From the NCBI GenBank assembly GCA_965223855.1, contig CBDCXM010000009.1, forward strand, positions 2,208,001 through 2,272,000: DNA of 64,000 nt, written 5' to 3'. Shown in pieces: positions 1-64,000 of the stretch (the stretch's first letter is position 1; each line of letters starts with the position of its first letter). The DNA comes from Candidatus Multivoradales bacterium (GTDB taxonomy: Bacteria > Acidobacteriota > Thermoanaerobaculia > Multivoradales > JAHEKO01). The notes under the pieces were generated by a model. The model had not been told where the DNA came from. It saw only the letters and a program-made list of their open reading frames with translations, and ran no database searches. The position numbers were made by a program, and so were the translations under genes.

Positions 1-591
1 ACTCAGGGGTTCTTCGCCGTCGCCCGGACCTGCCCGCAGTGCCGCGGCGAGGGCGAGGTGATCACCGACCCGTGTCGCGACTGCAAGGGACGTGGACGGG
101 TCGAGCAGGTACGGCAGGTCGGCATCAGTGTACCGGCCGGAGTCGACACCGGCACTCGCCTGCGCCGTGCCGGAGAAGGGGAGCACGGGCCTCGAAACGG
201 TCCGCCGGGCGACCTCTACATCGACGTCATCGTCGAACCGCACGATCGCTTCGAGCGTCACGGCAACGACATCCTCGGGTCTGTCGAGGTGAGCTTTCCC
301 GAGGCGGTGCTGGGCGCGAAGGTCGAGGTGGAGACGCTTCACGGTACGGAGAGCCTCGAGATTCCGGCGGGCAGCCGTCATGGAGCTCACTTCAGGTTGC
401 GCGGCAAGGGGGTCGACCAGCTCGGCGGACGGGGGCGCGGCGATCACGTCGTCTCCCTCGAGCTCGCCGTGCCGCGGCCGAAGGATCTCGACGACGAGCG
501 ACTCGAAGTGCTCCAGAAGTGGGCCGACGAGGACGGCAGCGAGATCCGCGAGCGCCGGGTGCTCGACCGGGTGAAGGACCTCTTCGGTTGA
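1..591 (+). CDS. dnaJ: Chaperone DnaJ, C-terminal part (5' truncated by window edge)
   Basis: Frame open from base 1: CPQCRGEG and CRDCKGRG zinc-finger repeats, PAGVDTG, GPPGDLY, RGDH C-terminal motifs; followed by rsmE. Confidence 0.95.
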   Translation, partial: TQGFFAVARTCPQCRGEGEVITDPCRDCKGRGRVEQVRQVGISVPAGVDTGTRLRRAGEGEHGPRNGPPGDLYIDVIVEPHDRFERHGNDILGSVEVSFPEAVLGAKVEVETLHGTESLEIPAGSRHGAHFRLRGKGVDQLGGRGRGDHVVSLELAVPRPKDLDDERLEVLQKWADEDGSEIRERRVLDRVKDLFG

Positions 592-1310
592 CGCGGGCTT
601 CGGCGGGGCGCTTGCGGGCGACCGTCGTGGTCGATCCGGATCGCTTCGGCCGTTCGTCGATCGAGGTCGAGGGCGACCTGTATCGCCACCTCTTCCGAGC
701 TCGAAGGCTCGCCGTGGGAGACGGGCTGCGGGTGGTCGATGGTGCCGGGCGAGCGAAGGCGGCGGTCGTCGCCGACGTCTCCCGCGACAGCGCGCTCCTG
801 GAACTGGGGGAGACGCTCGCTTCGCCCGAGCCGCGCCATGACCTCGAGCTGTGGGTCGCGCCGCCGAAGCCGGAGCGAGCCGCCTGGCTCGTCGAGAAGG
901 CGACCGAACTCGGCGTGAGCGCGGTCCGCTGGCTGCGAACGGAGAGAAGCGGTCCCGGTTACCGCGAAGGAGCGCTCGAACGCCAGCGCAGAGTCGCGAT
1001 CGCGGCCCTCCAGCAGTGCGGTGGAGCCCGGCTGCCGGAACTCTCCGGGCCTCACTCGTTCGAGAACCGCCCCGAGTCGGCCGGCCAGCTTCTGGTGCTC
1101 GATCCCGACGGTGCGCCGCTCGCCGCTGCGCCGAGCGGCGCGGCGACGATCGTGGTCGGCCCCGAGGGTGGTTTCGTCCAGGCGGAGCTCGACGCCCTCG
1201 GGGCGGCGGGAGCGAGCCGTTGGAGGCTCGGTGCCCGCACGCTGAGGGTCGAAACTGCAGCCGTCGTCGCCGCCGGCCGCCTGCTCACCGGCACCGGAGC
1301 CCCGGCTTGA
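588..1310 (+). CDS. rsmE: 16S rRNA m3U1498 methyltransferase RsmE
   Basis: EKATELGV, IVVGPEGGF, LGARTLRVETAA motifs; TTG start at 588 overlaps dnaJ stop (start inferred). Confidence 0.92.
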   Translation: MTRASAGRLRATVVVDPDRFGRSSIEVEGDLYRHLFRARRLAVGDGLRVVDGAGRAKAAVVADVSRDSALLELGETLASPEPRHDLELWVAPPKPERAAWLVEKATELGVSAVRWLRTERSGPGYREGALERQRRVAIAALQQCGGARLPELSGPHSFENRPESAGQLLVLDPDGAPLAAAPSGAATIVVGPEGGFVQAELDALGAAGASRWRLGARTLRVETAAVVAAGRLLTGTGAPA

Positions 1311-2650
1311 TCCCGGAGCGGCTCTCACGCTGGCGCTCGGCCGGTCGTCGACTCGTCCGCGGCCGACCGGTGCTGGAAGCGGTCGCCTCGGGCGCGATGG
1401 CGCTCGGCAGGGCGCTCGTCGCCGGCTTCTACCGGGTCGCCCTGAGCCCGTTCGGCAGGGTGCGGCGGAGGGCCGACGCCGCGGTGCAGGCGGAAATCGA
1501 GGCTCGCACCGATGCGTACAACGAGGCGGCCGAGGACTACTTTCGCGACTTCCACGACCCGGGATTTCTGCGCAACAAGCCGTTCTCGGAGGCGGACGGC
1601 TTCGCCGATCGGCTGTTCAACCTGGGCGTGCTCTTCCGCGGCGCCCGGTTGCGCCCGGGGGACGTCGTTCTCGACTTCGGCGCCGGCAGCTGCTGGATGT
1701 CGCACTTCCTTCACCGCTACGGCTGCAAGACCTACTCGGTCGACGTCTCGGAGACGGCGCTCGCCCTCGGTCGCCGACTGTTCGAGGAGGACTCGAACAC
1801 CGACTGGGCCCTCGAGCCGGAGTTCGTCCTCTACGACGGGCACTCGATCCCGCTGCCGGACGACTGTTGCGACAAGATCCTCGTCAACGACGCCTTCCAC
1901 CACGTCCCCAATCAGCGTCGGATCCTCACCGAGTTCGCCCGCCTGCTGCGGCCGGACGGCATCGTGGCGATGCGCGAGCCGGGCCAGGAGCACACGGCGA
2001 ACCCCGAGACGGTCGAGGAGGCGAAGCTGGGAGTGCTCGAGAACGACATCTTCGTCGAGGATCTGGCGCTGCTGGCCGCTGAGTGCGGTCTCGCGGGGGC
2101 GACGCTCATCCCGGCGAGTGCCGATGCGCTGATCGAGATCGACGCCGCCGACCTCGGGCCGTTCATGCGGGGCAAGGGGTTTCCCCACTACTGGTGGACT
2201 CTGTGCCGAACGCTCGAGCACGGACATTTCCTCTTCCTGCGGCCTTCACGGGTACCGACGACTCGTGCGCCGCGGCTGCTGAGCGCCGAGATCTGGGTGC
2301 TCGGGAGTTCCACGCTCCACGCCCGGCCCGGCGAGGCACTGCCGGTGCGTGTCGCCGTCCGCAACTGTGGCGACACGACCTGGCTTGGAGCCGACTCCCA
2401 CGGGACGCCCGGCTGGACCCGACTCGGAGTCCATCTCGAGGGGGCGGGGCGATCCGACTACGACTGGCTGCGCGCCGAGCTGCCGCGCGACATGCCGCCG
2501 CTCGACAGGGTGGAGCTCGAACTGGAGCTGCCGCCCCTGGAGCGCCCGGGCGACTACCGCGTCAGCTTCGAAATGGTGATCGAAGGGCGGCAGTGGTTCG
2601 CCACTCCCGGTGAAGATCTCTTCGAGGTGTCGCTGGTCGTCGGCGAGTGA
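1307..2650 (+). CDS. Class I SAM-dependent methyltransferase with C-terminal beta-rich (Ig-like) extension
   Basis: VLDFGAGSCW motif I, DAFHHVP, RLLRPDG; C-terminal VRNCGDTTW...PGDYRVSFEMVIEGRQWF; start either TTG 1307 or ATG 1397. Confidence 0.8.
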   Translation: MIPERLSRWRSAGRRLVRGRPVLEAVASGAMALGRALVAGFYRVALSPFGRVRRRADAAVQAEIEARTDAYNEAAEDYFRDFHDPGFLRNKPFSEADGFADRLFNLGVLFRGARLRPGDVVLDFGAGSCWMSHFLHRYGCKTYSVDVSETALALGRRLFEEDSNTDWALEPEFVLYDGHSIPLPDDCCDKILVNDAFHHVPNQRRILTEFARLLRPDGIVAMREPGQEHTANPETVEEAKLGVLENDIFVEDLALLAAECGLAGATLIPASADALIEIDAADLGPFMRGKGFPHYWWTLCRTLEHGHFLFLRPSRVPTTRAPRLLSAEIWVLGSSTLHARPGEALPVRVAVRNCGDTTWLGADSHGTPGWTRLGVHLEGAGRSDYDWLRAELPRDMPPLDRVELELELPPLERPGDYRVSFEMVIEGRQWFATPGEDLFEVSLVVGE

Positions 2651-2789
2651 ACCGCGCCGGGTGCCGCCGCTGCAACGGTTTGCGTTGGCCCGTAACCTAC
2701 CGTCCTGCTAGGCTTTTCGGTCAACGAACCGAGTGTCGAGGCTCGACCGGCCGCCGCCGGTCGGTCGCCGAGCACAACGAGAGGCTGCC

Positions 2790-3953
2790 ATGAGCATCAA
2801 CGACCTTCTCAAAGTCGCCGTCGAGCGCGAGGCGTCGGACCTTCACCTGAAGGTCGGCAATCACCCGGTGCTGCGCATCAACGGGCGGCTCCACCCGATG
2901 CTGGAGATCAACCGCCTGATGCAGGACGACACGGCGGCCATGGCGTTCTCGATCATGAACGCCCGCCAGAAGCAGCGCTTCAAGGAGGACCTCGAGATCG
3001 ACATCGGCTACTCGGTCCCGGGGCTCGGGCGCTTCCGCTGCAACGTCTTCCAGCAGCGCGGCGCGGTCGGACTGGTGCTGCGTGTCATCCCGACCACCAT
3101 CCTCGGGGTCCGGGAACTCATGCTGCCGCCGGTGATCGAGAAGATCGCCGAAGAGCAGCGCGGTCTGGTGCTCGTGACCGGCACTACCGGCTCGGGTAAG
3201 TCGACGACACTCGCCGCGATGATCGACCACATCAACGAGCGCCGCACCGAGCACGTCGTGACGATCGAGGATCCGATCGAGTTCATCCATCAGGACAAGA
3301 AGTCGCTCGTCAATCAGCGTGAACTCGACGTCGACACGCGCGGCTTCGCGCCGGCGCTGCGATCCGCATTGCGTCAGGACCCCGACGTCATCCTCGTCGG
3401 TGAGATGCGCGACTACGAGACGATCGAGACCGCGCTGCTGGCGGCCGAGACCGGCCATCTGGTGCTCTCGACCCTCCATACCCTCGACGCCACCGAGACG
3501 GTCAACCGCATCATCGCCGTCTTCCCGCCGCATCAGCAGAAGCAGATCCGCATCCAGCTCTCGCAGGTACTCAAGGCGATCATCTCTCAGCGCCTGATGC
3601 CGCGAGCGGACGGGGTCGGCCGGGTGCCGGCGGCCGAGATCCTGCTGGCGACCGCCTACATCCGCGACTGCATCGAGAACAAGGAAAAGACCAAGTACAT
3701 CCGCGAGCAGATCGCCCTCGGCACGAGCCAGTACGGCATGCAGACCTTCGACCAGTCGCTCTACCACCTCTACGAGAGCGGTCTCATCACCTTCGACGAG
3801 GCTCTGCGCAGGGCGTCGAACCCGGACGAGTTCAAGCTCAAGGTCCAGGGTGTTCAGTTCACCTCCGACGCGGCTCGCGAGCAGATGGAGTCGTCGCTCG
3901 AGATGTCGAGCGGCTTCGGCGGCGGTGGCATCGACGATGCCGTCGAGCCCTGA
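2790..3953 (+). CDS. pilT: PilT/PilU-family type IV pilus retraction ATPase
   Basis: ASDLHL, Walker A GTTGSGKST, TIEDPIE, LRQDPDVILVGEMRD, GHLVLSTLH, GMQTFDQ. Confidence 0.9.
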   Translation: MSINDLLKVAVEREASDLHLKVGNHPVLRINGRLHPMLEINRLMQDDTAAMAFSIMNARQKQRFKEDLEIDIGYSVPGLGRFRCNVFQQRGAVGLVLRVIPTTILGVRELMLPPVIEKIAEEQRGLVLVTGTTGSGKSTTLAAMIDHINERRTEHVVTIEDPIEFIHQDKKSLVNQRELDVDTRGFAPALRSALRQDPDVILVGEMRDYETIETALLAAETGHLVLSTLHTLDATETVNRIIAVFPPHQQKQIRIQLSQVLKAIISQRLMPRADGVGRVPAAEILLATAYIRDCIENKEKTKYIREQIALGTSQYGMQTFDQSLYHLYESGLITFDEALRRASNPDEFKLKVQGVQFTSDAAREQMESSLEMSSGFGGGGIDDAVEP

Positions 3954-4452
3954 GGGGGACGAGCAGGAACCGCGCGCCGAGGGGGATCGAACCGCCGAAG
4001 CGCGCGCCAAGGCGCTCGACCTGCTGGCGTCACGACCCCACTTCCGAGCCGAACTGGCGGTCAAGCTCGGACGGCGGGGTTTCGAGCCCGGAGTCGTCGA
4101 GGCCTGCCTCGACCGCCTCGAGGAGAGCGGCTACCTGGATGACCGCGAAGCGGCTCTGGGGTTCGCCCGCGGCCGTGCGAGCCGCGGTCACTGGGGCCCG
4201 GCGCGGCTGAGAGCCGAGCTTCGCGGCCGTGGAGTCGGGGACTCGATCGCCGACGAGGTGGTCCGCGAGCAGTTCGCCGACGGTGAGCGCGAGGCGATCG
4301 AGGCGGCCGCCGAGGCGTGGCGGCGCCGCGGCCGGGGAGGGCGCGACGCGCTGGCCCGCTTTCTCGACCGGCGGGGGTTCTCAAAGGGCGCGATCGTTGA
4401 GATATTGACCCTCTTCGCCGAGCCGGGAGAGAGCGATCATGAAGAGTTCTGA
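3937..4452 (+). CDS. recX: RecA regulator RecX
   Basis: ALDLLASRPH..EL..KL, GYLDD, GP.RLRAELR.RG, FL.RRGF; lies directly upstream of alaS. Confidence 0.85.
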   Translation: MPSSPEGDEQEPRAEGDRTAEARAKALDLLASRPHFRAELAVKLGRRGFEPGVVEACLDRLEESGYLDDREAALGFARGRASRGHWGPARLRAELRGRGVGDSIADEVVREQFADGEREAIEAAAEAWRRRGRGGRDALARFLDRRGFSKGAIVEILTLFAEPGESDHEEF

Positions 4453-7123
4453 CGTCCGCCAGGGGTTTCTCGACTACTTTGCCGAGCGGGGCCACGCCGC
4501 TCTGCCGAGCGGGCCGCTCGTTCCCGCCGGCGACGCGACGCTGCTCTTCACCAACGCCGGCATGGTGCAGTTCAAGGATCATTTCCTCGGCCGCGTGACT
4601 GTCGATCCGCCGCGCGCGGTGACCTCCCAGAAGTGCATGCGGGTCTCGGGCAAGCACAACGACCTCGAGAACGTCGGCCCCAGTCCCCGCCACCACACGT
4701 TCTTCGAGATGCTCGGCAACTTCTCGTTCGGCGACTACTTCAAGGCCGAGGCGATCGAGTTCGCCTGGGAGCTGGTGACAAAGGTCTGGGGGCTGCCTCC
4801 GGAGCGCCTCTTTGCCACCGTGTTCGAGGAGGACGACGAGGCCGAGGAGCTGTGGAAAAAGGTCTCCGGCCTCGATCCGCGACGGATCTACCGCTGCGGC
4901 GCTAAGGACAACTTCTGGGCGATGGGCGACACCGGTCCGTGCGGACCGTGCAGCGAGATCTTCGTCGACCTTCAGCCGGACCGGCCGCAGATCGACTTCC
5001 ACGAGGGCTCCGAGAACGGTCGCTACCTCGAGATCTGGAATCTCGTCTTCATGCAGTTCGACCGCGGCGAGGACGGCGAGACCGTGCCGTTGCCGAACCC
5101 GTCGATCGACACCGGCGCCGGCCTCGAACGGGTCGCCGCAGTGCTCCAGGGGGTGGGGTCCAACTACGACAGCGACCTCTTCCAGCCGATCCTCGCGGCA
5201 GCGGCGGCGCTCGCCGATCGGACCTACGGCGAGGATGCGTCGGCCGACGTCTCCATGCGGGTGATCGCCGATCACCTGCGGGCGGTGACCTTCCTGCTGG
5301 CCGACGGCGTCATCCCGAGCAACGAGGGTCGCGGCTATGTGCTCCGCCGCATCCTGCGCCGCGCGGTGCGCCACGGGATGAATCTCGGCTTCGAGGAGCC
5401 GTTCCTGCACCGGCTGGTGCCGGTGGTCGGCGAGGTGCTCGGCGAGCACTACGAAGAGCTCGGCGCCACGCGGAGCGCGTCACAGAAGACCGTCGAGGCG
5501 GAGGAGCAGAAGTTCCTCTCGACCGTTGCCACCGCCTCCGGGCGGGTGCAGAAGGCGATCGAAGAGGCGAAGGCGGCGGGGAGGAGCGAGCTCGACGGCG
5601 CGAGTGTGTTCCGGTTCTACGACACGTTCGGGCTGCCGGCGGAGGTGATTCGCGAGATCGCCGAAGAGGAGCGGTTCGGGGTCGATGAGAAGGGCTTCCA
5701 GGTAGAGCTCGAGAAGCAGCGGTCGAGGTCGAGGGATGCGGCTGGTGGTTCGGGGAAGATCGAGGAGGCGGACTTCGGCTACACGGGTACACCGCCCGAG
5801 ACCCGTTTCGTGGGGTACGGCAAGGGTGCACGACGGGAACAGCAAGCGGGAATCAGGGCTCTCGCGGGAAGAGGGCCGGCCGGCGATTGGCAGTTCACCG
5901 ACCGTCTCGACACCGGGATGGAAGGACTGGTCGTGCTCGATCCGACTCCGTTCTACGCCGAGGCGGGCGGCCAGGTCGGTGACCGTGGCTTCCTTACCTG
6001 GAAGGGTGGGAGGGCGGTCGTCGTCGATACTCGCAAGGTCAACTCGGGCAAGGTCCATGCCCAGCGCGTGAGGGTCGAAGAGGGGAGTCTTGTCGGTCCC
6101 TGGATAGAGGACGGAGTCACCCGGCTCATCAGGGCCGAGGTAGATCTCGATCATCGGGTTCCCACGGAACGCAACCACACCGGCACCCATCTGCTCCATG
6201 CCGCCCTGCGCCACGTTCTGGGGGACGGGGTCCGCCAGGCCGGTTCGCTGGTCGCTCCCGACCGGCTCCGCTTCGACTTCACCTACGGTCAGCCGGTCAC
6301 CGACGACGAGTTGCGAGAGATCGAGTCGATCGTCAACCGCTGGGTCCTGGAGAGTCGCACGGTCGAAATCGAGGAGGGCCGCGACTTCGAAGAGGCACGG
6401 GCTGCCGGTGCGATGGCGCTCTTCGGCGAGAAGTACGGCGACACGGTTCGCACGGTCGAGGTGCCGGGCGGTGTCGGCAGCCTCGAGCTGTGCGGAGGCT
6501 GCCACGTCTCCAACACCGGAGAGATTGGTCCGTTCCTGATCGTCGCCGAGCGCGGCGTCGCCTCCGGGGTGCGCCGCATCGAGGCGCTCACCGGCGAGGG
6601 GGCGCTCGAGGAGATCGACCGCCGCCGCCGGCTGCTCGCCCGGCTCGGCGAGGTCGCCGGAGTGCCGGAGGATCGGCTGGTCGATGAGATCGAGCAGCGA
6701 TCCCTGCGCGCCAGGGATCTCGAGCGGGAGCTTTCGAGCCTGCGCATGAAGATGGTCTCGGGCGCCGGCGGCGACGAAGACGATGGGGTGGATGTCGACG
6801 GCCTCAGGGTCGTGGCGAAGGAGGTGCCGATGGCACCCGCCAACGACCTGCGCAGCATGGCCGACGTGCTGCGCAACAGGATCGGCAGCGGAGTGGTGGT
6901 GCTGGGCGCGCGCGCCGACGGCAAGGTCCAGCTGATCGTCGCCGTCTCGCCCGATGCCACCGATCGCGTGCGAGCCGGCGATGTGGTCAAGGAGCTGGCG
7001 GCCCGGGTCGGTGGCGGAGGAGGCGGGCGGCCCGACTTCGCACAGGCCGGAGGGCGCGATCCCGAGGCGCTGGACGAGGCGCTCGCGGCCGCAGCCGACG
7101 TCGTTCGGGAGAAGTTGGCGTAA
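4439..7123 (+). CDS. alaS: Alanine--tRNA ligase
   Basis: LLFTNAGMVQFK, HHTFFEMLGNFSFGDYFK, EIWNLVFMQF, editing HTGTHLLH and ELCGGCH, C-terminal GGGGG..FAQAGG. Confidence 0.98.
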   Translation: MKSSDVRQGFLDYFAERGHAALPSGPLVPAGDATLLFTNAGMVQFKDHFLGRVTVDPPRAVTSQKCMRVSGKHNDLENVGPSPRHHTFFEMLGNFSFGDYFKAEAIEFAWELVTKVWGLPPERLFATVFEEDDEAEELWKKVSGLDPRRIYRCGAKDNFWAMGDTGPCGPCSEIFVDLQPDRPQIDFHEGSENGRYLEIWNLVFMQFDRGEDGETVPLPNPSIDTGAGLERVAAVLQGVGSNYDSDLFQPILAAAAALADRTYGEDASADVSMRVIADHLRAVTFLLADGVIPSNEGRGYVLRRILRRAVRHGMNLGFEEPFLHRLVPVVGEVLGEHYEELGATRSASQKTVEAEEQKFLSTVATASGRVQKAIEEAKAAGRSELDGASVFRFYDTFGLPAEVIREIAEEERFGVDEKGFQVELEKQRSRSRDAAGGSGKIEEADFGYTGTPPETRFVGYGKGARREQQAGIRALAGRGPAGDWQFTDRLDTGMEGLVVLDPTPFYAEAGGQVGDRGFLTWKGGRAVVVDTRKVNSGKVHAQRVRVEEGSLVGPWIEDGVTRLIRAEVDLDHRVPTERNHTGTHLLHAALRHVLGDGVRQAGSLVAPDRLRFDFTYGQPVTDDELREIESIVNRWVLESRTVEIEEGRDFEEARAAGAMALFGEKYGDTVRTVEVPGGVGSLELCGGCHVSNTGEIGPFLIVAERGVASGVRRIEALTGEGALEEIDRRRRLLARLGEVAGVPEDRLVDEIEQRSLRARDLERELSSLRMKMVSGAGGDEDDGVDVDGLRVVAKEVPMAPANDLRSMADVLRNRIGSGVVVLGARADGKVQLIVAVSPDATDRVRAGDVVKELAARVGGGGGGRPDFAQAGGRDPEALDEALAAAADVVREKLA

Positions 7124-7128
7124 ACTCG

Positions 7129-7827
7129 ATGGTTATGCGACGAATCGCGGCCGGCTTGGCCGGCTTTCTCGTCGTGGGTGCCGCGATCGCCGACGTCGAG
7201 GTGCACACGGGAGCCGACGGACGGAAGGTGTTCACGAACACCCCGTCCGTACGGGTTGCGAGTCGACCGGCAACGGCTCGCTCGACCCCCTCGACCCGGC
7301 CGGCCCGCTCGGCTTCGCCCGCAGCGATCGCCCTCGTGTCGCGCGACGAGCTCGACTCGCTGATCGAGGAGCATTCCGGCCGTAATCGTCTCGACCCCGA
7401 TCTGGTGCGGGCGGTCATTCGCGCCGAGTCCGGCTTCAACCCGCGCGCCGTCTCGTCCAAGGGGGCAATGGGGTTGATGCAGTTGATGCCGGCGACGGCG
7501 GCCGACCTCGATGTCGACGACGCGTTCGATCCGGAGTCGAACATCGACGGAGGCACCCGTTACCTGCGGCAGATGTTCGACGAGTTCGAGGGGCAGATCG
7601 AGCTCGCTCTGGCGGGCTACAACGCCGGCCCCAATGCGGTGCGCCACTACGGCGGTATTCCGCCGTTCGCAGAGACCCGCAGGTACGTCGAGCGGGTGCT
7701 GCGGGACTACCGCGATGATTTCGGCTACCGGCTGCCGACGACCGCCGCCTCGAGCGGAGGGCGCAAGGTCTACATGTCGCGCGACTCCTCGGGCAAGCTC
7801 GTTCTCTCGACCTTCGGCGACGGCTGA
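7129..7827 (+). CDS. Lytic transglycosylase (SLT domain), secreted
   Basis: Signal peptide; IRAESGFNP, GAMGLMQLMP, ALAGYNAG, ETRRYV motifs; start could be ATG 7135. Confidence 0.92.
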   Translation: MVMRRIAAGLAGFLVVGAAIADVEVHTGADGRKVFTNTPSVRVASRPATARSTPSTRPARSASPAAIALVSRDELDSLIEEHSGRNRLDPDLVRAVIRAESGFNPRAVSSKGAMGLMQLMPATAADLDVDDAFDPESNIDGGTRYLRQMFDEFEGQIELALAGYNAGPNAVRHYGGIPPFAETRRYVERVLRDYRDDFGYRLPTTAASSGGRKVYMSRDSSGKLVLSTFGDG

Positions 7828-7904
7828 AGCCGGGCCCGCGGCCGCCTCCTCACCTCCCAGCATCGTCCGACTCGCGCTCTCTCGCTGCGATACCCTCACC
7901 TGCC

Positions 7905-8462
7905 GTGGCTCCTCGCATCTTCACCGTTCCGAACGCGCTGACGCTCTTCCGCATCCTGCTGGTGCCGCTCCTGGTCGTGGTGCTTCTCACGAAGTTCGAG
8001 GGCAAGGAGATGGTCGGTCTCGGCGTCTTCCTGCTCGCCTCGCTGACCGATTTCCTCGACGGTTTCCTCGCCCGCCGGCGGCAGGAGGTGACCAAGCTCG
8101 GCAAGTTGCTCGATCCGGCGGCCGACAAAATCCTCGTCTCCGCGGCGCTGATCTCGCTCATCGAGCTCGACGTCGCACCCGCCTGGATCGTGATGGTGAT
8201 CCTCGCGCGCGAGTTCCTGATGTCGGCCTTTCGCAGTCTCGCCGCCGGAGAGGGGATCGTCCTCGCCGCTTCCTGGCTCGGCAAGCTCAAGACGACGACG
8301 CAGATCATCGCGATCTCGCTCCTGATCATCTACGAGCACCTCGGTGAGTTCGAGCATCTGGCGCCGGCGATGCTGTGGATCGCCATGATCACGACCCTCG
8401 TCTCCGGGCTCGAATACCTGATCCGCTACGGCCCCCAGGTGGTCGGCGTGGACCGGCCCTGA
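7905..8462 (+). CDS. pgsA: CDP-diacylglycerol--glycerol-3-phosphate 3-phosphatidyltransferase
   Basis: PNALTLFR, TDFLDGFLAR, GKLLDPAADK, GKLKT motifs. Confidence 0.9.
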   Translation: MAPRIFTVPNALTLFRILLVPLLVVVLLTKFEGKEMVGLGVFLLASLTDFLDGFLARRRQEVTKLGKLLDPAADKILVSAALISLIELDVAPAWIVMVILAREFLMSAFRSLAAGEGIVLAASWLGKLKTTTQIIAISLLIIYEHLGEFEHLAPAMLWIAMITTLVSGLEYLIRYGPQVVGVDRP

Positions 8463-8484
8463 CGGGAGCGTCGAGAGCGGTCCG

Positions 8485-11079
8485 ATGCCCCGTCGCCTTC
8501 TCCAGCGCGTAGCGCTCTTTGCCCGCCGCCGGTATCGGTGGATCTTCACCACCACGGCGCTCCTGGTCGTGACCTCGATCGGGCTCGCCAGCAGGCTGCA
8601 TTTCGACACCGACTTCCTCAACCTGCTGCCGCAGAACGCGGAGGAGGTCAGGACCTTCCGGAGAAATCTGGAGGAGTTCGGCAGCGTCGACTACCTGCTG
8701 GTGGTCGTTCGCATCCCCGAGGGTGCCGTCGTCGAGCCGTTCGAGAACCTCGCCGACCGGCTCGGCGAGCGGATGAAGGGGCTCGAGGAGTTCGAGTCGG
8801 TCGAGTACAAGCTCGGCGAGCTCGACGAGCTGCTCGAGACGTTCCTGCCTCAGGCATTGCTGTTCCTGGGAGACGAGGAGCGCGCCGCGGTGCTCGAGAA
8901 GGTATCGCCCGAGGCGCTCGAACGGCGGGCTCGCGAGGTGCGCCGCCTGCTGGCCACGCCGCAGGCGCTGACCCTCAAGCGGCTCGTCACACTCGATCCG
9001 TTCGGGCTGTCGGAGATCTTCCTGGAGCGCCTCAACACAGCGCGAGGCGGCCTCTCTCTCGACTGGTCGAGCGGCTACCTTCTGTCGACCGACCAGCGGA
9101 TGCTGCTGCTCCTAGGCAAGCCGGCCAAGCCGCCGCAGGACGTGCAGTTCAACCGTCGATTGGTCGAAGTGATGGAAGGCGAGATCGAGGCGTTACGCCC
9201 CGAATGGCCCGATCTCTCGCAGGGAACCGACCTCGACTTCCCCGAAGTGGCCCTGGGGGGCCGCTACGTCATCGCACTCGGTGACGAGGAGCTGATCCGT
9301 CGCGATGCGATCAGCAACTTCCTGACGTCCTTCTTCGGGGTCCTGCTGCTGTTCCTCTTCGCCTTCCGCCGCTTCGGAGTGCTGCTCTACGCCTTCGTGC
9401 CGCTGGCCACCGGGCTCATGCTGACCTTCGGGTTCTCGTACCTCGCCTTCGGGGTGCTGAACTCGGCCACCAGCGGCGTGGCGGCGCTCCTGATCGGGCT
9501 CGGTATCGACTTCGTCATCGTCTCCTACGGCCGCTTCGTCGAGGAACGCCACGAGGGGAAGGGATTCGAGGAAGCGCTGGCGAAGATGAACGGCTCGTCG
9601 GGTCGCGCCGTCATTATCGGGGCGGTGACGAGCGCGGCGACCTTCTACGCCTTTGCCATCACCCAGTTCAAGGGGCTCTCGCAGATGGGGCTGCTCACCG
9701 GTACCGGCATCCTCTTCTGCATGCTGGCGGTCCTCTTCCTGCTGCCGTCGCTGCTTGCCTGGAGCCACGATCGCCACGAGCGCCGCCGAACCGACCAGCG
9801 ACTGTTTCTCCACGACCTCGGCTCGACGGCGTTGATTCGCTATTCGCTGCGACGGCCGATCGTCGTGCTGGTGGCCGGGGCCCTGATCACCGTCGTCGCC
9901 GCGCTGTCGGCGAGCCGCCTGACCTTCGAGGACAGCGTCAAGTCGATGCGGCCTGCCGGCAACCCGGGCACCGAAGTCTGGGAAGAGGTGGCGTCGCGTT
10001 TCGGCTCCGGTTTCGAGCAGATGAGCTTCGTCGCCTCGGCTCCCGATCTCGAGGGGGTGCTCGAACGCGCTGCCGCTGCCTCCGAGGAGGCGGCGGCGCT
10101 GGTCGAAGCCGAAGTGCTGCGCGGCTACGACGGCATTCACACCGTGATCCCACCGCGCAGCCGCCAGCAGGCCGCCCTCGAATGGCTTGACGAGCAGCGT
10201 GCAGGGGCGCTCGACATGGCTCGGATCCGCGCGGATTTCGAAAGCGCTCTCACCGCGGCCGGCCTGCGCGCCGCGCCGTTCGAGCGCGGCCTGTCCCTCT
10301 TCGGGGCGGCGGTGGCGCGCGATCAGCCGATCGGCCTCGAGGACTTCCGCCAGTCGGGGCAGGCGAGCCGTTTGCTCGACCGCTACCTCGTCCAGTCCGG
10401 GGATGGGTGGCGCAGCGCCGTCTACCTCTATCCGCCGCCCCGCGTCTGGGCACGCGAGGCGCCGCCGGAGGCCCACGCGGCGGCCGAGCGGCTCGGCTCC
10501 GACATCGAGCTGACGGGAGCCAACGTGCTCAACGCCTTCCTGCGCGAGCGGGTGCTCTCCGATGCGGTGATCGCCGCCGTCATCGGCTTCGTGCTCGTCG
10601 GCTTCCTCCTGTGGCTCGACTTCCGAAACCTGCGCGACACAGTGTTGTCGCTCGCCCCGCTGTCGGTCGGCATCGTCTGGATGCTCGGTGCGATGGCGGC
10701 GATGGGCGTGGCGATGAACTTCATGAACATCTTCGTGACGACCATGATCATCGGCATCGGGGTCGACTACGGAGTGCACATGCTGCACCGCTATCGCGAG
10801 CTGGCGGGAGCGGACGACGAGGCCTACGCAGTCGGCCTTTCCGAGACCGGCAAAGCGATCGTGCTGGCGGCGCTGTCGACGATCGTCGGCTTCGGCTCGC
10901 TGTCGCTGTCGCACTATCCCGGCCTGCAGTCGATGGGCAAGGTGTCGATTCTCGGCGCCGTCTCGACCGCGCTGGTGGCGATCAGCGTCCTGCCGGCCTA
11001 CATGGGGCGGCGGATCGCCCGCCATCGACCGGGTGGAGCCGCTCACGGAGCGCCCGCCGCGGGCGAGGGAGAGGACTGA
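8485..11079 (+). CDS. MMPL/RND-family membrane transporter
   Basis: Two internally repeated halves, each a large soluble loop plus a TM bundle; GLGIDF and GIGVDY TM4/TM10 motifs. Confidence 0.88.
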   Translation: MPRRLLQRVALFARRRYRWIFTTTALLVVTSIGLASRLHFDTDFLNLLPQNAEEVRTFRRNLEEFGSVDYLLVVVRIPEGAVVEPFENLADRLGERMKGLEEFESVEYKLGELDELLETFLPQALLFLGDEERAAVLEKVSPEALERRAREVRRLLATPQALTLKRLVTLDPFGLSEIFLERLNTARGGLSLDWSSGYLLSTDQRMLLLLGKPAKPPQDVQFNRRLVEVMEGEIEALRPEWPDLSQGTDLDFPEVALGGRYVIALGDEELIRRDAISNFLTSFFGVLLLFLFAFRRFGVLLYAFVPLATGLMLTFGFSYLAFGVLNSATSGVAALLIGLGIDFVIVSYGRFVEERHEGKGFEEALAKMNGSSGRAVIIGAVTSAATFYAFAITQFKGLSQMGLLTGTGILFCMLAVLFLLPSLLAWSHDRHERRRTDQRLFLHDLGSTALIRYSLRRPIVVLVAGALITVVAALSASRLTFEDSVKSMRPAGNPGTEVWEEVASRFGSGFEQMSFVASAPDLEGVLERAAAASEEAAALVEAEVLRGYDGIHTVIPPRSRQQAALEWLDEQRAGALDMARIRADFESALTAAGLRAAPFERGLSLFGAAVARDQPIGLEDFRQSGQASRLLDRYLVQSGDGWRSAVYLYPPPRVWAREAPPEAHAAAERLGSDIELTGANVLNAFLRERVLSDAVIAAVIGFVLVGFLLWLDFRNLRDTVLSLAPLSVGIVWMLGAMAAMGVAMNFMNIFVTTMIIGIGVDYGVHMLHRYRELAGADDEAYAVGLSETGKAIVLAALSTIVGFGSLSLSHYPGLQSMGKVSILGAVSTALVAISVLPAYMGRRIARHRPGGAAHGAPAAGEGED

Positions 11080-11098
11080 TGGGAGTGACGACCGACTG

Positions 11099-12418
11099 AT
11101 GTTCGACGGACTGCAGGACAAGCTGCAGGGGGTCTTCCGGCGCCTCAAGGGTGAGGGTCGGGTCTCCGAGGAGGTGCTCAAGGCGGCGCTGCGCGAGATC
11201 AGGCTGGCGCTGCTCGAAGCCGACGTCCACTTCCGGGTGGTCAAGCCGTTCATCGCGCGGGTCAGCGAGCGGGCGCTCGGGAGCGACGTGCTCGAGAGCC
11301 TGACGCCGGCGCAGCAGGTGATCAAGATCGTCAAGGACGAGCTGGTCACCCTGCTCGGCGAGGACGGCTCGGAGCTCGAGCTCGCCCGCCGCCCGGCCGT
11401 CGTCCTGCTGTGCGGTCTCCAGGGGTCGGGAAAGACGACGACGGCGGGGAAGCTCGCCCTGAGGCTGCGCAATCGCGGCCGCCGGCCGCTCCTCGTCGCC
11501 GGCGACCTGCAACGCGCTGCGGCGGTCGATCAGCTCCGCCAGGTCGGGGCCGCCGTCGAAGTGGAGGTCCTGACGCCGGGCGAGGGGGAGGGTGTGGTCG
11601 CGCTCGCCGGGCGGGCGCTCAAGGAGGCGAAGTCCCGGCTCTTCGACACGGTGATCTTCGATACCGCCGGGCGGCTGCACGTCGACGAGCAGCTGATGGA
11701 GGAGCTCAAGGCGGTCGCGGGAGTCCTCGATCCCGAGGAGACGCTGTTCGTCGCCGACTCGATGACCGGGCAGGACGCCGTCAAGAGCGCCGCCGAGTTC
11801 TCGGCCGCGATGGAACTCACCGGCGTCATCCTGACGAAACTCGACGGCGACACACGCGGCGGCGCGGCGCTTTCGCTGAGGACCGTCGCGGCGGTGCCGA
11901 TCCGCTTCCTCGGCGTCGGTGAGAAGCCGGAGGAACTGGAGCTCTTCCGCGGCGAGAGGATGGCCTCGCGCATCCTCGGCATGGGCGACGTGCTGTCGCT
12001 GATCGAGAAGGCCGAGCAGGGATTGGACTCGGCTGAGACCGAGCGCCTTGCGAGAAGGATGGCAAAGCGCCAGTTCACCCTGGAGGATCTGCGCGACCAG
12101 TTGCGCCAGATCAAGCGCCTCGGCCCGCTCTCCCAGGTGCTCGAGATGCTCCCCAAGGCGGGGCCGCTGGCGAAGATGGACCCCTCGCAGGTCGACGACC
12201 GCGAGCTGGTCAAGGTCGAGGCGATCCTCAGCTCGATGACCGCCAAGGAGCGCCGCTACCCGAAGATCCTCGATGCCAGTCGCAAGCGCCGCATCGCGCG
12301 CGGTTCCGGCACCCGGGTGCAGGACGTCAACCAGATCCTGAAGCAGCACCGGATGATGCAGAAGATGATGAAGGGGATGAAGGGCAACTGGCTGAAGCGC
12401 GCCATGGGAGGGCGGTGA
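11099..12418 (+). CDS. ffh: Signal recognition particle protein Ffh
   Basis: ALLEADV, GLQGSGKTT, DTAGR, TKLDGD.RGG, RILGMGD, M-domain SMT.KER and RIARGSG. Confidence 0.97.
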   Translation: MFDGLQDKLQGVFRRLKGEGRVSEEVLKAALREIRLALLEADVHFRVVKPFIARVSERALGSDVLESLTPAQQVIKIVKDELVTLLGEDGSELELARRPAVVLLCGLQGSGKTTTAGKLALRLRNRGRRPLLVAGDLQRAAAVDQLRQVGAAVEVEVLTPGEGEGVVALAGRALKEAKSRLFDTVIFDTAGRLHVDEQLMEELKAVAGVLDPEETLFVADSMTGQDAVKSAAEFSAAMELTGVILTKLDGDTRGGAALSLRTVAAVPIRFLGVGEKPEELELFRGERMASRILGMGDVLSLIEKAEQGLDSAETERLARRMAKRQFTLEDLRDQLRQIKRLGPLSQVLEMLPKAGPLAKMDPSQVDDRELVKVEAILSSMTAKERRYPKILDASRKRRIARGSGTRVQDVNQILKQHRMMQKMMKGMKGNWLKRAMGGR

Positions 12419-12602
12419 CGTCGGTTCGTCGAGCCTGCGGTGACACCTATTTCGCTTCCTGCTACACTTCGCCGGCTTCCCGGACCGGGTGCACTAGCTC
12501 CGAAGCTCGTTTCGATCCGAAGATGCCCGGTTGCCCTCGCCGCGCGGGAGGTCCAACTCGACAGACTCGCCAGTTTCCAGAGGTTCGTTGGAGGTTTTAC
12601 CC

Positions 12603-12848
12603 ATGTTGAAGATCAGGTTGCGCCGTATGGGCAGCACGCACACTCCGTTCTACCGCGTCGTCGTGTCGGACTCGCGCCTCACGCCGCGTGCGGCGGTGAT
12701 CGAGGAGGTCGGTCACTACAACCCGGTCTCCGAGCCGCCGCTGATCGAGATCGACGGCGATCGCGTGGACCACTGGGTCGGCAACGGCGCCCAGATGTCG
12801 CCGACCGTCAAGCGTCTCCTCAAGACTCAGCGCCGCGCGGCTTCCTGA
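12603..12848 (+). CDS. rpsP: 30S ribosomal protein S16
   Basis: MLKIRLRRMG...PFYRVVVSDSR...GHYNP...GAQMSPTV; GGAGG SD upstream. Confidence 0.97.
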   Translation: MLKIRLRRMGSTHTPFYRVVVSDSRLTPRAAVIEEVGHYNPVSEPPLIEIDGDRVDHWVGNGAQMSPTVKRLLKTQRRAAS

Positions 12849-13084
12849 TGCCAAGGCGGCAGCTCGAAGGGTTGATCCGGCGGATCGTCGATCAGCCCGA
12901 CCAGGTCCGGGTCGACGTCTACGAAGCCCCTGATGCGACGGTCTTCGAGGCGGAGGTGGCTCCCGCCGACTTGGGCAAGGTGATCGGCCGGCAGGGCCGG
13001 ACGGCGCGAGCGTTTCGCAATCTCCTCGAAGAGAGGGGGGCGCGCGACGGCGAGCGCTATGAGTTCGAGATTCTCGACGACTGA
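12848..13084 (+). CDS. khpA: KH-domain RNA-binding protein KhpA
   Basis: DLGKVIGRQGRTA KH motif; position between rpsP and rimM; TGATG coupling. Confidence 0.9.
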   Translation: MPRRQLEGLIRRIVDQPDQVRVDVYEAPDATVFEAEVAPADLGKVIGRQGRTARAFRNLLEERGARDGERYEFEILDD

Positions 13085-13619
13085 TCCGCGCATCGACGCG
13101 CCGATCTCGGTCGGGAAGATTCACAAGCCGCACGGCGTGCGCGGCGAGGTGGTGGTCGAGTCGTTCTCGGACCTTCCCGCCCGCTACGAGAAGGGCTCGG
13201 TGCTCACGGCTCGGCCCCCCGAGGCGCGACCGCGTCGGTTGACGGTGGCGTCCGCGCGCCCCCACCGCCGTGGGCTGCTGGTGCGCTTCGACGAGTTCGA
13301 GGACCGAGACGTCGCCGAAGAGCTTCGGGGCGCCGTCCTGACGATCGATGCACACGAGGCGACTCAGGCTCCCGAGGGCGGCTACTTCCACTACCAGCTA
13401 CTGGGATGTACGTGCTCGGATCGCTCGCACGGGCCGATGGGGACGGTGACCGAAGTGCTCGACGACGGCGGCGGCCAGATCCTCGTCGTCGGCGACGACA
13501 GCGGCGACTGGCTCGTGCCGTTCGTCAAGGCCTATCTCGTCGCCGTCGATCCGGAAGCGAAGACGATCACCTTCGACCTGCCGGAGGGGCTGCTCGAAGC
13601 ATGCAGATCCGGATCCTGA
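13059..13619 (+). CDS. rimM: Ribosome maturation factor RimM
   Basis: VGKI.KPHGVRGEV, LVPFV, LPEGLLE; operon position. Confidence 0.93.
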   Translation: MSSRFSTTDPRIDAPISVGKIHKPHGVRGEVVVESFSDLPARYEKGSVLTARPPEARPRRLTVASARPHRRGLLVRFDEFEDRDVAEELRGAVLTIDAHEATQAPEGGYFHYQLLGCTCSDRSHGPMGTVTEVLDDGGGQILVVGDDSGDWLVPFVKAYLVAVDPEAKTITFDLPEGLLEACRSGS

Positions 13620-14335
13620 CGATCTTCCCGGAACTGATCGACGCCTTCCTCTCCGCGTCGCTGATCGGAAAAGCGATCGAGGCGGGACGCCTGGAGGTCA
13701 CGGCGATCGACGTGCGCGACTTCGCGACCGATCGTCACCGCACCGTCGACGACGTTCCCTACGGCGGCGGAGGAGGGATGGTGATGAAAGCCGAACCGTG
13801 GCTGGCGGCGGTGCGAACCTCGGCAGGAGAGGGCGCCCATCGAGTGCTGCTGTCGCCCCAGGGGACCCGCCTCGACGAGGGTGTCGTGCGTCGTCTCGCC
13901 TCGATCGACGAGCTCGTTCTGCTGTGCGGCCGCTACGAAGGGATCGACGAGCGTGTACGCGAGGCGGTGGTCGACGAGGAGCTGTCGATCGGCGACTTCG
14001 TTCTGTCGGGCGGGGAGGTCGCGGCGATGGCGGTGGTCGAGACGATCTCGAGACAGATCCCGGGGGTCGTGGGGCTGGCGGACTCGGTCGAACAGGACAG
14101 CTTTCGCCACGGACTGCTCGATCATCCGCACTACACCCGGCCGCGCGAGGTGGAAGGGCGTCCGGTGCCGGAGGTGCTGCTCTCCGGTGACCACGAGGCG
14201 GTGAGGCGGTGGCGCAGGGAGGCGGCGCTCCGGGCGACCTGGGAGAAGCGACCCGATCTGCTCGACGAAGCAGGTCTGTCGGCCGAGGACCGCGCCTTCC
14301 TCGAACGGCTCGAGGGAGCGGATTCCGGAGGGTGA
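13601..14335 (+). CDS. trmD: tRNA (guanine-N1)-methyltransferase TrmD
   Basis: VDDVPYGGGGGM, LSPQG, CGRYEGIDER, SIGDFVLSGGE, YTRP. Confidence 0.97.
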   Translation: MQIRILTIFPELIDAFLSASLIGKAIEAGRLEVTAIDVRDFATDRHRTVDDVPYGGGGGMVMKAEPWLAAVRTSAGEGAHRVLLSPQGTRLDEGVVRRLASIDELVLLCGRYEGIDERVREAVVDEELSIGDFVLSGGEVAAMAVVETISRQIPGVVGLADSVEQDSFRHGLLDHPHYTRPREVEGRPVPEVLLSGDHEAVRRWRREAALRATWEKRPDLLDEAGLSAEDRAFLERLEGADSGG

Positions 14336-14366
14336 TACCCGGCCGGCAGCTCCCTGCCGAAGAGGC

Positions 14367-14395
14367 TTGCCAAAGCGGGCGATCGGCCCGATAAT
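14367..14395 (+). promoter_or_regulatory. Putative sigma70 promoter upstream of rplS
   Basis: TTGCCA-N17-GATAAT about 105 nt before the rplS ATG. Confidence 0.5.
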
Positions 14396-14500
14396 AGGCG
14401 GCTCGCCCGCGTGCGAACGCGGGGAGGAGTCCGTGCCGGGAGAGCCAGCCGCTGAAGGCGTCTCCGCACAGGGCGGACTCGCTACCAGCAGGGGATCGTC

Positions 14501-14914
14501 ATGAACAAGTTGCAAGAGATCGAAAGCGCGTATCTGCGCACCGACATTCCGGACTTTCGCGCCGGTGACACGCTCAAGGTTCACGTCAAGGTGCGCGAGG
14601 GCGGCAAGGAGCGGATCCAGATCTTCCAGGGGGTCGTGATCGGCCGCAAGGGCGACGGCACCCGGGAAAGCTTCACGGTGCGCAAGATCTCCGGCGGCAT
14701 CGGCGTCGAGAGGGTCTTTCCCCTCAACTCGCCGATGATCGACAAGGTCGAGGTCGTTCGCTTCGGCCAGGTTCGCAGGGCGAAGCTCTTCTACCTCCGC
14801 TCGCTGCGGGGCAAGAAGGCGCGCATCGAAGAGCGGCGGGTCGATCCGGCGAAGCTGGCGGCGGCGAAGGTCGCGCCGGTCGTGGTCGCCGACGACAGCT
14901 CGGAAGAAGAGTAG
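14501..14914 (+). CDS. rplS: 50S ribosomal protein L19
   Basis: [46 protein letters not shown]. Confidence 0.98.
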
Positions 14915-14962
14915 CGGCAGCCTCGGAAAGCCCCCGTCCGAGCGCTTCGCACGGAGAGTGAC

Positions 14963-15616
14963 GTGGCCACCATGGGACAGCTTCTGGCGGAAACCTGCCG
15001 GCTCAGCCTGCTCACGGGGGTCGATCAACTGTTCCTCGACTTCGGCTTCGAGGCGTGCGCGGGCGTCGACGAGGCGGGGCGCGGCGCGCTGGCGGGGCCG
15101 GTGGTCGCCGCGGCCGTCGTCGTCGATCCTGCGGTGACGGTGCCGGGCGTCGACGACAGCAAGGTGCTCTCGGCCGAGGAACGGGCTCGACTCGCCACGG
15201 CGATCCGGCGCTCGGCGCGCGGATCGGCGGTCGTCGCGGTCTCCGCGGCGCGCATCGAGCAGGTGAACATCCTCGAGGCGACGAAGCTGGCGATGTCCCG
15301 CGCCCTGGCCGAGGTCAGGCCGCGGCCCGACTGCGCCCTCGTCGATGCGGTGCGGCTGGAGACCGACTTCCCGGCTCTGGGCCTCGTGCGCGGCGACGGG
15401 GTCAGCTACAGCGTGGCGAGTGCCTCCATCCTCGCCAAGTACGAGCGGGATCGACGGATGATCGAGCTCGACGAGCGCTACCCGGTGTATGGGTTCGCGC
15501 GCCACAAGGGGTATGCGGCGGCGGAGCATCTCGAGGCGCTGCGGCGCTACGGCCCCTGTCCTGAGCATCGCCTGACGTTCCGGTCGGTGCTGCCGCGCGA
15601 AGGGGAGGTGAACTGA
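14963..15616 (+). CDS. rnhB: Ribonuclease HII
   Basis: GVDEAGRG.LAGPV, DSK, ASASILAK, HKGY; start could be ATG 14972. Confidence 0.95.
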   Translation: MATMGQLLAETCRLSLLTGVDQLFLDFGFEACAGVDEAGRGALAGPVVAAAVVVDPAVTVPGVDDSKVLSAEERARLATAIRRSARGSAVVAVSAARIEQVNILEATKLAMSRALAEVRPRPDCALVDAVRLETDFPALGLVRGDGVSYSVASASILAKYERDRRMIELDERYPVYGFARHKGYAAAEHLEALRRYGPCPEHRLTFRSVLPREGEVN

Positions 15617-18381
15617 TGGCAAGTCGGCAGAGAGTGATCCAGAGCGCCGAGAAGCTGGTGGCTCGCGGACGGATCCAGGCGGCGATCGACGAGTACCGCA
15701 AGGTGCTCGACCGGCATCCGAACGACACCAGCACCCTCAATCGGGTCGGCGATCTCTACGCCCGCCTCAACCGGATGCCCAAAGCGATCGAGCTGTTCCA
15801 GCAGACCGCGGAGAGCTTCGCCCGCCAGGGCTTCTTCGTGAAGGCGATCGCGATCTACAAGAAGATCATCCGCCTCGATCCGGGGCAGATCCGCGCTTAC
15901 GAGAGTCTGGCGGATCTCTACCATCGCCAGGGGCTGACCAACGACTCGATCGCGCAGTACCAGGTGGTCGCCGACTACTACGAGAAGCATGCCGATACCG
16001 AGGCGGCGATCGACGTCTACTACAACATGGTGACGATCGAGCCGGGCAACCCGACCCGCCGCCTCCAACTCGCCGGCATGCTGGATCGCGCCGACCGCAA
16101 GCCGCAGGCGTTGGAGCAGTACTACGAGATCGGCTCACTGATGCTCGAGCACTCGCGTGGCGATGACGCACTTCGGGTCTTCAAGGAGGCCCTCGAGGTC
16201 GATGCGTCCAACCTCGACTTCGTGCGCAAGGCGATGGGGGCGCTCGCCGGCGAGGGCTTCGACGCACTGAGCCGGGCGCTGCTCGAGGCGGCGATCGAGA
16301 AGAACCCGCAGGCCAAGGCGCTGAGGATCGAACAGCTCGATCCGAGTCCCGAGGTGGCAGCGTCGGCGCCTCAGCCGAGCGAGGTGGCGAGCGTCGAGGA
16401 GCCCGCCGCCGAGGAGCCGGCGGTCGACGAGACGATCGACGAGGTCGCCGAGGACGAAGCGGAGCCTGCTCGCGAGCCGCGTGAGGAGGCGCCGGAGACC
16501 GTCGGGGACGAGGCGGCCGAGGAGGAGACGCCGGACGCGGCGATCGAGGAAGACGCGGAGGTCGTCGCTAGCGAAGAGACCTCGATCGAGGAGCCCGAAG
16601 ACACACCGGCGGCGCTCTCCGAGCCCGTCGAGACAGCGAGTGACGACGGTGCCGCCGATCTCGAGTTCGACCTTTCCGAGATCGCCGACCTCGCGGGCGG
16701 GATCGATCCGATCGTCGAGCCGGCGACGAAGGAGGAGACCACGGCTCCCGCCGCCGAGGCAACCGAGGAAGAGGCGGGCCTCGTTCTCGATCTCGACGAG
16801 GCCGAAGCAGGAGGGTTCGAACTCGAGGACGAGACGGAAGAGGAACGGTCGTCTGCAGCCGCGGAGGACAGCTCGCCGGCAGTCGAGGACGCCTCCCGAG
16901 AGGCGCCCCTCACCGCGCTCGAACTGGAGCTCGCCAACGAGCTGGAGGCGGTGAGGGAGGAGCTGCGGCCGGCGGCCGGAGCGGAGACGATTCGTGGCGC
17001 TGGTGACGATGCCGCCGCAGAGCAGAGCGAGGCCGCCGAGACCGTGGCCGAGAAGATCGTCTCCGAGGACATCGTTTCCGAGGACGAGGAGAAGGTGCGC
17101 AAGCAACTCGTCGAAGCGGAGGTGCTGTCGCGCTACGGCATGGACGTGATGGCGGTCACGGTGCTCGAGAAGATTCTCAAGGACGAGCCTGCCCATCGCG
17201 AGGCGCTGGCGCGGACCGTGCTCCTCCAGGTGAAGCTCGACCGGATGGACGAGGCTCTCGTAGGAGCCAACCAGCTCGCCGATCTGGTTGCGGCCGAAGG
17301 GGAGACCGAGACCTGGGGGGCGCTGTGCCACGTCCTGGACGAGAAGGGCTTCCGGCTGGAGGAGGGGCGGTTCGTAGGCGAGGTCGTCGAGGTAGCGGAA
17401 CCGGAGCCCGAAGCCGAGGTCGAGCCCGAAGCTCGGGCCGAACCGGAAGAGCAGCCCGCCGCTCGAGAAGAGTTCTCGCTCGACCAGATCGTCGAGGAGG
17501 TAGAGGTCGAGGCGCGCGAGTCGCGCAAGCCGGTTCAGTCGTTGGACGTGCTCGCCGAGGTGATCCAGGAGATCGAAGGCGAGTCCGACTCAAAGGGCGC
17601 CGACGAGGACGAGCGCTGGTTGGAAGAACTCGATGCGGAGGAGGCCGCCGTCTCGGACGAAGACGCGACGTCCAGGGTGGCCGACGACGAGCGTGCAGCC
17701 GAAGTGGCGCCTGCCGCCGATTCCGGGTCGGCGGAGTCACTGGCCGAAACCCCGGCATCCGAGGCCTCGCCTCCGGCCGAGGAAGCCGCACCGCCGGCGG
17801 TACCGCAGTCGCCGTCCGTGCCGACGATCGACCTGCCTCCCGGGATCGAGGCGCCGAGCCCCGACGAGGGTTTCGTGGACCTGGCGGGCGAGCTCGAACA
17901 GGAGCTGGCGAGAGAGGTCGGCGAACTCAGCGATGAACTCGAGTCCGGCATGCGGGAGCAGTCGCTCGAGGACATCGTCGAGGGGTTCCGCCAGGGGATG
18001 GCGGAAACGCTGTCCGACGAGGACTTCGACACCCATTTCAACCTCGGCGTTGCCTACAGCGAGATGGGGCTGACCGACGAGGCGATCGGCGAGTTCCAGA
18101 TGGCCGCCAAGGATCCTCGTTACCTGGTTCAGAGCTGCTCGCTGCTCGCGAGCTGCTTCGTCGAGAAAGGCTTCAACGATCTCGCCATTCAGTCCTACGA
18201 GACCGGCCTCGCCTCTCCGGTGCTGGAGGAGGACGAGCGCCTCGGGCTCCTCTACGAACTCGGCTCCCTGCTGGTGGCGACGGGTGAGCCCGAGGCCGCC
18301 CGCGAGAAGTTCCTCGAGATCTACGGCACGAACTCCAACTACCGCGACGTCGTCGCCCGTCTCGAAGAGCTGCGGGAGTAG
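15616..18381 (+). CDS. Large TPR protein with acidic low-complexity linkers (SgmX-like architecture)
   Basis: N-terminal TPR array, central TPR block, C-terminal THFNLGVAYSEMGL.DEAI.EFQ TPRs; long E/D/A/P-rich linkers. Confidence 0.8.
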   Translation: MASRQRVIQSAEKLVARGRIQAAIDEYRKVLDRHPNDTSTLNRVGDLYARLNRMPKAIELFQQTAESFARQGFFVKAIAIYKKIIRLDPGQIRAYESLADLYHRQGLTNDSIAQYQVVADYYEKHADTEAAIDVYYNMVTIEPGNPTRRLQLAGMLDRADRKPQALEQYYEIGSLMLEHSRGDDALRVFKEALEVDASNLDFVRKAMGALAGEGFDALSRALLEAAIEKNPQAKALRIEQLDPSPEVAASAPQPSEVASVEEPAAEEPAVDETIDEVAEDEAEPAREPREEAPETVGDEAAEEETPDAAIEEDAEVVASEETSIEEPEDTPAALSEPVETASDDGAADLEFDLSEIADLAGGIDPIVEPATKEETTAPAAEATEEEAGLVLDLDEAEAGGFELEDETEEERSSAAAEDSSPAVEDASREAPLTALELELANELEAVREELRPAAGAETIRGAGDDAAAEQSEAAETVAEKIVSEDIVSEDEEKVRKQLVEAEVLSRYGMDVMAVTVLEKILKDEPAHREALARTVLLQVKLDRMDEALVGANQLADLVAAEGETETWGALCHVLDEKGFRLEEGRFVGEVVEVAEPEPEAEVEPEARAEPEEQPAAREEFSLDQIVEEVEVEARESRKPVQSLDVLAEVIQEIEGESDSKGADEDERWLEELDAEEAAVSDEDATSRVADDERAAEVAPAADSGSAESLAETPASEASPPAEEAAPPAVPQSPSVPTIDLPPGIEAPSPDEGFVDLAGELEQELAREVGELSDELESGMREQSLEDIVEGFRQGMAETLSDEDFDTHFNLGVAYSEMGLTDEAIGEFQMAAKDPRYLVQSCSLLASCFVEKGFNDLAIQSYETGLASPVLEEDERLGLLYELGSLLVATGEPEAAREKFLEIYGTNSNYRDVVARLEELRE

Positions 18382-18389
18382 CGCCTGGC

Positions 18390-19505
18390 GTGATTGAAGA
18401 TCGCAAGGTCGCGTGGGCGGTCGCGGCCGGGATCGCACTGTTCCTCATCGCCCTCCTGTTCTCCGAGAAGGTGCAGCGGGAGCTGCGGCCGGAGCTCGTC
18501 GGTGCGCACGTCGGTATCGAGATCGAGGGCAGCGGCGTGGCGCGCGTCGGGACGGTCGAGGTCACTGCGGGCACGGCGGCGACTCTTCACGCCGTCCTCG
18601 AGGGACGGAAGCGCTCGGGAGAGGCGATCTACTACAGCGAAGCCTCGGCGATCGAGCTCGACGGCAAGCGGGTGGAAGAGTCGTCGATCGAGCCGTGGCC
18701 GGGGCCCGAGGAGGTGCGGATCCTCTGGTTCTCGGTCGAGGGTCCGCGGCCGCTCGTGGAGCTGCGCGGGGAAGATGGTCTCGAGCGGGTTCGCTTTCAG
18801 GAGGTCTACCGCTCCGACTGGCCGCGCGGGTGGTCGATTCCCGCGAGTCTCAAGCCGGCGCGCGCCAACTGGACGGCGGAGGTCCGTGCTCTGCGCGGAG
18901 ATCCGTTCGGCACCCAGCGCTACCAGGTCCGGGTCGAACTCTTCGGCCAGGCGAGCCAGCTCGTGCCGCTCGCGAGCTTCGATTCTGCGGGGGTCGACGA
19001 GGTCATCACGCTGGGACGAGCCTTCCCGACCCTCGTCGCGACGCTCCCGGAGCGCCTCGCTCTGGCGTCTCGTGTCTTCGGGCTGACCCAGGTCCGCTGG
19101 GGTGATTCGCCCCCCGAAGCCGCCGTCACGGTCCTCCAGTCGTGGTTCGAGAGCGATCTCGCCTACTCGCGCGTCCTGCTGCTTCGGCGGATGCTCGATC
19201 GGGCGGGAGCGCGTCTGGAGTCGCTCGAGTGGACCGCCGTCGACCTCGCGGCGGGACCCGACTGGAATCCCGACGGGGAACAGGGCGCGGTGGGCCCCGG
19301 GGACCTTCTGCGCGCCGGAGACCGCGTGGTCGTCCTGTTCGAGGACCGGGGAACCGCCGGCCGGCTCGATCTCGATGACCTCTGTTTCGACTTCGAGGAC
19401 GGCGCCGATGTCGTTCGACTGGGCGAGATATTCTCCGGCGAAGGTCTGGTGGAGCATGCGGCGTTGCAGCCGTCGGCGGCCCGGACGGGCGAGGAGGACG
19501 TGTGA
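18390..19505 (+). CDS. Hypothetical protein with N-terminal membrane anchor
   Basis: Single hydrophobic helix (VAWAVAAGIALFLIALLF); fills the gap between operon neighbours with GTGA overlap; no family recognised. Confidence 0.7.
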   Translation: MIEDRKVAWAVAAGIALFLIALLFSEKVQRELRPELVGAHVGIEIEGSGVARVGTVEVTAGTAATLHAVLEGRKRSGEAIYYSEASAIELDGKRVEESSIEPWPGPEEVRILWFSVEGPRPLVELRGEDGLERVRFQEVYRSDWPRGWSIPASLKPARANWTAEVRALRGDPFGTQRYQVRVELFGQASQLVPLASFDSAGVDEVITLGRAFPTLVATLPERLALASRVFGLTQVRWGDSPPEAAVTVLQSWFESDLAYSRVLLLRRMLDRAGARLESLEWTAVDLAAGPDWNPDGEQGAVGPGDLLRAGDRVVVLFEDRGTAGRLDLDDLCFDFEDGADVVRLGEIFSGEGLVEHAALQPSAARTGEEDV

Positions 19506-20506
19506 GCACGACAGTGACGCTGATCGAGGGTGACGGCATCGGGCCGGAGGTGACGGGAGCGGCGGTCCGGGTGGTCGAGGCCACCGGGGCACGGATCGAA
19601 TGGGAACCTCACGTCGCCGGAGTGGAGGCGATGGAGAAGCATGGCGAGCCGTTGCCGCAGACCGTGCTCGATTCGATCGTCCGCAACAAGGTGGCGCTCA
19701 AGGGACCGGTGACGACACCGGTCGGCAAGGGATTCCGCTCGGTCAATGTGCAGTTGCGCAAGGCGCTCGAGCTGTTCGCCAATCTGCGGCCGGTCGAGAC
19801 GCTCCCCAACGTTCCGTCGCGCTACCAGGACGTCGATCTGGTGGTGGTGAGGGAGAACACCGAGGGCCTCTACAGCGGCATCGAGCACACCGTCGTCGAC
19901 GGTGTCGTCGAGAGCCTCAAGATTGTCACCCGCAAGGCGTCGACGCGGATCGCGAAGTTCGCCTTTGACTATGCCCGTGCCAACGGCCGCAAGCGGGTGA
20001 CCTCGGTCCACAAGGCCAACATCATGAAGCTCTCGGACGGCCTCTTCCTCCAGTGTTGCCGGGAGGTGGGGGAGGGCTACGACGACGTCGAGTTCGACGA
20101 CCGGATCATCGACGCCTGCTGCATGCAGCTCGTCACCCGACCCGAGACCTTCGACGTTCTGGTGCTGCCGAACCTCTACGGCGACATCGTCTCCGACCTG
20201 GCGGCCGGGCTGGTCGGCGGCCTCGGAATGACTCCGGGGGCGAACCTCGGCGAGGAGCTGGCGGTGTTCGAGGCGGTCCACGGCAGCGCACCCGACATCG
20301 CCGGGCAGAACCTCGCCAACCCGTCGGCCGTCCTGCAGTCGGCGGCGCTCATGCTCGAGCACCTGGCGATGCGGCAGGAGGCGGCGCGGTTGCGCGGGGC
20401 GCTACGCTCGGTCCTCGCCTCGGGAGTGCGGACCGGCGATCTCGGCGGCGAGGCGAGCACGACCGAGTTCACCGACGCGCTGGTGCGCGAGATCGAGTCG
20501 AGCTGA
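19502..20506 (+). CDS. Isocitrate/isopropylmalate dehydrogenase family, probably NAD-dependent IDH
   Basis: GDGIGPEV, TTPVGKGFRSVNV, VHKANIMK, NLYGDIVSD, HGSAPDIAG (Asp typical of NAD enzymes). Confidence 0.88.
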   Translation: MSTTVTLIEGDGIGPEVTGAAVRVVEATGARIEWEPHVAGVEAMEKHGEPLPQTVLDSIVRNKVALKGPVTTPVGKGFRSVNVQLRKALELFANLRPVETLPNVPSRYQDVDLVVVRENTEGLYSGIEHTVVDGVVESLKIVTRKASTRIAKFAFDYARANGRKRVTSVHKANIMKLSDGLFLQCCREVGEGYDDVEFDDRIIDACCMQLVTRPETFDVLVLPNLYGDIVSDLAAGLVGGLGMTPGANLGEELAVFEAVHGSAPDIAGQNLANPSAVLQSAALMLEHLAMRQEAARLRGALRSVLASGVRTGDLGGEASTTEFTDALVREIESS

Positions 20507-20515
20507 CGGCCGCAG

Positions 20516-21583
20516 CTACTGCTGAATCAGGTGGCGGCTCGCCGTCGGCAGGGCCAGTCGCACCCCGGCTGCGTCGAGGCGCCGCTTGATCCCCATGTGG
20601 GTCTCGTGGACCCGCTGCATCCAGTTGCCGAGATCGGTGATCCAGTAGACCACCTCGATCTCGAGCGAGTACTCACCGAAGCGGACGAAGCGCACCAGGA
20701 TGTTGTCGCTGTCGGTCCCTTCCTGGTCGCGCAACGCCTGGTAGAGGGTCTCGATCGCGGTATCGACCTCGTCGGCGCTGGAGTGGAACGGCAGGCCGAG
20801 GACGAAGCTGCGGCGACGGGCGACGCGGCTCGAGAAGTTCTCGATCGAGCTGTCGGCGACGGTGCTGTTCGGAATCGTCACGACCGTCCCCTGCTCGGTC
20901 TTGAGCCGGGTGCTGCGCAGCCCGATCTCGACCACCTCGCCGGAGTGCCCGGCGACGGCGACCCAGTCCTCGAGCTGGAACGGCTTGTCCCAGAAGAGGG
21001 TGATGCCGGCGATGACGTTCTTGAGCGCGTCCTGGGCCGCGAGAGCGATCGCGAGACCGCCGATGCCCAGCCCGGCGAGCACCGAGAGAATGTCGTAGCC
21101 CATGTTCGAGAGGACGACGATCGTCGCCAGGAGCGCGACGATCCCCTTCACCAGCTTGCGCAGGATCGGCAGGAGCTGGTCGTCGAGCTTGCTGTCGGTC
21201 CCCTGGACTCGCGGCTCGAGGTAGCGGCGGGTGAAGATGTCGATCACCCTCAGGACCAGCCAGGTGACGGCGAAGGTGACGATCACCAGAGAACCGGCGC
21301 GCAGCGCCTTGTCCGCCTCCGGTGCGAGCGTGAGGAACGCCTTGCCGAAGTGGAGGGCGGCGCCGAACAGCGCCAGGACGAACGGCTCCCGCGCGCCGCC
21401 GACGAGGTCGTCGTCCAGCTCGGTCTCGGTGCGCTCGGCCGCGCGCTGGATCTGGTGGCGGAAGAGGAAGTGGACCAGCTTGCCGAGGATGACGGCCGCG
21501 GCGAGCGTGCCGAAGAAGTAGAGGTACTGCAGCAGGGTGTTGCCGAAGTAGGTCCGCTCGAGGAGCTCGCGCAACTCGTCCAT
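20516..21583 (-). CDS. MscS-family mechanosensitive channel
   Basis: LAGLGIGGLAIALAAQD, DKPF, G.V.EIGLRSTRL, IPNS. Confidence 0.93.
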   Translation of the reverse strand: MDELRELLERTYFGNTLLQYLYFFGTLAAAVILGKLVHFLFRHQIQRAAERTETELDDDLVGGAREPFVLALFGAALHFGKAFLTLAPEADKALRAGSLVIVTFAVTWLVLRVIDIFTRRYLEPRVQGTDSKLDDQLLPILRKLVKGIVALLATIVVLSNMGYDILSVLAGLGIGGLAIALAAQDALKNVIAGITLFWDKPFQLEDWVAVAGHSGEVVEIGLRSTRLKTEQGTVVTIPNSTVADSSIENFSSRVARRRSFVLGLPFHSSADEVDTAIETLYQALRDQEGTDSDNILVRFVRFGEYSLEIEVVYWITDLGNWMQRVHETHMGIKRRLDAAGVRLALPTASRHLIQQ

Positions 21584-21627
21584 ATCGCCTCCAGTCAGGG
21601 GGGTCGCTCAGTCGGGATCGGCGGTGA

Positions 21628-21678
21628 CGCTACCAGATCGCCAGCGCCACCAGATCGCCACTACCACCGGATCGCTGG
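21628..21678. repeat. Three imperfect 17-bp tandem repeats (core ACCRGATCGC)
   Basis: cgctaccagatcgccag / cgccaccagatcgccac / taccaccggatcgctgg between the ATPase stop and the mscS start. Confidence 0.7.
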
Positions 21679-21684
21679 AGTGGC

Positions 21685-23220
21685 TCAGCCCGGCTCGCGG
21701 TCGAGAGAGTAGGGCACGTGCCGCGCGACCTCGGCGAGCGAGGTCACTCCGCGCTCGACCTTGACCAGCGCGTCGTCGAGCAGGGTCCGCATGCCGCCGC
21801 TCTGGGCCTCGCGCCGCAGGACGTGGGGCGGTCGGCCGCGCGCCATCCGGTGCGCGGCGGCTCCGTCGATGGTGAAGAGCTCGAAAACGCCGACCCGCCC
21901 CCGGTAGCCGTCGAGGCAGGCGTCGCAGCCGACCGGCTCGAACGCTTCGAGCTCACGTCCCTCGAGTCCCAGGCGGCGCAGCAGCGCCGCATCGGCAGGA
22001 GCCGGCCGCCGGCACTCGACGCACAGTCGGCGCAGGAGGCGCTGCGCGAGCACCGCCAGCAGGGCGTCGGCCATCATCGCCCGCTCGACGGCGAGCGTTT
22101 CGAGCCTCGGTACCGCACCGACCGCGTCACGGGTGTGCAGGGTGCTCAAGACGAGATGCCCGGTCTGTGCCGCGCGCACCGCCAGCGCTGCGGTCTCCTC
22201 GTCGCGGATCTCGCCGATCATGAGGATGTCGGGATCCTGCCGCAGGAACGCGCGAGCGTAGTCGGAGAAGCCCATGGTCGGGCCGACCTGCTTCTGGTTG
22301 GCCTTGGGGAGTTCGTACTCGATCGGGTTCTCGACCGTCAGCAGCTTGTTGCCGTCGTGGTTGACGGTGCGGATCGCTGCGTAGAGGGTGGTCGTTTTGC
22401 CGCTGCCGGTCGGTCCTGTGATCAGGACCATCCCCTCCGGTGAGGCGACCGCGTCGCCGAACGCCCGAGCGGTGTCGGCCTCCATGCCGAGGGCGTCGAA
22501 GCCGAGGTCGGGCGCACCTGAGTCGAGCACCCGCACGACCGCGTCCTCGCCGTGGGGGCCAGGGAGGACCGATAGGCGCAGGTCGATTTCCCGGGGGTCC
22601 CGATCCGGCTCTTCGAAGATCGCCAGCACCCGTCCGTCCTGCGCCCGGCGGCGCTCGGCGATGTCGAGCCCGGCGAGCACCTTGAGGTACGAGATCGCAG
22701 CCGGCACGTGTTCGGACGAGATCGGGGTCGAGACCTGCCGCAGCACGCCGTCGACCCGGAGCCGCACATCGACGTCACCGCGATAGCTCTCGAAGTGGAC
22801 GTCGCTCGCACCGAGAGTGATCGCCTGAGCGATCGCCTCGTGCACGAGGCGTCGCACGGCACGATCCGGCTGGTAGGAGATCCGGTGCACCGGCTGGAGG
22901 CGCAGCGGCTCGTCTCCGGTCCCGCGGTGCCGCCCGGTGGGGTAGCCGACAGCGACCGCCGTTTCGACCTCGTGCTGGTGGAGGCGGACCACTTCGATCG
23001 GCCGCCTCAGCGCGTCTTCGACCGCCTCGACGGTCGCGGCGTCTCCGGGTCGGACCAGGCCGACAGTCACCGCGTCGCTGTCCTCGGCAGGCACCGACCC
23101 GAGCACGACGACCCCACGACGAAGACAGAACTCGCGGCCCAGCAGGCGCACCGCTTCGGCATCGATCTCGAAGTGCGACAGCTCGGTGAACTGGTGAGGG
23201 TCGGGCTCGTTCCGGCTCAT
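21685..23220 (-). CDS. GspE/PulE/PilB-family secretion/pilus assembly ATPase
   Basis: ASDVHFE, RVDGVL, LDIAERRRAQDG, Walker A GPTGSGKTT, LRQDPD...GEIRD, GHLVLSTLH, CVEC/CDAC zinc site. Confidence 0.92.
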   Translation of the reverse strand: MSRNEPDPHQFTELSHFEIDAEAVRLLGREFCLRRGVVVLGSVPAEDSDAVTVGLVRPGDAATVEAVEDALRRPIEVVRLHQHEVETAVAVGYPTGRHRGTGDEPLRLQPVHRISYQPDRAVRRLVHEAIAQAITLGASDVHFESYRGDVDVRLRVDGVLRQVSTPISSEHVPAAISYLKVLAGLDIAERRRAQDGRVLAIFEEPDRDPREIDLRLSVLPGPHGEDAVVRVLDSGAPDLGFDALGMEADTARAFGDAVASPEGMVLITGPTGSGKTTTLYAAIRTVNHDGNKLLTVENPIEYELPKANQKQVGPTMGFSDYARAFLRQDPDILMIGEIRDEETAALAVRAAQTGHLVLSTLHTRDAVGAVPRLETLAVERAMMADALLAVLAQRLLRRLCVECRRPAPADAALLRRLGLEGRELEAFEPVGCDACLDGYRGRVGVFELFTIDGAAAHRMARGRPPHVLRREAQSGGMRTLLDDALVKVERGVTSLAEVARHVPYSLDREPG

Positions 23221-23255
23221 CCGGGAAGTCTCTCATCCGGCGCACTCCGAAGACC

Positions 23256-23299
23256 TACGAACATCTTCGTTGACAACTACGAAGACTTTCGTGTAATCT
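23256..23299 (+). promoter_or_regulatory. blaI promoter overlapped by two tandem palindromic operator candidates
   Basis: TTGACA (23270-23275), 18-nt spacer, TAATCT (23294-23299); TACGAA-N4-TTCGT at 23256 and 23278, 22 bp apart. Confidence 0.75.
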
Positions 23300-23305
23300 G
23301 CCCGC

Positions 23306-23695
23306 ATGAACGAGATCCGCCGCAAACCGACCGAGTCCGAGCTGCGCATCCTGCGAGTGCTGTGGAGGCAGGGACCTTCCTCGGTGCGCGACGTCCACGA
23401 GGCCCTGCGCGCCGAGCACGAGGTCGGCTATACGACCGTCCTCAAGCTGCTCCAGATCATGGCGGAGAAGGGGTCGGTGACCCGCGACGACAGCCGGCGG
23501 GCCCACATCTACGCGGCCGCCGAGCCTGCCGATGCCACCAAGCGGCGGTTGGCGGGCGACCTCGTCGAGCGGGTGTTCGAGGGATCGGCGCGCGATCTGC
23601 TCCTGCACGCCCTCGGCTCGAGCGAGCCGTCGGCCGAGGAGCTCGAGGCGATGCGCGATCTGATCGACCGCTTCGAGAAGGGGGAGACGTCATGA
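23306..23695 (+). CDS. BlaI/MecI/CopY-family transcriptional repressor
   Basis: PTESEL.IL.VLW, SVRDVH, YTTVLKLLQIM.EKG.V.R, FEGS. Confidence 0.95.
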   Translation: MNEIRRKPTESELRILRVLWRQGPSSVRDVHEALRAEHEVGYTTVLKLLQIMAEKGSVTRDDSRRAHIYAAAEPADATKRRLAGDLVERVFEGSARDLLLHALGSSEPSAEELEAMRDLIDRFEKGETS

Positions 23696-25545
23696 TGCCC
23701 ACGGACGGCACGATCGAGGCGCTCGGTTGGGCGCTTCTGCACTCCGTGTGGCAGATCGCCGCACTCGCCCTCGTGGCGGCCGTCTCGCTCTCGTTCCTGC
23801 GTCGACCTGCGACGCGGTATCTCTTCGGCGTCGGAATCCTGGTGCTGATGCTCGCGGTCCCGATGGCGACCTTCGTCGCCGGTCTCGACGGCGCCTCCGC
23901 ACCTGCCGTTGGGATGGTGGCAGACGCCGGGTCGGCATCCGAGGCTACGGCGTCGACGCCGCTCTCCCGAAGAGTCGAGCCGCCCAGCCCCGGCCTGGTA
24001 CGGGGCCTGATGCCCGGCCTGATGTCGGCGCGAGTGCTCACCACGGCAGTGCTCGTCTGGTGCTGTGGAGTCGCGCTCCTCGGCCTGCGCGCGCTCGGAG
24101 CGCTGTGGTGGGTTCGCAGGCTCGAGCGGGCCTCGGCCGAGCTGCCGAGGCGCGCTCTCGAGCTGTGTCGTGACGTCGAGCACCGGCTCGGTCTGCGGCG
24201 TGCGGTGCACTACGCCGCGAGCAGGGAGGGAGAGGGGCCGGCGGTGATCGGAGTGCTGCGCCCGATGGTCCTGCTGCCGATGGCGGCGCTGGCGGGCCTG
24301 CCCCCAGAGCAGTTGCGGCTCATCGTCGCTCACGAGCTGGCTCATATCCGACGCTGGGACTCGCTCGTCAACCTCGGTCAGGTGGTCGTCGAAACGCTCC
24401 TCTTCTACCATCCGGGCGTCTGGTGGCTGAGTCGGAGGGTTCGCGGCGAGCGGGAGCTCGCCTGCGACGACCTGGTGCTCCACGGCGGCGGGCGGGAGCG
24501 TGCCGTGGACTACGCTCGGGCGCTCAGCTCGCTGGCCGCCCTGCCCCGCACTCCCGTCCTCGCGCCCGGGGCCCGAGGCGGCTCGCTGACGAGCCGCGTC
24601 GAGCGCATTCTCGGCGTCGATCGGGGCGGTTCCGGTGCGCGTGGGCTGAGGCTGGTCGCGGCCGCTGCCGGGCTGGTGGTGGCGCTCTTCGCCACGTCCG
24701 GCCTCGCGACGCCCCAGAACCCTCTGCCTGCGGACCGGCACCCCGCCGTCTCGCTGACGCCCTCGGGTGGAGAAGAGGTGCGCTTCGAGGCCGCGACGGC
24801 CTCGTCGGCCAGGAGCGACGAGGAGCCGGGCGCAGAGGCTACGCGCGAGGAGCCTCGTGAGCGACCGGCAGACGGCGAGCGGAGGGATCGCGACGCGGCG
24901 CGCCGCGCCTCCGCGGAGTCCCGCCCCGACGGCGCCACGAGCTACATCGACGAGCTCCGCGCCGCCGGACTCGATCCCGACGTCGATCAACTCATCGCCC
25001 TCAAGGTGAACGGCGTCACCGGCCGGTACGTGAGGGCGCTCGCGGCGGCCGGATTCCGGCCGGGCCCGGACGACCTGATCGCCATGCGGGTACATGGTGT
25101 CGATCCCGAGTTCGTCGCGGCCGTGCGGGACGCCGGCTACCAGCCGTCGAAGGACGATCTGGTGGCGCTGCGGGTCCACGGCGTCGATCCGGCTACCGCC
25201 ACGACGCTGCGGGCCGCAGGATTCGAACCGACTCTCGACGATCTGGTCGCGCTGAGGGTCCACGGTGTGGATCCGGCGACCGCGACGGCCCTTCGAGCCG
25301 CCGGATTCGAACCGACCCTCGACGACCTCGTCGCGCTCCGCGTCCATGGCATCTCACCGTCTCTCGCCGCGGCGCTCGCGACCGCCGGTCTGGCAGAGGA
25401 CCTCGATGACGTAGTCGCCGCCGGCATTCACGGCGTGACCCCTGAGTTCGTCGACCTCGCCCGCAGTCACGGCTTCGACGACCTCGATCTCGATCAACTG
25501 ATCCAACTCCGCCGCCTCGGTGTCCTCGACACCGGCGACCGGTGA
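23692..25545 (+). CDS. M56-family (BlaR1/MecR1-like) membrane metallopeptidase with C-terminal 28-aa repeats
   Basis: LGWALLHSVWQ, HELAHIRR.D, FYHP.VWW, ERELACD; 7 C-terminal repeats; ATGA overlap with blaI. Confidence 0.93.
   Translation: MMPTDGTIEALGWALLHSVWQIAALALVAAVSLSFLRRPATRYLFGVGILVLMLAVPMATFVAGLDGASAPAVGMVADAGSASEATASTPLSRRVEPPSPGLVRGLMPGLMSARVLTTAVLVWCCGVALLGLRALGALWWVRRLERASAELPRRALELCRDVEHRLGLRRAVHYAASREGEGPAVIGVLRPMVLLPMAALAGLPPEQLRLIVAHELAHIRRWDSLVNLGQVVVETLLFYHPGVWWLSRRVRGERELACDDLVLHGGGRERAVDYARALSSLAALPRTPVLAPGARGGSLTSRVERILGVDRGGSGARGLRLVAAAAGLVVALFATSGLATPQNPLPADRHPAVSLTPSGGEEVRFEAATASSARSDEEPGAEATREEPRERPADGERRDRDAARRASAESRPDGATSYIDELRAAGLDPDVDQLIALKVNGVTGRYVRALAAAGFRPGPDDLIAMRVHGVDPEFVAAVRDAGYQPSKDDLVALRVHGVDPATATTLRAAGFEPTLDDLVALRVHGVDPATATALRAAGFEPTLDDLVALRVHGISPSLAAALATAGLAEDLDDVVAAGIHGVTPEFVDLARSHGFDDLDLDQLIQLRRLGVLDTGDR
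25153..25320 (+). repeat. Two 84-bp coding tandem repeats inside the M56 gene
   Basis: Units 25153-25236 and 25237-25320 encode DDLVALRVHGVDPATAT(T/A)LRAAGFEPTL. Confidence 0.9.
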
Positions 25546-26576
25546 AAGGAACCCCGATGACCCGCCTCTCCGCCTCGCTCGCCGCTGCCCTTCTGATTCT
25601 CGCTACCCTCCCGCTCGCCGCAGACCACGACTGGTCGAGCGGCTCCTGGGAGCTCGAGCCCGACGAGCCGGGCGAGGTGCGGCTCGAGCTGACCTCCGGT
25701 CGGGCCGGCCACCGTTCGCACTGGAACTCCGACATCGAGGTCGCTGCGTTCACCGGCCTCGACCTCTCGGTCTCAGGCCGCCGCGACGTCGTTTTCACCC
25801 TCGCGCGCGACGCCGGCACGGTCGAGTTCCGCGGTGAGATGCGGGGCGAGCGTGGGGAGGGGAGCTACAGCTTCTCGCCCGACGAGGGCTACGAAGAGAG
25901 GATGGCGAGCCTCGGTTTCCGCATCGACGACGACGACCTCTTCGCCTACGCGCTGCACGACGTCTCGCTCGACTTCGCCCGCCGGATGCAGGAGGCGGAC
26001 ATTCGCGGTCTCGACGGCGACGCGCTGCTGGCGTTCCGCATCCACGGCGTGGACGGGGCCTATGTCGACGGCATCCGCTCCGCCGGGCAGGCGGTCGACG
26101 ACAGCGACTCCTGGATCGCCTTCCGGATTCACGGCGTCTCCGCCGAGATGATCCGCCGGCTGAGAGCCTCGGGCTACGATCCCGACGACGACGACCTCAT
26201 CGCGCTGCGGATTCACGGCGCGAGCCCGGAGTGGGTGAGCGAGCTCGCCGCGCACGGCTACGATCATCTCGATCTCGACGACATGGTCGCGTTCCGCATC
26301 CACGGCGTGACGCCGGAGTTCATCGGCCGGATCCGCCAACTCGGCTATGAAGGGCCTGCGGCCGACCAGCTCGTCGCGATGCGGATCCACGGCGTTACCG
26401 CCGACTTCATCGATCAGATCCAGAAACTCGGCTTCGACCGTCCCGGCACCGACCAACTCGTCGCCATGCGGATTCACGGCGTGACTCCCGACTACATCAG
26501 CGACCTGCGCGGTCGTGGGCTCGAGAATCTGTCGATCGAGAAGCTGATCGAGCTGAGGATTCACGGGATCGACTGA
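25542..26576 (+). CDS. Secreted protein with about 8 RIHG repeats of 28-29 aa
   Basis: Signal peptide ending LPLAA; N-terminal beta-rich domain; repeats of type D.L.A.RIHGVT..FI...R..G; start GTG 25542 or ATG 25557. Confidence 0.88.
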   Translation: MKGTPMTRLSASLAAALLILATLPLAADHDWSSGSWELEPDEPGEVRLELTSGRAGHRSHWNSDIEVAAFTGLDLSVSGRRDVVFTLARDAGTVEFRGEMRGERGEGSYSFSPDEGYEERMASLGFRIDDDDLFAYALHDVSLDFARRMQEADIRGLDGDALLAFRIHGVDGAYVDGIRSAGQAVDDSDSWIAFRIHGVSAEMIRRLRASGYDPDDDDLIALRIHGASPEWVSELAAHGYDHLDLDDMVAFRIHGVTPEFIGRIRQLGYEGPAADQLVAMRIHGVTADFIDQIQKLGFDRPGTDQLVAMRIHGVTPDYISDLRGRGLENLSIEKLIELRIHGID

Positions 26577-26897
26577 GGGTCTCTACACCCGAAGCTGTCG
26601 ACACCCCCGAACCTTCCCGGCGCCGCGCCGTAGTCAGTAGCAGAGTCGTTGCCTGCGGTCTGCGGGTGCGAAGGGCTCCAGGTCCCCCGGCGGCAGTGGG
26701 GCTGAAGCGCGAGGCGAGCGGCGATCCCGGCAGATGCGGAACAAGAGAGGGCGCAACACTACGGCTCCCGGTAAGGCTATGGCTCCCGGCGGGGAGGCTC
26801 GTCGCCGGGGAGACGGCTTCCTGCTCGAAGCGTTCTTCGGCCTCGGCGCACTCGCCCTGATCGCCGTCCTCGCGCGCCGGGAGGCCGGCCGCGTTGC

Positions 26898-29426
26898 CTA
26901 CCCCTCTGTGCCGCCGCCTCCGCCCTCGTCCGGTGCCGGGCGCACGAAGCGCTCGAACAGCTCGTAGATCCGCCGGTACTCGTTGAGCCAGCTGCTCGGC
27001 TCGCGAAAGCCGTGCGGCTCGACCGGGAAGAGCGCCGTCTCGAAGCCGGTCTTCTCGAGCTCGATCAGCCGCTGCACCAGGCGCACGGTGTCCTGGAAGA
27101 AGACGTTGTCGTCGAGCATCGGGGCGCAGATCAGCAACGGCCTCTCGAGCCCGTCGGCGAACTCGATCGGCGACGAGCGCTCGTAGGCCTCCGGATCGAC
27201 TTCCGGCGTGTTGAGGATGTTCGAGGTGTAGGGGTGGTTGTAGTGCGCCCAGTCGGTAACCGGTCGCAGCGCCGCACCGGCGGCGAAGAGATCAGGGTCC
27301 TTGAAGAGCGCCATCATGGTCATGAAGCCGCCGTAGGAGCCGCCGTAGACGCCGACACGCGCCGGGTCGACCCCCTCGTTCTCCACCAGCCAGGCGACGC
27401 CGTCCTGCAGATCCTCGAGCTCCGGCGTGCCCATGCGGCGGTAGATGGCGGTCCGCCAGTCGCGCCCGTAGCCGGCCGAGGCGCGGTAGTCCATGTCGAG
27501 CACGACGTAGCCCCGCCGGGTGAGCAGGGTGTGGAACATGAACTCGCGGAAATAGCCCGACCACCCCTTGTGGGCGTTCTGCAGATACCCGGCGCCGTGG
27601 ACGAAGACGACCGCTGGGCGCTTCCCGCCGGGCGCGTCGCCGGTGGGCCGGTAGAGGCGCGAGTAGATCGGCCGGTCGACGTAGGACGACGGCACTTCGA
27701 CGATCTCGGGTTCGTTCCAGTTCACCTCGAGGAAGGCGTCGCTGATCGTCCGGGTCACCCGGCCGGCCGGCGCGCCGGGGGCGGCGTCCTGCACGTAGAG
27801 TTCGGGCGGCCGCGTGAGGCTCGAGTGCTCGATCAGCAGCCGCTCACCGGTCGGTGACAGCCGCGCCGAGTTGAGCCCGCCGAGCCGGGTGAGCTGCTCG
27901 GTCGCTCCACCCTCGACGGCCACCCGGTAGATCTCGTAGTCGCCCGGGTGATCGACGTTGGCGCGGAAGTAGATCTGCGAACCGTCGGGCGAGACCGCCG
28001 GCTCCGAGACCGCGAACTCGCCGGCGGCGAGGGTGCGGCGATCGCTGCCGTCGGCGCGGACCGTGTAGAGGCCCGACCATCCGTCCTCCTCGGAGAGGTA
28101 GTAAAGCGTCTCGTCGTCGGGCAGCCAGCCGAGCTCGTTGTAGCGCCAGTTGATCCAGCCGGGGTCGGTCAGCCGGTGGAGCAGCCGGAGCGTCGGCTCG
28201 CCCTCCCCGTCTCCCTCGGCCGGGGGATCGACCGTGACGATCCAGCGGTCCTTGTTGTCGTAGGCGCGCAGCGCGATCGCGACATGCTCGCCGTCGTCGC
28301 TCCAGGCGAGTGTCCAGACGTAGTTGGCGCGCGGCTCCGGCTGCTTCGGCTCATCGTCGTCGGAGGCCTTGCCCCCGTCGTCGCCGTCTCCCTTGTCGCT
28401 GCCGTCCTCGCCGTCCTCCGCGGCGTCCTTGCGCGCCTCGGCCGCCGCCTTGAGGTCGGCGAGCGGATCGTCGCGCATGCCGTCGAGGTCGCCGCGATCC
28501 AGCTCCCAGTGGCGATTCTGCTCGAGGTCGACCAGCAGCAGCCGCTCGTCGAACGGTTCGGCGCTGCCGACCTTGGGGCGTACGTCGCGCGTCTCGATGT
28601 GCCCGGAGTCGGTGACCCACACCGGCATCGGCGTCCGTTCACCACGATCGAGCGTGTCGGACACCACGCCGACGATCAGCCAACGGCCGTTGGGAGAGAG
28701 CAGGCTGGTCTCGATCTCGAGCCCCTTGCCGAGATAGGTCGGCAGCGGCGCGCGGGTCGGGTCGTCGCGTTGCTCGGTCTCGGCGCGCTCCTCGGCGTCT
28801 TCACGCTTCTGCTTCTGCTCGCTCAGGTAGGTGAAGAGTCGCTGCTGCTGCGCCTCGAGGTAGGAGGGATCCTCCTCTTCGACGTTCGGGTCGTCCTCCA
28901 GCCGCAGATCGGTCAGCTGGATCTCGAGACCGTCGGCGAGGCGGCGCAGGAAGTAGTTGTCCCCTTTGCGGTAGATCACGCCGTTGCCGTCGGCGTGAAA
29001 GCAGGGGTGCGTCTCGGCCTCCGCGGTGCGGGTGAGCTGGCGGATCGTGCCGGCGGCGAGATCCCGGACGTAAAGATCGCCGTGCCGCGCGTAGACCTTG
29101 AGATTCCGGTCGGGAGAGAGCCGGTCACCGTCGACATCCACGGCGCCCCGCTCGGCGTCCTCGATCCTGCGCACCTCGCTGCCGTCGAGACTCGAGTGGA
29201 AGAGGTCGATCGCCTCGGAGCCCTCGCGCTTGCGGTGGTAGTAGAACGACTCACCGTCGTCCGCCCAGTAGGCGTTCTCGGGGGCGCGGCCCAGCCAGTC
29301 CGGATGGGCCATGATCTTCTCGAGGCTGACGACGTCCTCGGCGCCCGCCGGCGCGGCGAGGAAGCCGGTCGAGCCCAGGGCGAGAGGGACGGCGAGAAGG
29401 AGGGCGGTGGTGAGAGTGCGCTTCAT
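26898..29426 (-). CDS. S9-family peptidase (DPP IV-like) with beta-propeller, secreted
   Basis: Signal peptide, SPDG propeller repeats, GGSYGG nucleophile, DDNV and HGF triad motifs. Confidence 0.93.
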   Translation of the reverse strand: MKRTLTTALLLAVPLALGSTGFLAAPAGAEDVVSLEKIMAHPDWLGRAPENAYWADDGESFYYHRKREGSEAIDLFHSSLDGSEVRRIEDAERGAVDVDGDRLSPDRNLKVYARHGDLYVRDLAAGTIRQLTRTAEAETHPCFHADGNGVIYRKGDNYFLRRLADGLEIQLTDLRLEDDPNVEEEDPSYLEAQQQRLFTYLSEQKQKREDAEERAETEQRDDPTRAPLPTYLGKGLEIETSLLSPNGRWLIVGVVSDTLDRGERTPMPVWVTDSGHIETRDVRPKVGSAEPFDERLLLVDLEQNRHWELDRGDLDGMRDDPLADLKAAAEARKDAAEDGEDGSDKGDGDDGGKASDDDEPKQPEPRANYVWTLAWSDDGEHVAIALRAYDNKDRWIVTVDPPAEGDGEGEPTLRLLHRLTDPGWINWRYNELGWLPDDETLYYLSEEDGWSGLYTVRADGSDRRTLAAGEFAVSEPAVSPDGSQIYFRANVDHPGDYEIYRVAVEGGATEQLTRLGGLNSARLSPTGERLLIEHSSLTRPPELYVQDAAPGAPAGRVTRTISDAFLEVNWNEPEIVEVPSSYVDRPIYSRLYRPTGDAPGGKRPAVVFVHGAGYLQNAHKGWSGYFREFMFHTLLTRRGYVVLDMDYRASAGYGRDWRTAIYRRMGTPELEDLQDGVAWLVENEGVDPARVGVYGGSYGGFMTMMALFKDPDLFAAGAALRPVTDWAHYNHPYTSNILNTPEVDPEAYERSSPIEFADGLERPLLICAPMLDDNVFFQDTVRLVQRLIELEKTGFETALFPVEPHGFREPSSWLNEYRRIYELFERFVRPAPDEGGGGGTEG

Positions 29427-29588
29427 GGTCGAACTCCTGTCGCGAACCTGGAGCGGCTCGCCGGGGAGGCCGAGCCCGTGGGTTGGTGTCGTCGGTGGAG
29501 GGGTGCGGTCGAGATCGCTACGATGCCACAGGACGGGGATCGCGGGTTTCAGTCCCGAGCGATTCGTTCCCGGAATCTACGCCACGCC

Positions 29589-30377
29589 ATGACCGACAGC
29601 CTCGACTTCAGCGATCACTTCTCCGGCCACGCCGAGCGCTACGCGCGCCACCGGCCGACCTATCCCGAGCCACTCTTCCGCTGGCTCGCCTCCCTCGCTC
29701 CGGCGTGCGGCCTCGCCTGGGACTGCGCGACCGGCAACGGTCAATGTGCCGTGGCACTCGTCGGGCACTTCGCCCGTGTCGTGGCGACCGATGCCAGCGA
29801 GAAGCAGCTCGCCGAGGCGACTCCCGTCGAAGGCGTCGAGTACAGGGTCGAAGCCGCCGAGCGGACCTCGCTCGACGACGGCAGCGTCGACCTGGTCACC
29901 GTCGCCCAGGCGCTCCACTGGTTCGACGTCGAGGCGTTCGGCAGGGAATTCCTCCGGGTCGCCCGCCCGGGGGCCGTCCTCGCCACCTGGAGCTACGGCC
30001 GCATGCGGGTCACGCCCGAGGTCGATCGAATCGTCGGCCGGCTCATGTACGAGCGCCTGGCCGGCGACTGGCCTCCCGAGCGTTCCCACGTCGAGAACGG
30101 CTACCGCGACCTCGCCCTGCCGATCGAGCCGATCGCCGCGCCGAACTTCGAGATGACCGCCGAATGGAGCTCCCGCCAGGCGCTCGACTACATCGGCACC
30201 TGGTCGGCGGCGCGCCGGTTCGCGACTCGCGAGGGCTTCGATGCGGTGGAGGAGGTGGAAAGCGAGTTGCGGAGAGCCTGGGGAGACGGCCTCAGGACGG
30301 TGCGCTGGCCGTTGGCGTTCCGGGTGGGAGCCGCAGCGCGGCCCGGCGCTACGGCGTCGCCGGCTCGATCGGGATGA
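29589..30377 (+). CDS. Class I SAM-dependent methyltransferase
   Basis: YA.HRPTYP, WDCATGNGQ, VTVAQALHWFD, YIGTWSA. Confidence 0.9.
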   Translation: MTDSLDFSDHFSGHAERYARHRPTYPEPLFRWLASLAPACGLAWDCATGNGQCAVALVGHFARVVATDASEKQLAEATPVEGVEYRVEAAERTSLDDGSVDLVTVAQALHWFDVEAFGREFLRVARPGAVLATWSYGRMRVTPEVDRIVGRLMYERLAGDWPPERSHVENGYRDLALPIEPIAAPNFEMTAEWSSRQALDYIGTWSAARRFATREGFDAVEEVESELRRAWGDGLRTVRWPLAFRVGAAARPGATASPARSG

Positions 30378-31260
30378 GTCCGGCCGCCCACCTGCCGACG
30401 GCGGCGAGGACCGCCTCGTCCTCGGGGCGGATCGAGTCGAAGTACGCCGGCGCCTCGTAGTAGGCCGCGAGGACCAACGGGGCACGCTCAGGCGGCCAGA
30501 CGACGGCGACATCGTTGTACTTGTTCGTCATCGTCTCGGCGACGCCCGTGCCGGTCTTGTCGCCGCTTCGCCACTCCTCAGGTAGTCCGGCCCGCAGGCG
30601 CCGACGGCCGGTACGAGTGGCGACCATCCACTCGGCGAGGGTCTCCCGTGAGGTGGAGGAGAGCAGGTCGCCGGTGACGAACCGGGCGACCGAGTGCGCC
30701 ATGGCGTGCGGCGTCGTGGTGTCCCGGACTTCGCCGGCCGGGACGAGGTTCATCTCCGGTTCGTAGCGGTCGAGGCGGGTGGTGTCGTCGCCGCTCTCGC
30801 GCAGCAGGCGGGTGAAGCCCTCGGGGCCGCCCAGGAGCTCGAGCAACAGGTTGGCGGCGACGTTGTCGCTCGTCACCTGGGTCGCCTCCGCCAGCTCGAG
30901 GACGGTCATGCTTCCCTGCTCGAGATGCTCGCTGGTGACCGGGGCGTAGAAGACCATGTCGCCGTCGTCGAACGGCACCGCCCGGTCGCCCGCGAGCCGT
31001 CCGGCGTCGATCTCGCGCAGGACCGCGCCGGCGAGGAGCACCTTGAAGGTCGAGCACATGCCGAAGCGGCGGTGGGCGCGATGGGTCGCCGTCTCTCCGG
31101 TGGCGGTGTCGAGCAGGCAGACTCCGAGCTTGCCGCCGGCCTTGGCTTCGAGCTCGGCCGGGGTCCGAGCGGGGGTCGGTGTGACGGTTTCGCCGAGGAG
31201 CCGGCTGGTCAGGGGCAGGCCGATGAGGCCCGAGACGAGAGCGCGGCGGGTGAGTTTCAC
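30349..31260 (-). CDS. Class A beta-lactamase with probable Tat signal
   Basis: STFK (S70), SDN, RYEPEMN (E166/N170), RDTTTP, DKTG; N-terminus LTRRAL; GTG start inferred. Confidence 0.93.
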   Translation of the reverse strand: MKLTRRALVSGLIGLPLTSRLLGETVTPTPARTPAELEAKAGGKLGVCLLDTATGETATHRAHRRFGMCSTFKVLLAGAVLREIDAGRLAGDRAVPFDDGDMVFYAPVTSEHLEQGSMTVLELAEATQVTSDNVAANLLLELLGGPEGFTRLLRESGDDTTRLDRYEPEMNLVPAGEVRDTTTPHAMAHSVARFVTGDLLSSTSRETLAEWMVATRTGRRRLRAGLPEEWRSGDKTGTGVAETMTNKYNDVAVVWPPERAPLVLAAYYEAPAYFDSIRPEDEAVLAAVGRWAAGLIPIEPATP

Positions 31261-31285
31261 GGCGTGCGGACGCGCGCGCTGCACC

Positions 31286-33082
31286 TCACGAGGCGGCCTC
31301 TTCGAGCGCCGCGACGACGCCGTCCTTCGTCAGCAGCTCGCCCAGCACCAGCGGCTCTCTGCCGGGGCGGTAGAGGAGGTAGAACGGGATGCCGTAGCGA
31401 CCGTGGTCGGCGAGGAACTGCGCGATCGCGTCGTCGCGGTTGGTCCAGTCGGCCTTCATCGCCACCACGCCGTGGCGCTCGAAGGCGGCATCGATCTCCT
31501 CGGTCTCGAGCACCAGCCGCTCGTTGACCTTGCAGGTGAAGCACCAGTCGGCGGTGACGTCGACGAACACCAGCCGCCCTTCGGCGGCGAGCGCCTCCGC
31601 CTCGGCGCGGTCGAAGGTCACCCAGTCGAGCAGGGCGACCGTCTCAGCCGCGGCGAGCTTGCGGCCGGCGTCGCGGCCGGAGGCGGCGAAGTAGAGCGCC
31701 GCGACGATCGCCAGCAGGGTGCCGACATGGGCGAACCGGCGACGCCCGCCCGGCCGGTTGGCGAGCCAGACGAAGAGCGCCATCGCCAGCAGCGCCAGTT
31801 GCAGGAAGGCGAGCCGCTCCGGCGGCAGCTGCGCGGCGAGCACGTAGAAGAGCCACACCGCGGCGGCGGCGAGCAGGAAGCCCATCACCGTCCTGAGCGT
31901 CGCCATCCAGGCTCCGGGCTTCGGCAGCACTCGCGCCGCGCCGGGGAACGCGGCCAGCAGCAGGTAGGGGAGCGCCATGCCGACGCCGACCGCCGTGAAG
32001 ACGGCGAAGATCACCGCCGGAGGCTGCGCGAGGCCGAAGGCGACGGCGGTGCCGAGGAACGGCGCCGAGCACGGCGTCGCCATCAGGGTGGCGAAGAAGC
32101 CGGAGGCGAGGTGTCCGGCGAGGCCCTCGCCGCCCCCGCCCCCACCGCGGGCCAGCCACGAGGGGAGCGGGATCTCGAACAGCCCCCACAGGTTGAGCGT
32201 GAAGAGGACGACGATGATCGCCAGCGCCGCGACGAAGGTCGGCTCCTGGAACTGCACCCCCCAGCCGACCGCCGCGCCTGCCGACTTGGCGAGCACGGCG
32301 GCGGCGGCGAGCGCCCAGAACGACAGCAGGATGCCGAGCGCGGTCGACAGAGCTCCCAGGGTGACGTGGCGCCGCCCGTCGCCGGCGCTCTTCACCAGCC
32401 CGAGGACCTTGAGCGACAGCACAGGCAGCACGCACGGCATCGCGTTGAGGATCAGGCCGCCGAGGACCGCCAGCATCAGGATCCAGCCGAGGCTGGGGTC
32501 GGACCCTCCGGAACCGCCGGAGGCTGCGACCGGGGAGGCATCCGCAGCGCGCGGCAGCGCTCCCTCGATGGGAGTGCCGCCCGCGCCCACCGTCAGTGCG
32601 ACGCTCTGTCGGCTGGTCACCGGCGCGAGGCAGGAGCGGTCGTCGCACGCCTGGTAGGTGAGGGCGACCGCGGCCTCGTAGTCGCCGTTGGTGGCGGTCG
32701 GCGGCACGGTGAAGCGGACGAGGATCGCCACCTCCCCCTCGTAGACCGACAGCGGCTGCTCTTCGAAAGCGAAGGTGGCGAGCTTGCCCGGCGGGTAGTC
32801 GATGCCGTCGAGGGTCCACCCTTCCGGCAGATCGACCCTGGCCTCGGTCGGGATGAGGTACTCGAAGGTCGGCTGGTGGCTGTTGGTGTGCCAACCCTCC
32901 TCGATCGTCATCCAGACGCCGATCGCGCCGGAGCTGCCGGCGTCGAAGGCGGTCGCCTCGGGAGCCGCACGCACCGTCGCCTTCTCGACGAGGAAACTCT
33001 GCGCTCCCAGCAGGGTCGCGACGAGGGTGAGGGGGACGAGCGCGAGGGCTCGGGCGAGCAGGCGGCGGAGCACGGCGGACAT
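31286..33082 (-). CDS. dsbD: DsbD-like thiol:disulfide interchange protein
   Basis: N-terminal YQACDDRSC, TM domain LNAMPCVLPV and ATPCSAP, C-terminal thioredoxin WCFTC. Confidence 0.9.
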   Translation of the reverse strand: MSAVLRRLLARALALVPLTLVATLLGAQSFLVEKATVRAAPEATAFDAGSSGAIGVWMTIEEGWHTNSHQPTFEYLIPTEARVDLPEGWTLDGIDYPPGKLATFAFEEQPLSVYEGEVAILVRFTVPPTATNGDYEAAVALTYQACDDRSCLAPVTSRQSVALTVGAGGTPIEGALPRAADASPVAASGGSGGSDPSLGWILMLAVLGGLILNAMPCVLPVLSLKVLGLVKSAGDGRRHVTLGALSTALGILLSFWALAAAAVLAKSAGAAVGWGVQFQEPTFVAALAIIVVLFTLNLWGLFEIPLPSWLARGGGGGGEGLAGHLASGFFATLMATPCSAPFLGTAVAFGLAQPPAVIFAVFTAVGVGMALPYLLLAAFPGAARVLPKPGAWMATLRTVMGFLLAAAAVWLFYVLAAQLPPERLAFLQLALLAMALFVWLANRPGGRRRFAHVGTLLAIVAALYFAASGRDAGRKLAAAETVALLDWVTFDRAEAEALAAEGRLVFVDVTADWCFTCKVNERLVLETEEIDAAFERHGVVAMKADWTNRDDAIAQFLADHGRYGIPFYLLYRPGREPLVLGELLTKDGVVAALEEAAS

Positions 33083-33151
33083 CGGCGGGGAGGATCGTAG
33101 CAGGGCGGAGTCGTTGTATTCTCCCCGCTCGGCCCCGTGCCGCCCCTCCTC

Positions 33152-34348
33152 ATGAGACTTTCCCGACGCGCCCGAGGAATCGGTGAATCCGCCACGCTGG
33201 GAGTGGCCCGCAAGGCGCGTGAGCTGCGGCAGCGCGGCGAGCCGGTGATCGACCTGAGCGCGGGCGAACCCGACTTCCCGTCGCCGCCGGTGGCGGTCGA
33301 GGCCGCCCGGCAGGCGCTGGCGGACGGCTTCACCCGCTACACGCCGGCCGCCGGCATCCCGGCGTTGCGCGAGGCGCTCGCCTCCAGATACCGCGATGAC
33401 TTCCGGGCGCCGTGGAAGGCAGAGGACGTGATGGTCTCGGTGGGCGGCAAGGGGGCGCTGTTCGAGCTGGCACTCGCCATCCTCGACGACGGCGACGAGG
33501 TCGTGCTCCCTTCGCCTTACTGGGTCAGCTTCCCCGAGCACATCCGCTTCTGCGGCGCAGTGCCGGTGACCGTCCCCACCCGCGTGGAGGACGGCTTCCG
33601 CATCCACGCGGCGCCGATCGTCGAGGCGCTCGGTGAGCGCACCCGCATGGTGCTCCTCAACTCGCCGTGCAACCCGACCGGCGGCATCGTCGGCGCCGAG
33701 GAGCTGAGGACGATCGTCTCGGCGGCGGCTGAGCGCGGCATCCTCGTCCTCGCCGACGAGACCTACGAACACTTCGTCTACGGCGACGAGCCGTTCGCCA
33801 GCGCCGCCGCGCTGGCGGCCGAGTTTCCCGAGACGGTGATCCTGTGCGGCTCGTTCTCGAAGACCTACGCCATGACCGGCTGGCGGCTCGGCTACGCCTT
33901 CGCTCCGCCGGAGGTGCTCGGCGCGGCGCTCGACATCCAGAGCCACGCCACGTCCAATCCGACCTCGTTCGCGATGGTCGGCGCGGTGGCGGCGCTCGAG
34001 TCGGCGGGGCCGGACGTCGAGGCGATGGTGGCCGAGTTCCGGGAGCGTCGCGCACTCGTCAGTACGGCGCTCGACGAGATGCCCGGGGTCGCCTGTCGTC
34101 CGCCGGACGGAGCCTTCTACGTCTTTCCCGACGTCGCCGACTGTTTCGCTCCAGGGCGGAACGGCTCGGTGGAGCTGTCTGAGTACCTGCTGGAAGAGGC
34201 CAGGGTCGCCGTAGTGCCAGGAGTCGCCTTCGGTGCCGACGAGCACATCCGCCTGTCGATCGCCGCTTCGCGCGACGATCTGCGCGAGGGGCTCGACCGG
34301 ATCGCCGGAGCCCTCAGCCGCCAGAGACCCGAGCCCCTGAGTCGCTGA
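33152..34348 (+). CDS. PLP-dependent class I aminotransferase (aspartate aminotransferase-like)
   Basis: GEPDF, NSPCNPTG, DETYE, SFSKTYAMTGWRLGY, GAFY. Confidence 0.93.
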   Translation: MRLSRRARGIGESATLGVARKARELRQRGEPVIDLSAGEPDFPSPPVAVEAARQALADGFTRYTPAAGIPALREALASRYRDDFRAPWKAEDVMVSVGGKGALFELALAILDDGDEVVLPSPYWVSFPEHIRFCGAVPVTVPTRVEDGFRIHAAPIVEALGERTRMVLLNSPCNPTGGIVGAEELRTIVSAAAERGILVLADETYEHFVYGDEPFASAAALAAEFPETVILCGSFSKTYAMTGWRLGYAFAPPEVLGAALDIQSHATSNPTSFAMVGAVAALESAGPDVEAMVAEFRERRALVSTALDEMPGVACRPPDGAFYVFPDVADCFAPGRNGSVELSEYLLEEARVAVVPGVAFGADEHIRLSIAASRDDLREGLDRIAGALSRQRPEPLSR

Positions 34349-34386
34349 AGCCCATCAACTCGAAGATCGCTGTCGGAGGAATCCAC

Positions 34387-36210
34387 ATGCCCAGACCTCT
34401 CATGACCCGCCTCGCAGGGTGCCTGACCGCACTGTGCTTCAGCTTTCCAGGCTTGACCGCCCCCCTCGCGGCGTCCGACGACGCTCCGACCGCCGAAGAG
34501 GCTCGCGCCTTCGTCGAGGAGGCCAACCGGCGCCTCGCCGAGGTCTCCGAAGAGGCGGCGCGTGCCGCCTGGGTGCAGTCGAACTTCATCACCGGCGACA
34601 CCGAGATCCTCGCCGCGCTCGCCAACGAGCGGGCGATCGCGGCGGCGATGGAGTACGCCACCGGCGCGGCGCGCTTCAACGACCTCGAGCTCGACGGCGA
34701 GACCCGCCGTCAGCTCGACCTGCTGCGGCTGGCGCTGACGATGCCGGCGCCCCGCGATCCCGAGGCGCTCAAGGAGCTGACGCAGATCGCCGCTTCGCTC
34801 GAGAGCCGCTACGGCGCGGGTCGCTACTGTCCCGACGGCGACGACTCCTGCCGCGACCTCGGTCAACTGTCGCAGACGATCGGTGAGAGCCGGGAGGTCG
34901 AGGAGCTGTTGGAGGCGTGGAGCGGGTGGCGGACGGTGTCGCCGGCGATGCGCGCCGACTACGAGCGCTTCGTCGAACTGTCGAACGCCGGCGCCCGCGA
35001 ACTGGGGTTCGCCGACACCGGGGCGATGTGGCGTTCGAAGTACGACATGGACCCCGACGCCTTCGCAGCCGAGCTCGATCGCCTCTGGGCGCAGGTGAAG
35101 CCGCTCTACGACGAGCTCCACTGCTACGTCCGAGGGCTCCTCCGGGAGACCTACGGCGACGCGGTCGATCCCGAGGGGCCGATCCCCGCGCATCTGCTGG
35201 GCAACATGTGGGCGCAGTCGTGGGGCAACGTCTACGATCTCGTCGCGCCGCCGGAGGAGGGGGAGGGCTTCGACCTGACGGCGGCGCTCCAGGCGAAGGG
35301 GGTCGACGCCCGCGGGATGGTGCGCTACGGCGAGGGCTTCTTCACCTCGCTCGGCCTCGACCCGCTGCCCGAGACCTTCTGGGAGCGGTCGCTTTTCACC
35401 CAGCCGCGGGATCGCGACGTCGTCTGCCACGCGAGCGCGTGGAACGTCGACAACGTCGACGACATCCGCATCAAGATGTGCATCAAGATCGACGCCGAGG
35501 ACTTCTCGACCGTCCATCACGAGCTCGGCCACAGCTTCTACCAGCGCGCCTACAACACTCTGCCGTTCCTCTACCGCGACTCGGCCAACGACGGTTTCCA
35601 CGAAGGGGTCGGCGACACCGTGGCGCTTTCGGTCACGCCGAGCTATCTCGTCGAGGTCGGGCTGCTCGACGAGGAACCTTCGGCCGACGCCGACCTCGGC
35701 GTCCTGATGCAGATGGCGCTCGACAAGGTCGCGTTCCTGCCGTTCGGCCTGCTGGTCGATCAGTGGCGCTGGAAGGTGTTCTCCGGCGAGATCGGGCCGG
35801 ACGCCTACAACGCCGGCTGGTGGGAGCTGCGTGAGCGCTACCAGGGTGTCGCGGCGCCGACCGCCCGCAACGAAGAGCAGTTCGATCCCGGAGCGAAGTA
35901 CCACGTCCCCGGCAACACCCCCTACACCCGCTACTTCCTCGCCCACATTCTCCAGTTCCAGCTTCACCGCTCGCTGTGCGACGCTGCCGGCTACGAAGGG
36001 CCGCTCCATCGCTGCTCGATCTACGGCAACGAGGCGGCGGGCGAGAAACTGATCGCACTGCTCGACATGGGCCTCAGCCGCCCGTGGCAGGACGCCCTCG
36101 AGGCGACCACCGGACAGCGCGAGATGGACGCCACCGCGATCCTCGACTACTTCGCTCCGCTGGCGACGTGGCTCGAGGAGCAGAACGACGGCGCTTCGTG
36201 CGGCTGGTGA
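34387..36210 (+). CDS. M2-family metallopeptidase (ACE/peptidyl-dipeptidase A-like), secreted
   Basis: IPAHLLGNMWAQ.W, VCHASAW, HHELGH, GFHEGVGD, FDPGAKYH.P...PY.RYF. Confidence 0.95.
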   Translation: MPRPLMTRLAGCLTALCFSFPGLTAPLAASDDAPTAEEARAFVEEANRRLAEVSEEAARAAWVQSNFITGDTEILAALANERAIAAAMEYATGAARFNDLELDGETRRQLDLLRLALTMPAPRDPEALKELTQIAASLESRYGAGRYCPDGDDSCRDLGQLSQTIGESREVEELLEAWSGWRTVSPAMRADYERFVELSNAGARELGFADTGAMWRSKYDMDPDAFAAELDRLWAQVKPLYDELHCYVRGLLRETYGDAVDPEGPIPAHLLGNMWAQSWGNVYDLVAPPEEGEGFDLTAALQAKGVDARGMVRYGEGFFTSLGLDPLPETFWERSLFTQPRDRDVVCHASAWNVDNVDDIRIKMCIKIDAEDFSTVHHELGHSFYQRAYNTLPFLYRDSANDGFHEGVGDTVALSVTPSYLVEVGLLDEEPSADADLGVLMQMALDKVAFLPFGLLVDQWRWKVFSGEIGPDAYNAGWWELRERYQGVAAPTARNEEQFDPGAKYHVPGNTPYTRYFLAHILQFQLHRSLCDAAGYEGPLHRCSIYGNEAAGEKLIALLDMGLSRPWQDALEATTGQREMDATAILDYFAPLATWLEEQNDGASCGW

Positions 36211-36253
36211 GGGTGACGGGCCTGCCGGACGCTCGACTCCGCGGCGCTGAAGG

Positions 36254-37090
36254 TTGAGCACCACCGGGCCTCGCGGGCCGTCGGGACTGCTGAGGACTGT
36301 CAGGCGGGTCGTTCGCGAGTGGCGACAGGGACGGGCGCGACGGCGGTTCCTGAAGCATCGCGGCAACGATCTCGAGGCTTTGCGCTGCCGCGTGTCCTAC
36401 AACCGCTACGGCGGGTACTGCGTTCCTGATTCCTCGGCCCATCGCCCCGCGGCCCGGCGGATCCTGGCGAGCGACGTCTACGAGCCCGACACGATCGAGT
36501 ACCTGCGCGCCAACTGCGGCCGGGGCGACATCGTTCATGCCGGCACCTACTTCGGTGACTTCCTGCCCGCTCTCTCGAGCGCGGTCGACGAGGAGGCACT
36601 GGTCTGGGCCTTCGAACCGAACCGTGAGAACTATCGCTGCGCGCGCGTGACCCTCGAGCTCAACGGCATTGGAAACGTGAGGTTGAGGAACGCAGGACTC
36701 GGCTCGAGGAGCGAGAGGCGCCCGTTCAGGGTGCGCGACGAGTTCGGTCGATCGCTCGGAGGTGCCAGCCGCCTTTCAGAGGTCGAGCAGGGCCGGGAAC
36801 CGGGCACGGAGCTCGTCGAACTCGTCGCCATCGATGACGTCGTGAGCGAAGACCGGCACGTCTCGTTGCTGCAGCTCGATGTGGAGGGGCACGAGAGAGA
36901 GGCGTTGATCGGCGCCCTGGGCCTCGTGGAACGCTGCCGCCCGGTGCTGGTCCTCGAGGATTTCCCGGGCAGCGGGCTCTTCGAGGGGGACTGGTTCGCC
37001 TCGTCGATCCTCAGCCTCGGCTACCGCCGCGAGCGCCGGCTCCACGGCAACGCCGTCTTCGCGCCGGAAACACCCGGCCACGCCGGCTGA
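36254..37090 (+). CDS. FkbM-family methyltransferase
   Basis: HAGTYFGDF, WAFEPN, LLQLDVEGHE...L.GA, RPVLVLE. Confidence 0.85.
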   Translation: MSTTGPRGPSGLLRTVRRVVREWRQGRARRRFLKHRGNDLEALRCRVSYNRYGGYCVPDSSAHRPAARRILASDVYEPDTIEYLRANCGRGDIVHAGTYFGDFLPALSSAVDEEALVWAFEPNRENYRCARVTLELNGIGNVRLRNAGLGSRSERRPFRVRDEFGRSLGGASRLSEVEQGREPGTELVELVAIDDVVSEDRHVSLLQLDVEGHEREALIGALGLVERCRPVLVLEDFPGSGLFEGDWFASSILSLGYRRERRLHGNAVFAPETPGHAG

Positions 37091-37096
37091 CCGGGC

Positions 37097-38413
37097 TCAG
37101 AGCCGGGTTCGGGTCGCCGCCAGCCCGCCTACCAGCGAGCCGCTGACGGCACCGTCGGCGGCGCCGAAGACGATCGCCGGCAGCAGGTTGCCCTCGGCGG
37201 TTCCGGCGAGGGTCGGGTGCGCGAGATCGACGACGGCGAAGTCCGCCCAGGCGTCGGGCTCGATGCGCCCCGCTTCCAGCCCCAGCGCGCCGGCGCCGCC
37301 ACGGGTGGCAATCTCGAGGAGTCGCGGGGCGTTGTCGCGATCCCGGTCGAGCACGACGCCACGCTCGCCGCGCCGCAGGCGCTGACCGTACTCGAGCAGT
37401 CGCATCTCCTCGAGCATCGAGATGCGGGCGTTCGAGTCGGTGCCGAGACACAGCGCCGCCTCCGGGTGTTCGAGGCTTTCGAACGCCGGCAGGCCGTCCC
37501 CGAGGTTGGCTTCGGTCAGAGGGCACAGACAGATGTGAGCCCCCGCAGCGGCGAAGCGCCTCACGTCCGCACTCGTCGAGTGGGTGGCATGGACGGCACA
37601 GAACTCCGGGCCCGGCTCGAGCCGATCGGTGACGAGAGCGAGCGGGCCCACGCCCCACGCCTCACGGCACTCTTCGATCTCCCGCGGCTGCTCCTCGAGG
37701 TGCATGTGGAAGACGAGGCCGCGGTTTTTGGACTCCGTGTGGAGCTCCCGGATCTCTCCGGGGTCGGCGGCGCGGATCGAGTGGGCGACGGCGCCGAGCC
37801 TGACGGTGCTGCCGTCGGTGAGGCCCTCCAACTCGTCCATGCGGCGCCAGTAGCTCTCCGGGTCGGGAGTGGCGAACCGTTGCTGCCCGCCGGACAGCTC
37901 GGTGCCGATGCCGCCGCTCCGGTAATAAGCGACCAGCAGCGTCAGCCGCAGGCCGGTCGCGCGCGCCGCCTCGACGACGACCTCGTCGAACGCGTGATCG
38001 CGCGCCCCGGGGTCGAGGTGCCGCAGGTAGTGGAACTCGCCGACCGCCGTGATGCCGGCGGCGCGCATTTCGCCGAACGCCCGCCGGCACCACTGTCCGA
38101 GCGTCGTCTCGTCGAGTTCCTCGACCAGGCCGTACATCGCCTCCCGCCAGCTCCAGAACGAGCCGGCGCCGGCGGGGAAGTGCTCTCCCCGGCCGCGCAG
38201 CCCGCGCTGGAAGGCGTGCGAGTGGGCGTTGACGAAGCCGGGAAGCAGAGCGCAGCCGTGGAGCCGCTCGTCCGCCTCGACGCCGAGGGCACCGCAGCGG
38301 GCGATACGCCCGTCCCCGTCGATCTCGACCTGGAAGTCGCGCTGCCAGCGGCCGTCCGCCCAGGCGAGCTGAGCTTCGAGGGTTCTCGTCCTGCCGCTTT
38401 CCGGCGAGCTCAT
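37097..38413 (-). CDS. hutF: Formimidoylglutamate deiminase
   Basis: NAHSHAFQR, SFWSWRE.MY, VGEFHY, HSIRA, H..EQ..E, CPLTEANLGDG, GTDSN. Confidence 0.9.
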   Translation of the reverse strand: MSSPESGRTRTLEAQLAWADGRWQRDFQVEIDGDGRIARCGALGVEADERLHGCALLPGFVNAHSHAFQRGLRGRGEHFPAGAGSFWSWREAMYGLVEELDETTLGQWCRRAFGEMRAAGITAVGEFHYLRHLDPGARDHAFDEVVVEAARATGLRLTLLVAYYRSGGIGTELSGGQQRFATPDPESYWRRMDELEGLTDGSTVRLGAVAHSIRAADPGEIRELHTESKNRGLVFHMHLEEQPREIEECREAWGVGPLALVTDRLEPGPEFCAVHATHSTSADVRRFAAAGAHICLCPLTEANLGDGLPAFESLEHPEAALCLGTDSNARISMLEEMRLLEYGQRLRRGERGVVLDRDRDNAPRLLEIATRGGAGALGLEAGRIEPDAWADFAVVDLAHPTLAGTAEGNLLPAIVFGAADGAVSGSLVGGLAATRTRL

Positions 38414-39558
38414 CGCGGCCTGGCTCCGCAGAAGCGCTCGATCAGGTCGTCGACCACCGCACCGAGCTTCTCGAATTCGTGCTTCGGCAGGTACTCGTTC
38501 GGCTGGTGAGCCACCTCGATCGAGCCGGCGCCGAAGAGCACGCAGTCGAAGCCCGCCCGCGACAGGGCGCCGGCGTCGCTCGAGAATGACGCCCCCAGAT
38601 CGCGCGATTCCCCCGATGTTGCCCGGAGCGCCTCGAGCAGCGGTGCGTCGGCCCGCGTCTCGAGGGCGGGGCTCTCGTTGTCGATCGCGAGCTCCCAGTC
38701 GCTCCCTCCGAGCGCCGGCTCGAGGGTTCGGCGCACCCGCTCGGCGACGCTCGCGCCGTCCATCCCCGGCATCAACCGGACGCCGATCTCGAGCCGGCAC
38801 CGTTCGGGGATGACGTTGACGGCACTGCCGCCGTCGATCCGCCCGACGTTGAGGGCGGCGAAAGGCACCTCCGGGAACTGCTCGGCATGGGAGGTCTCGG
38901 CGCGCAGACTCGCCGCCAGAACGTCCAGCGCGGTGATCGCGCGGCCGGCGGGAACGATGGCGCTTCGCCCTCGATCGGGGTAGCCGCTGTGGGCGCTCCT
39001 GCCGGAAATCTCGAGTCCCAGCCGCAGGTGCCCCTTGTGAAGCCGTACCGGCTGGAGCTCGGTCGGCTCGCCGACCAGAACCTGCCTGGGGATGGGGCGA
39101 TCGCCGTGCTCGCGCACCCAGTGCTGCGCACCCCTGGAGCCCACCTCCTCGTCGGAGGTGAGGAGCACTCCCAGCGGAGCCTGGAGTTGCGTGGCATCGA
39201 GCCGGCGGAAGCGATCGATCGCCAGGGCGACGAACCCCTTCATGTCGCACGCTCCGCGCGCCGTCCAGCGATCGCCGCCGTCCGTCAACTCCCAGGGATC
39301 ACTCTCCCACCCCGGCTCGTCGGCGGGAACGACGTCGAGGTGACCGTTCAGGAGCAGCCCTGCGCGCTCCGTATCCCGCGGTCCGCGCAGCAGCAGTACG
39401 TTGGCCTTGCGGCCGGAGTCGTAGGGCTGAACGGTGGTCTCGTCGTCGGCGGCTCCGGCTCGGGTGACGACCCATTCGGCCAGCTCCCGGGAGGGAGCCG
39501 CGCTCACCGAACGGCAGGCGACGAGGTCGCGAAACAGGGAGACGACGTCGTTCGCCAC
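38410..39558 (-). CDS. argE: M20-family deacylase, acetylornithine deacetylase-like
   Basis: GHLDVVP, GACDMKGF, DEEVG, GEPT, HKG, AHQPNEY; stop overlaps hutF start. Confidence 0.85.
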   Translation of the reverse strand: MANDVVSLFRDLVACRSVSAAPSRELAEWVVTRAGAADDETTVQPYDSGRKANVLLLRGPRDTERAGLLLNGHLDVVPADEPGWESDPWELTDGGDRWTARGACDMKGFVALAIDRFRRLDATQLQAPLGVLLTSDEEVGSRGAQHWVREHGDRPIPRQVLVGEPTELQPVRLHKGHLRLGLEISGRSAHSGYPDRGRSAIVPAGRAITALDVLAASLRAETSHAEQFPEVPFAALNVGRIDGGSAVNVIPERCRLEIGVRLMPGMDGASVAERVRRTLEPALGGSDWELAIDNESPALETRADAPLLEALRATSGESRDLGASFSSDAGALSRAGFDCVLFGAGSIEVAHQPNEYLPKHEFEKLGAVVDDLIERFCGARPR

Positions 39559-39842
39559 CCGGCTAGGTTAAGCCTCGCGCCGCGAGGGAGCAAGGCAGGG
39601 CGGCGAGTTGGCGGCTCGATGTGACTTCTGCGCGGCACGTCGGTCACAAGGGTTGAAAGCGCCGGTTGCGGCCGGCGCACCCAAGGAGATCGACGGTCGT
39701 GACGCCCTCACCAACGTATCGGACGCTATGCGCCCCGGGGCCCCTTTCCTCGGTTGGTGAACCGGACCGGCTCCCGTGCCCATTCAGCGCGGGGTTCTCT
39801 CTCGGTTCTCGCGGGCCCGTCCGCGAGGACCTCTCTCCTCTT

Positions 39843-39886
39843 GGTGGGTAGCCCGGTCTCAAAGGCCGGGCTGCCCGCCGATTTTC
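39843..39886 (+). terminator. Intrinsic terminator-like hairpin
   Basis: 16-bp stem GGTGGGTAGCCCGGTC / GGCCGGGCTGCCCGCC with 3 G-U pairs on the + strand, loop TCAAA, followed by GATTTTC. Confidence 0.6.
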
Positions 39887-39995
39887 GAGCGCCCGGGACG
39901 TAGCCGGGACGCACCGGCGGCCCCGGTGCCGCGTGGTACGATCCCGGCCCGCGGCGGGCCGACGCCGCCCGCGCGACCCCACCCTGAGATCGACC

Positions 39996-41990
39996 GTGAC
40001 GTCCGACAACACCGTTCGGCTGACGCCCGGCAAGAGGGTTCTCTTCCTCACCAAGGATCCGGAGCTGATCCGGCGCCAGCTCGCCGGCGAGCTCGATCTT
40101 TCGATGCGCGACCTGTCAGTCGACGACCTGCTCGACGACATCAACACGGACGCGATGACCCCTGCCTGGGTCTGCTTCTCGCACCGGCCGGAGGACATCG
40201 CCCGGGACGCCTACGCCGGGTTGATCGTCGATGGCGAGCGCCTCTTCGAGCGCGACGCCCTCGCCAACGGCAACTTCGAGGTGATCGTCTCGGGTTACCG
40301 CAAGGGGGTCGGCAGCTCGCGCGAGACGGCCGTGCAGGCGGAGAAGTGGTCCGGGATCCGGATCGCCGTGGCCGCCTCGTTCGCACCCATCCATGCGGCG
40401 AACAACATCAATCAGGGCGTCCTGATGGCCGATCACGCCATGCTCGAGCGGCTCGAGGGGGGAGAGGAGATCGAGCTCGAGGAGTTCTGCCGTGACTTCG
40501 ACCCGATCACCCGGCTGATCGTGCATGCGGGGGGGCTTTTCCCGTTCGCTCGCGCGGTGGCCGACAGCTCGCTCGAGTTGCCGGTGAGCGAGACCGGGGA
40601 GCGCCCGATGACGATGGCGGAGAAGATCCTCGCCCGGCACCGCGTCGGCGAGGGCTCGCGCTGCGTGAAGCCCGGCGACTCGCTGGTCGTGAGCGTCGAT
40701 GGCGGCTACTCGCACGAGTTCACCACCGCCCAGGTGCATCACTTTCTGCAGCAGGAGCACGGCGAGGGCTATCGACTTACGGATCCGGAGCGGTTCGCCG
40801 TTTTCGAGGATCACCTCATCTACGCCGACGACGTGCCGCGGATGGCTCCCTTCCTCGACAAGATCGAGACCCTGCGCCGGCTGCAGCGCGAGTTCCAGCG
40901 ACACACCGGCGTGCAGGATTTCTCGGCGCGCGACGGGGTCTCGCCCGGCATCTGTCACGAGGTGGCGCGCGACCAGCTCGTCTCGCCGGGGCAGTTCGTG
41001 CAGGCGACCGACTCCCACACCTGCATGGGGGGCTGCAACAACGCCCTCACCTGGGGGGTCGGCGCCACCGAGTACGCGAGTCTCGTCTACTCCGGCTTCA
41101 CGACGGTCGAGGTCCCCGAGTCGATTCGCTTCGAACTCGTCGGGGAGCTGGCGGACGGGGTCACCGCCAAGGACCTGATGCTCTACATCCTGCTCGAGTA
41201 CGCGCGGCCGCAGAAGACGCTCAACCGGGTCATGGAGTTCACCGGGCCCGGCGTGCGGACGCTATCGATGGACGAGCGGGCGACCCTCACCAACATGGCG
41301 ACCGAATGTTCGGCGCGCACCGCGATTGTCGAGGCGGACGAAGAGACCTTCGCCTGGCTGGCGCGGCAGCGGCCCGGGATCGACGTCGACGGGCTGCGCG
41401 CCGGTGCGGTTTCGCCCGATGCCGGCGCCGAGTACGCCGGCGGCGTCCACTCGATCGACCTGTCGTCGATCCGTCCGATGGTGGCCCACCCCGGCGACCC
41501 CGATCGCGGCATCCCGTCCGATCCGACCAACGGCGCCTACGTCGACGATCTGGGCGAAGTGCCGATCGACATCGCCTACGGCGGGAGTTGCACCGCCGGC
41601 AAGATCGACGATCTGCGCTTCTACCACCGCGTCGTGCGCGAGGCGATCGACGCCGGACGGACGGTGCCCGAGGACGTTCGCTTCCTCATCCAGTTCGGCT
41701 CGCGCGACGTCGAGGACTACTGCCGCGAGGCCGGTTTCCTCGAGGACTTCGCCGCCGCCGGAGTGCAGCTCATCCGTCCCGGCTGCGGAGCCTGCATCGG
41801 ATGCGGCCCCGGAGTCTCGGAGAACGAGCAGCAGGTCACGGTCTCGGCGATCAACCGGAACTACAAGGGGCGCTCCGGCCCCGGCAAGCTCTTCCTCGCT
41901 TCCCCTCTGACGGTCGCCGCGAGCGCGTTCGCCGGCCGGATCACGCCGTATCGCAGCGGCATGTTCGAGAGAGTGACGGCAGCGACTTGA
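39996..41990 (+). CDS. Aconitase-family hydro-lyase, swivel domain N-terminal (LeuD-LeuC-type fusion)
   Basis: N-terminal DDINTD and GVGSSRE; then DH, GICH, DSHT, GSCT, GCGACIG, NRNYKGR. Confidence 0.9.
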   Translation: MTSDNTVRLTPGKRVLFLTKDPELIRRQLAGELDLSMRDLSVDDLLDDINTDAMTPAWVCFSHRPEDIARDAYAGLIVDGERLFERDALANGNFEVIVSGYRKGVGSSRETAVQAEKWSGIRIAVAASFAPIHAANNINQGVLMADHAMLERLEGGEEIELEEFCRDFDPITRLIVHAGGLFPFARAVADSSLELPVSETGERPMTMAEKILARHRVGEGSRCVKPGDSLVVSVDGGYSHEFTTAQVHHFLQQEHGEGYRLTDPERFAVFEDHLIYADDVPRMAPFLDKIETLRRLQREFQRHTGVQDFSARDGVSPGICHEVARDQLVSPGQFVQATDSHTCMGGCNNALTWGVGATEYASLVYSGFTTVEVPESIRFELVGELADGVTAKDLMLYILLEYARPQKTLNRVMEFTGPGVRTLSMDERATLTNMATECSARTAIVEADEETFAWLARQRPGIDVDGLRAGAVSPDAGAEYAGGVHSIDLSSIRPMVAHPGDPDRGIPSDPTNGAYVDDLGEVPIDIAYGGSCTAGKIDDLRFYHRVVREAIDAGRTVPEDVRFLIQFGSRDVEDYCREAGFLEDFAAAGVQLIRPGCGACIGCGPGVSENEQQVTVSAINRNYKGRSGPGKLFLASPLTVAASAFAGRITPYRSGMFERVTAAT

Positions 41991-43015
41991 CGTCACAGGG
42001 ACGTTCCTTCGGGCTTCTGGCGCGGTCGCGGCGCGGAGAGCTCACGGAATCATGGCACTTCGGAGCGGTCGCCGTCGTGCGACCCGACGGGGAACTCGAG
42101 GCGTCGGTGGGAGACCCCGCCCAACCGGCGTTCCTGCGGTCGGCCGCCAAGCCGATGCAGGCGGTCGCGATGCTCACGGCGGGCCTCGAGGACGACGGCA
42201 TCGCCGATGCGGATCTCGCTCTAGCCTGCGCCTCGCACGGCGGTTTCGACGTCCACGTCGATCGCGTCGCCGCCTGGCTCGGCGAAATGGGTCTCGAGGT
42301 CGGAGCGCTCAAGTGCGGAGCCCACCCGCCGCTCGACGAGGCGTCGAAGCGGCTCCTCGAGGCTTCGGGTGAGGTGGCCACGGCGCTCCACAACAACTGC
42401 TCGGGGAAGCATGCGGCGATGCTCCGCACCTGTCAGGTGCGTGGCTGGCCGCTCGCAGCGTACGTCGACGACTCACATCCCCTCCAGAGCCGCATCGCGG
42501 CGGCGGTCGATCGGTTCTGCGGAACGTCGCCCGGCGCCATCGCGAGGGCGACCGACGGTTGCGGAGTACCGACGTTTCGAGCGCCTCTGGCCGCTGCGGC
42601 GACCGCGTACGCGCGCCTCGCCGCACCGGAGTCGTTGGGCGATGAGAACGATCGACGACTCGCCGATCGTGTCTATGGCGCCATGACCGCGCATCCCGAG
42701 AGGGTCGCCGGGCCGGGGAGGTTCAGCACCCGACTCATGGAGGTCGGGGGAGGAGCCCTGCTGGGTAAGGAAGGGGCGGACGGCTTCTATGCGATCGCGC
42801 TGCGCTCGCCCCGCCCGCTGGGCGTGGCGCTCAAGATCGCAGACGGGACCGAGGTGTGCCGCGACGGCGTGGTGCTCGAGGTCCTCCGTCAACTCGGTGC
42901 TCTCGATGCCGCACAACTCGGCGAGCTCGAGGCGTTCCGCGTTCCTGTGCGCAGGAGCTGCGCCGGAGCTCAGGTCGGAGACGTCCAGCCGGTCGTGGAG
43001 TTGAAGCGCTCATGA
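41987..43015 (+). CDS. Rhizobium etli-type (class 3) L-asparaginase family protein
   Basis: RSAAKP.Q, CASH.G, HNNCSGKH, DGCG.P, K.GA.G, KIADG; TTGA overlap with the upstream gene. Confidence 0.88.
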   Translation: MTSQGRSFGLLARSRRGELTESWHFGAVAVVRPDGELEASVGDPAQPAFLRSAAKPMQAVAMLTAGLEDDGIADADLALACASHGGFDVHVDRVAAWLGEMGLEVGALKCGAHPPLDEASKRLLEASGEVATALHNNCSGKHAAMLRTCQVRGWPLAAYVDDSHPLQSRIAAAVDRFCGTSPGAIARATDGCGVPTFRAPLAAAATAYARLAAPESLGDENDRRLADRVYGAMTAHPERVAGPGRFSTRLMEVGGGALLGKEGADGFYAIALRSPRPLGVALKIADGTEVCRDGVVLEVLRQLGALDAAQLGELEAFRVPVRRSCAGAQVGDVQPVVELKRS

Positions 43016-43494
43016 ACCGGATCGGGTCGGCCGTCCGCGGTGGCGTCGCCGGGATCGCCCTGCTGGCTCTCGCCCTCGCCGGTTCCGCCTGCGCGGGGCG
43101 TGGCGAGATCGCTACCGCGGATCTGCCGCTGCGGCTGGTGAAGCCCGGTGTGGCCTCGGAGATCCTGCTCGACGCGCCGGAAGTGCTGATCCTCGACGTC
43201 CGAAGTCCGTCGGAGTTCGCCTCCACCTCGGGGCGTCTGGAGACGGCTCTCAACCTGCCGCACTCGGACCTCGAGGCGATGATCACCGATCTGAGCATCG
43301 ACCCCGAGTCGACGATCCTCGTCTACGGCGGCGACGGCGGCGAGGCCCAGCGCTCGGCCGCTCGGACGCTCCATGCCATGGGGTTCCGTTTCGTCTTCGT
43401 GATCAAGAACGGGCTCGAGGGGTGGCTGAGTGCCGGATTCCCCGTCGAGGTGGAAGAGACGGGCACGGGCCGCCCGACAGCAGCGGTCGAGTAG
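43012..43494 (+). CDS. Rhodanese-like domain lipoprotein
   Basis: Lipobox-like LAGSAC; ILDVRS..EF, ALNLP, GL.GW..AG.PV. Confidence 0.8.
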   Translation: MNRIGSAVRGGVAGIALLALALAGSACAGRGEIATADLPLRLVKPGVASEILLDAPEVLILDVRSPSEFASTSGRLETALNLPHSDLEAMITDLSIDPESTILVYGGDGGEAQRSAARTLHAMGFRFVFVIKNGLEGWLSAGFPVEVEETGTGRPTAAVE

Positions 43495-43546
43495 GCGGCT
43501 TCGACTGCTGCGCCGTGGCCTTCTGCCTGGCGCTCTGAGGGTGGCG

Positions 43547-43900
43547 TCAGGCGGCGAAGCCGAGCGCGGTCAGGGTTTCGCGGTCGGACGCCGGGACGCG
43601 GTCGAACATCAGACCCGCTTCGACCAGTTCGTTCTGAACCGGCCTCTGGTGCACCACGGTGGCCTCGGCATGCACGATCTGTGAGCCGAGCGCGAGCTCG
43701 AGGTGAAGCTGATCGCCGATCGTCAGGGCACGGTCGGACTCGAGGCGCAGACCGCCGGCGCCGATGTCGAGGGTTCTTGCGAGCGATGTGAGCGGCTCGG
43801 CAGGCACTCCGGAGATCATGCGGGCGAAGCTCAGGATGTGCTGGGCCGGTACCCGTGGGAACCGGCGCTTCTCGTCCGTGCGAACGGCCTGGGTCGTCAC
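43547..43900 (-). CDS. Stand-alone PilZ domain protein
   Basis: KRRFPRV (RxxxR), DIGAGG (variant of DxSxxG), V.H..., GL.F; GTG start inferred. Confidence 0.8.
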   Translation of the reverse strand: MTTQAVRTDEKRRFPRVPAQHILSFARMISGVPAEPLTSLARTLDIGAGGLRLESDRALTIGDQLHLELALGSQIVHAEATVVHQRPVQNELVEAGLMFDRVPASDRETLTALGFAA

Positions 43901-44034
43901 GGAACCACCGTCAGCCAACCCGCCGGGTCGGCTGGCTCTCCCTCGATGTTCACGGGACCGGATGGGCACCGGATGAATTGATACATGGCGCTGAGCTGGA
44001 TTGTAACGCCGTGCCCCCCGGGCGGGGGTGTGAC

Positions 44035-46323
44035 CTATTCCGCAATGGGAGCTCCGAGCAGCTCCCGCGGGATGCCGAATCCTGCGACGAGATCGGCGGC
44101 ACCGGGGCGGATCTCGCGGCACAGCCGACGGACCTCCCGCCGCACCGCCTTGGCCTTGCCGCTCTCGAGGTAGCCGTGCTCCTGAAACCAGCCGCGGTCG
44201 GCCTCGATGCGGTGGAGGGCGAAGAGGGTCGCGAGCTTCTCGAGGCTCGCGACGATCGCGGGATCACCGGCCTCCGCGAGCCCGTGCCGGAACTGTGTAT
44301 GCACGTGCCGCTCGACGTGCGCCCGGGCCAGCGAGACGGCGTGGTCCTGACACTCGACGAGGGCGGTGAAGCTGTCCACACCCTTCTGGATGCGGCTGCG
44401 TAGGCGCCTGCCGAGTGTGCTCAGCAGGTGCTGCTCGCGCCAGGTGAGCGCTTCCTCGAGGAAGTCGGCGGAGCGCAGGTGCTCCGGTGCGGTGTTGCGG
44501 GTAACGATCGGGTTGAGCTCGGCCACGGTGGCGCCGGCGCGCGCCGCGGCGAAGCGCAGCATGTCGAGGAAGCTCATGTCTCCGAACTGCTTGCGATAGG
44601 CGGTGAGCAGCCCCTTGGCGAGGAGCTGCATGAGCACGGTGTTGTCGCCCTCGAAGGTCGTGAAGACATCGGTGTCCGCCTTGAGCGAGGCGAACCGGTT
44701 CTCCGCCAGATAGCCCTGTCCGCCGCACGCCTCGCGACACGCCTGGATGGTGTCGGTGGCGTGCCAGGTGGCGACCGCCTTGAGACCGGCGGCGAGTCCT
44801 TCGAGCTCGCGCCGATCCTCGTTCGCGTCGAGGTAGCGCTGTGCAAGGTCGCGCAACGCGAAGTGCAGCGCGTAGGTGGTGGCGAGTCGGGGCAGGAGTC
44901 TCAGCTGGTGCGTCGTGTAGTCGAGCAGTGTCGTCTCGGCGCCCCCGGCGGGGCCGAACTGGCGCCGGCGCTCGGCGTAGCGAACGGCGATCGTCATCGC
45001 AGACCGGGTGGCGGCGAGCCCGGCCGAGGCAACGCTCACGCGGCCACCGACCAGGGTGCCAAGCATGGTGAAGAAGCGCTTCGACGGACTCGCGATCGGG
45101 CTCGTGTAGTTGCCGTCGGCGTCGACCTGGGCGAAGCGATCGAGCAGGTTCTCCCGCGGTACGCGGACGTGATCGAACATCAGTCGGCCGTTGTCGACGC
45201 CGTTGAGGCCGAGCTTGCGACCGCAGTCGGTGATCTCGATTCCGGGCAGGGCGGCGCCGTCGTCGTCGCGGATCGGGACGACGAACGCATGCACACCGTA
45301 GCCGACGCCGTCGATCTCGAGCTGCGCGAAGACGGTGGCGCATCGTCCGTGCGCCGCCGCGTTGCCGATGTAGTCCTTGCGCGCCGACGGGGTGGGGGAG
45401 TGGAGAACGAACGTGTCACTCTCGCGGTCGAACGTGGCGACGGTCTCGAGCTCGGCGACGTTCGAGCCGTGACCGGTTTCGGTCATGGCGAAGCAGCCCG
45501 GCAGCGCGAGCGTCGATGCCCGCTCGAGGTAGCGCTCGTGGTGCCTCTCGGTGCCGAGCTGGTGAAGGCTCCCGGCAAAGAGGCCGAACTGGACGCCGAA
45601 CTTGACGACCAGCGACAGATCGTGGCCGGCGAGAGTCTCGAAGGCGGCGAGGAAGGCGCCAGGGTCGTCGCCTCCACCGAAGCGGCGCGGAAAGCCGAGG
45701 GCACCGTACCCCTCGTCGGCCAGCCGGTGGCACCAGCCGAGCACCCGTTCGCGCTCCTCGGCCGTCGACAGGTCATAGCGGTAGGCGAACTCGTCGGTCG
45801 ACAGGAGCCGGCGAAGCTCGCGTCGCAGTTCACCGTAAGGCTCGTCGAGGAAGCGCCGGAGAGACCCGACGTCGAGCGGCGCCTCTTCCTCTTCCTCTCC
45901 AGCTGCGACCCCGTCACCCACCAAGCGCCGGGCCGCCTCGTCACTGACGACGCCGAGTGCCCCGGCGAGGCGATCGAGCGCCTCGAGCTCTGCGGACGTG
46001 GGCTCGTGGCCGTCGGCCCGCGCGAGGCGCTTCCCGAGCTCGTGCAGGCTCACCTTTTCGTCTGCCCCCCAGCCGGCTGCGGCACGCTCGATCGTCGTCA
46101 ACATCGCCCGCAGCTCGACTGCGCTGGGCGGCCTCTCGGGGTCGAGCCAGCGTCCGAGTCCGGCCTGACAATCGCTATCGAGATGAGGGGCGATAGCGGC
46201 ACAGATCTCCTCGATCTCCTGGTCCGAGAGATCGCCGTCCGCCCAGGCGACGTAGATCAGCGGCAGAAAGGTGCGCAGCCGGCTGGGAAGCTGCGCAGGA
46301 TCTTCGATGTCGGGTGCGCTCAT
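44035..46323 (-). CDS. Acyl-CoA oxidase/dehydrogenase with N-terminal TerB-like domain
   Basis: GCFAMTETGHGSN, KDYIGN, KLGLNGVDNG, CREACGGQGY, TFEGDN; N-terminal YVAWADGDLS..E. Confidence 0.9.
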   Translation of the reverse strand: MSAPDIEDPAQLPSRLRTFLPLIYVAWADGDLSDQEIEEICAAIAPHLDSDCQAGLGRWLDPERPPSAVELRAMLTTIERAAAGWGADEKVSLHELGKRLARADGHEPTSAELEALDRLAGALGVVSDEAARRLVGDGVAAGEEEEEAPLDVGSLRRFLDEPYGELRRELRRLLSTDEFAYRYDLSTAEERERVLGWCHRLADEGYGALGFPRRFGGGDDPGAFLAAFETLAGHDLSLVVKFGVQFGLFAGSLHQLGTERHHERYLERASTLALPGCFAMTETGHGSNVAELETVATFDRESDTFVLHSPTPSARKDYIGNAAAHGRCATVFAQLEIDGVGYGVHAFVVPIRDDDGAALPGIEITDCGRKLGLNGVDNGRLMFDHVRVPRENLLDRFAQVDADGNYTSPIASPSKRFFTMLGTLVGGRVSVASAGLAATRSAMTIAVRYAERRRQFGPAGGAETTLLDYTTHQLRLLPRLATTYALHFALRDLAQRYLDANEDRRELEGLAAGLKAVATWHATDTIQACREACGGQGYLAENRFASLKADTDVFTTFEGDNTVLMQLLAKGLLTAYRKQFGDMSFLDMLRFAAARAGATVAELNPIVTRNTAPEHLRSADFLEEALTWREQHLLSTLGRRLRSRIQKGVDSFTALVECQDHAVSLARAHVERHVHTQFRHGLAEAGDPAIVASLEKLATLFALHRIEADRGWFQEHGYLESGKAKAVRREVRRLCREIRPGAADLVAGFGIPRELLGAPIAE

Positions 46324-46411
46324 CTCGCTCCTCCGGAGGGGTCCGGGACGATCGTACATGCCCGTCGAGAGGGCTTCTGGGTCGTCTGGCCTCTGATAGC
46401 CTGCGCGCCCT

Positions 46412-47286
46412 ATGAGCGACTCCACTCTCATTCGAATCGCGCACAGTCCGGACTCGGATGACGCGTTCATGTTCTACGCCCTGACACAGGGGCTGCTCGA
46501 CACCGAAGGGCTCGAGGTCACCCACGTCCTGCGTGACATCGAGACCCTCAACCAGGCGGCGTTCGAAGGCACCTACGAGATCACGGCGTTGTCGATCCAC
46601 GGCTACGCCTACCTCGCCGATCGCTACGCCCTGATGCCTTCCGGGGCGAGCTTCGGCGACGGCTACGGGCCGGTCGTCGTGGCGAGGGAGGGGATGACGC
46701 GAGAGGAGCTGGCCGGCCGCGAGGTCGCCATTCCGGGCGAGCTGACGACGGCTCACCTGGCGCTGCGCCTCTGGCAGCCGGACGTCCGCACGCGGATCGT
46801 TCCCTTCGACGAGATCCTCGACGTCGTCGAGGCCGGAGAGGTGCCGGCCGGCGTCGTCATCCACGAGGGGCAGCTCACCTACCAGGAGCAGGGGCTCACC
46901 AAGGTTCTCGACCTCGGAGAGTGGTGGCAGGGTGAGACCGGTGGTCCTCTGCCGCTCGGCGGCAACGGGATCCGCAAGGATCTCGACCCGGAGCTTCAGC
47001 TGCGCCTGTGCTCGCTCCTGCGCCAGAGCATCGACTATGCGCTCGAGCATCGTGAGGAGGCGCTCGGCTACGCCGTCCGCTACGCCCGGGGCATCGAAGA
47101 CGATCCGGTCCGCTCGGATCGCTTCGTCGGGATGTACGTCAACGAGTGGACACAGGACTACGGCGAGGCCGGTCGCACTGCGGTGCAGCAGCTGCTCGAC
47201 CGCGGCTTCGAAGCGGGAGTGCTCGATCGCCAGGTCGAGGCCGAGTTCGTCGGTGTGGCCGAAGCGATGACCGAAGGGAGCCCATC

Positions 47287-47290
<4 letters not shown>
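46412..47290 (+). CDS. mqnD: MqnA/MqnD family menaquinone (futalosine pathway) protein, likely MqnD
   Basis: [45 protein letters not shown]. Confidence 0.85.
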
Positions 47291-48531
<1,241 letters not shown>

Positions 48532-48588
48532 GTCCGGCCGGGTGCAACTCCCGGCCCGGCCCGGCGTACATGGGGGCAGGGGTTCGCT

Positions 48589-50994
48589 GTGAGTTGGAAA
48601 GCACTGATCGGCTGGATTGCGCTGGGGGTGGCGGCTGCCGCCTCCTTCGTCGCTCTTTTCCCCAGTCTGCTGCCGTTCGAGCCGGCGCGCTGGCAGATCG
48701 ACAGGTCGACCGCCGAGGCGATCGCCCTCGAGAGAGCCGCGGATCTCGGCGACGTGCCGGTCCCGGCGACCGTCGTCGTCACCCGCGAGTCGTGGAACTC
48801 GGTCGCCCTGCGGCTTCGTGAGTCGCAGCGCGAGGGAGTGCCGATCGAGCGTCTTCGAGAGAGTCGCGCCGCCGATCTCGTGCGTGTCTGGCAGGTTTCG
48901 GTTCACGACGACGTCTCGCCGAGTTCCCGATGGAGTCATCGAGTGCGTCTTTCGGCCGAGGGGCAGGTGCTGCAACTCGAGCGGCAGGTGAGCGACTCGG
49001 AGGCGCGCGGACTTCTCGATCCGACCCAGGCGCGCGCCCGTGCCGATCGGCTGCTCGAGAGCCATGGCTACGAGCCGGCTTCCTACGGCGAGCCGGACCT
49101 GCGGGTGCTCGAGCTCGAGAACCGCACCGACACGCTGCTGCGATACGTCGATCAGAACACCCCCTTCGGCGAGGAGGTGCGCTCCGGTCTCGAGGTGCGC
49201 TTCGCGGGCGATCAGTTGCTGGGGTTCGACACCTGGTTCGACGACGAGCGCAAGGACGAGTTCCTGGCGCCGTTGCGAGGCGCCAACCTCCTCGAACAGG
49301 GGTGGGTGTTCCTGCCGATCCTGCTCCTTCCCCTGGTAGCGGTACCGTTCGTCCGCCGCTACCACGCCGGCAAGATCGGCGTGCAGCAGGGGCTGAGGAT
49401 CGCGGGGGTCGTCCTCGTCAGCGGGCTGGCCGCCGCGTTCGCGACAGCCAAGGGAATCTCCGCCGACGCCAGCTTCGGCGGCCTGTCGAAGCCCCAGGTG
49501 ATCGTCGCCATCATGTTCCAGTTCAGCGTCGTCTTCTACTTCCCGATGGCGCTGCTGGCGTTCCTGAGCTGGTCGGTGGGCGAGTCGCTCTGTCGCGAGA
49601 AGTGGGGGCACAAGCTCGCGGGCTTCGACGCTCTCTTCCGCGGCGCCTGGAACAACGCCACGTTCGCCCGGGCTGCGCTGCGCGGCGTCGCCTGCGGATT
49701 CGTCATCCTCGCGCTTTTCGGCGGCGCCCTGCGTCTCCTTGGAGAGCGCGTGGTCGCCTTCGGCCTCGGCATGGCGGGGCCGGGCTGGGACAGCGTCCAG
49801 TGGGTGTTCGTGCCGACCCTGGCGTTCGGGCTGGCGTACGCCCTCTACAGTGCCCTCTTCGGCCAGTTGTTCCTCGTGACCTGGCTGGCCAGGCGGCTCG
49901 GTCGGGTCGGCGGCCCGGTGGCGGCGGCCGCCCTGGGGGCGCTGTGCTTCTTCCCGGTGGCGTCGGTCTTCCCGCTGCCGGCGACCTTTGCGCTCGGGTT
50001 TCTCGTCTACGGCGGCCTGGTGCTGGTGTTCCTCAAGTACGGCATCTTCGCCGGGGTGATGGCGCAACTGACGATCACCCTGATGCCCGCGGCCGCCCGT
50101 CTCTACACGGCGGGACACTCGACGATGGAGCTCAACGCCGCCCTGCTGCTGCTGGCCGTCCTCGCGCCGCTGCTGCTGAGTTTCAAGCACATCCTCAGCA
50201 ACCGCGAGTTCGTCTACCGCTACGACGACGTCCCCAAGCACGTGCGCCAGATCGCCGAGCGGGAACGTCAGAAGGTCGAGCTCGAGACCGCCCGGGGGAT
50301 CCAGTCGTCGATCCTCCCCGAGCTGCCTCCGGAGCTCAACGGGGTCAAGCTGGCCCACCGCTACCGGCCCGCCTCCGAAGTGGGCGGTGACTTCTACGAC
50401 GTGCTCGCTCTCGAGGACGGCCGACTCGCCATCGCCGTCGGCGACGTCGCCGGACACGGGGTATCGAGCGGGCTCGTCATGTCGATGGCGAAGTCCGCGC
50501 TCGCCGTCCAGGTGACGTTCGACCCCGAGGTCGAGTCGGTCTTCCGCACGGTCAACAAGATGGTCTTCCAGAGCGCCCGCAAGCGCCTGCTGACGACGCT
50601 GTGTTACGCGCTGATCGACCCGCGGGAGCGGGAGATGTACTTCGCGAGTGCGGGACACCTCTTCCCCTACCGGGTCTCCTCGACCGGCAGGGTGGAGGCG
50701 CTCGAGTCGATCTCATACCCGCTGGGGGTACGCGACACGATCGACGTGCGCACGCGGGCGGCGAAGCTCGACAGTGGCGACAAGCTCTTCCTCTACAGCG
50801 ACGGAGTGGTGGAAGCCAGTCCCGAGGGATCGGTGGAGCTCTTCGGTTTCGAGCGGCTCGAGGAGAGCCTCGAGCGCCATGCCACCTCCGACGTCAGGGG
50901 GATGAGAGACGGTGTTCTCGGAGATCTCGAGGCGTTCGTAGGCCGCCGCCAGCTCGACGACGATCTCACCGTGCTGGTCCTCGAAGTCCCCTGA
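48589..50994 (+). CDS. Membrane-bound PP2C/SpoIIE (RsbU-like) phosphatase
   Basis: Extracytoplasmic domain plus multi-TM region; ARGIQ..ILP, VGGDFYD, GDVAGHG, SAGH, YSDG, DDLT. Confidence 0.92.
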   Translation: MSWKALIGWIALGVAAAASFVALFPSLLPFEPARWQIDRSTAEAIALERAADLGDVPVPATVVVTRESWNSVALRLRESQREGVPIERLRESRAADLVRVWQVSVHDDVSPSSRWSHRVRLSAEGQVLQLERQVSDSEARGLLDPTQARARADRLLESHGYEPASYGEPDLRVLELENRTDTLLRYVDQNTPFGEEVRSGLEVRFAGDQLLGFDTWFDDERKDEFLAPLRGANLLEQGWVFLPILLLPLVAVPFVRRYHAGKIGVQQGLRIAGVVLVSGLAAAFATAKGISADASFGGLSKPQVIVAIMFQFSVVFYFPMALLAFLSWSVGESLCREKWGHKLAGFDALFRGAWNNATFARAALRGVACGFVILALFGGALRLLGERVVAFGLGMAGPGWDSVQWVFVPTLAFGLAYALYSALFGQLFLVTWLARRLGRVGGPVAAAALGALCFFPVASVFPLPATFALGFLVYGGLVLVFLKYGIFAGVMAQLTITLMPAAARLYTAGHSTMELNAALLLLAVLAPLLLSFKHILSNREFVYRYDDVPKHVRQIAERERQKVELETARGIQSSILPELPPELNGVKLAHRYRPASEVGGDFYDVLALEDGRLAIAVGDVAGHGVSSGLVMSMAKSALAVQVTFDPEVESVFRTVNKMVFQSARKRLLTTLCYALIDPREREMYFASAGHLFPYRVSSTGRVEALESISYPLGVRDTIDVRTRAAKLDSGDKLFLYSDGVVEASPEGSVELFGFERLEESLERHATSDVRGMRDGVLGDLEAFVGRRQLDDDLTVLVLEVP

Positions 50995-51139
50995 TCCAGG
51001 GCCTGATCAAAGGACGGGCGCTCTGCTAGACTGAGCGTTCTTTCGCCGGCCGTCCAGGCCGCGCCCAGGTTCGTCGCTCCGCCGTCGCTCACGGCCTGCG
51101 GAGGGCGTCCCGCCCGCATCCACCCCAGGAGGACGAAGT

Positions 51140-52309
51140 TTGAAGATTCACGAGTATCAAGCGAAGGAAGTCCTGCGCCGTTTCGGCGTGCCGACGCCGC
51201 AGGGGAGGGTGACGGAGTCGCCCGCCGAGGCGCGCGCGATCTGCGAAGAGTTCGGCGGCCGATGCGTGGTCAAGGCGCAGATCCATGCAGGAGGGCGCGG
51301 CAAGGGGGGAGGCGTCAAGCTCGCCGACTCGCCGGAGCAGGCGGAGACGATCGCCGGTGAGATCCTCGGGATGCAGCTCGTGACGCCGCAGACCGGGCCG
51401 GAGGGTCAGAAGGTTCGCAAGGTGCTCGTCGAGGAGGCGCTCGACATCGCCTCGGAGTACTACCTCGCGGTGACGCTCGACCGTCAGGCGGGCAGGCCGA
51501 TCGTCATGGCCTCGGCCGCCGGCGGCATGAACATCGAGGAGGTGGCCGAGGAGAACCCGGACGCGATCGTGCGTGAGGAGTTCGACCCGCACCTCGGGCT
51601 GCAGCCGTTCCAGGCCCGCAACGTCGCGCGACGGCTCGGCCTGAGCGGCACGACCGCGCGTCAGGCTCAGAAGCTCGTCACGGCACTTACCCGCGCCTAC
51701 ATGGAGGTCGACGCCTCGCTCGCGGAGATCAACCCGATGCTGGTGACCGGTGCCGGCGACGTGGTCGCGCTCGACGCGAAGATGAACTTCGACTCGAACG
51801 CCCTCTTCCGGCACAAGGACATCCTCGAGATGCGCGATCTCGCGGAGGAGAACCCGCTCGAGGTCGAGGCGGGCAAGTCGGGGCTCAACTACATCAAGCT
51901 CGACGGCGACATCGGCTGCATGGTCAACGGTGCGGGTCTCGCGATGGCGACCATGGACATCATCAAGCTCTACGGCGGCGAGCCGGCGAACTTTCTCGAC
52001 GTCGGCGGCTCGGCCAGCAAGGAGGCGGTTTCGAACGCCTTCCGGCTGCTGGTCGGCGATCCGAACGTCAAGGCGGTGCTGATCAACATCTTCGGCGGGA
52101 TCGCCCGCACCGATCGCATCGCGGCCGGCGTCGTCGATGCGCTGGGGGAACTCGGCGAGGTCGAGATGCCGGTGGTCGTGAGGCTGGAAGGGACCAACGT
52201 CGAGCAGGGGCGTCAGATTCTCGAGGACGCCGACTTCGACTTCATCGTCGCCACCGAGATGGGCGACGCGGCACAGAAGGCGGTCGCCGCCGCCGGGGGG
52301 AACGTCTGA
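51140..52309 (+). CDS. sucC: Succinate--CoA ligase (ADP-forming) beta subunit
   Basis: [41 protein letters not shown]. Confidence 0.98.
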
Positions 52310-53181
52310 TGGCGATCTGGGTAGACGAGAACACGAAGCTGCTCGTGCAGGGCATCACCGGCAAGGAGGGGGAGTTCCACGCCCTCGGCTGCCGGGAGTA
52401 CGGCACCTCGGTCGTCGCCGGAGTCACTCCCGGCAAGGGGGGGCAGGAGGTCGACGGCATTCCGGTCTTCGATTCGGTCGACGAGGCGCGCGCCGCGACC
52501 GGCTGCAACGCGACGATGATCTTCGTCCCGCCGCCGTTCGCCGCCGACGCGATCATGGAGGCGGCGGAAGCCGGGATCGAGCTGGTGGTGGCGATCACCG
52601 AGGGCATTCCGGTGGCCGACATGCTCACCGTCAAGGAGTTCCTCCAGGACCATCCGACGCGGCTCATCGGCCCGAACTGCCCCGGCGTCATCACGCCCGG
52701 GGTGGCGAAGATCGGCATCATGCCCGGGCACATCCACCGTCCCGGTCGGGTCGGCGTTATCTCGCGATCGGGGACGCTCACCTACGAGGCGGTGTGGCAG
52801 CTCACCAACCTCGAGCTCGGCCAGTCGACCTGCGTCGGCATCGGCGGCGATCCGATCAACGGCACGAGCTTCATCGACGCACTGTCGGCATTCGCCGAGG
52901 ACGATGCAACCGAGGCGGTGATCGTGATCGGTGAGATCGGCGGCAGCGCCGAGGAGGAAGCGGCCGCCTGGGTGGCCGACAACTACGACCGACCGGTCAT
53001 CGGCTTCATCGCCGGCCGCACGGCCCCGCCAGGCCGACGGATGGGGCATGCCGGCGCCATCGTCGCCGGCGGCAAGGGGACCGCGGCCGCCAAGATGGAA
53101 GCGATGCGCGACGCCGGGATCCACGTCGTCGAGTCGCCGGCCGATCTCGGCCGGACCGTCGCCGAGGCGCTCGGCGCCTGA
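52309..53181 (+). CDS. sucD: Succinate--CoA ligase alpha subunit
   Basis: [32 protein letters not shown]. Confidence 0.98.
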
Positions 53182-53199
53182 GCCCGGAGGCCCCTGCGG

Positions 53200-53961
53200 A
53201 TGAAACGTCTCGCCGGCGGCGGCTGGCTGGTGCTGGTGGGTGGAGGTGAATTCACCTTCGGCGAGACTGTGGACGCAGATCGCGCCTGGATGTCCAAGGT
53301 CGCCGACGGAACGATCGGCTTCCTGCCCACCGCCAGCGGCTCGACCGAGTACGGTGACTTCTTCGAGGGATACATCCGCGAGGGATTCGACCGACAGGTC
53401 GAAGTGGTGCCGATCTACCGCAATCGGGACGCCAGGCGCGGCCGCAACCTCGAGCGCATCGAAGCGACCGCGGCCCTCTACGTCGGCGGCGGGGTCGCCG
53501 ATCATCTGCTCGACACGCTGACCGACGAGCCGGCGATCGAGACGCTCGGTCGCTACCTCGGCCAGGGCAAGGTCGTCGTGGCGATCGCCGCAGCCGCACA
53601 GGCGTTCGGTGTGGCGACGCGCTCGATCTTCGGCGGCGAAACCATCCCCGGCTTCGGCTGGCTGCCGGGCGGTGTCGTCGAGACCAACTTCGATCCCGCC
53701 CACGACCGGCGTCTGCGGGAGCTGATGGGCGCGCCGGGCGTTCGCTGGGGGCTTGGCCTGCCCGCGGGCTCCGCCGTCCTTCTCGGGCCCGAGGGCACCG
53801 TGGAAACCGTCGGCCCGATCTTCACCCTCGACGGCCCCGACGCCGACTTCGAGATCATCGGCCTCGCCCCGACCGAAGGGGCCGAAGCCGAAGCAACGGA
53901 CGACAGTACCGATACACAACCACCGGCGCACGACGCCGCTCAGGAGAGATCCGACCCATGA
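53200..53961 (+). CDS. Peptidase S51/cyanophycinase-like fold protein, catalytic residues apparently absent
   Basis: LVLVGGGE, FLPTAS, LYVGGG, GFGWLPG; AIAAAA where G.SAGA is expected. Confidence 0.75.
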   Translation: MKRLAGGGWLVLVGGGEFTFGETVDADRAWMSKVADGTIGFLPTASGSTEYGDFFEGYIREGFDRQVEVVPIYRNRDARRGRNLERIEATAALYVGGGVADHLLDTLTDEPAIETLGRYLGQGKVVVAIAAAAQAFGVATRSIFGGETIPGFGWLPGGVVETNFDPAHDRRLRELMGAPGVRWGLGLPAGSAVLLGPEGTVETVGPIFTLDGPDADFEIIGLAPTEGAEAEATDDSTDTQPPAHDAAQERSDP

Positions 53962-54377
53962 CCAGAACCCTGGCCATTCTCAAGCCCGATTCCGTTCGCG
54001 ACGGCCACACCGGCAGCATCCTCGCTCACCTCGAGCGTGAGGGCTTCCGCATCGTCGCGTTGCGCAAGATGAAGCTCACCGACGATCAGGCGCGCGCCTT
54101 CTACGAAGTGCACCGCGAGCGTCCGTTCTACGACAGCCTCGTCGAGTTCATGACGAGTGGTCCGATCGTCCCGATCGCGCTCGAGCGCGACGACGCGGTC
54201 CCGTATCTGCGTCAGGTGATGGGAGCGACGAACCCGGAAGAGGCGGACGAAGGGACGATCCGGAAGCTCTATGCCGCCTCGATCGAGTCGAACGCCATCC
54301 ACGGAAGCGATTCGCCCGAGAACGCACGCGAAGAGCTGCGCTTCTTCTTCTCGCGCGCGGACCTGATCGCTTCCTGA
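53958..54377 (+). CDS. ndk: Nucleoside-diphosphate kinase
   Basis: TLAILKPD, FY.VH..RPF, MGATNP, NAIHGSDS. Confidence 0.98.
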   Translation: MTRTLAILKPDSVRDGHTGSILAHLEREGFRIVALRKMKLTDDQARAFYEVHRERPFYDSLVEFMTSGPIVPIALERDDAVPYLRQVMGATNPEEADEGTIRKLYAASIESNAIHGSDSPENAREELRFFFSRADLIAS

Positions 54378-54503
54378 CGGTCGGTCCCGCGCACCCATCC
54401 TGACGCCGGCAGCTCCATTGCCGGTGGCGGGAGCCGTCCGCCTGAGCCATCCCCGAGGATCGGGGAGTCGTAGTACCTTCGGCCCCAGGGAGGAAACAAG
54501 GCG

Positions 54504-55730
54504 ATGGCGAGGACGACAGCGGTCGAGTTCACCGGTGCGGCCGGACAGACGATCTCAGGGCGGCTCGAGCTTCCCGCGGGCACGGCCCGCAGCTGGGCGC
54601 TCTTCGCCCACTGCTTCACCTGCTCGAAGGACCTGAAGGCGGTCGTCCGGATTTCGCGCGCGCTGGCCGATCGCGGCATCGGCGTGCTGCGCTTCGACTT
54701 CACCGGGCTGGGCGAGAGCGAAGGCGACTTCACCGACACCGACTTCCGCTCCAACCTGGGCGACCTGGCGGCGGCCGCACGCTTCCTGGCCGAGCGCTAC
54801 GGCGAGGTGCAGCTCCTCATCGGTCACAGCCTCGGTGGTGCGGCCGCTCTCGCCGGCGCGGCCGACATCGACTCGGTGCGCGCCGTCGTGACGATCGGCG
54901 CGCCGAGCGATACCCGGCACTTGCAGGAGCAGATCCTCGCCTCGGAGCCACAGCTCGAGCGGGTCGAGTCGGCCGAGGTCGAACTCGGCGGTCGTCCGGT
55001 CGCTATCGGCCGGAGGCTGGTGGAGGATCTGGGCCGTCAGGACCTGTCGGCCGCGATCGCCGGGCTCGGTCGGGCGCTGCTGATCCTTCACTCGCCCGTC
55101 GACGAGACGGTGTCGATCGACCATGCGGCCCGGATCTACAAGGCGGCGCGCCACCCGAAGAGTTTCGTGTCGCTCGACGGCGCCGATCATCTGCTGCTCG
55201 CCCGCGACGAAGACTCACGTTTCGTCGCCGAGGTCGTGGCGGCCTGGGCCGGCCGATACCTCGAGATGGGAGCTCCGGAGGATCGCGACCTCGCTCCCGG
55301 TGAGGTGCTCGTTTCGAGCCGCGGCGATCGATTCACCCACGACGCCCGCTCGGACCGTCACCACTGGATCGCGGACGAGCCGGAGTCGGTCGGCGGCGAC
55401 GACCTCGGACCCTCTCCCTACGAACTGCTCGTCTCGGCGATCGCCGCCTGCAAGGCGATGACGATGCGGATGTACGCGCGTCGCAAGGGTTGGGAGCTCG
55501 GTGAGGTCGAAGTGCGCGCGCGCCATGATCGTCGGCACGAGCGGGATTGCGAGAACTGCGCCGACGGTTCGGCGAAGGTCGATCATGTCGAGGTTCGACT
55601 CGACGTCGCCGGGGAGCTCGATCGCGAACAGCGCGCTCGCCTCGCCGAGATCGCCGACCGCTGCCCGGTCCACAAGACGCTCGAAGGGCCGATTCGCATC
55701 GAGACCGAGCTCGACGATCGAGTCAGCTGA
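54504..55730 (+). CDS. Bifunctional alpha/beta hydrolase / OsmC-family protein
   Basis: FAHCFTCSK, GHSLGG, HPKSFVSLD.ADHLL; C-terminal GPSPYELL...AC, CPVHKTL. Confidence 0.92.
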   Translation: MARTTAVEFTGAAGQTISGRLELPAGTARSWALFAHCFTCSKDLKAVVRISRALADRGIGVLRFDFTGLGESEGDFTDTDFRSNLGDLAAAARFLAERYGEVQLLIGHSLGGAAALAGAADIDSVRAVVTIGAPSDTRHLQEQILASEPQLERVESAEVELGGRPVAIGRRLVEDLGRQDLSAAIAGLGRALLILHSPVDETVSIDHAARIYKAARHPKSFVSLDGADHLLLARDEDSRFVAEVVAAWAGRYLEMGAPEDRDLAPGEVLVSSRGDRFTHDARSDRHHWIADEPESVGGDDLGPSPYELLVSAIAACKAMTMRMYARRKGWELGEVEVRARHDRRHERDCENCADGSAKVDHVEVRLDVAGELDREQRARLAEIADRCPVHKTLEGPIRIETELDDRVS

Positions 55731-55911
55731 ACCCCGGCTTCACCGACGAGGGAGCGAGCGCTCCACGTCGAGGCTGGTTCGCCGGAGCGCTCGAAGAGTG
55801 TCCTCGACGGAGGACGCTGGAGAGGTCCTACAAGCCGACGAGCCTGCTGTTCAGGGCACTCTCGAACCGGCATGGATTGTGAAGCTCCAGCCGGGCAAGG
55901 AGGTAGCAGCC

Positions 55912-56625
55912 ATGAAACGACCCGTCCTCGTCCTAGCCCTCGCCACCCTCGCCATCACCGTCGGCGGCGCGTTCGAGCCCGCCGAGGCGGGGCGATTGCG
56001 ATGGCACGCCGGCGCCGACTTCCGAGTCGGTGGGTTCGACTTCTCGATCGGTTTCAGCGGGCCCCAGCACTACGGGATCGACTACCGTCCCGACTTCTAC
56101 TACCGGACCCGGGCGCCACTGCGCTACGCCGGCTACCAGTGCAGCTCGGCGTGCTACATGCGGGATTCGTGGAGCTACCACCACCGCTCCTGCCCCGTGG
56201 TAGGTCACCACTTCGCCCTCGGCGGATTCGACCCGTACCCCGCCTGGCACCACGTCCAGTACGCCTGGTTCGGCGGCTATCCGGCACCCTGGTACTACAC
56301 CTACCGGGACCACGACTACCGCCGTTACGGGTATCGCGACTACGGGTACCACGGGCGTCGCCACTACGGCCACAAGTACAGGGGACACGGACACGGATAC
56401 GGCCACTACAAGGGCCGCGGACGTGGTCACTACAAGGGGCATCGCTCCGATGACCGGTACGACCGGCGCTACGACCGGCGTGACCACCGACGAGACGACC
56501 GTCGCTACGAGCGCCGCGACCCGCGGGACCTGCGTCGCTACGATCGGGACAAGGCCTATCCGCGTCACAGGGACGATCGCGACCGCGACGATCGCCGTCG
56601 CCGCGGCCGGCGCGACGACGACTGA
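55912..56625 (+). CDS. Secreted hypothetical protein, Tyr/His/Gly-rich with Arg/Asp-rich tail
   Basis: AAGGAGG SD; signal peptide ending PAEA; low-complexity YGH/YDRR C-terminus. Confidence 0.8.
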   Translation: MKRPVLVLALATLAITVGGAFEPAEAGRLRWHAGADFRVGGFDFSIGFSGPQHYGIDYRPDFYYRTRAPLRYAGYQCSSACYMRDSWSYHHRSCPVVGHHFALGGFDPYPAWHHVQYAWFGGYPAPWYYTYRDHDYRRYGYRDYGYHGRRHYGHKYRGHGHGYGHYKGRGRGHYKGHRSDDRYDRRYDRRDHRRDDRRYERRDPRDLRRYDRDKAYPRHRDDRDRDDRRRRGRRDDD

Positions 56626-56671
56626 GCGCCGCCCCTTCCGCCCGAAGATTCAGCGCCCTGCGACCCAACCT

Positions 56672-56700
56672 CGCCCGGCCGGCTCCCGGCCGGGCGTTTC
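56672..56700 (+). terminator. Hairpin between convergent genes, probable terminator
   Basis: Perfect 11-bp stem CGCCCGGCCGG / CCGGCCGGGCG, loop CTC, followed by TTTC. Confidence 0.65.
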
Positions 56701-56745
56701 CCTGCCCGCCCGGCCTGCGAGATCAGGAGCCGCTCAGAAGGTCGC

Positions 56746-57543
56746 TCAGAGGGCCGGCTCGGTTCTGGCGAGTTCCCAGGCCGACGCCTCCAGGACGCCG
56801 CGAGGGTGGCCGACGTCGAACAGCGGCCCGGGGAGCGGGGCGGCGACGAGGCGGCCTTCGAGAGCGAGCTGCTGGACAGCCGGTACTTCCGAGGACTCGC
56901 CCGCCGTGCCTTTCCCGAGTCTGCCCTCCAGCAGTTCAAAAAAGCCCGGCTGGAAGACGTAGCGCCCGCACGCCCGCCAGTGCGTCCCGTCGGTGAGTTC
57001 CAGTCTGCCGGTTCCCTTTCCTGCCAGACGTCGAACCCTCAGCAGGGCCCCCTCGGGCTCGACTTCGAGCAGCCCCGAGTTGCCGTAGCGTCCGCTGTCG
57101 GCGGCCGTCACCTCGAGCGCTCCGACGACATGGTCGCCGGTGGCCGAGGCTGCCGTGCAGAGGTGAGCGGTCGTCGCCGGCTGCCCGGGGAAGAGGTTGT
57201 CGGGGAGGAGCACCGCCCACGGGCGGGCACCGACCCAGTCGCGCGCCAGCATGAGCGCATGCCCGAGCCCCTCGGCCACCGGCTGCTCCAGATAGACGAC
57301 CTCGACCCCCTCCAACTCGCCGCGCGTCCGGAGGTCGTCGAGCGCCCGGCGCACCAGCCCCTTGTGCGGGCCGACGATGACCCCCAGATTCCGGATACCG
57401 GCCTCGACCGCCTCGGCGACGATCCACTCCAGCGCCGGGCGGCTGCCGATCGGCACCAGCTCCTTGGGCACGAGAGTGGAGAAGGGCTTCATGCGGGTGC
57501 CGTGACCGGCGGCCGGGATGACGGCGTGTCGGATTCGAGTCAT
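56746..57543 (-). CDS. Sugar-1-phosphate nucleotidyltransferase (GalU-like)
   Basis: AVIPAAG.GTRM.P....PKE..P, EQ....GLGHA, LLPD, GRYV, DVG. Confidence 0.88.
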   Translation of the reverse strand: MTRIRHAVIPAAGHGTRMKPFSTLVPKELVPIGSRPALEWIVAEAVEAGIRNLGVIVGPHKGLVRRALDDLRTRGELEGVEVVYLEQPVAEGLGHALMLARDWVGARPWAVLLPDNLFPGQPATTAHLCTAASATGDHVVGALEVTAADSGRYGNSGLLEVEPEGALLRVRRLAGKGTGRLELTDGTHWRACGRYVFQPGFFELLEGRLGKGTAGESSEVPAVQQLALEGRLVAAPLPGPLFDVGHPRGVLEASAWELARTEPAL

Positions 57544-57552
57544 GGGTCTGGC

Positions 57553-57597
57553 TCCACTCGTCAGGACTCTACTCTCCAGGACCCTGCTCTTCAGAAC
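57553..57597. repeat. Three imperfect 15-bp tandem repeats spanning the kinase stop codon
   Basis: tccactcgtcaggac / tctactctccaggac / cctgctcttcagaac. Confidence 0.65.
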
Positions 57598-58781
57598 GGG
57601 GCGGCTACGGCGACGGCCCCGTCGGCCGCCCGGCAGGTGAACCAGTGGGGACGGCGACCGAACCGTTCCTCGAAGGCGTCGCACGTCGCGAGGGCGACGG
57701 CATCGGCCCGACCGGTCTGCACGAGTGCACACACACAACCCCCGAAGCCCCCGCCCGACAGTCGCGCACCGTCGCAGCCCTGCGCCCCGTTGAGGCTCGC
57801 CGCGAGAAGATCGAGCTCGGCGATCGAGACTTCGTAGAGGTCTCTGGAGCTGGCGTGGGAAGCGGCCAGGAGCGGGCCGATCTCGGGGGTGCGGCCTTCC
57901 TCGAGCAGCTCCCAGGCCCGGCGGACCCGCTCGCACTCTTCGACGACGTGCCTGGCACGGCGGTACTCCACCGGGGATAGAAGCTCGGCGTGTCGTTCGA
58001 GATCGGGCATCGTGAGGTCGCGCAGCGTCGCGAGCGGCAGCCCCAGTCGCCGCAGGGAGTCCAGAGCGGATTCCGCCTCGCTGCGACGGTCGTTGAAGCC
58101 GCTCGCCCCGAGGCGGCGCCGGACGCCGCTGTCGACGACGAGGAACGAACGATCGGGAGCGATCGGCAGATGCCGATAGTCCAGGTCGCGGCAGTCGAGC
58201 GCCAGGAGTTGCGACTCGCGTCCGACGAGGCAGGCGAGTTGGTCCATGATCCCGGAGCCGACTCCGAGATAGTGGTTCTCGGCGTGCCGGCCGAGCGCCG
58301 CGAGCTCGGTGTCGGCAAGCGACCAGCCGGCGACCGCGGCCCAGATCCGCAGCAGACCGACCTCCACCGCCGCGGAGGAGCTCACGCCGGCACCGCGTGG
58401 GAGATCGCCGCCGAAGGCGACGTCCAGCCCCGGCAGTTCGAGCCCGCGGTCGAGGCAGGCGGCGGCGACGCCGGCCGGCAGGTCGGACCAGTGAGAGGGA
58501 CGCCCGTCGGCGACCGGCGGTGGCGGGAGAGCGTCGAGCTCGAACTCGGCCACCTCGTCGCCATAGTCGAGGGCGAGCAGTCGAAGACGGCGATCCGGGC
58601 GTGTAGCTGCAGCGAAGTCGAGTCCGCGGTCGATCGCCGCCGGAAGCACCAGACCCTCGTGGTAGTCGACATGAGCGCCGAGCAGGTTGATCCTCCCCGG
58701 TGCGTGAGCGAGCCAGCCGGGCTCTCGCTCGAAACGCCGGCGGAAACGGGCTGCGGCCGGACTCGCTCCGTCGGGCTCCAT
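57591..58781 (-). CDS. GHMP sugar kinase, galactokinase family (atypical sugar-binding motif)
   Basis: PGRINLLGAHVDY, P.GAGVSSSAA, GIMDQ, RARHV, SH.S.RD.YEVS, GARLSGGGFGG. Confidence 0.9.
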   Translation of the reverse strand: MEPDGASPAAARFRRRFEREPGWLAHAPGRINLLGAHVDYHEGLVLPAAIDRGLDFAAATRPDRRLRLLALDYGDEVAEFELDALPPPPVADGRPSHWSDLPAGVAAACLDRGLELPGLDVAFGGDLPRGAGVSSSAAVEVGLLRIWAAVAGWSLADTELAALGRHAENHYLGVGSGIMDQLACLVGRESQLLALDCRDLDYRHLPIAPDRSFLVVDSGVRRRLGASGFNDRRSEAESALDSLRRLGLPLATLRDLTMPDLERHAELLSPVEYRRARHVVEECERVRRAWELLEEGRTPEIGPLLAASHASSRDLYEVSIAELDLLAASLNGAQGCDGARLSGGGFGGCVCALVQTGRADAVALATCDAFEERFGRRPHWFTCRAADGAVAVAAPF

Positions 58782-58806
58782 CGCGGAGGTATTGTAGGCG
58801 TCCTTC

Positions 58807-60924
58807 ATGGCACGCGAACGCTTCGAGCTGGATCGCGACTGGAGGTTTCGCCTCGGCAAACCCCGTCGCGGCGAGACCTCTCGTGACTGGGAGCAGGTGG
58901 CTCTGCCGCATTGCTGGAACGCCCAGGACACCTTCCAGCGGGGGCTGCGCTACTACCGCGGGCCTGGCGTCTACGAGCGCGAGTTCGAGCTGCCGGCGGA
59001 ACTGGAGGAGGAGCGGCCCGGCGGCTGGTGGCTGGTGGTGGGGGGCTTCTACGGCCGCGCGACGGTCGAGCTCGACGGCCGCCGGCTGGGACGCTTCGAG
59101 GGGCAGTACCTCGGCTTCGACTGCCCGCTTCCCGGAATCACGTCGGGCCGGACGCACCGGCTGCGGATCGAGGCGACCAACCGCTGTCCCGACTGGATGC
59201 CTCCAGGCACCTCGGCGCCCGATTTCCTGCTCTTCGGAGGTCTGTCGGGGCGGGTGCGTCTCGAGCGAAGGTCGCCTTGCCACCTCGACCCGGGGAGGCT
59301 CAGGCTGGTGCCGCACGATCTGCTCGCATCGCCCGAGTTGGAGCTCTCCTTCGGAGTCACGGGCCGCATCGGTCCGGAGCTCGCGACCGTCCGTTGGAGC
59401 CTCTACGACCCGGAAGGAGCGAGCGTCGCCGAGGGGCTCGCGCCGATCGGCGGCGACGGAACAGCGAGCGCCGATTGCGAGCTCGAGGCGGCCTGCCTCT
59501 GGTCTCCGGAGACACCGCGTCTCTACGAGCTCCACTGTGGACTCGAGATCGGCGGCGCGATCGTCGACTCCTCGGCGACCCGTCTCGGCCTGCGCGAGGC
59601 TCGCTTCGACGCCGACGGCTTCGAACTCAACGGAGAGCGGCGCCGGTTGCGCGGTTTCAACCGTCACGAGTGTCTGCCGGGGTTGGGCAACGCGCTGCCG
59701 CGCTGGATGCACCGTCAGGATGCCCACGACCTCAAGCGGCTCGGTGCGGACTTCGTCCGCCTGTCTCACTACCCTCAGCAGCCCGACTTCCTCGACGCGT
59801 GCGACGAGCTCGGGCTGATCGTCTACGCGGAACTCGCTTCCTGGAAGAGCGTTCGGGCAGGGCGCTGGCTCCGTGCCGCCCTTCGCCAGATGGAGGCGAT
59901 GATCCGACGCGATCGGCATCGACCTTCGATCGTCCTCTGGGGGATGGGGAACGAGTCGCAGCACCGGCGTGCCTACGTCGCCCTCGATCGGCTGATCCAG
60001 CGGCTCGATCCGACCCGCCCCTCGACCTACGCCGAGAATCACCTCTACCGCGCACGGCGTGCCCGCACGCTCGGCATCCCGGGGGTCTGGGGCCTCAACT
60101 ACGAGGTCGAGGTGCTCGACGAGGTGCGTCACCAATGCCGCACCGGCGCGGTCGTCGTGGCAGAGGCGTGCAACGAGCAGGCGGTGCGGGGCGAGGTCGA
60201 GGAGGAACGTGCGCAGATTGCCGCGATCGAGGCCTTCTGGGAGGCGATCGACGGGAAGCCGTACGTCGCCGGCCATACGCTGTGGGCCTTCAACGACTAC
60301 CCGACGATGTTCCGTGACCGCTTCATCCGCCGCACCGGCAAGGTCGATGCCTGGAGGCTTCCGAAGCTCGCGGCGCACCGCTTCCGCGCGCGCTACGCGG
60401 CGGAGCCGTTCATCGAGCTGGTGGGTGCGTGGGAAGAGGGCGGCGGAGTCGTCGAGGTCGACTGCTTCACCAACTGCTCCGTCCTCGAACTGCGAGTCGG
60501 GGGGAGGGAACTGACCGGGGTCGAGCAGGGGGTGGAGTATCAGCTTCTGAGAATCCCGTTCGCTCACGCGCCGCTCGAAGCGACGGGACGACGGGAGGGC
60601 ACCGTGGTCGAGGCGGCGCTGCGGCCTCGCGGCAGGGCCCACCGCTTGGCGATCGAGCAGGACGAGGCCTCCGCCGCCAGCGACTGGCGCGGCCTGCAGT
60701 TGCGCGTGCTCGACGAGGCGGGTTTCCCGGTGACCTCCTGGTCTGGCGAGGCGCGCCTGGCGTTGCGCGGTCGAGCCCGCTCCGGCGCCTTCACGGCGGA
60801 CGGGCGGGTGGTCGTCGCCCGCGGTATCGGCCGCACCTTCGTCCGCCTGGACGGCGAGGGCGTCGCCGTCGAAGCGAGTGCCGACGGGCTCGAAGCCGCC
60901 GCAGTCAGACTGCGGCCCTTGTGA
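58807..60924 (+). CDS. Glycoside hydrolase family 2 (beta-galactosidase/beta-glucuronidase family)
   Basis: LPHCWN, WSPETP.LY, GFNRHE, RLSHYPQ, CDELG, WGMGNE acid/base, W.FNDY; no obvious signal peptide. Confidence 0.9.
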   Translation: MARERFELDRDWRFRLGKPRRGETSRDWEQVALPHCWNAQDTFQRGLRYYRGPGVYEREFELPAELEEERPGGWWLVVGGFYGRATVELDGRRLGRFEGQYLGFDCPLPGITSGRTHRLRIEATNRCPDWMPPGTSAPDFLLFGGLSGRVRLERRSPCHLDPGRLRLVPHDLLASPELELSFGVTGRIGPELATVRWSLYDPEGASVAEGLAPIGGDGTASADCELEAACLWSPETPRLYELHCGLEIGGAIVDSSATRLGLREARFDADGFELNGERRRLRGFNRHECLPGLGNALPRWMHRQDAHDLKRLGADFVRLSHYPQQPDFLDACDELGLIVYAELASWKSVRAGRWLRAALRQMEAMIRRDRHRPSIVLWGMGNESQHRRAYVALDRLIQRLDPTRPSTYAENHLYRARRARTLGIPGVWGLNYEVEVLDEVRHQCRTGAVVVAEACNEQAVRGEVEEERAQIAAIEAFWEAIDGKPYVAGHTLWAFNDYPTMFRDRFIRRTGKVDAWRLPKLAAHRFRARYAAEPFIELVGAWEEGGGVVEVDCFTNCSVLELRVGGRELTGVEQGVEYQLLRIPFAHAPLEATGRREGTVVEAALRPRGRAHRLAIEQDEASAASDWRGLQLRVLDEAGFPVTSWSGEARLALRGRARSGAFTADGRVVVARGIGRTFVRLDGEGVAVEASADGLEAAAVRLRPL

Positions 60925-60938
60925 TCTACTCTGGCGCC

Positions 60939-62210
60939 ATGACCGAGTCGCCGGAAGCGCGCGTCCTGGAACGCTCCGAGCACCCGATCTCGCGCAGGAA
61001 CATCGGCGCCGAGGCCCTCAAGGTCCTGAAGCGCCTCGACGGCCGCGGCTTCAAGGGCTACCTGGTCGGCGGCGGTGTTCGCGACCTGATGCTGGGGCGG
61101 ACGCCGAAGGACTTCGATATCGCGACCGACGCCAGTCCCGGTCAGGTCAAGCGGCTGTTTCGCAACTCGAGGATCATCGGCCGGCGATTCCGGCTGGCGC
61201 ACGTGTTCTTCGGGCCGACGATCATCGAGGTGGCGACGTTCCGGCGCGACCCCGATCCGCAGGGGCAGAAGTCCCCTCCCGGGGACCTGCTGATCACGAG
61301 CGACAACGAGTTCGGAACCCCCCGTGAGGACGCCTTCCGGCGAGACTTCACGGTCAACGCGCTCTTCTACGACATCTCGAGCTTCACGGTCCTCGACTAC
61401 GTCGGCGGCATCGAGGATCTCGCCGACGGCGTCATCCGGACGATCGGAGACCCCGAGGTTCGCTTCTGCGAGGACCCGGTCAGGATGATGCGCGCCTGCG
61501 AGATGGCGGGGCGGCTCGACTTCACCATCGACCGTGCCTCGCAGGAGGCGATCCAGAGTCTCGCCCGCGAGATCGAGAAGGCGGCGCCGGCGCGGATGAC
61601 GGAAGAGATCGTCCAGCTGCTCCGATGCGGAGCCGCCGGGCCGTCGATGCAGTGGATGCACGACCTCGACCTGCTCGACATCGTGCTGCCGGAGGCGGCC
61701 GTCGTCCTGGAAGCCAGGAAGCACGGGCTCGACGACTTCGAGATGCTCGTGCCGGCGATCGACAGGCTGGTGAACGACGGCTGTCAGCTCAGCGATCCGA
61801 CCCTCCTGGCGGCGCTGTTGCTGCCGACGGTTCTCCTCGAGCGGCGCGAGGTGGAGACGTCGACGGGCCGGCGGATCCTGAGACGGCGGTTGCGCAGACT
61901 GACGGAAGACGTCGCCGCACCGTTCTTCTCGCGCCTCACCCTGGCGAAGTTCAAGTCCGAAGCCGCACTCCAGGCGCTCGACACCTTCCACAGTCTCGGC
62001 GAGCGCAACTGGAACCTGCAGGAGCGGATCCAACTTGCCAGGCGGGCGTCGTTCGGCGACGCTCTCGATCTGTTTCGGATCCTCGTGGCGACCACCGGCG
62101 AAGGGGAGGCGGAGTACGCGGCGTGGGAGCGGGTGCGTCGCGAGGTCCCCGGTCGCAAACGGCCGGCCCGGCCGCGCCGTCGGCGACGGCGCCGGGGACG
62201 TCGGCGCTAG
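60939..62210 (+). CDS. pcnB: Poly(A) polymerase I
   Basis: YLVGGGVRD, PKDFDIAT, IIGRRFRLAHV (PAP-specific signature), RRDFTVN, EDPVRMMRA, Arg-rich C-terminus. Confidence 0.92.
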   Translation: MTESPEARVLERSEHPISRRNIGAEALKVLKRLDGRGFKGYLVGGGVRDLMLGRTPKDFDIATDASPGQVKRLFRNSRIIGRRFRLAHVFFGPTIIEVATFRRDPDPQGQKSPPGDLLITSDNEFGTPREDAFRRDFTVNALFYDISSFTVLDYVGGIEDLADGVIRTIGDPEVRFCEDPVRMMRACEMAGRLDFTIDRASQEAIQSLAREIEKAAPARMTEEIVQLLRCGAAGPSMQWMHDLDLLDIVLPEAAVVLEARKHGLDDFEMLVPAIDRLVNDGCQLSDPTLLAALLLPTVLLERREVETSTGRRILRRRLRRLTEDVAAPFFSRLTLAKFKSEAALQALDTFHSLGERNWNLQERIQLARRASFGDALDLFRILVATTGEGEAEYAAWERVRREVPGRKRPARPRRRRRRRGRRR

Positions 62211-62386
62211 CCGCGCCTTCCCTCGCCGTCGGGAGCCGCCCCAGCCTTCTCTCGCTTCGAGCGCCAGGGGCTTCGCGTGCGGCCTCGCCCGCCGGGCATC
62301 CCGGCTGACCTGCCGTTCGGGGCACGATGAGGCGCCGGGGCAGGTGGGATCGTCGGTCGAGCAGAGCCTTGAGAGACTCTCCGGGC

Positions 62387-62402
62387 TGTGACATTTTTCA
62401 CA
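62387..62402. promoter_or_regulatory. TGTGA-N6-TCACA palindrome (CRP-family or Rex-type site) upstream of sdhCA
   Basis: TGTGA CATTTT TCACA in an AT-rich patch, with -10-like TATGGT/TACATT shortly downstream. Confidence 0.65.
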
Positions 62403-62649
62403 CACCGATATTCTGGCGCGTGTTATGGTACATTTTGTCAGCGCGGTTCAGGGCTCTTCAGGAACAACCCGAGCCGCCCCAAAATCAGGTTCCTCGCCCA
62501 TTCGGGCGTCCCCCCAAGGTGGGTTCCGGCGATACGCACGAACCCACCATTTTTTTGTCCGGTCGCATCGGCGCGCGACCGCCCTGCGAACAGGCTAAGA
62601 TGAAGTCTGAACCGACGCGGCCCCGCTGGGGGCAGGAAGGGAAGCTCCA

Positions 62650-63318
62650 GTGCTGACTCTCTATCGCTCGGCCATGGGCAAGAAGGTCCTCATGGCCGTC
62701 ACCGGTCTGATGCTCTTCGGTTTCGTTCTCGGCCACATGGCGGGGAATCTGAAGCTCTATCAGGGGCCCGAGAAGATGAACGCCTACGCGGAGTGGCTGC
62801 GCGAACTCGGTTCGCCGATGCTGCCTCACGAAGGGGCGCTGTGGATCGCTCGCGTCGGCCTCCTGGCGGCGGTCGGGCTCCACATTCTCTCGGCCTGGCA
62901 GCTCACCCGGATGAGCCGCAACGCACGCCCGCAGGGCTACGGCCGACGGGCTCGAGTGCAGGCGACCTATGCCTCGCGCACCATGCGGTGGGGAGGGGTC
63001 GTGATCCTGCTCTTCATCGTCTACCACCTGATGCATCTGACTTTCGGCAACGTGCATGGTGGCTTCGTGCCCGGCGACGTCTACCACAACGTCGTCAGCG
63101 GCTTTCAGGTGTGGCCGGTGAGCCTGTTCTACATCGTCGCGCAGGTCGCGCTGGCGATGCACCTCTACCACGGGCTGTGGAGTCTCTTCCAGACGCTGGG
63201 GCTCAACCAGGGCGGGGCCGATTCCGGCTGGCGGAAGTTCGCCCTCGCCTTTTCCGCAATCGTCTTCCTCGGCAATCTGTCGTTCCCGATCGCCGTGCTG
63301 ACCGGCCTGGTGGCCTGA
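62650..63318 (+). CDS. sdhC: Succinate dehydrogenase cytochrome b subunit
   Basis: GKKVLMAVTG, GHMAGN, ASRTM, heme-ligand His residues, HL.HG.WS.FQTLG; upstream of sdhA. Confidence 0.93.
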   Translation: MLTLYRSAMGKKVLMAVTGLMLFGFVLGHMAGNLKLYQGPEKMNAYAEWLRELGSPMLPHEGALWIARVGLLAAVGLHILSAWQLTRMSRNARPQGYGRRARVQATYASRTMRWGGVVILLFIVYHLMHLTFGNVHGGFVPGDVYHNVVSGFQVWPVSLFYIVAQVALAMHLYHGLWSLFQTLGLNQGGADSGWRKFALAFSAIVFLGNLSFPIAVLTGLVA

Positions 63319-63355
63319 GACCGGTGGCTGTGACCCCCGGTAGGAGAGAGTGGCG

Positions 63356-64000
63356 ATGACGCTCAACGCAAGAGTCCCCGACGGCCCGCTGGCCGACAAG
63401 TGGACCGACTACAAGTTCCAGCTGAAGCTGGTGAACCCGGCCAACAAGCGGCGGTTCGAGGTGATCGTCGTCGGCTCGGGGCTCGCCGGCGCCTCGGCTT
63501 CGGCGACCCTCGCCGAACTCGGCTACAACGTGAAGTGCTTCTGCTATCAGGACAGCGCCCGCCGCGCGCACTCGATCGCCGCTCAGGGTGGCATCAATGC
63601 CGCCAAGAACTACCAGAACGACGGCGACAGCGTGCACCGGCTCTTCTACGACACGGTCAAGGGTGGTGATTTCCGCTCGCGCGAGGCCAACGTCCATCGG
63701 CTCGCCGAGGTCAGCGTCAACATCATCGACCAGTGCGTCGCGCAGGGGGTGCCGTTCGCGCGCGAGTACGGCGGCCACCTCGCCAATCGCTCGTTCGGCG
63801 GTGCGCAGGTGTCGCGAACCTTCTACGCCCGCGGGCAGACCGGCCAGCAGCTGCTGCTCGGCGCCTACCAGGCGCTGCAGCGCCAGATCGGTCTCGGCAA
63901 CGTCGAGATGCACACCCGCACCGAGATGCTCGACCTGGTGGTGGAGGACGGCCGGGCGCGGGGCATCATCACGCGCGACATGGTGAGCGGCGAGATCCGC
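63356..64000 (+). CDS. sdhA: Succinate dehydrogenase/fumarate reductase flavoprotein (3' truncated by window edge)
   Basis: Own translation: [16 protein letters not shown]...[10 protein letters not shown]...[14 protein letters not shown]...RSFGG; frame open to window end. Confidence 0.95.

Follow-up and report, generated by a model that had tools for sequence, protein, structure and literature searches.

A candidate GalT-independent sugar salvage module with a GalK-family kinase of a separate Ala/Gly-type clade in a Multivoradales bacterium

Gene content of the locus

Three adjacent genes lie in a 64,000-nucleotide stretch of a Candidatus Multivoradales bacterium genome (hereafter, the window), namely a GalU-like sugar-1-phosphate nucleotidyltransferase (P0002, 56746–57543, minus strand, 265 aa, PF00483), a GalK-family anomeric sugar kinase of an Ala45 (GAHVDY) clade (P0003, 57591–58808, minus strand, PF10509, PF00288, and PF08544), and a putatively cytoplasmic GH2 glycosidase (P0004, 58807–60924, plus strand, 705 aa, PF02836 and PF00703). 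The GH2 and kinase genes point away from each other and overlap at their start codons, and the nucleotidyltransferase follows the kinase on the same strand after a gap of 47 nt in which no terminator-like site was found. The kinase comprises 405 aa if translated from the first ATG and 396 aa if translated from the ATG at 58780, the latter form being the protein-database entry P0005. Gene positions, orientation, and domains all agree with an earlier note made from the sequence, which had also reported that the GH2 has no obvious signal peptide; direct reading of its N-terminus (MARERFELDRDWRF...) likewise revealed no hydrophobic signal-like stretch.

The nucleotidyltransferase matches PF00483 (E 9.2e-17), and its top NCBIfam model is TIGR01099 (galU), at 114 bits and thus far under the 326.8 cut-off. 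Its top PDB matches are GalU-type UDP-glucose pyrophosphorylases (2ux8, E 1.4e-30), and no other gene of this genome, which is without a canonical GalU, resembles GalU more closely. Since the P0002 family replaces canonical GalU in family f15 (12/15 vs 1/15), P0002 may be a plain, general UDP-glucose pyrophosphorylase.

For the GH2, similarity to PF02836 is clear (E 1.9e-31), and residues E383 and E453 are invariant among 32 family members. The canonical glucuronidase N-x-K motif is absent from its alignment; instead, a loop reading W-x-F-x-D-Y...R-x-R-F-x-R-R-T-G places an Arg at the Asn of N-x-K, with R-R-T-G aligned to the N-K-K-G of a fungal glucuronidase. Of 120 family members examined, 81 had a motif that could be located, and 79 of these keep the Arg. 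When the C-terminal active-site segment is compared with the PDB, the top match, 6HPD (E 5.3e-8), reads R-A-S-G at this site. An AF2 model (pLDDT 90.5) has a mixture of beta-galactosidases and beta-glucuronidases as PDB fold neighbors, including 6HPD.

A separate kinase clade

The kinase aligns to human GALK1 with HMMER (E 1.9e-53, ~32% identity), retains the catalytic Arg39, Asp48, and Asp189, and yields an AF2 model (pLDDT 91) with TM scores of 0.85–0.87 to GALK1. Two motif deviations described in the earlier note are confirmed by this alignment: the GEH motif of GALK1 pairs with GRINLLGAHVDY, replacing Glu43 with Ala45, and the Tyr236 motif pairs with SGFNDRR, replacing Tyr with Phe238. We take Glu43 and Tyr236 to be the ligands of the C6-OH and C4-OH of galactose in GALK1, respectively.

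Among 119 non-self homologues, Glu was replaced by Ala or Gly (A/G-type) in 107 of the 107 in which the motif was located, and retained in none, the motif having been missed by the regular expression in the other 12. In a phylogenetic tree, 63 of 71 A/G-type kinases fell into one clade with a support of 1.0 and zero Glu-type members; the Ala/Gly change marks a separate kinase clade. Clade-specific positions adjoining the active-site motifs include S185, S321, and V359, along with a loop Arg103. The Tyr position is less uniform, with 101 Phe, 41 Tyr, and 8 Leu in 150 A/G-type sequences vs Tyr in all 131 Glu-type sequences.

This clade also differs in its genomic context. No match to GalT (PF01087) was found anywhere in the genome studied here (92.5% complete), and its seven GalE-like matches, all below the TIGR01179 cut-off, lie outside the window, in line with the earlier note, which reported neither galT nor galE there. 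GalT was found in none of six genomes with A/G-type kinases (this one and five relatives) vs five of five Glu-type controls, and within 5 kb of the kinase at 0/58 A/G-type vs 28/147 Glu-type loci, whereas a P0002-like transferase was present within that distance at 5/58 A/G-type vs 0/147 Glu-type loci; the genomes counted are mutually related, and these counts hence overstate independence. Because GalT is absent here and in all five same-kinase relatives and present in all five controls, the data support the view, already taken in the earlier note, that the trio is not a Leloir galactose operon.

Recurrence of the trio

A search anchored on the GH2 recovered a GalK-like kinase at 15 of 80 loci (14 by tblastn, and L304 by ORF clustering), and at 14 of these there is also a nucleotidyltransferase, which is P0002-like or else an NTP_transferase bearing hexapeptide repeats. 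These loci span three gene orders, two kinase subgroups, and two transferase subfamilies. The divergent trio described here is found again at L227/L286 (56% identity for the kinase, 46% for the nucleotidyltransferase, and 45% for the GH2) and at L287. At L272, where the contig ends, the divergent GH2–kinase pair is present and the downstream synteny is the same. Position 45 is Ala in 13 and Gly in one of 14 GH2-linked kinases, with Ala also in the second, more divergent subgroup, so that conservation of the first substitution holds in full (107/107 and 14/14). For the second substitution it does not, as the same 14 kinases include 9 Phe and 5 Tyr.

Proposed pathway and alternative explanations

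From the observed gene order, motifs, clade, co-occurrence, and GalT absence, we infer enzymatic activities, a nucleotide, and a sugar. The cytoplasmic GH2 would cleave an imported or endogenous glycoside to free a beta-linked sugar, to which the GalK-family kinase would add a phosphate at C1. The GalU-like transferase would then use a nucleoside triphosphate (UTP, probably) to turn the resulting sugar-1-phosphate into an NDP-sugar that could feed glycan synthesis or interconversion. This glycosidase to sugar-1-kinase to nucleotidyltransferase logic, put forward in the earlier note, stands because there is no Leloir operon and because the trio recurs in several arrangements, including in other species. 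Hence, we consider it likely that the trio represents a GalT-independent salvage module leading from a glycoside to an NDP-sugar.

Rather than plain galactose, the substrate is most likely a sugar without a free hydroxymethyl at C6. The leading candidate is a hexuronic acid (GlcA and/or GalA), and we assign a probability of roughly 0.4 to the full reading of a salvage module acting on such a sugar. In this reading, a carboxylate would be accommodated in the kinase by the loss of its acidic Glu and in the GH2 by the Arg-rich loop on the C6 side of the site. With three NDP-sugar dehydrogenases encoded in its genome, the organism probably has uronic acids in its glycans. The uronic-acid identity proposed in the earlier note is thus favored by the clade-wide Ala for Glu and by the GH2 loop common to 6HPD, and weakened by the missing N-x-K, the unconserved Tyr to Phe change, the GH20 operons described below, and a transferase family that stands alone in other Acidobacteriota. 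No bacterial route combining a glycosidase, a GalK-like kinase, and an NDP-sugar-forming enzyme for such salvage was found in print.

Somewhat unlikely, in our assessment, is that the same three steps serve a different sugar, i.e., an N-acetylhexosamine, a pentose (L-arabinose or xylose, which have no C6), or a 6-sulfated or 6-deoxy hexose, although the loss of Glu in the kinase suits a pentose, 6-deoxy, or 6-sulfated sugar equally as well as a uronic acid. A GH20 gene lies within 5 kb of the kinase at 31 of 58 A/G-type loci, and kinases of this clade are found in operons with GH20 and GyrI-like genes in a sister family that bears the label Candidatus Multivorans. Because of these operons, in genomes without a P0002-like transferase (0/9) or a P0004-type GH2 (0/3), the evidence points to an N-acetylhexosamine as the kinase sugar in the sister family, which argues for caution over a uronic-acid substrate here. 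However, GH2 enzymes are not known to release N-acetylhexosamines, and since this GH2 is absent from the GH20-operon genomes (0/3), the sugar handled may differ between the two contexts. A sulfated substrate would fit the frequent occurrence of the GH2 family in Kiritimatiellia, Lentisphaerae, and Verrucomicrobia, phyla which degrade sulfated glycans, and the lambda-carrageenan-active GH2 among the fold neighbors of P0004, but no sulfatase was seen among the recurrent neighbors. For pentoses, a promiscuous bacterial galactokinase and a glucose-1-phosphate uridylyltransferase are described as salvaging xylose (PMC11267548), but a pentose would need no Arg-rich loop.

We consider it unlikely that the locus performs an Isselbacher-type galactose salvage, in which the GH2 would be a beta-galactosidase, the kinase an atypical galactokinase, and the transferase a UDP-Gal pyrophosphorylase replacing GalT, with a GalE-like link to UDP-Glc. 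The kinase does pass the TIGR00131 galactokinase cut-off (268 vs 226.65 bits), but falls below those of the other four of five NCBIfam galactokinase models, and the galactose-binding Glu is replaced in every clade member with the motif located. Similarly, the top curated model of the GH2 is a beta-galactosidase (NF041462, 229.6 bits for a cut-off of 900), with glucuronidase models scoring lower, yet its Arg-rich loop is unlike the C-H-H-G found at this site in the Paracoccus beta-galactosidase 5EUV. Homologues carry the source names galactokinase and beta-galactosidase, the genome has GalE-like genes, and L094 and L095 include Glu-type kinases adjoining distant GH2 genes. GalK-UDPGP fusions occur naturally in bacteria, and a pyrophosphorylase route for galactose is therefore real; however, Glu and Tyr are kept in the three GalK-UDPGP and three GalT-GalK fusions with the motif located, so that swapping GalT for a pyrophosphorylase is not enough to account for the substitutions.

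Finally, it is improbable that the genes share no pathway, with the kinase merely placed between a housekeeping UDP-glucose pyrophosphorylase and a GH2 of envelope-glycan metabolism: P0002 is the best GalU-like gene of a genome without canonical GalU, its family was without an adjacent kinase at 8/8 other Acidobacteriota loci examined, the GH2 family occurs without any kinase in LPS-core-like clusters of PVC phyla, and few A/G-type kinases have a transferase nearby, but chance adjacency or shared ancestry alone is a poor account of a trio that recurs at 14 other loci in varied orders and with kinase and transferase subtypes that are not orthologous, and here the kinase and transferase are closely spaced on one strand.

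Comparison with known systems

The kinase shares its fold, catalytic Arg and Asp, and ATP-binding motifs with Leloir galactokinases (E. coli, Lactococcus lactis 1PIE, and human GALK1 1WUU/6GR2), but differs from them in its Ala for Glu43, its Phe for Tyr236, and its separate clade, members of which never adjoin galT in the loci examined and occur in genomes without GalT. The N-terminal 400 residues of the GH2 find some of their best matches, by both sequence and fold, in gut-microbial and E. coli-type glucuronidases (GUS) and in the beta-galacturonidase 6NCW. These enzymes have the same catalytic Glu pair but, unlike P0004, carry a defining N-x-K carboxylate motif. 6HPD, a 990-residue chain whose substrate is given by its title ([quoted passage not shown]), also replaces the N-x-K-G loop with R-x-[ST]-G-x-V-D-A-x-R-L-P-K, although it is longer, ~20% identical overall, and weakly aligned around its acid/base motif.

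A comparable logic is known from AmgK-MurU and NahK, i.e., recycling by an anomeric kinase and a uridylyltransferase encoded by adjacent genes, from sugar to sugar-1-phosphate to UDP-sugar for envelope synthesis. These kinases act on MurNAc, GlcNAc, and GalNAc and, unlike the one here, have an aminoglycoside-phosphotransferase fold. The plant galacturonokinase (GalAK) reportedly has Ala at the galactokinase Glu position (Yang et al. 2009), with A41E reported to kill the enzyme and Y250F to admit GlcA. In plant GalA salvage, Arabidopsis GalAK (At3g10700) is likewise a GalK-family anomeric kinase followed by a pyrophosphorylase that makes a UDP-sugar (Sloppy/USP) (PMC8636097, PMC6329318). The plant pyrophosphorylase is a eukaryote-type USP, whereas the transferase here is small and GalU-type, and here a glycosidase gene is physically linked. 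In Solitalea canadensis, the promiscuous enzymes ScGalK and ScGPUT (galactokinase and UGPase) salvage xylose to UDP-xylose, with no mention of a linked glycosidase in the accessible portion of that report (PMC11267548). As described there, this bacterial pair of a GalK and a uridylyltransferase resembles the module proposed here in converting a free sugar to a UDP-sugar without GalT.

Gene layout and annotation

An earlier note had picked out a glycoside hydrolase gene divergent from a sugar kinase and a nucleotidyltransferase, and the genes, their divergent arrangement and the two kinase substitutions that it singled out (here Ala45 and Phe238) were all found as described. On the minus strand, a GHMP sugar kinase (57591-58808, or 396 aa, P0005, if translation starts at the ATG at 58780; PF10509, PF00288 and PF08544) is separated by 47 nt from a nucleotidyltransferase of 265 aa (P0002; 56746-57543; PF00483), and on the plus strand lies a glycoside hydrolase family 2 protein of 705 aa (GH2, P0004; 58807-60924; PF02836 and PF00703). 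The ATG of the GH2 overlaps the first ATG of the kinase in a CATG (within window 58778-58809), and the kinase start at 58780 would leave 26 bp between the two genes. With starts that overlap or lie 26 bp apart, the two promoters would each have to be embedded in the coding sequence of the adjacent gene, unless the transcripts are leaderless; a scan of 56400-61200 found neither a sigma-70-like promoter nor an intrinsic terminator. Read directly from the sequence, the GH2 begins without a hydrophobic leader. The closest named records to the window proteins are labelled Thermoanaerobaculia or Acidobacteria. A separate ORF at about 55900-56625 (plus strand) has a signal-like N-terminus (MKRPVLVLALATLAIT...), then a stretch rich in Tyr, His and Gly, and a low-complexity tail rich in Arg and Asp.

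A kinase clade without the galactokinase glutamate

The kinase exceeded the cut-off of the NCBIfam model TIGR00131 (268.2 against 226.65) and stayed under those of NF003472 (301/499 bits), NF003705 (282/385), NF003006 (262/443) and NF001816 (198/509). Human GALK1 aligned with it over the full length (HMMER, E 1.9e-53), and its AF2 model (pLDDT 91.2) matched galactose-bound GALK1 with a TM-score of 0.85-0.87. The GHMP fold, the galactokinase signature domain and the catalytic Arg and Asp are all present, GALK1 Arg37, Asp46 and Asp186 aligning with invariant R39, D48 and D189. The galactose-contact pair is missing: in the same alignment Glu43 of the GEH motif is replaced by Ala45 and Tyr236 by Phe238; in GalK structures Glu43 and Tyr236 contact the C6 and C4 hydroxyls, respectively. 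A protein atlas look-up returned only generic galactokinase clusters. The N-terminal half also matches PDB 9ulx (AbGHMP, a solved protein of 498 residues; E 1.7e-25), for which no publication using that name was found in the open-access literature.

Among 119 non-self homologues, the motif was found by pattern in 107, every one of which carries Ala (99) or Gly (8) and none Glu at this position; the other 12 gave no motif. We hereafter call such kinases A/G-type and ordinary galactokinases Glu-type. An alignment of 283 distinct kinases (140 Ala, 10 Gly, 131 Glu, 1 Asp and 1 Asn) showed that the A/G group further differs from the Glu group by W53 for F, S321 for L, V359 for T, F379 for Y and S185 for C, the last immediately ahead of the G-I-M-D-Q motif, and all five positions adjoin active-site motifs. 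A short loop insertion, missing from most Glu-type sequences, is a further mark of the A/G group and bears Arg in 115/150 of its members. Phe (101), Tyr (41) and Leu (8) all occur at the Tyr position in A/G-type kinases, whereas Tyr is universal in the Glu group (131/131).

In a FastTree phylogeny of 186 sequences sharing less than 80% identity with one another, a single clade with support of 1.0 holds 63 of the 71 A/G sequences and no Glu-type sequence; overall, the Ala45 clade comprises hundreds of environmental sequences. The eight A/G sequences outside it, labelled Planctomycetota (5), Gemmatimonadota, Chloroflexia and a haloarchaeon (one each), suggest that Glu was lost more than once, and independently. 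These are loci L041, L043, L060, L064, L195, L200, L207 and L251; the L195 kinase ORF carries an N-terminal extension of about 350 residues. Eleven proteins in which the kinase is fused to GalT, to UDPGP or, once, to ABC-transporter domains were also recovered, and all seven in which the galactokinase motif was found are Glu-type; that no A-type fusion was seen among the eleven is weak evidence. Both Glu and Tyr are kept in 6/6 metagenomic single-chain GalT-GalK and eukaryote-type UDPGP-GalK fusions (P0126-P0131).

Kinase neighbourhoods and the identity of the sugar

Gene neighbourhoods were counted within 5 kb of the 205 deduplicated kinase loci listed (58 A/G-type and 147 Glu-type). GH20 genes accompany 31/58 A/G-type and 0/147 Glu-type loci, P0002-like transferases 5/58 and 0/147, P0004-like GH2 genes 1/58 and 4/147, and GalT genes 0/58 and 28/147, counts that are not independent because one family dominates the A/G loci. 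Among the matches listed, the pattern searches returned mostly ordinary Glu-type galactokinases, since one peptide pattern fits these as well, and they served as the control set; the galT-adjoining loci listed from one such search were Glu-type in 10/10 cases. A metagenome scan added just L101 as a clear A-type locus and L103 as a probable one. As a single case, L101 (1-3339) has a TRAP DctM permease gene upstream of an Ala45-type kinase in which Leu takes the place of Tyr; carboxylates are the usual cargo of TRAP systems. Elsewhere, A-type kinases of other lineages neighbour AceK, a PHB regulator, a polyprenyl synthase or a selenophosphate-synthetase-like fusion, which offer no functional lead.

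The GH20 association stems from a sister family whose kinases belong to this clade and invariably have Phe at the Tyr position. There the kinase is the last gene of an operon, preceded in order by GH20, a small gene and a GyrI-like gene, and named records carry the labels Candidatus Multivorans, Thermoanaerobaculia or Holophagales. Such operons were seen at L083-L091, L183 and L190-L255 (e.g. L091, 6202-10651); at L083, judged on size alone, a PIN/antitoxin-like pair is apparently inserted between GH20 and kinase. These operons are one argument that the trio handles a sugar other than a uronic acid or galactose, which we consider somewhat unlikely. GH20 enzymes release N-acetylhexosamines, and GlcNAc-1-phosphate would need GlmU alone; the genomes with GH20 operons also speak against a uronic acid, as they lack both the P0002-like transferase (0/9 genomes of the genus concerned, g7) and the GH2 (0/3). 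The trio is thus not universal in the kinase clade. Loss of Glu would be equally compatible with pentoses or 6-modified sugars. Beta-hexosaminidases and beta-glucuronidases alternate on glycosaminoglycan-type chains, and it is conceivable, as speculation, that one substrate class is common to the GH20 and GH2 contexts.

That the trio handles galactose after all, as the TIGR00131 match of its kinase might suggest and as automatic annotation (galactokinase, GalU, beta-galactosidase) would imply, is unlikely. The earlier note's suggestion that this may be no galactose operon was borne out at genome scale: PF01087 (GalT) had no match in the window's own assembly (92.5% complete) or in 5/5 relatives with A-type kinases (98-100% complete), and was present in 5/5 same-phylum control genomes with a verified Glu-type kinase. 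No second GalK was found in the window's own genome.

A GalU-like transferase in an order where no canonical GalU was found

The transferase has the NTP_transferase fold (PF00483) and a G-x-G-T-R loop (A-A-G-H-G-T-R), and its top PDB matches are GalU enzymes (2UX8, 5J49 and 7O2N), but it falls short of the galU model TIGR01099 (114.1 bits; cut-off 326.8). It is nonetheless the best GalU-like gene of its genome. Canonical GalU, defined as a TIGR01099 match at E 1e-40 or better, occurs in 314/401 sampled genomes of the phylum and in 0/18 of the window's order, and on this ground we rejected the reading of the transferase as a spare copy beside a normal GalU. Eukaryote-type UDPGP was also looked for, but controls gave no match either, so that the result is uninformative.

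P0002-like genes are present in 23/401 sampled phylum genomes and only 3/18 genomes of the order. In another family (f15), 12/15 genomes carry one and 1/15 a canonical GalU, and there these enzymes probably act as UDP-glucose pyrophosphorylases. At none of eight loci from other families was a kinase found near the P0002-like gene, and such genes standing without a kinase indicate that the P0002 family is not dedicated to this kinase. Within the order, 12 genomes encode a kinase of at least 49% identity, and three of these have a P0002-like transferase: the window's own, one where it is adjacent to the kinase, upstream and on the same strand (G005), and one where it lies 1.8 kb away (G131). The genome tallies for kinase, P0002-like and GalU genes include three unpublished genomes (G024, G049 and G152), about which we make no specific claim.

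An Arg-type GH2 family tied to envelope-glycan clusters

In NCBIfam the GH2 came closest to a beta-galactosidase model, scoring 229.6 bits where the cut-off is 900, and over residues 1-400 gut beta-glucuronidases and beta-galactosidases match about equally. Because the catalytic residues E383 (W-G-M-G-N-E) and E453 are invariant in 32/32 aligned family members, the protein should be an active retaining glycosidase; W-G-M-G-N-E itself was seen in 112/120 members. In GH2 glucuronidases, an N-x-K motif binds the glucuronate carboxylate. This motif is missing here: in the C-terminal barrel part, R-R-T-G of the window protein aligned to the N-K-K-G loop of glucuronidase 5C70, an alignment of low segment score that is anchored by flanking W-x-F-x-D-[FY] and R-x-P-K. 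Across the family the loop position reads R-x-[TSCAPN], with two further conserved Arg ahead; of 120 members examined, the pattern found the loop in 81, 79 of which carry the loop Arg, and R415, R417 and R508 are invariant in the 32 aligned members. The best PDB match of the loop segment (E 5.3e-8) was 6HPD, an entry titled [quoted passage not shown], whose loop R-A-S-G is likewise Arg-type (R-x-[ST]-G) in place of N-x-K-G, whereas the Paracoccus beta-galactosidase 5EUV has C-H-H-G at this position; no open-access paper naming 6HPD in connection with GH2 turned up. Judged by these residues, the GH2 is not a canonical GUS but resembles the solved non-canonical glucuronidase 6HPD at its C6-facing site.

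The wider GH2 family brings to notice a cytoplasmic enzyme that, in several phyla, is linked to gene clusters for envelope glycans and for which no proposed role was found in the open-access literature. In Kiritimatiellia, Lentisphaerae/Victivallales and Verrucomicrobia, the GH2 gene is directly followed by a GT4 or O-antigen-ligase-like gene, with a WaaP/Kdo-kinase-family protein and a GT9 heptosyltransferase nearby; by cluster count over 80 loci, GT4 neighbours 44, WaaP-like proteins 15 and Wzy_C 11. Examples of GH2 genes in LPS-core-like clusters fall within L290-L362 (L294, L295, L302, L331, L346, L354, L357 and L361). Such neighbours link the GH2 family to envelope-glycan synthesis, not to sugar catabolism, a setting in keeping with anabolic salvage by the trio. 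The window's own genome encodes three NDP-sugar dehydrogenases.

Recurrence of the trio

The divergent trio layout of the window recurs at L227/L286 (identity of 56% for the kinase, 46% for the transferase and 45% for the GH2) and at L287. L272 has a GH2 of 54% identity and, divergent from it, part of a kinase where the contig stops; both this locus and the window continue with a poly(A)-polymerase-like gene, then succinate dehydrogenase. In a survey anchored on the 80 loci of the GH2-family alignment, tblastn placed a GalK-like kinase at 14, and ORF clustering added L304 for a total of 15, all with Acidobacteriota-type labels save one Deltaproteobacteria. Three gene orders were seen, with the kinase divergent from the GH2, with GH2 then kinase and a convergent transferase (L337), or with GH2 then a convergent transferase-kinase pair (11 loci). 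At these 11 loci, more distant GalK relatives (33-39% identity) are paired with transferases of another subfamily, which combines NTP_transferase with a hexapeptide repeat.

The earlier note had made the conservation of the kinase substitutions one test of its reading. Loss of Glu held throughout, since all 14 aligned GH2-linked kinases, the window's included and L304 left out, have Ala (13) or Gly (1) at position 45, as do all 107 homologues with the motif; the change from Tyr to Phe did not, with 9 Phe and 5 Tyr among the same 14.

We favour a shared pathway mainly because the trio recurs through rearrangement and a swap of partner subtypes, and the alternative that the three genes share none, for which the P0002-like genes found away from kinases might be cited, is very improbable. 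The preferred reading is thus a GalT-independent salvage route, in which a glycosidase would release a sugar that is then converted by a sugar-1-kinase and a nucleotidyltransferase into an NDP-sugar; we put the probability of this logic at about 0.8. A hexuronate is our best single guess for the sugar, a tentative one. In its fullest form, this reading would make the trio the first bacterial pairing of a hexuronate 1-kinase and a UDP-hexuronate pyrophosphorylase with an Arg-type, non-canonical GH2 beta-hexuronidase, turning GlcA or GalA directly into UDP-uronic acid for envelope glycans, with the Ala45 clade as non-galactose anomeric kinases and the GH2 as a conserved but unrecognised part of PVC LPS-core clusters, a combination that is possible though rather doubtful as a whole.

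Comparison with known salvage systems

Salvage by a sugar-1-kinase and a pyrophosphorylase is established in plants, including GalAK acting with USP (PMC8636097, PMC6329318), and in a few bacterial cases; a bacterial GalK/uridylyltransferase pair for xylose has been published (PMC11267548). Elsewhere, GalA-1-P is said to be no longer sold, and the plant GalA kinase to be too unstable and weakly active (PMC7984243). Should the clade prove to act on uronic acids, or on some other sugar that is not galactose, it would represent a new specificity class in a textbook enzyme family, would bring a plant-like nucleotide-sugar salvage route to bacteria, and could provide a stable catalyst for the synthesis of GalA-1-P, GlcA-1-P and UDP-uronic acids. 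Plant GalAK reportedly carries Ala-41 at the galactokinase Glu position (abstract of Yang et al., 2009), which would correspond to Ala45 of the window kinase. Among the open-access papers listed, none concerned a bacterial galacturonokinase or glucuronokinase, the Ala45 kinase clade or an E43A galactokinase, and those on galacturonokinase all dealt with plants, judging by their titles.
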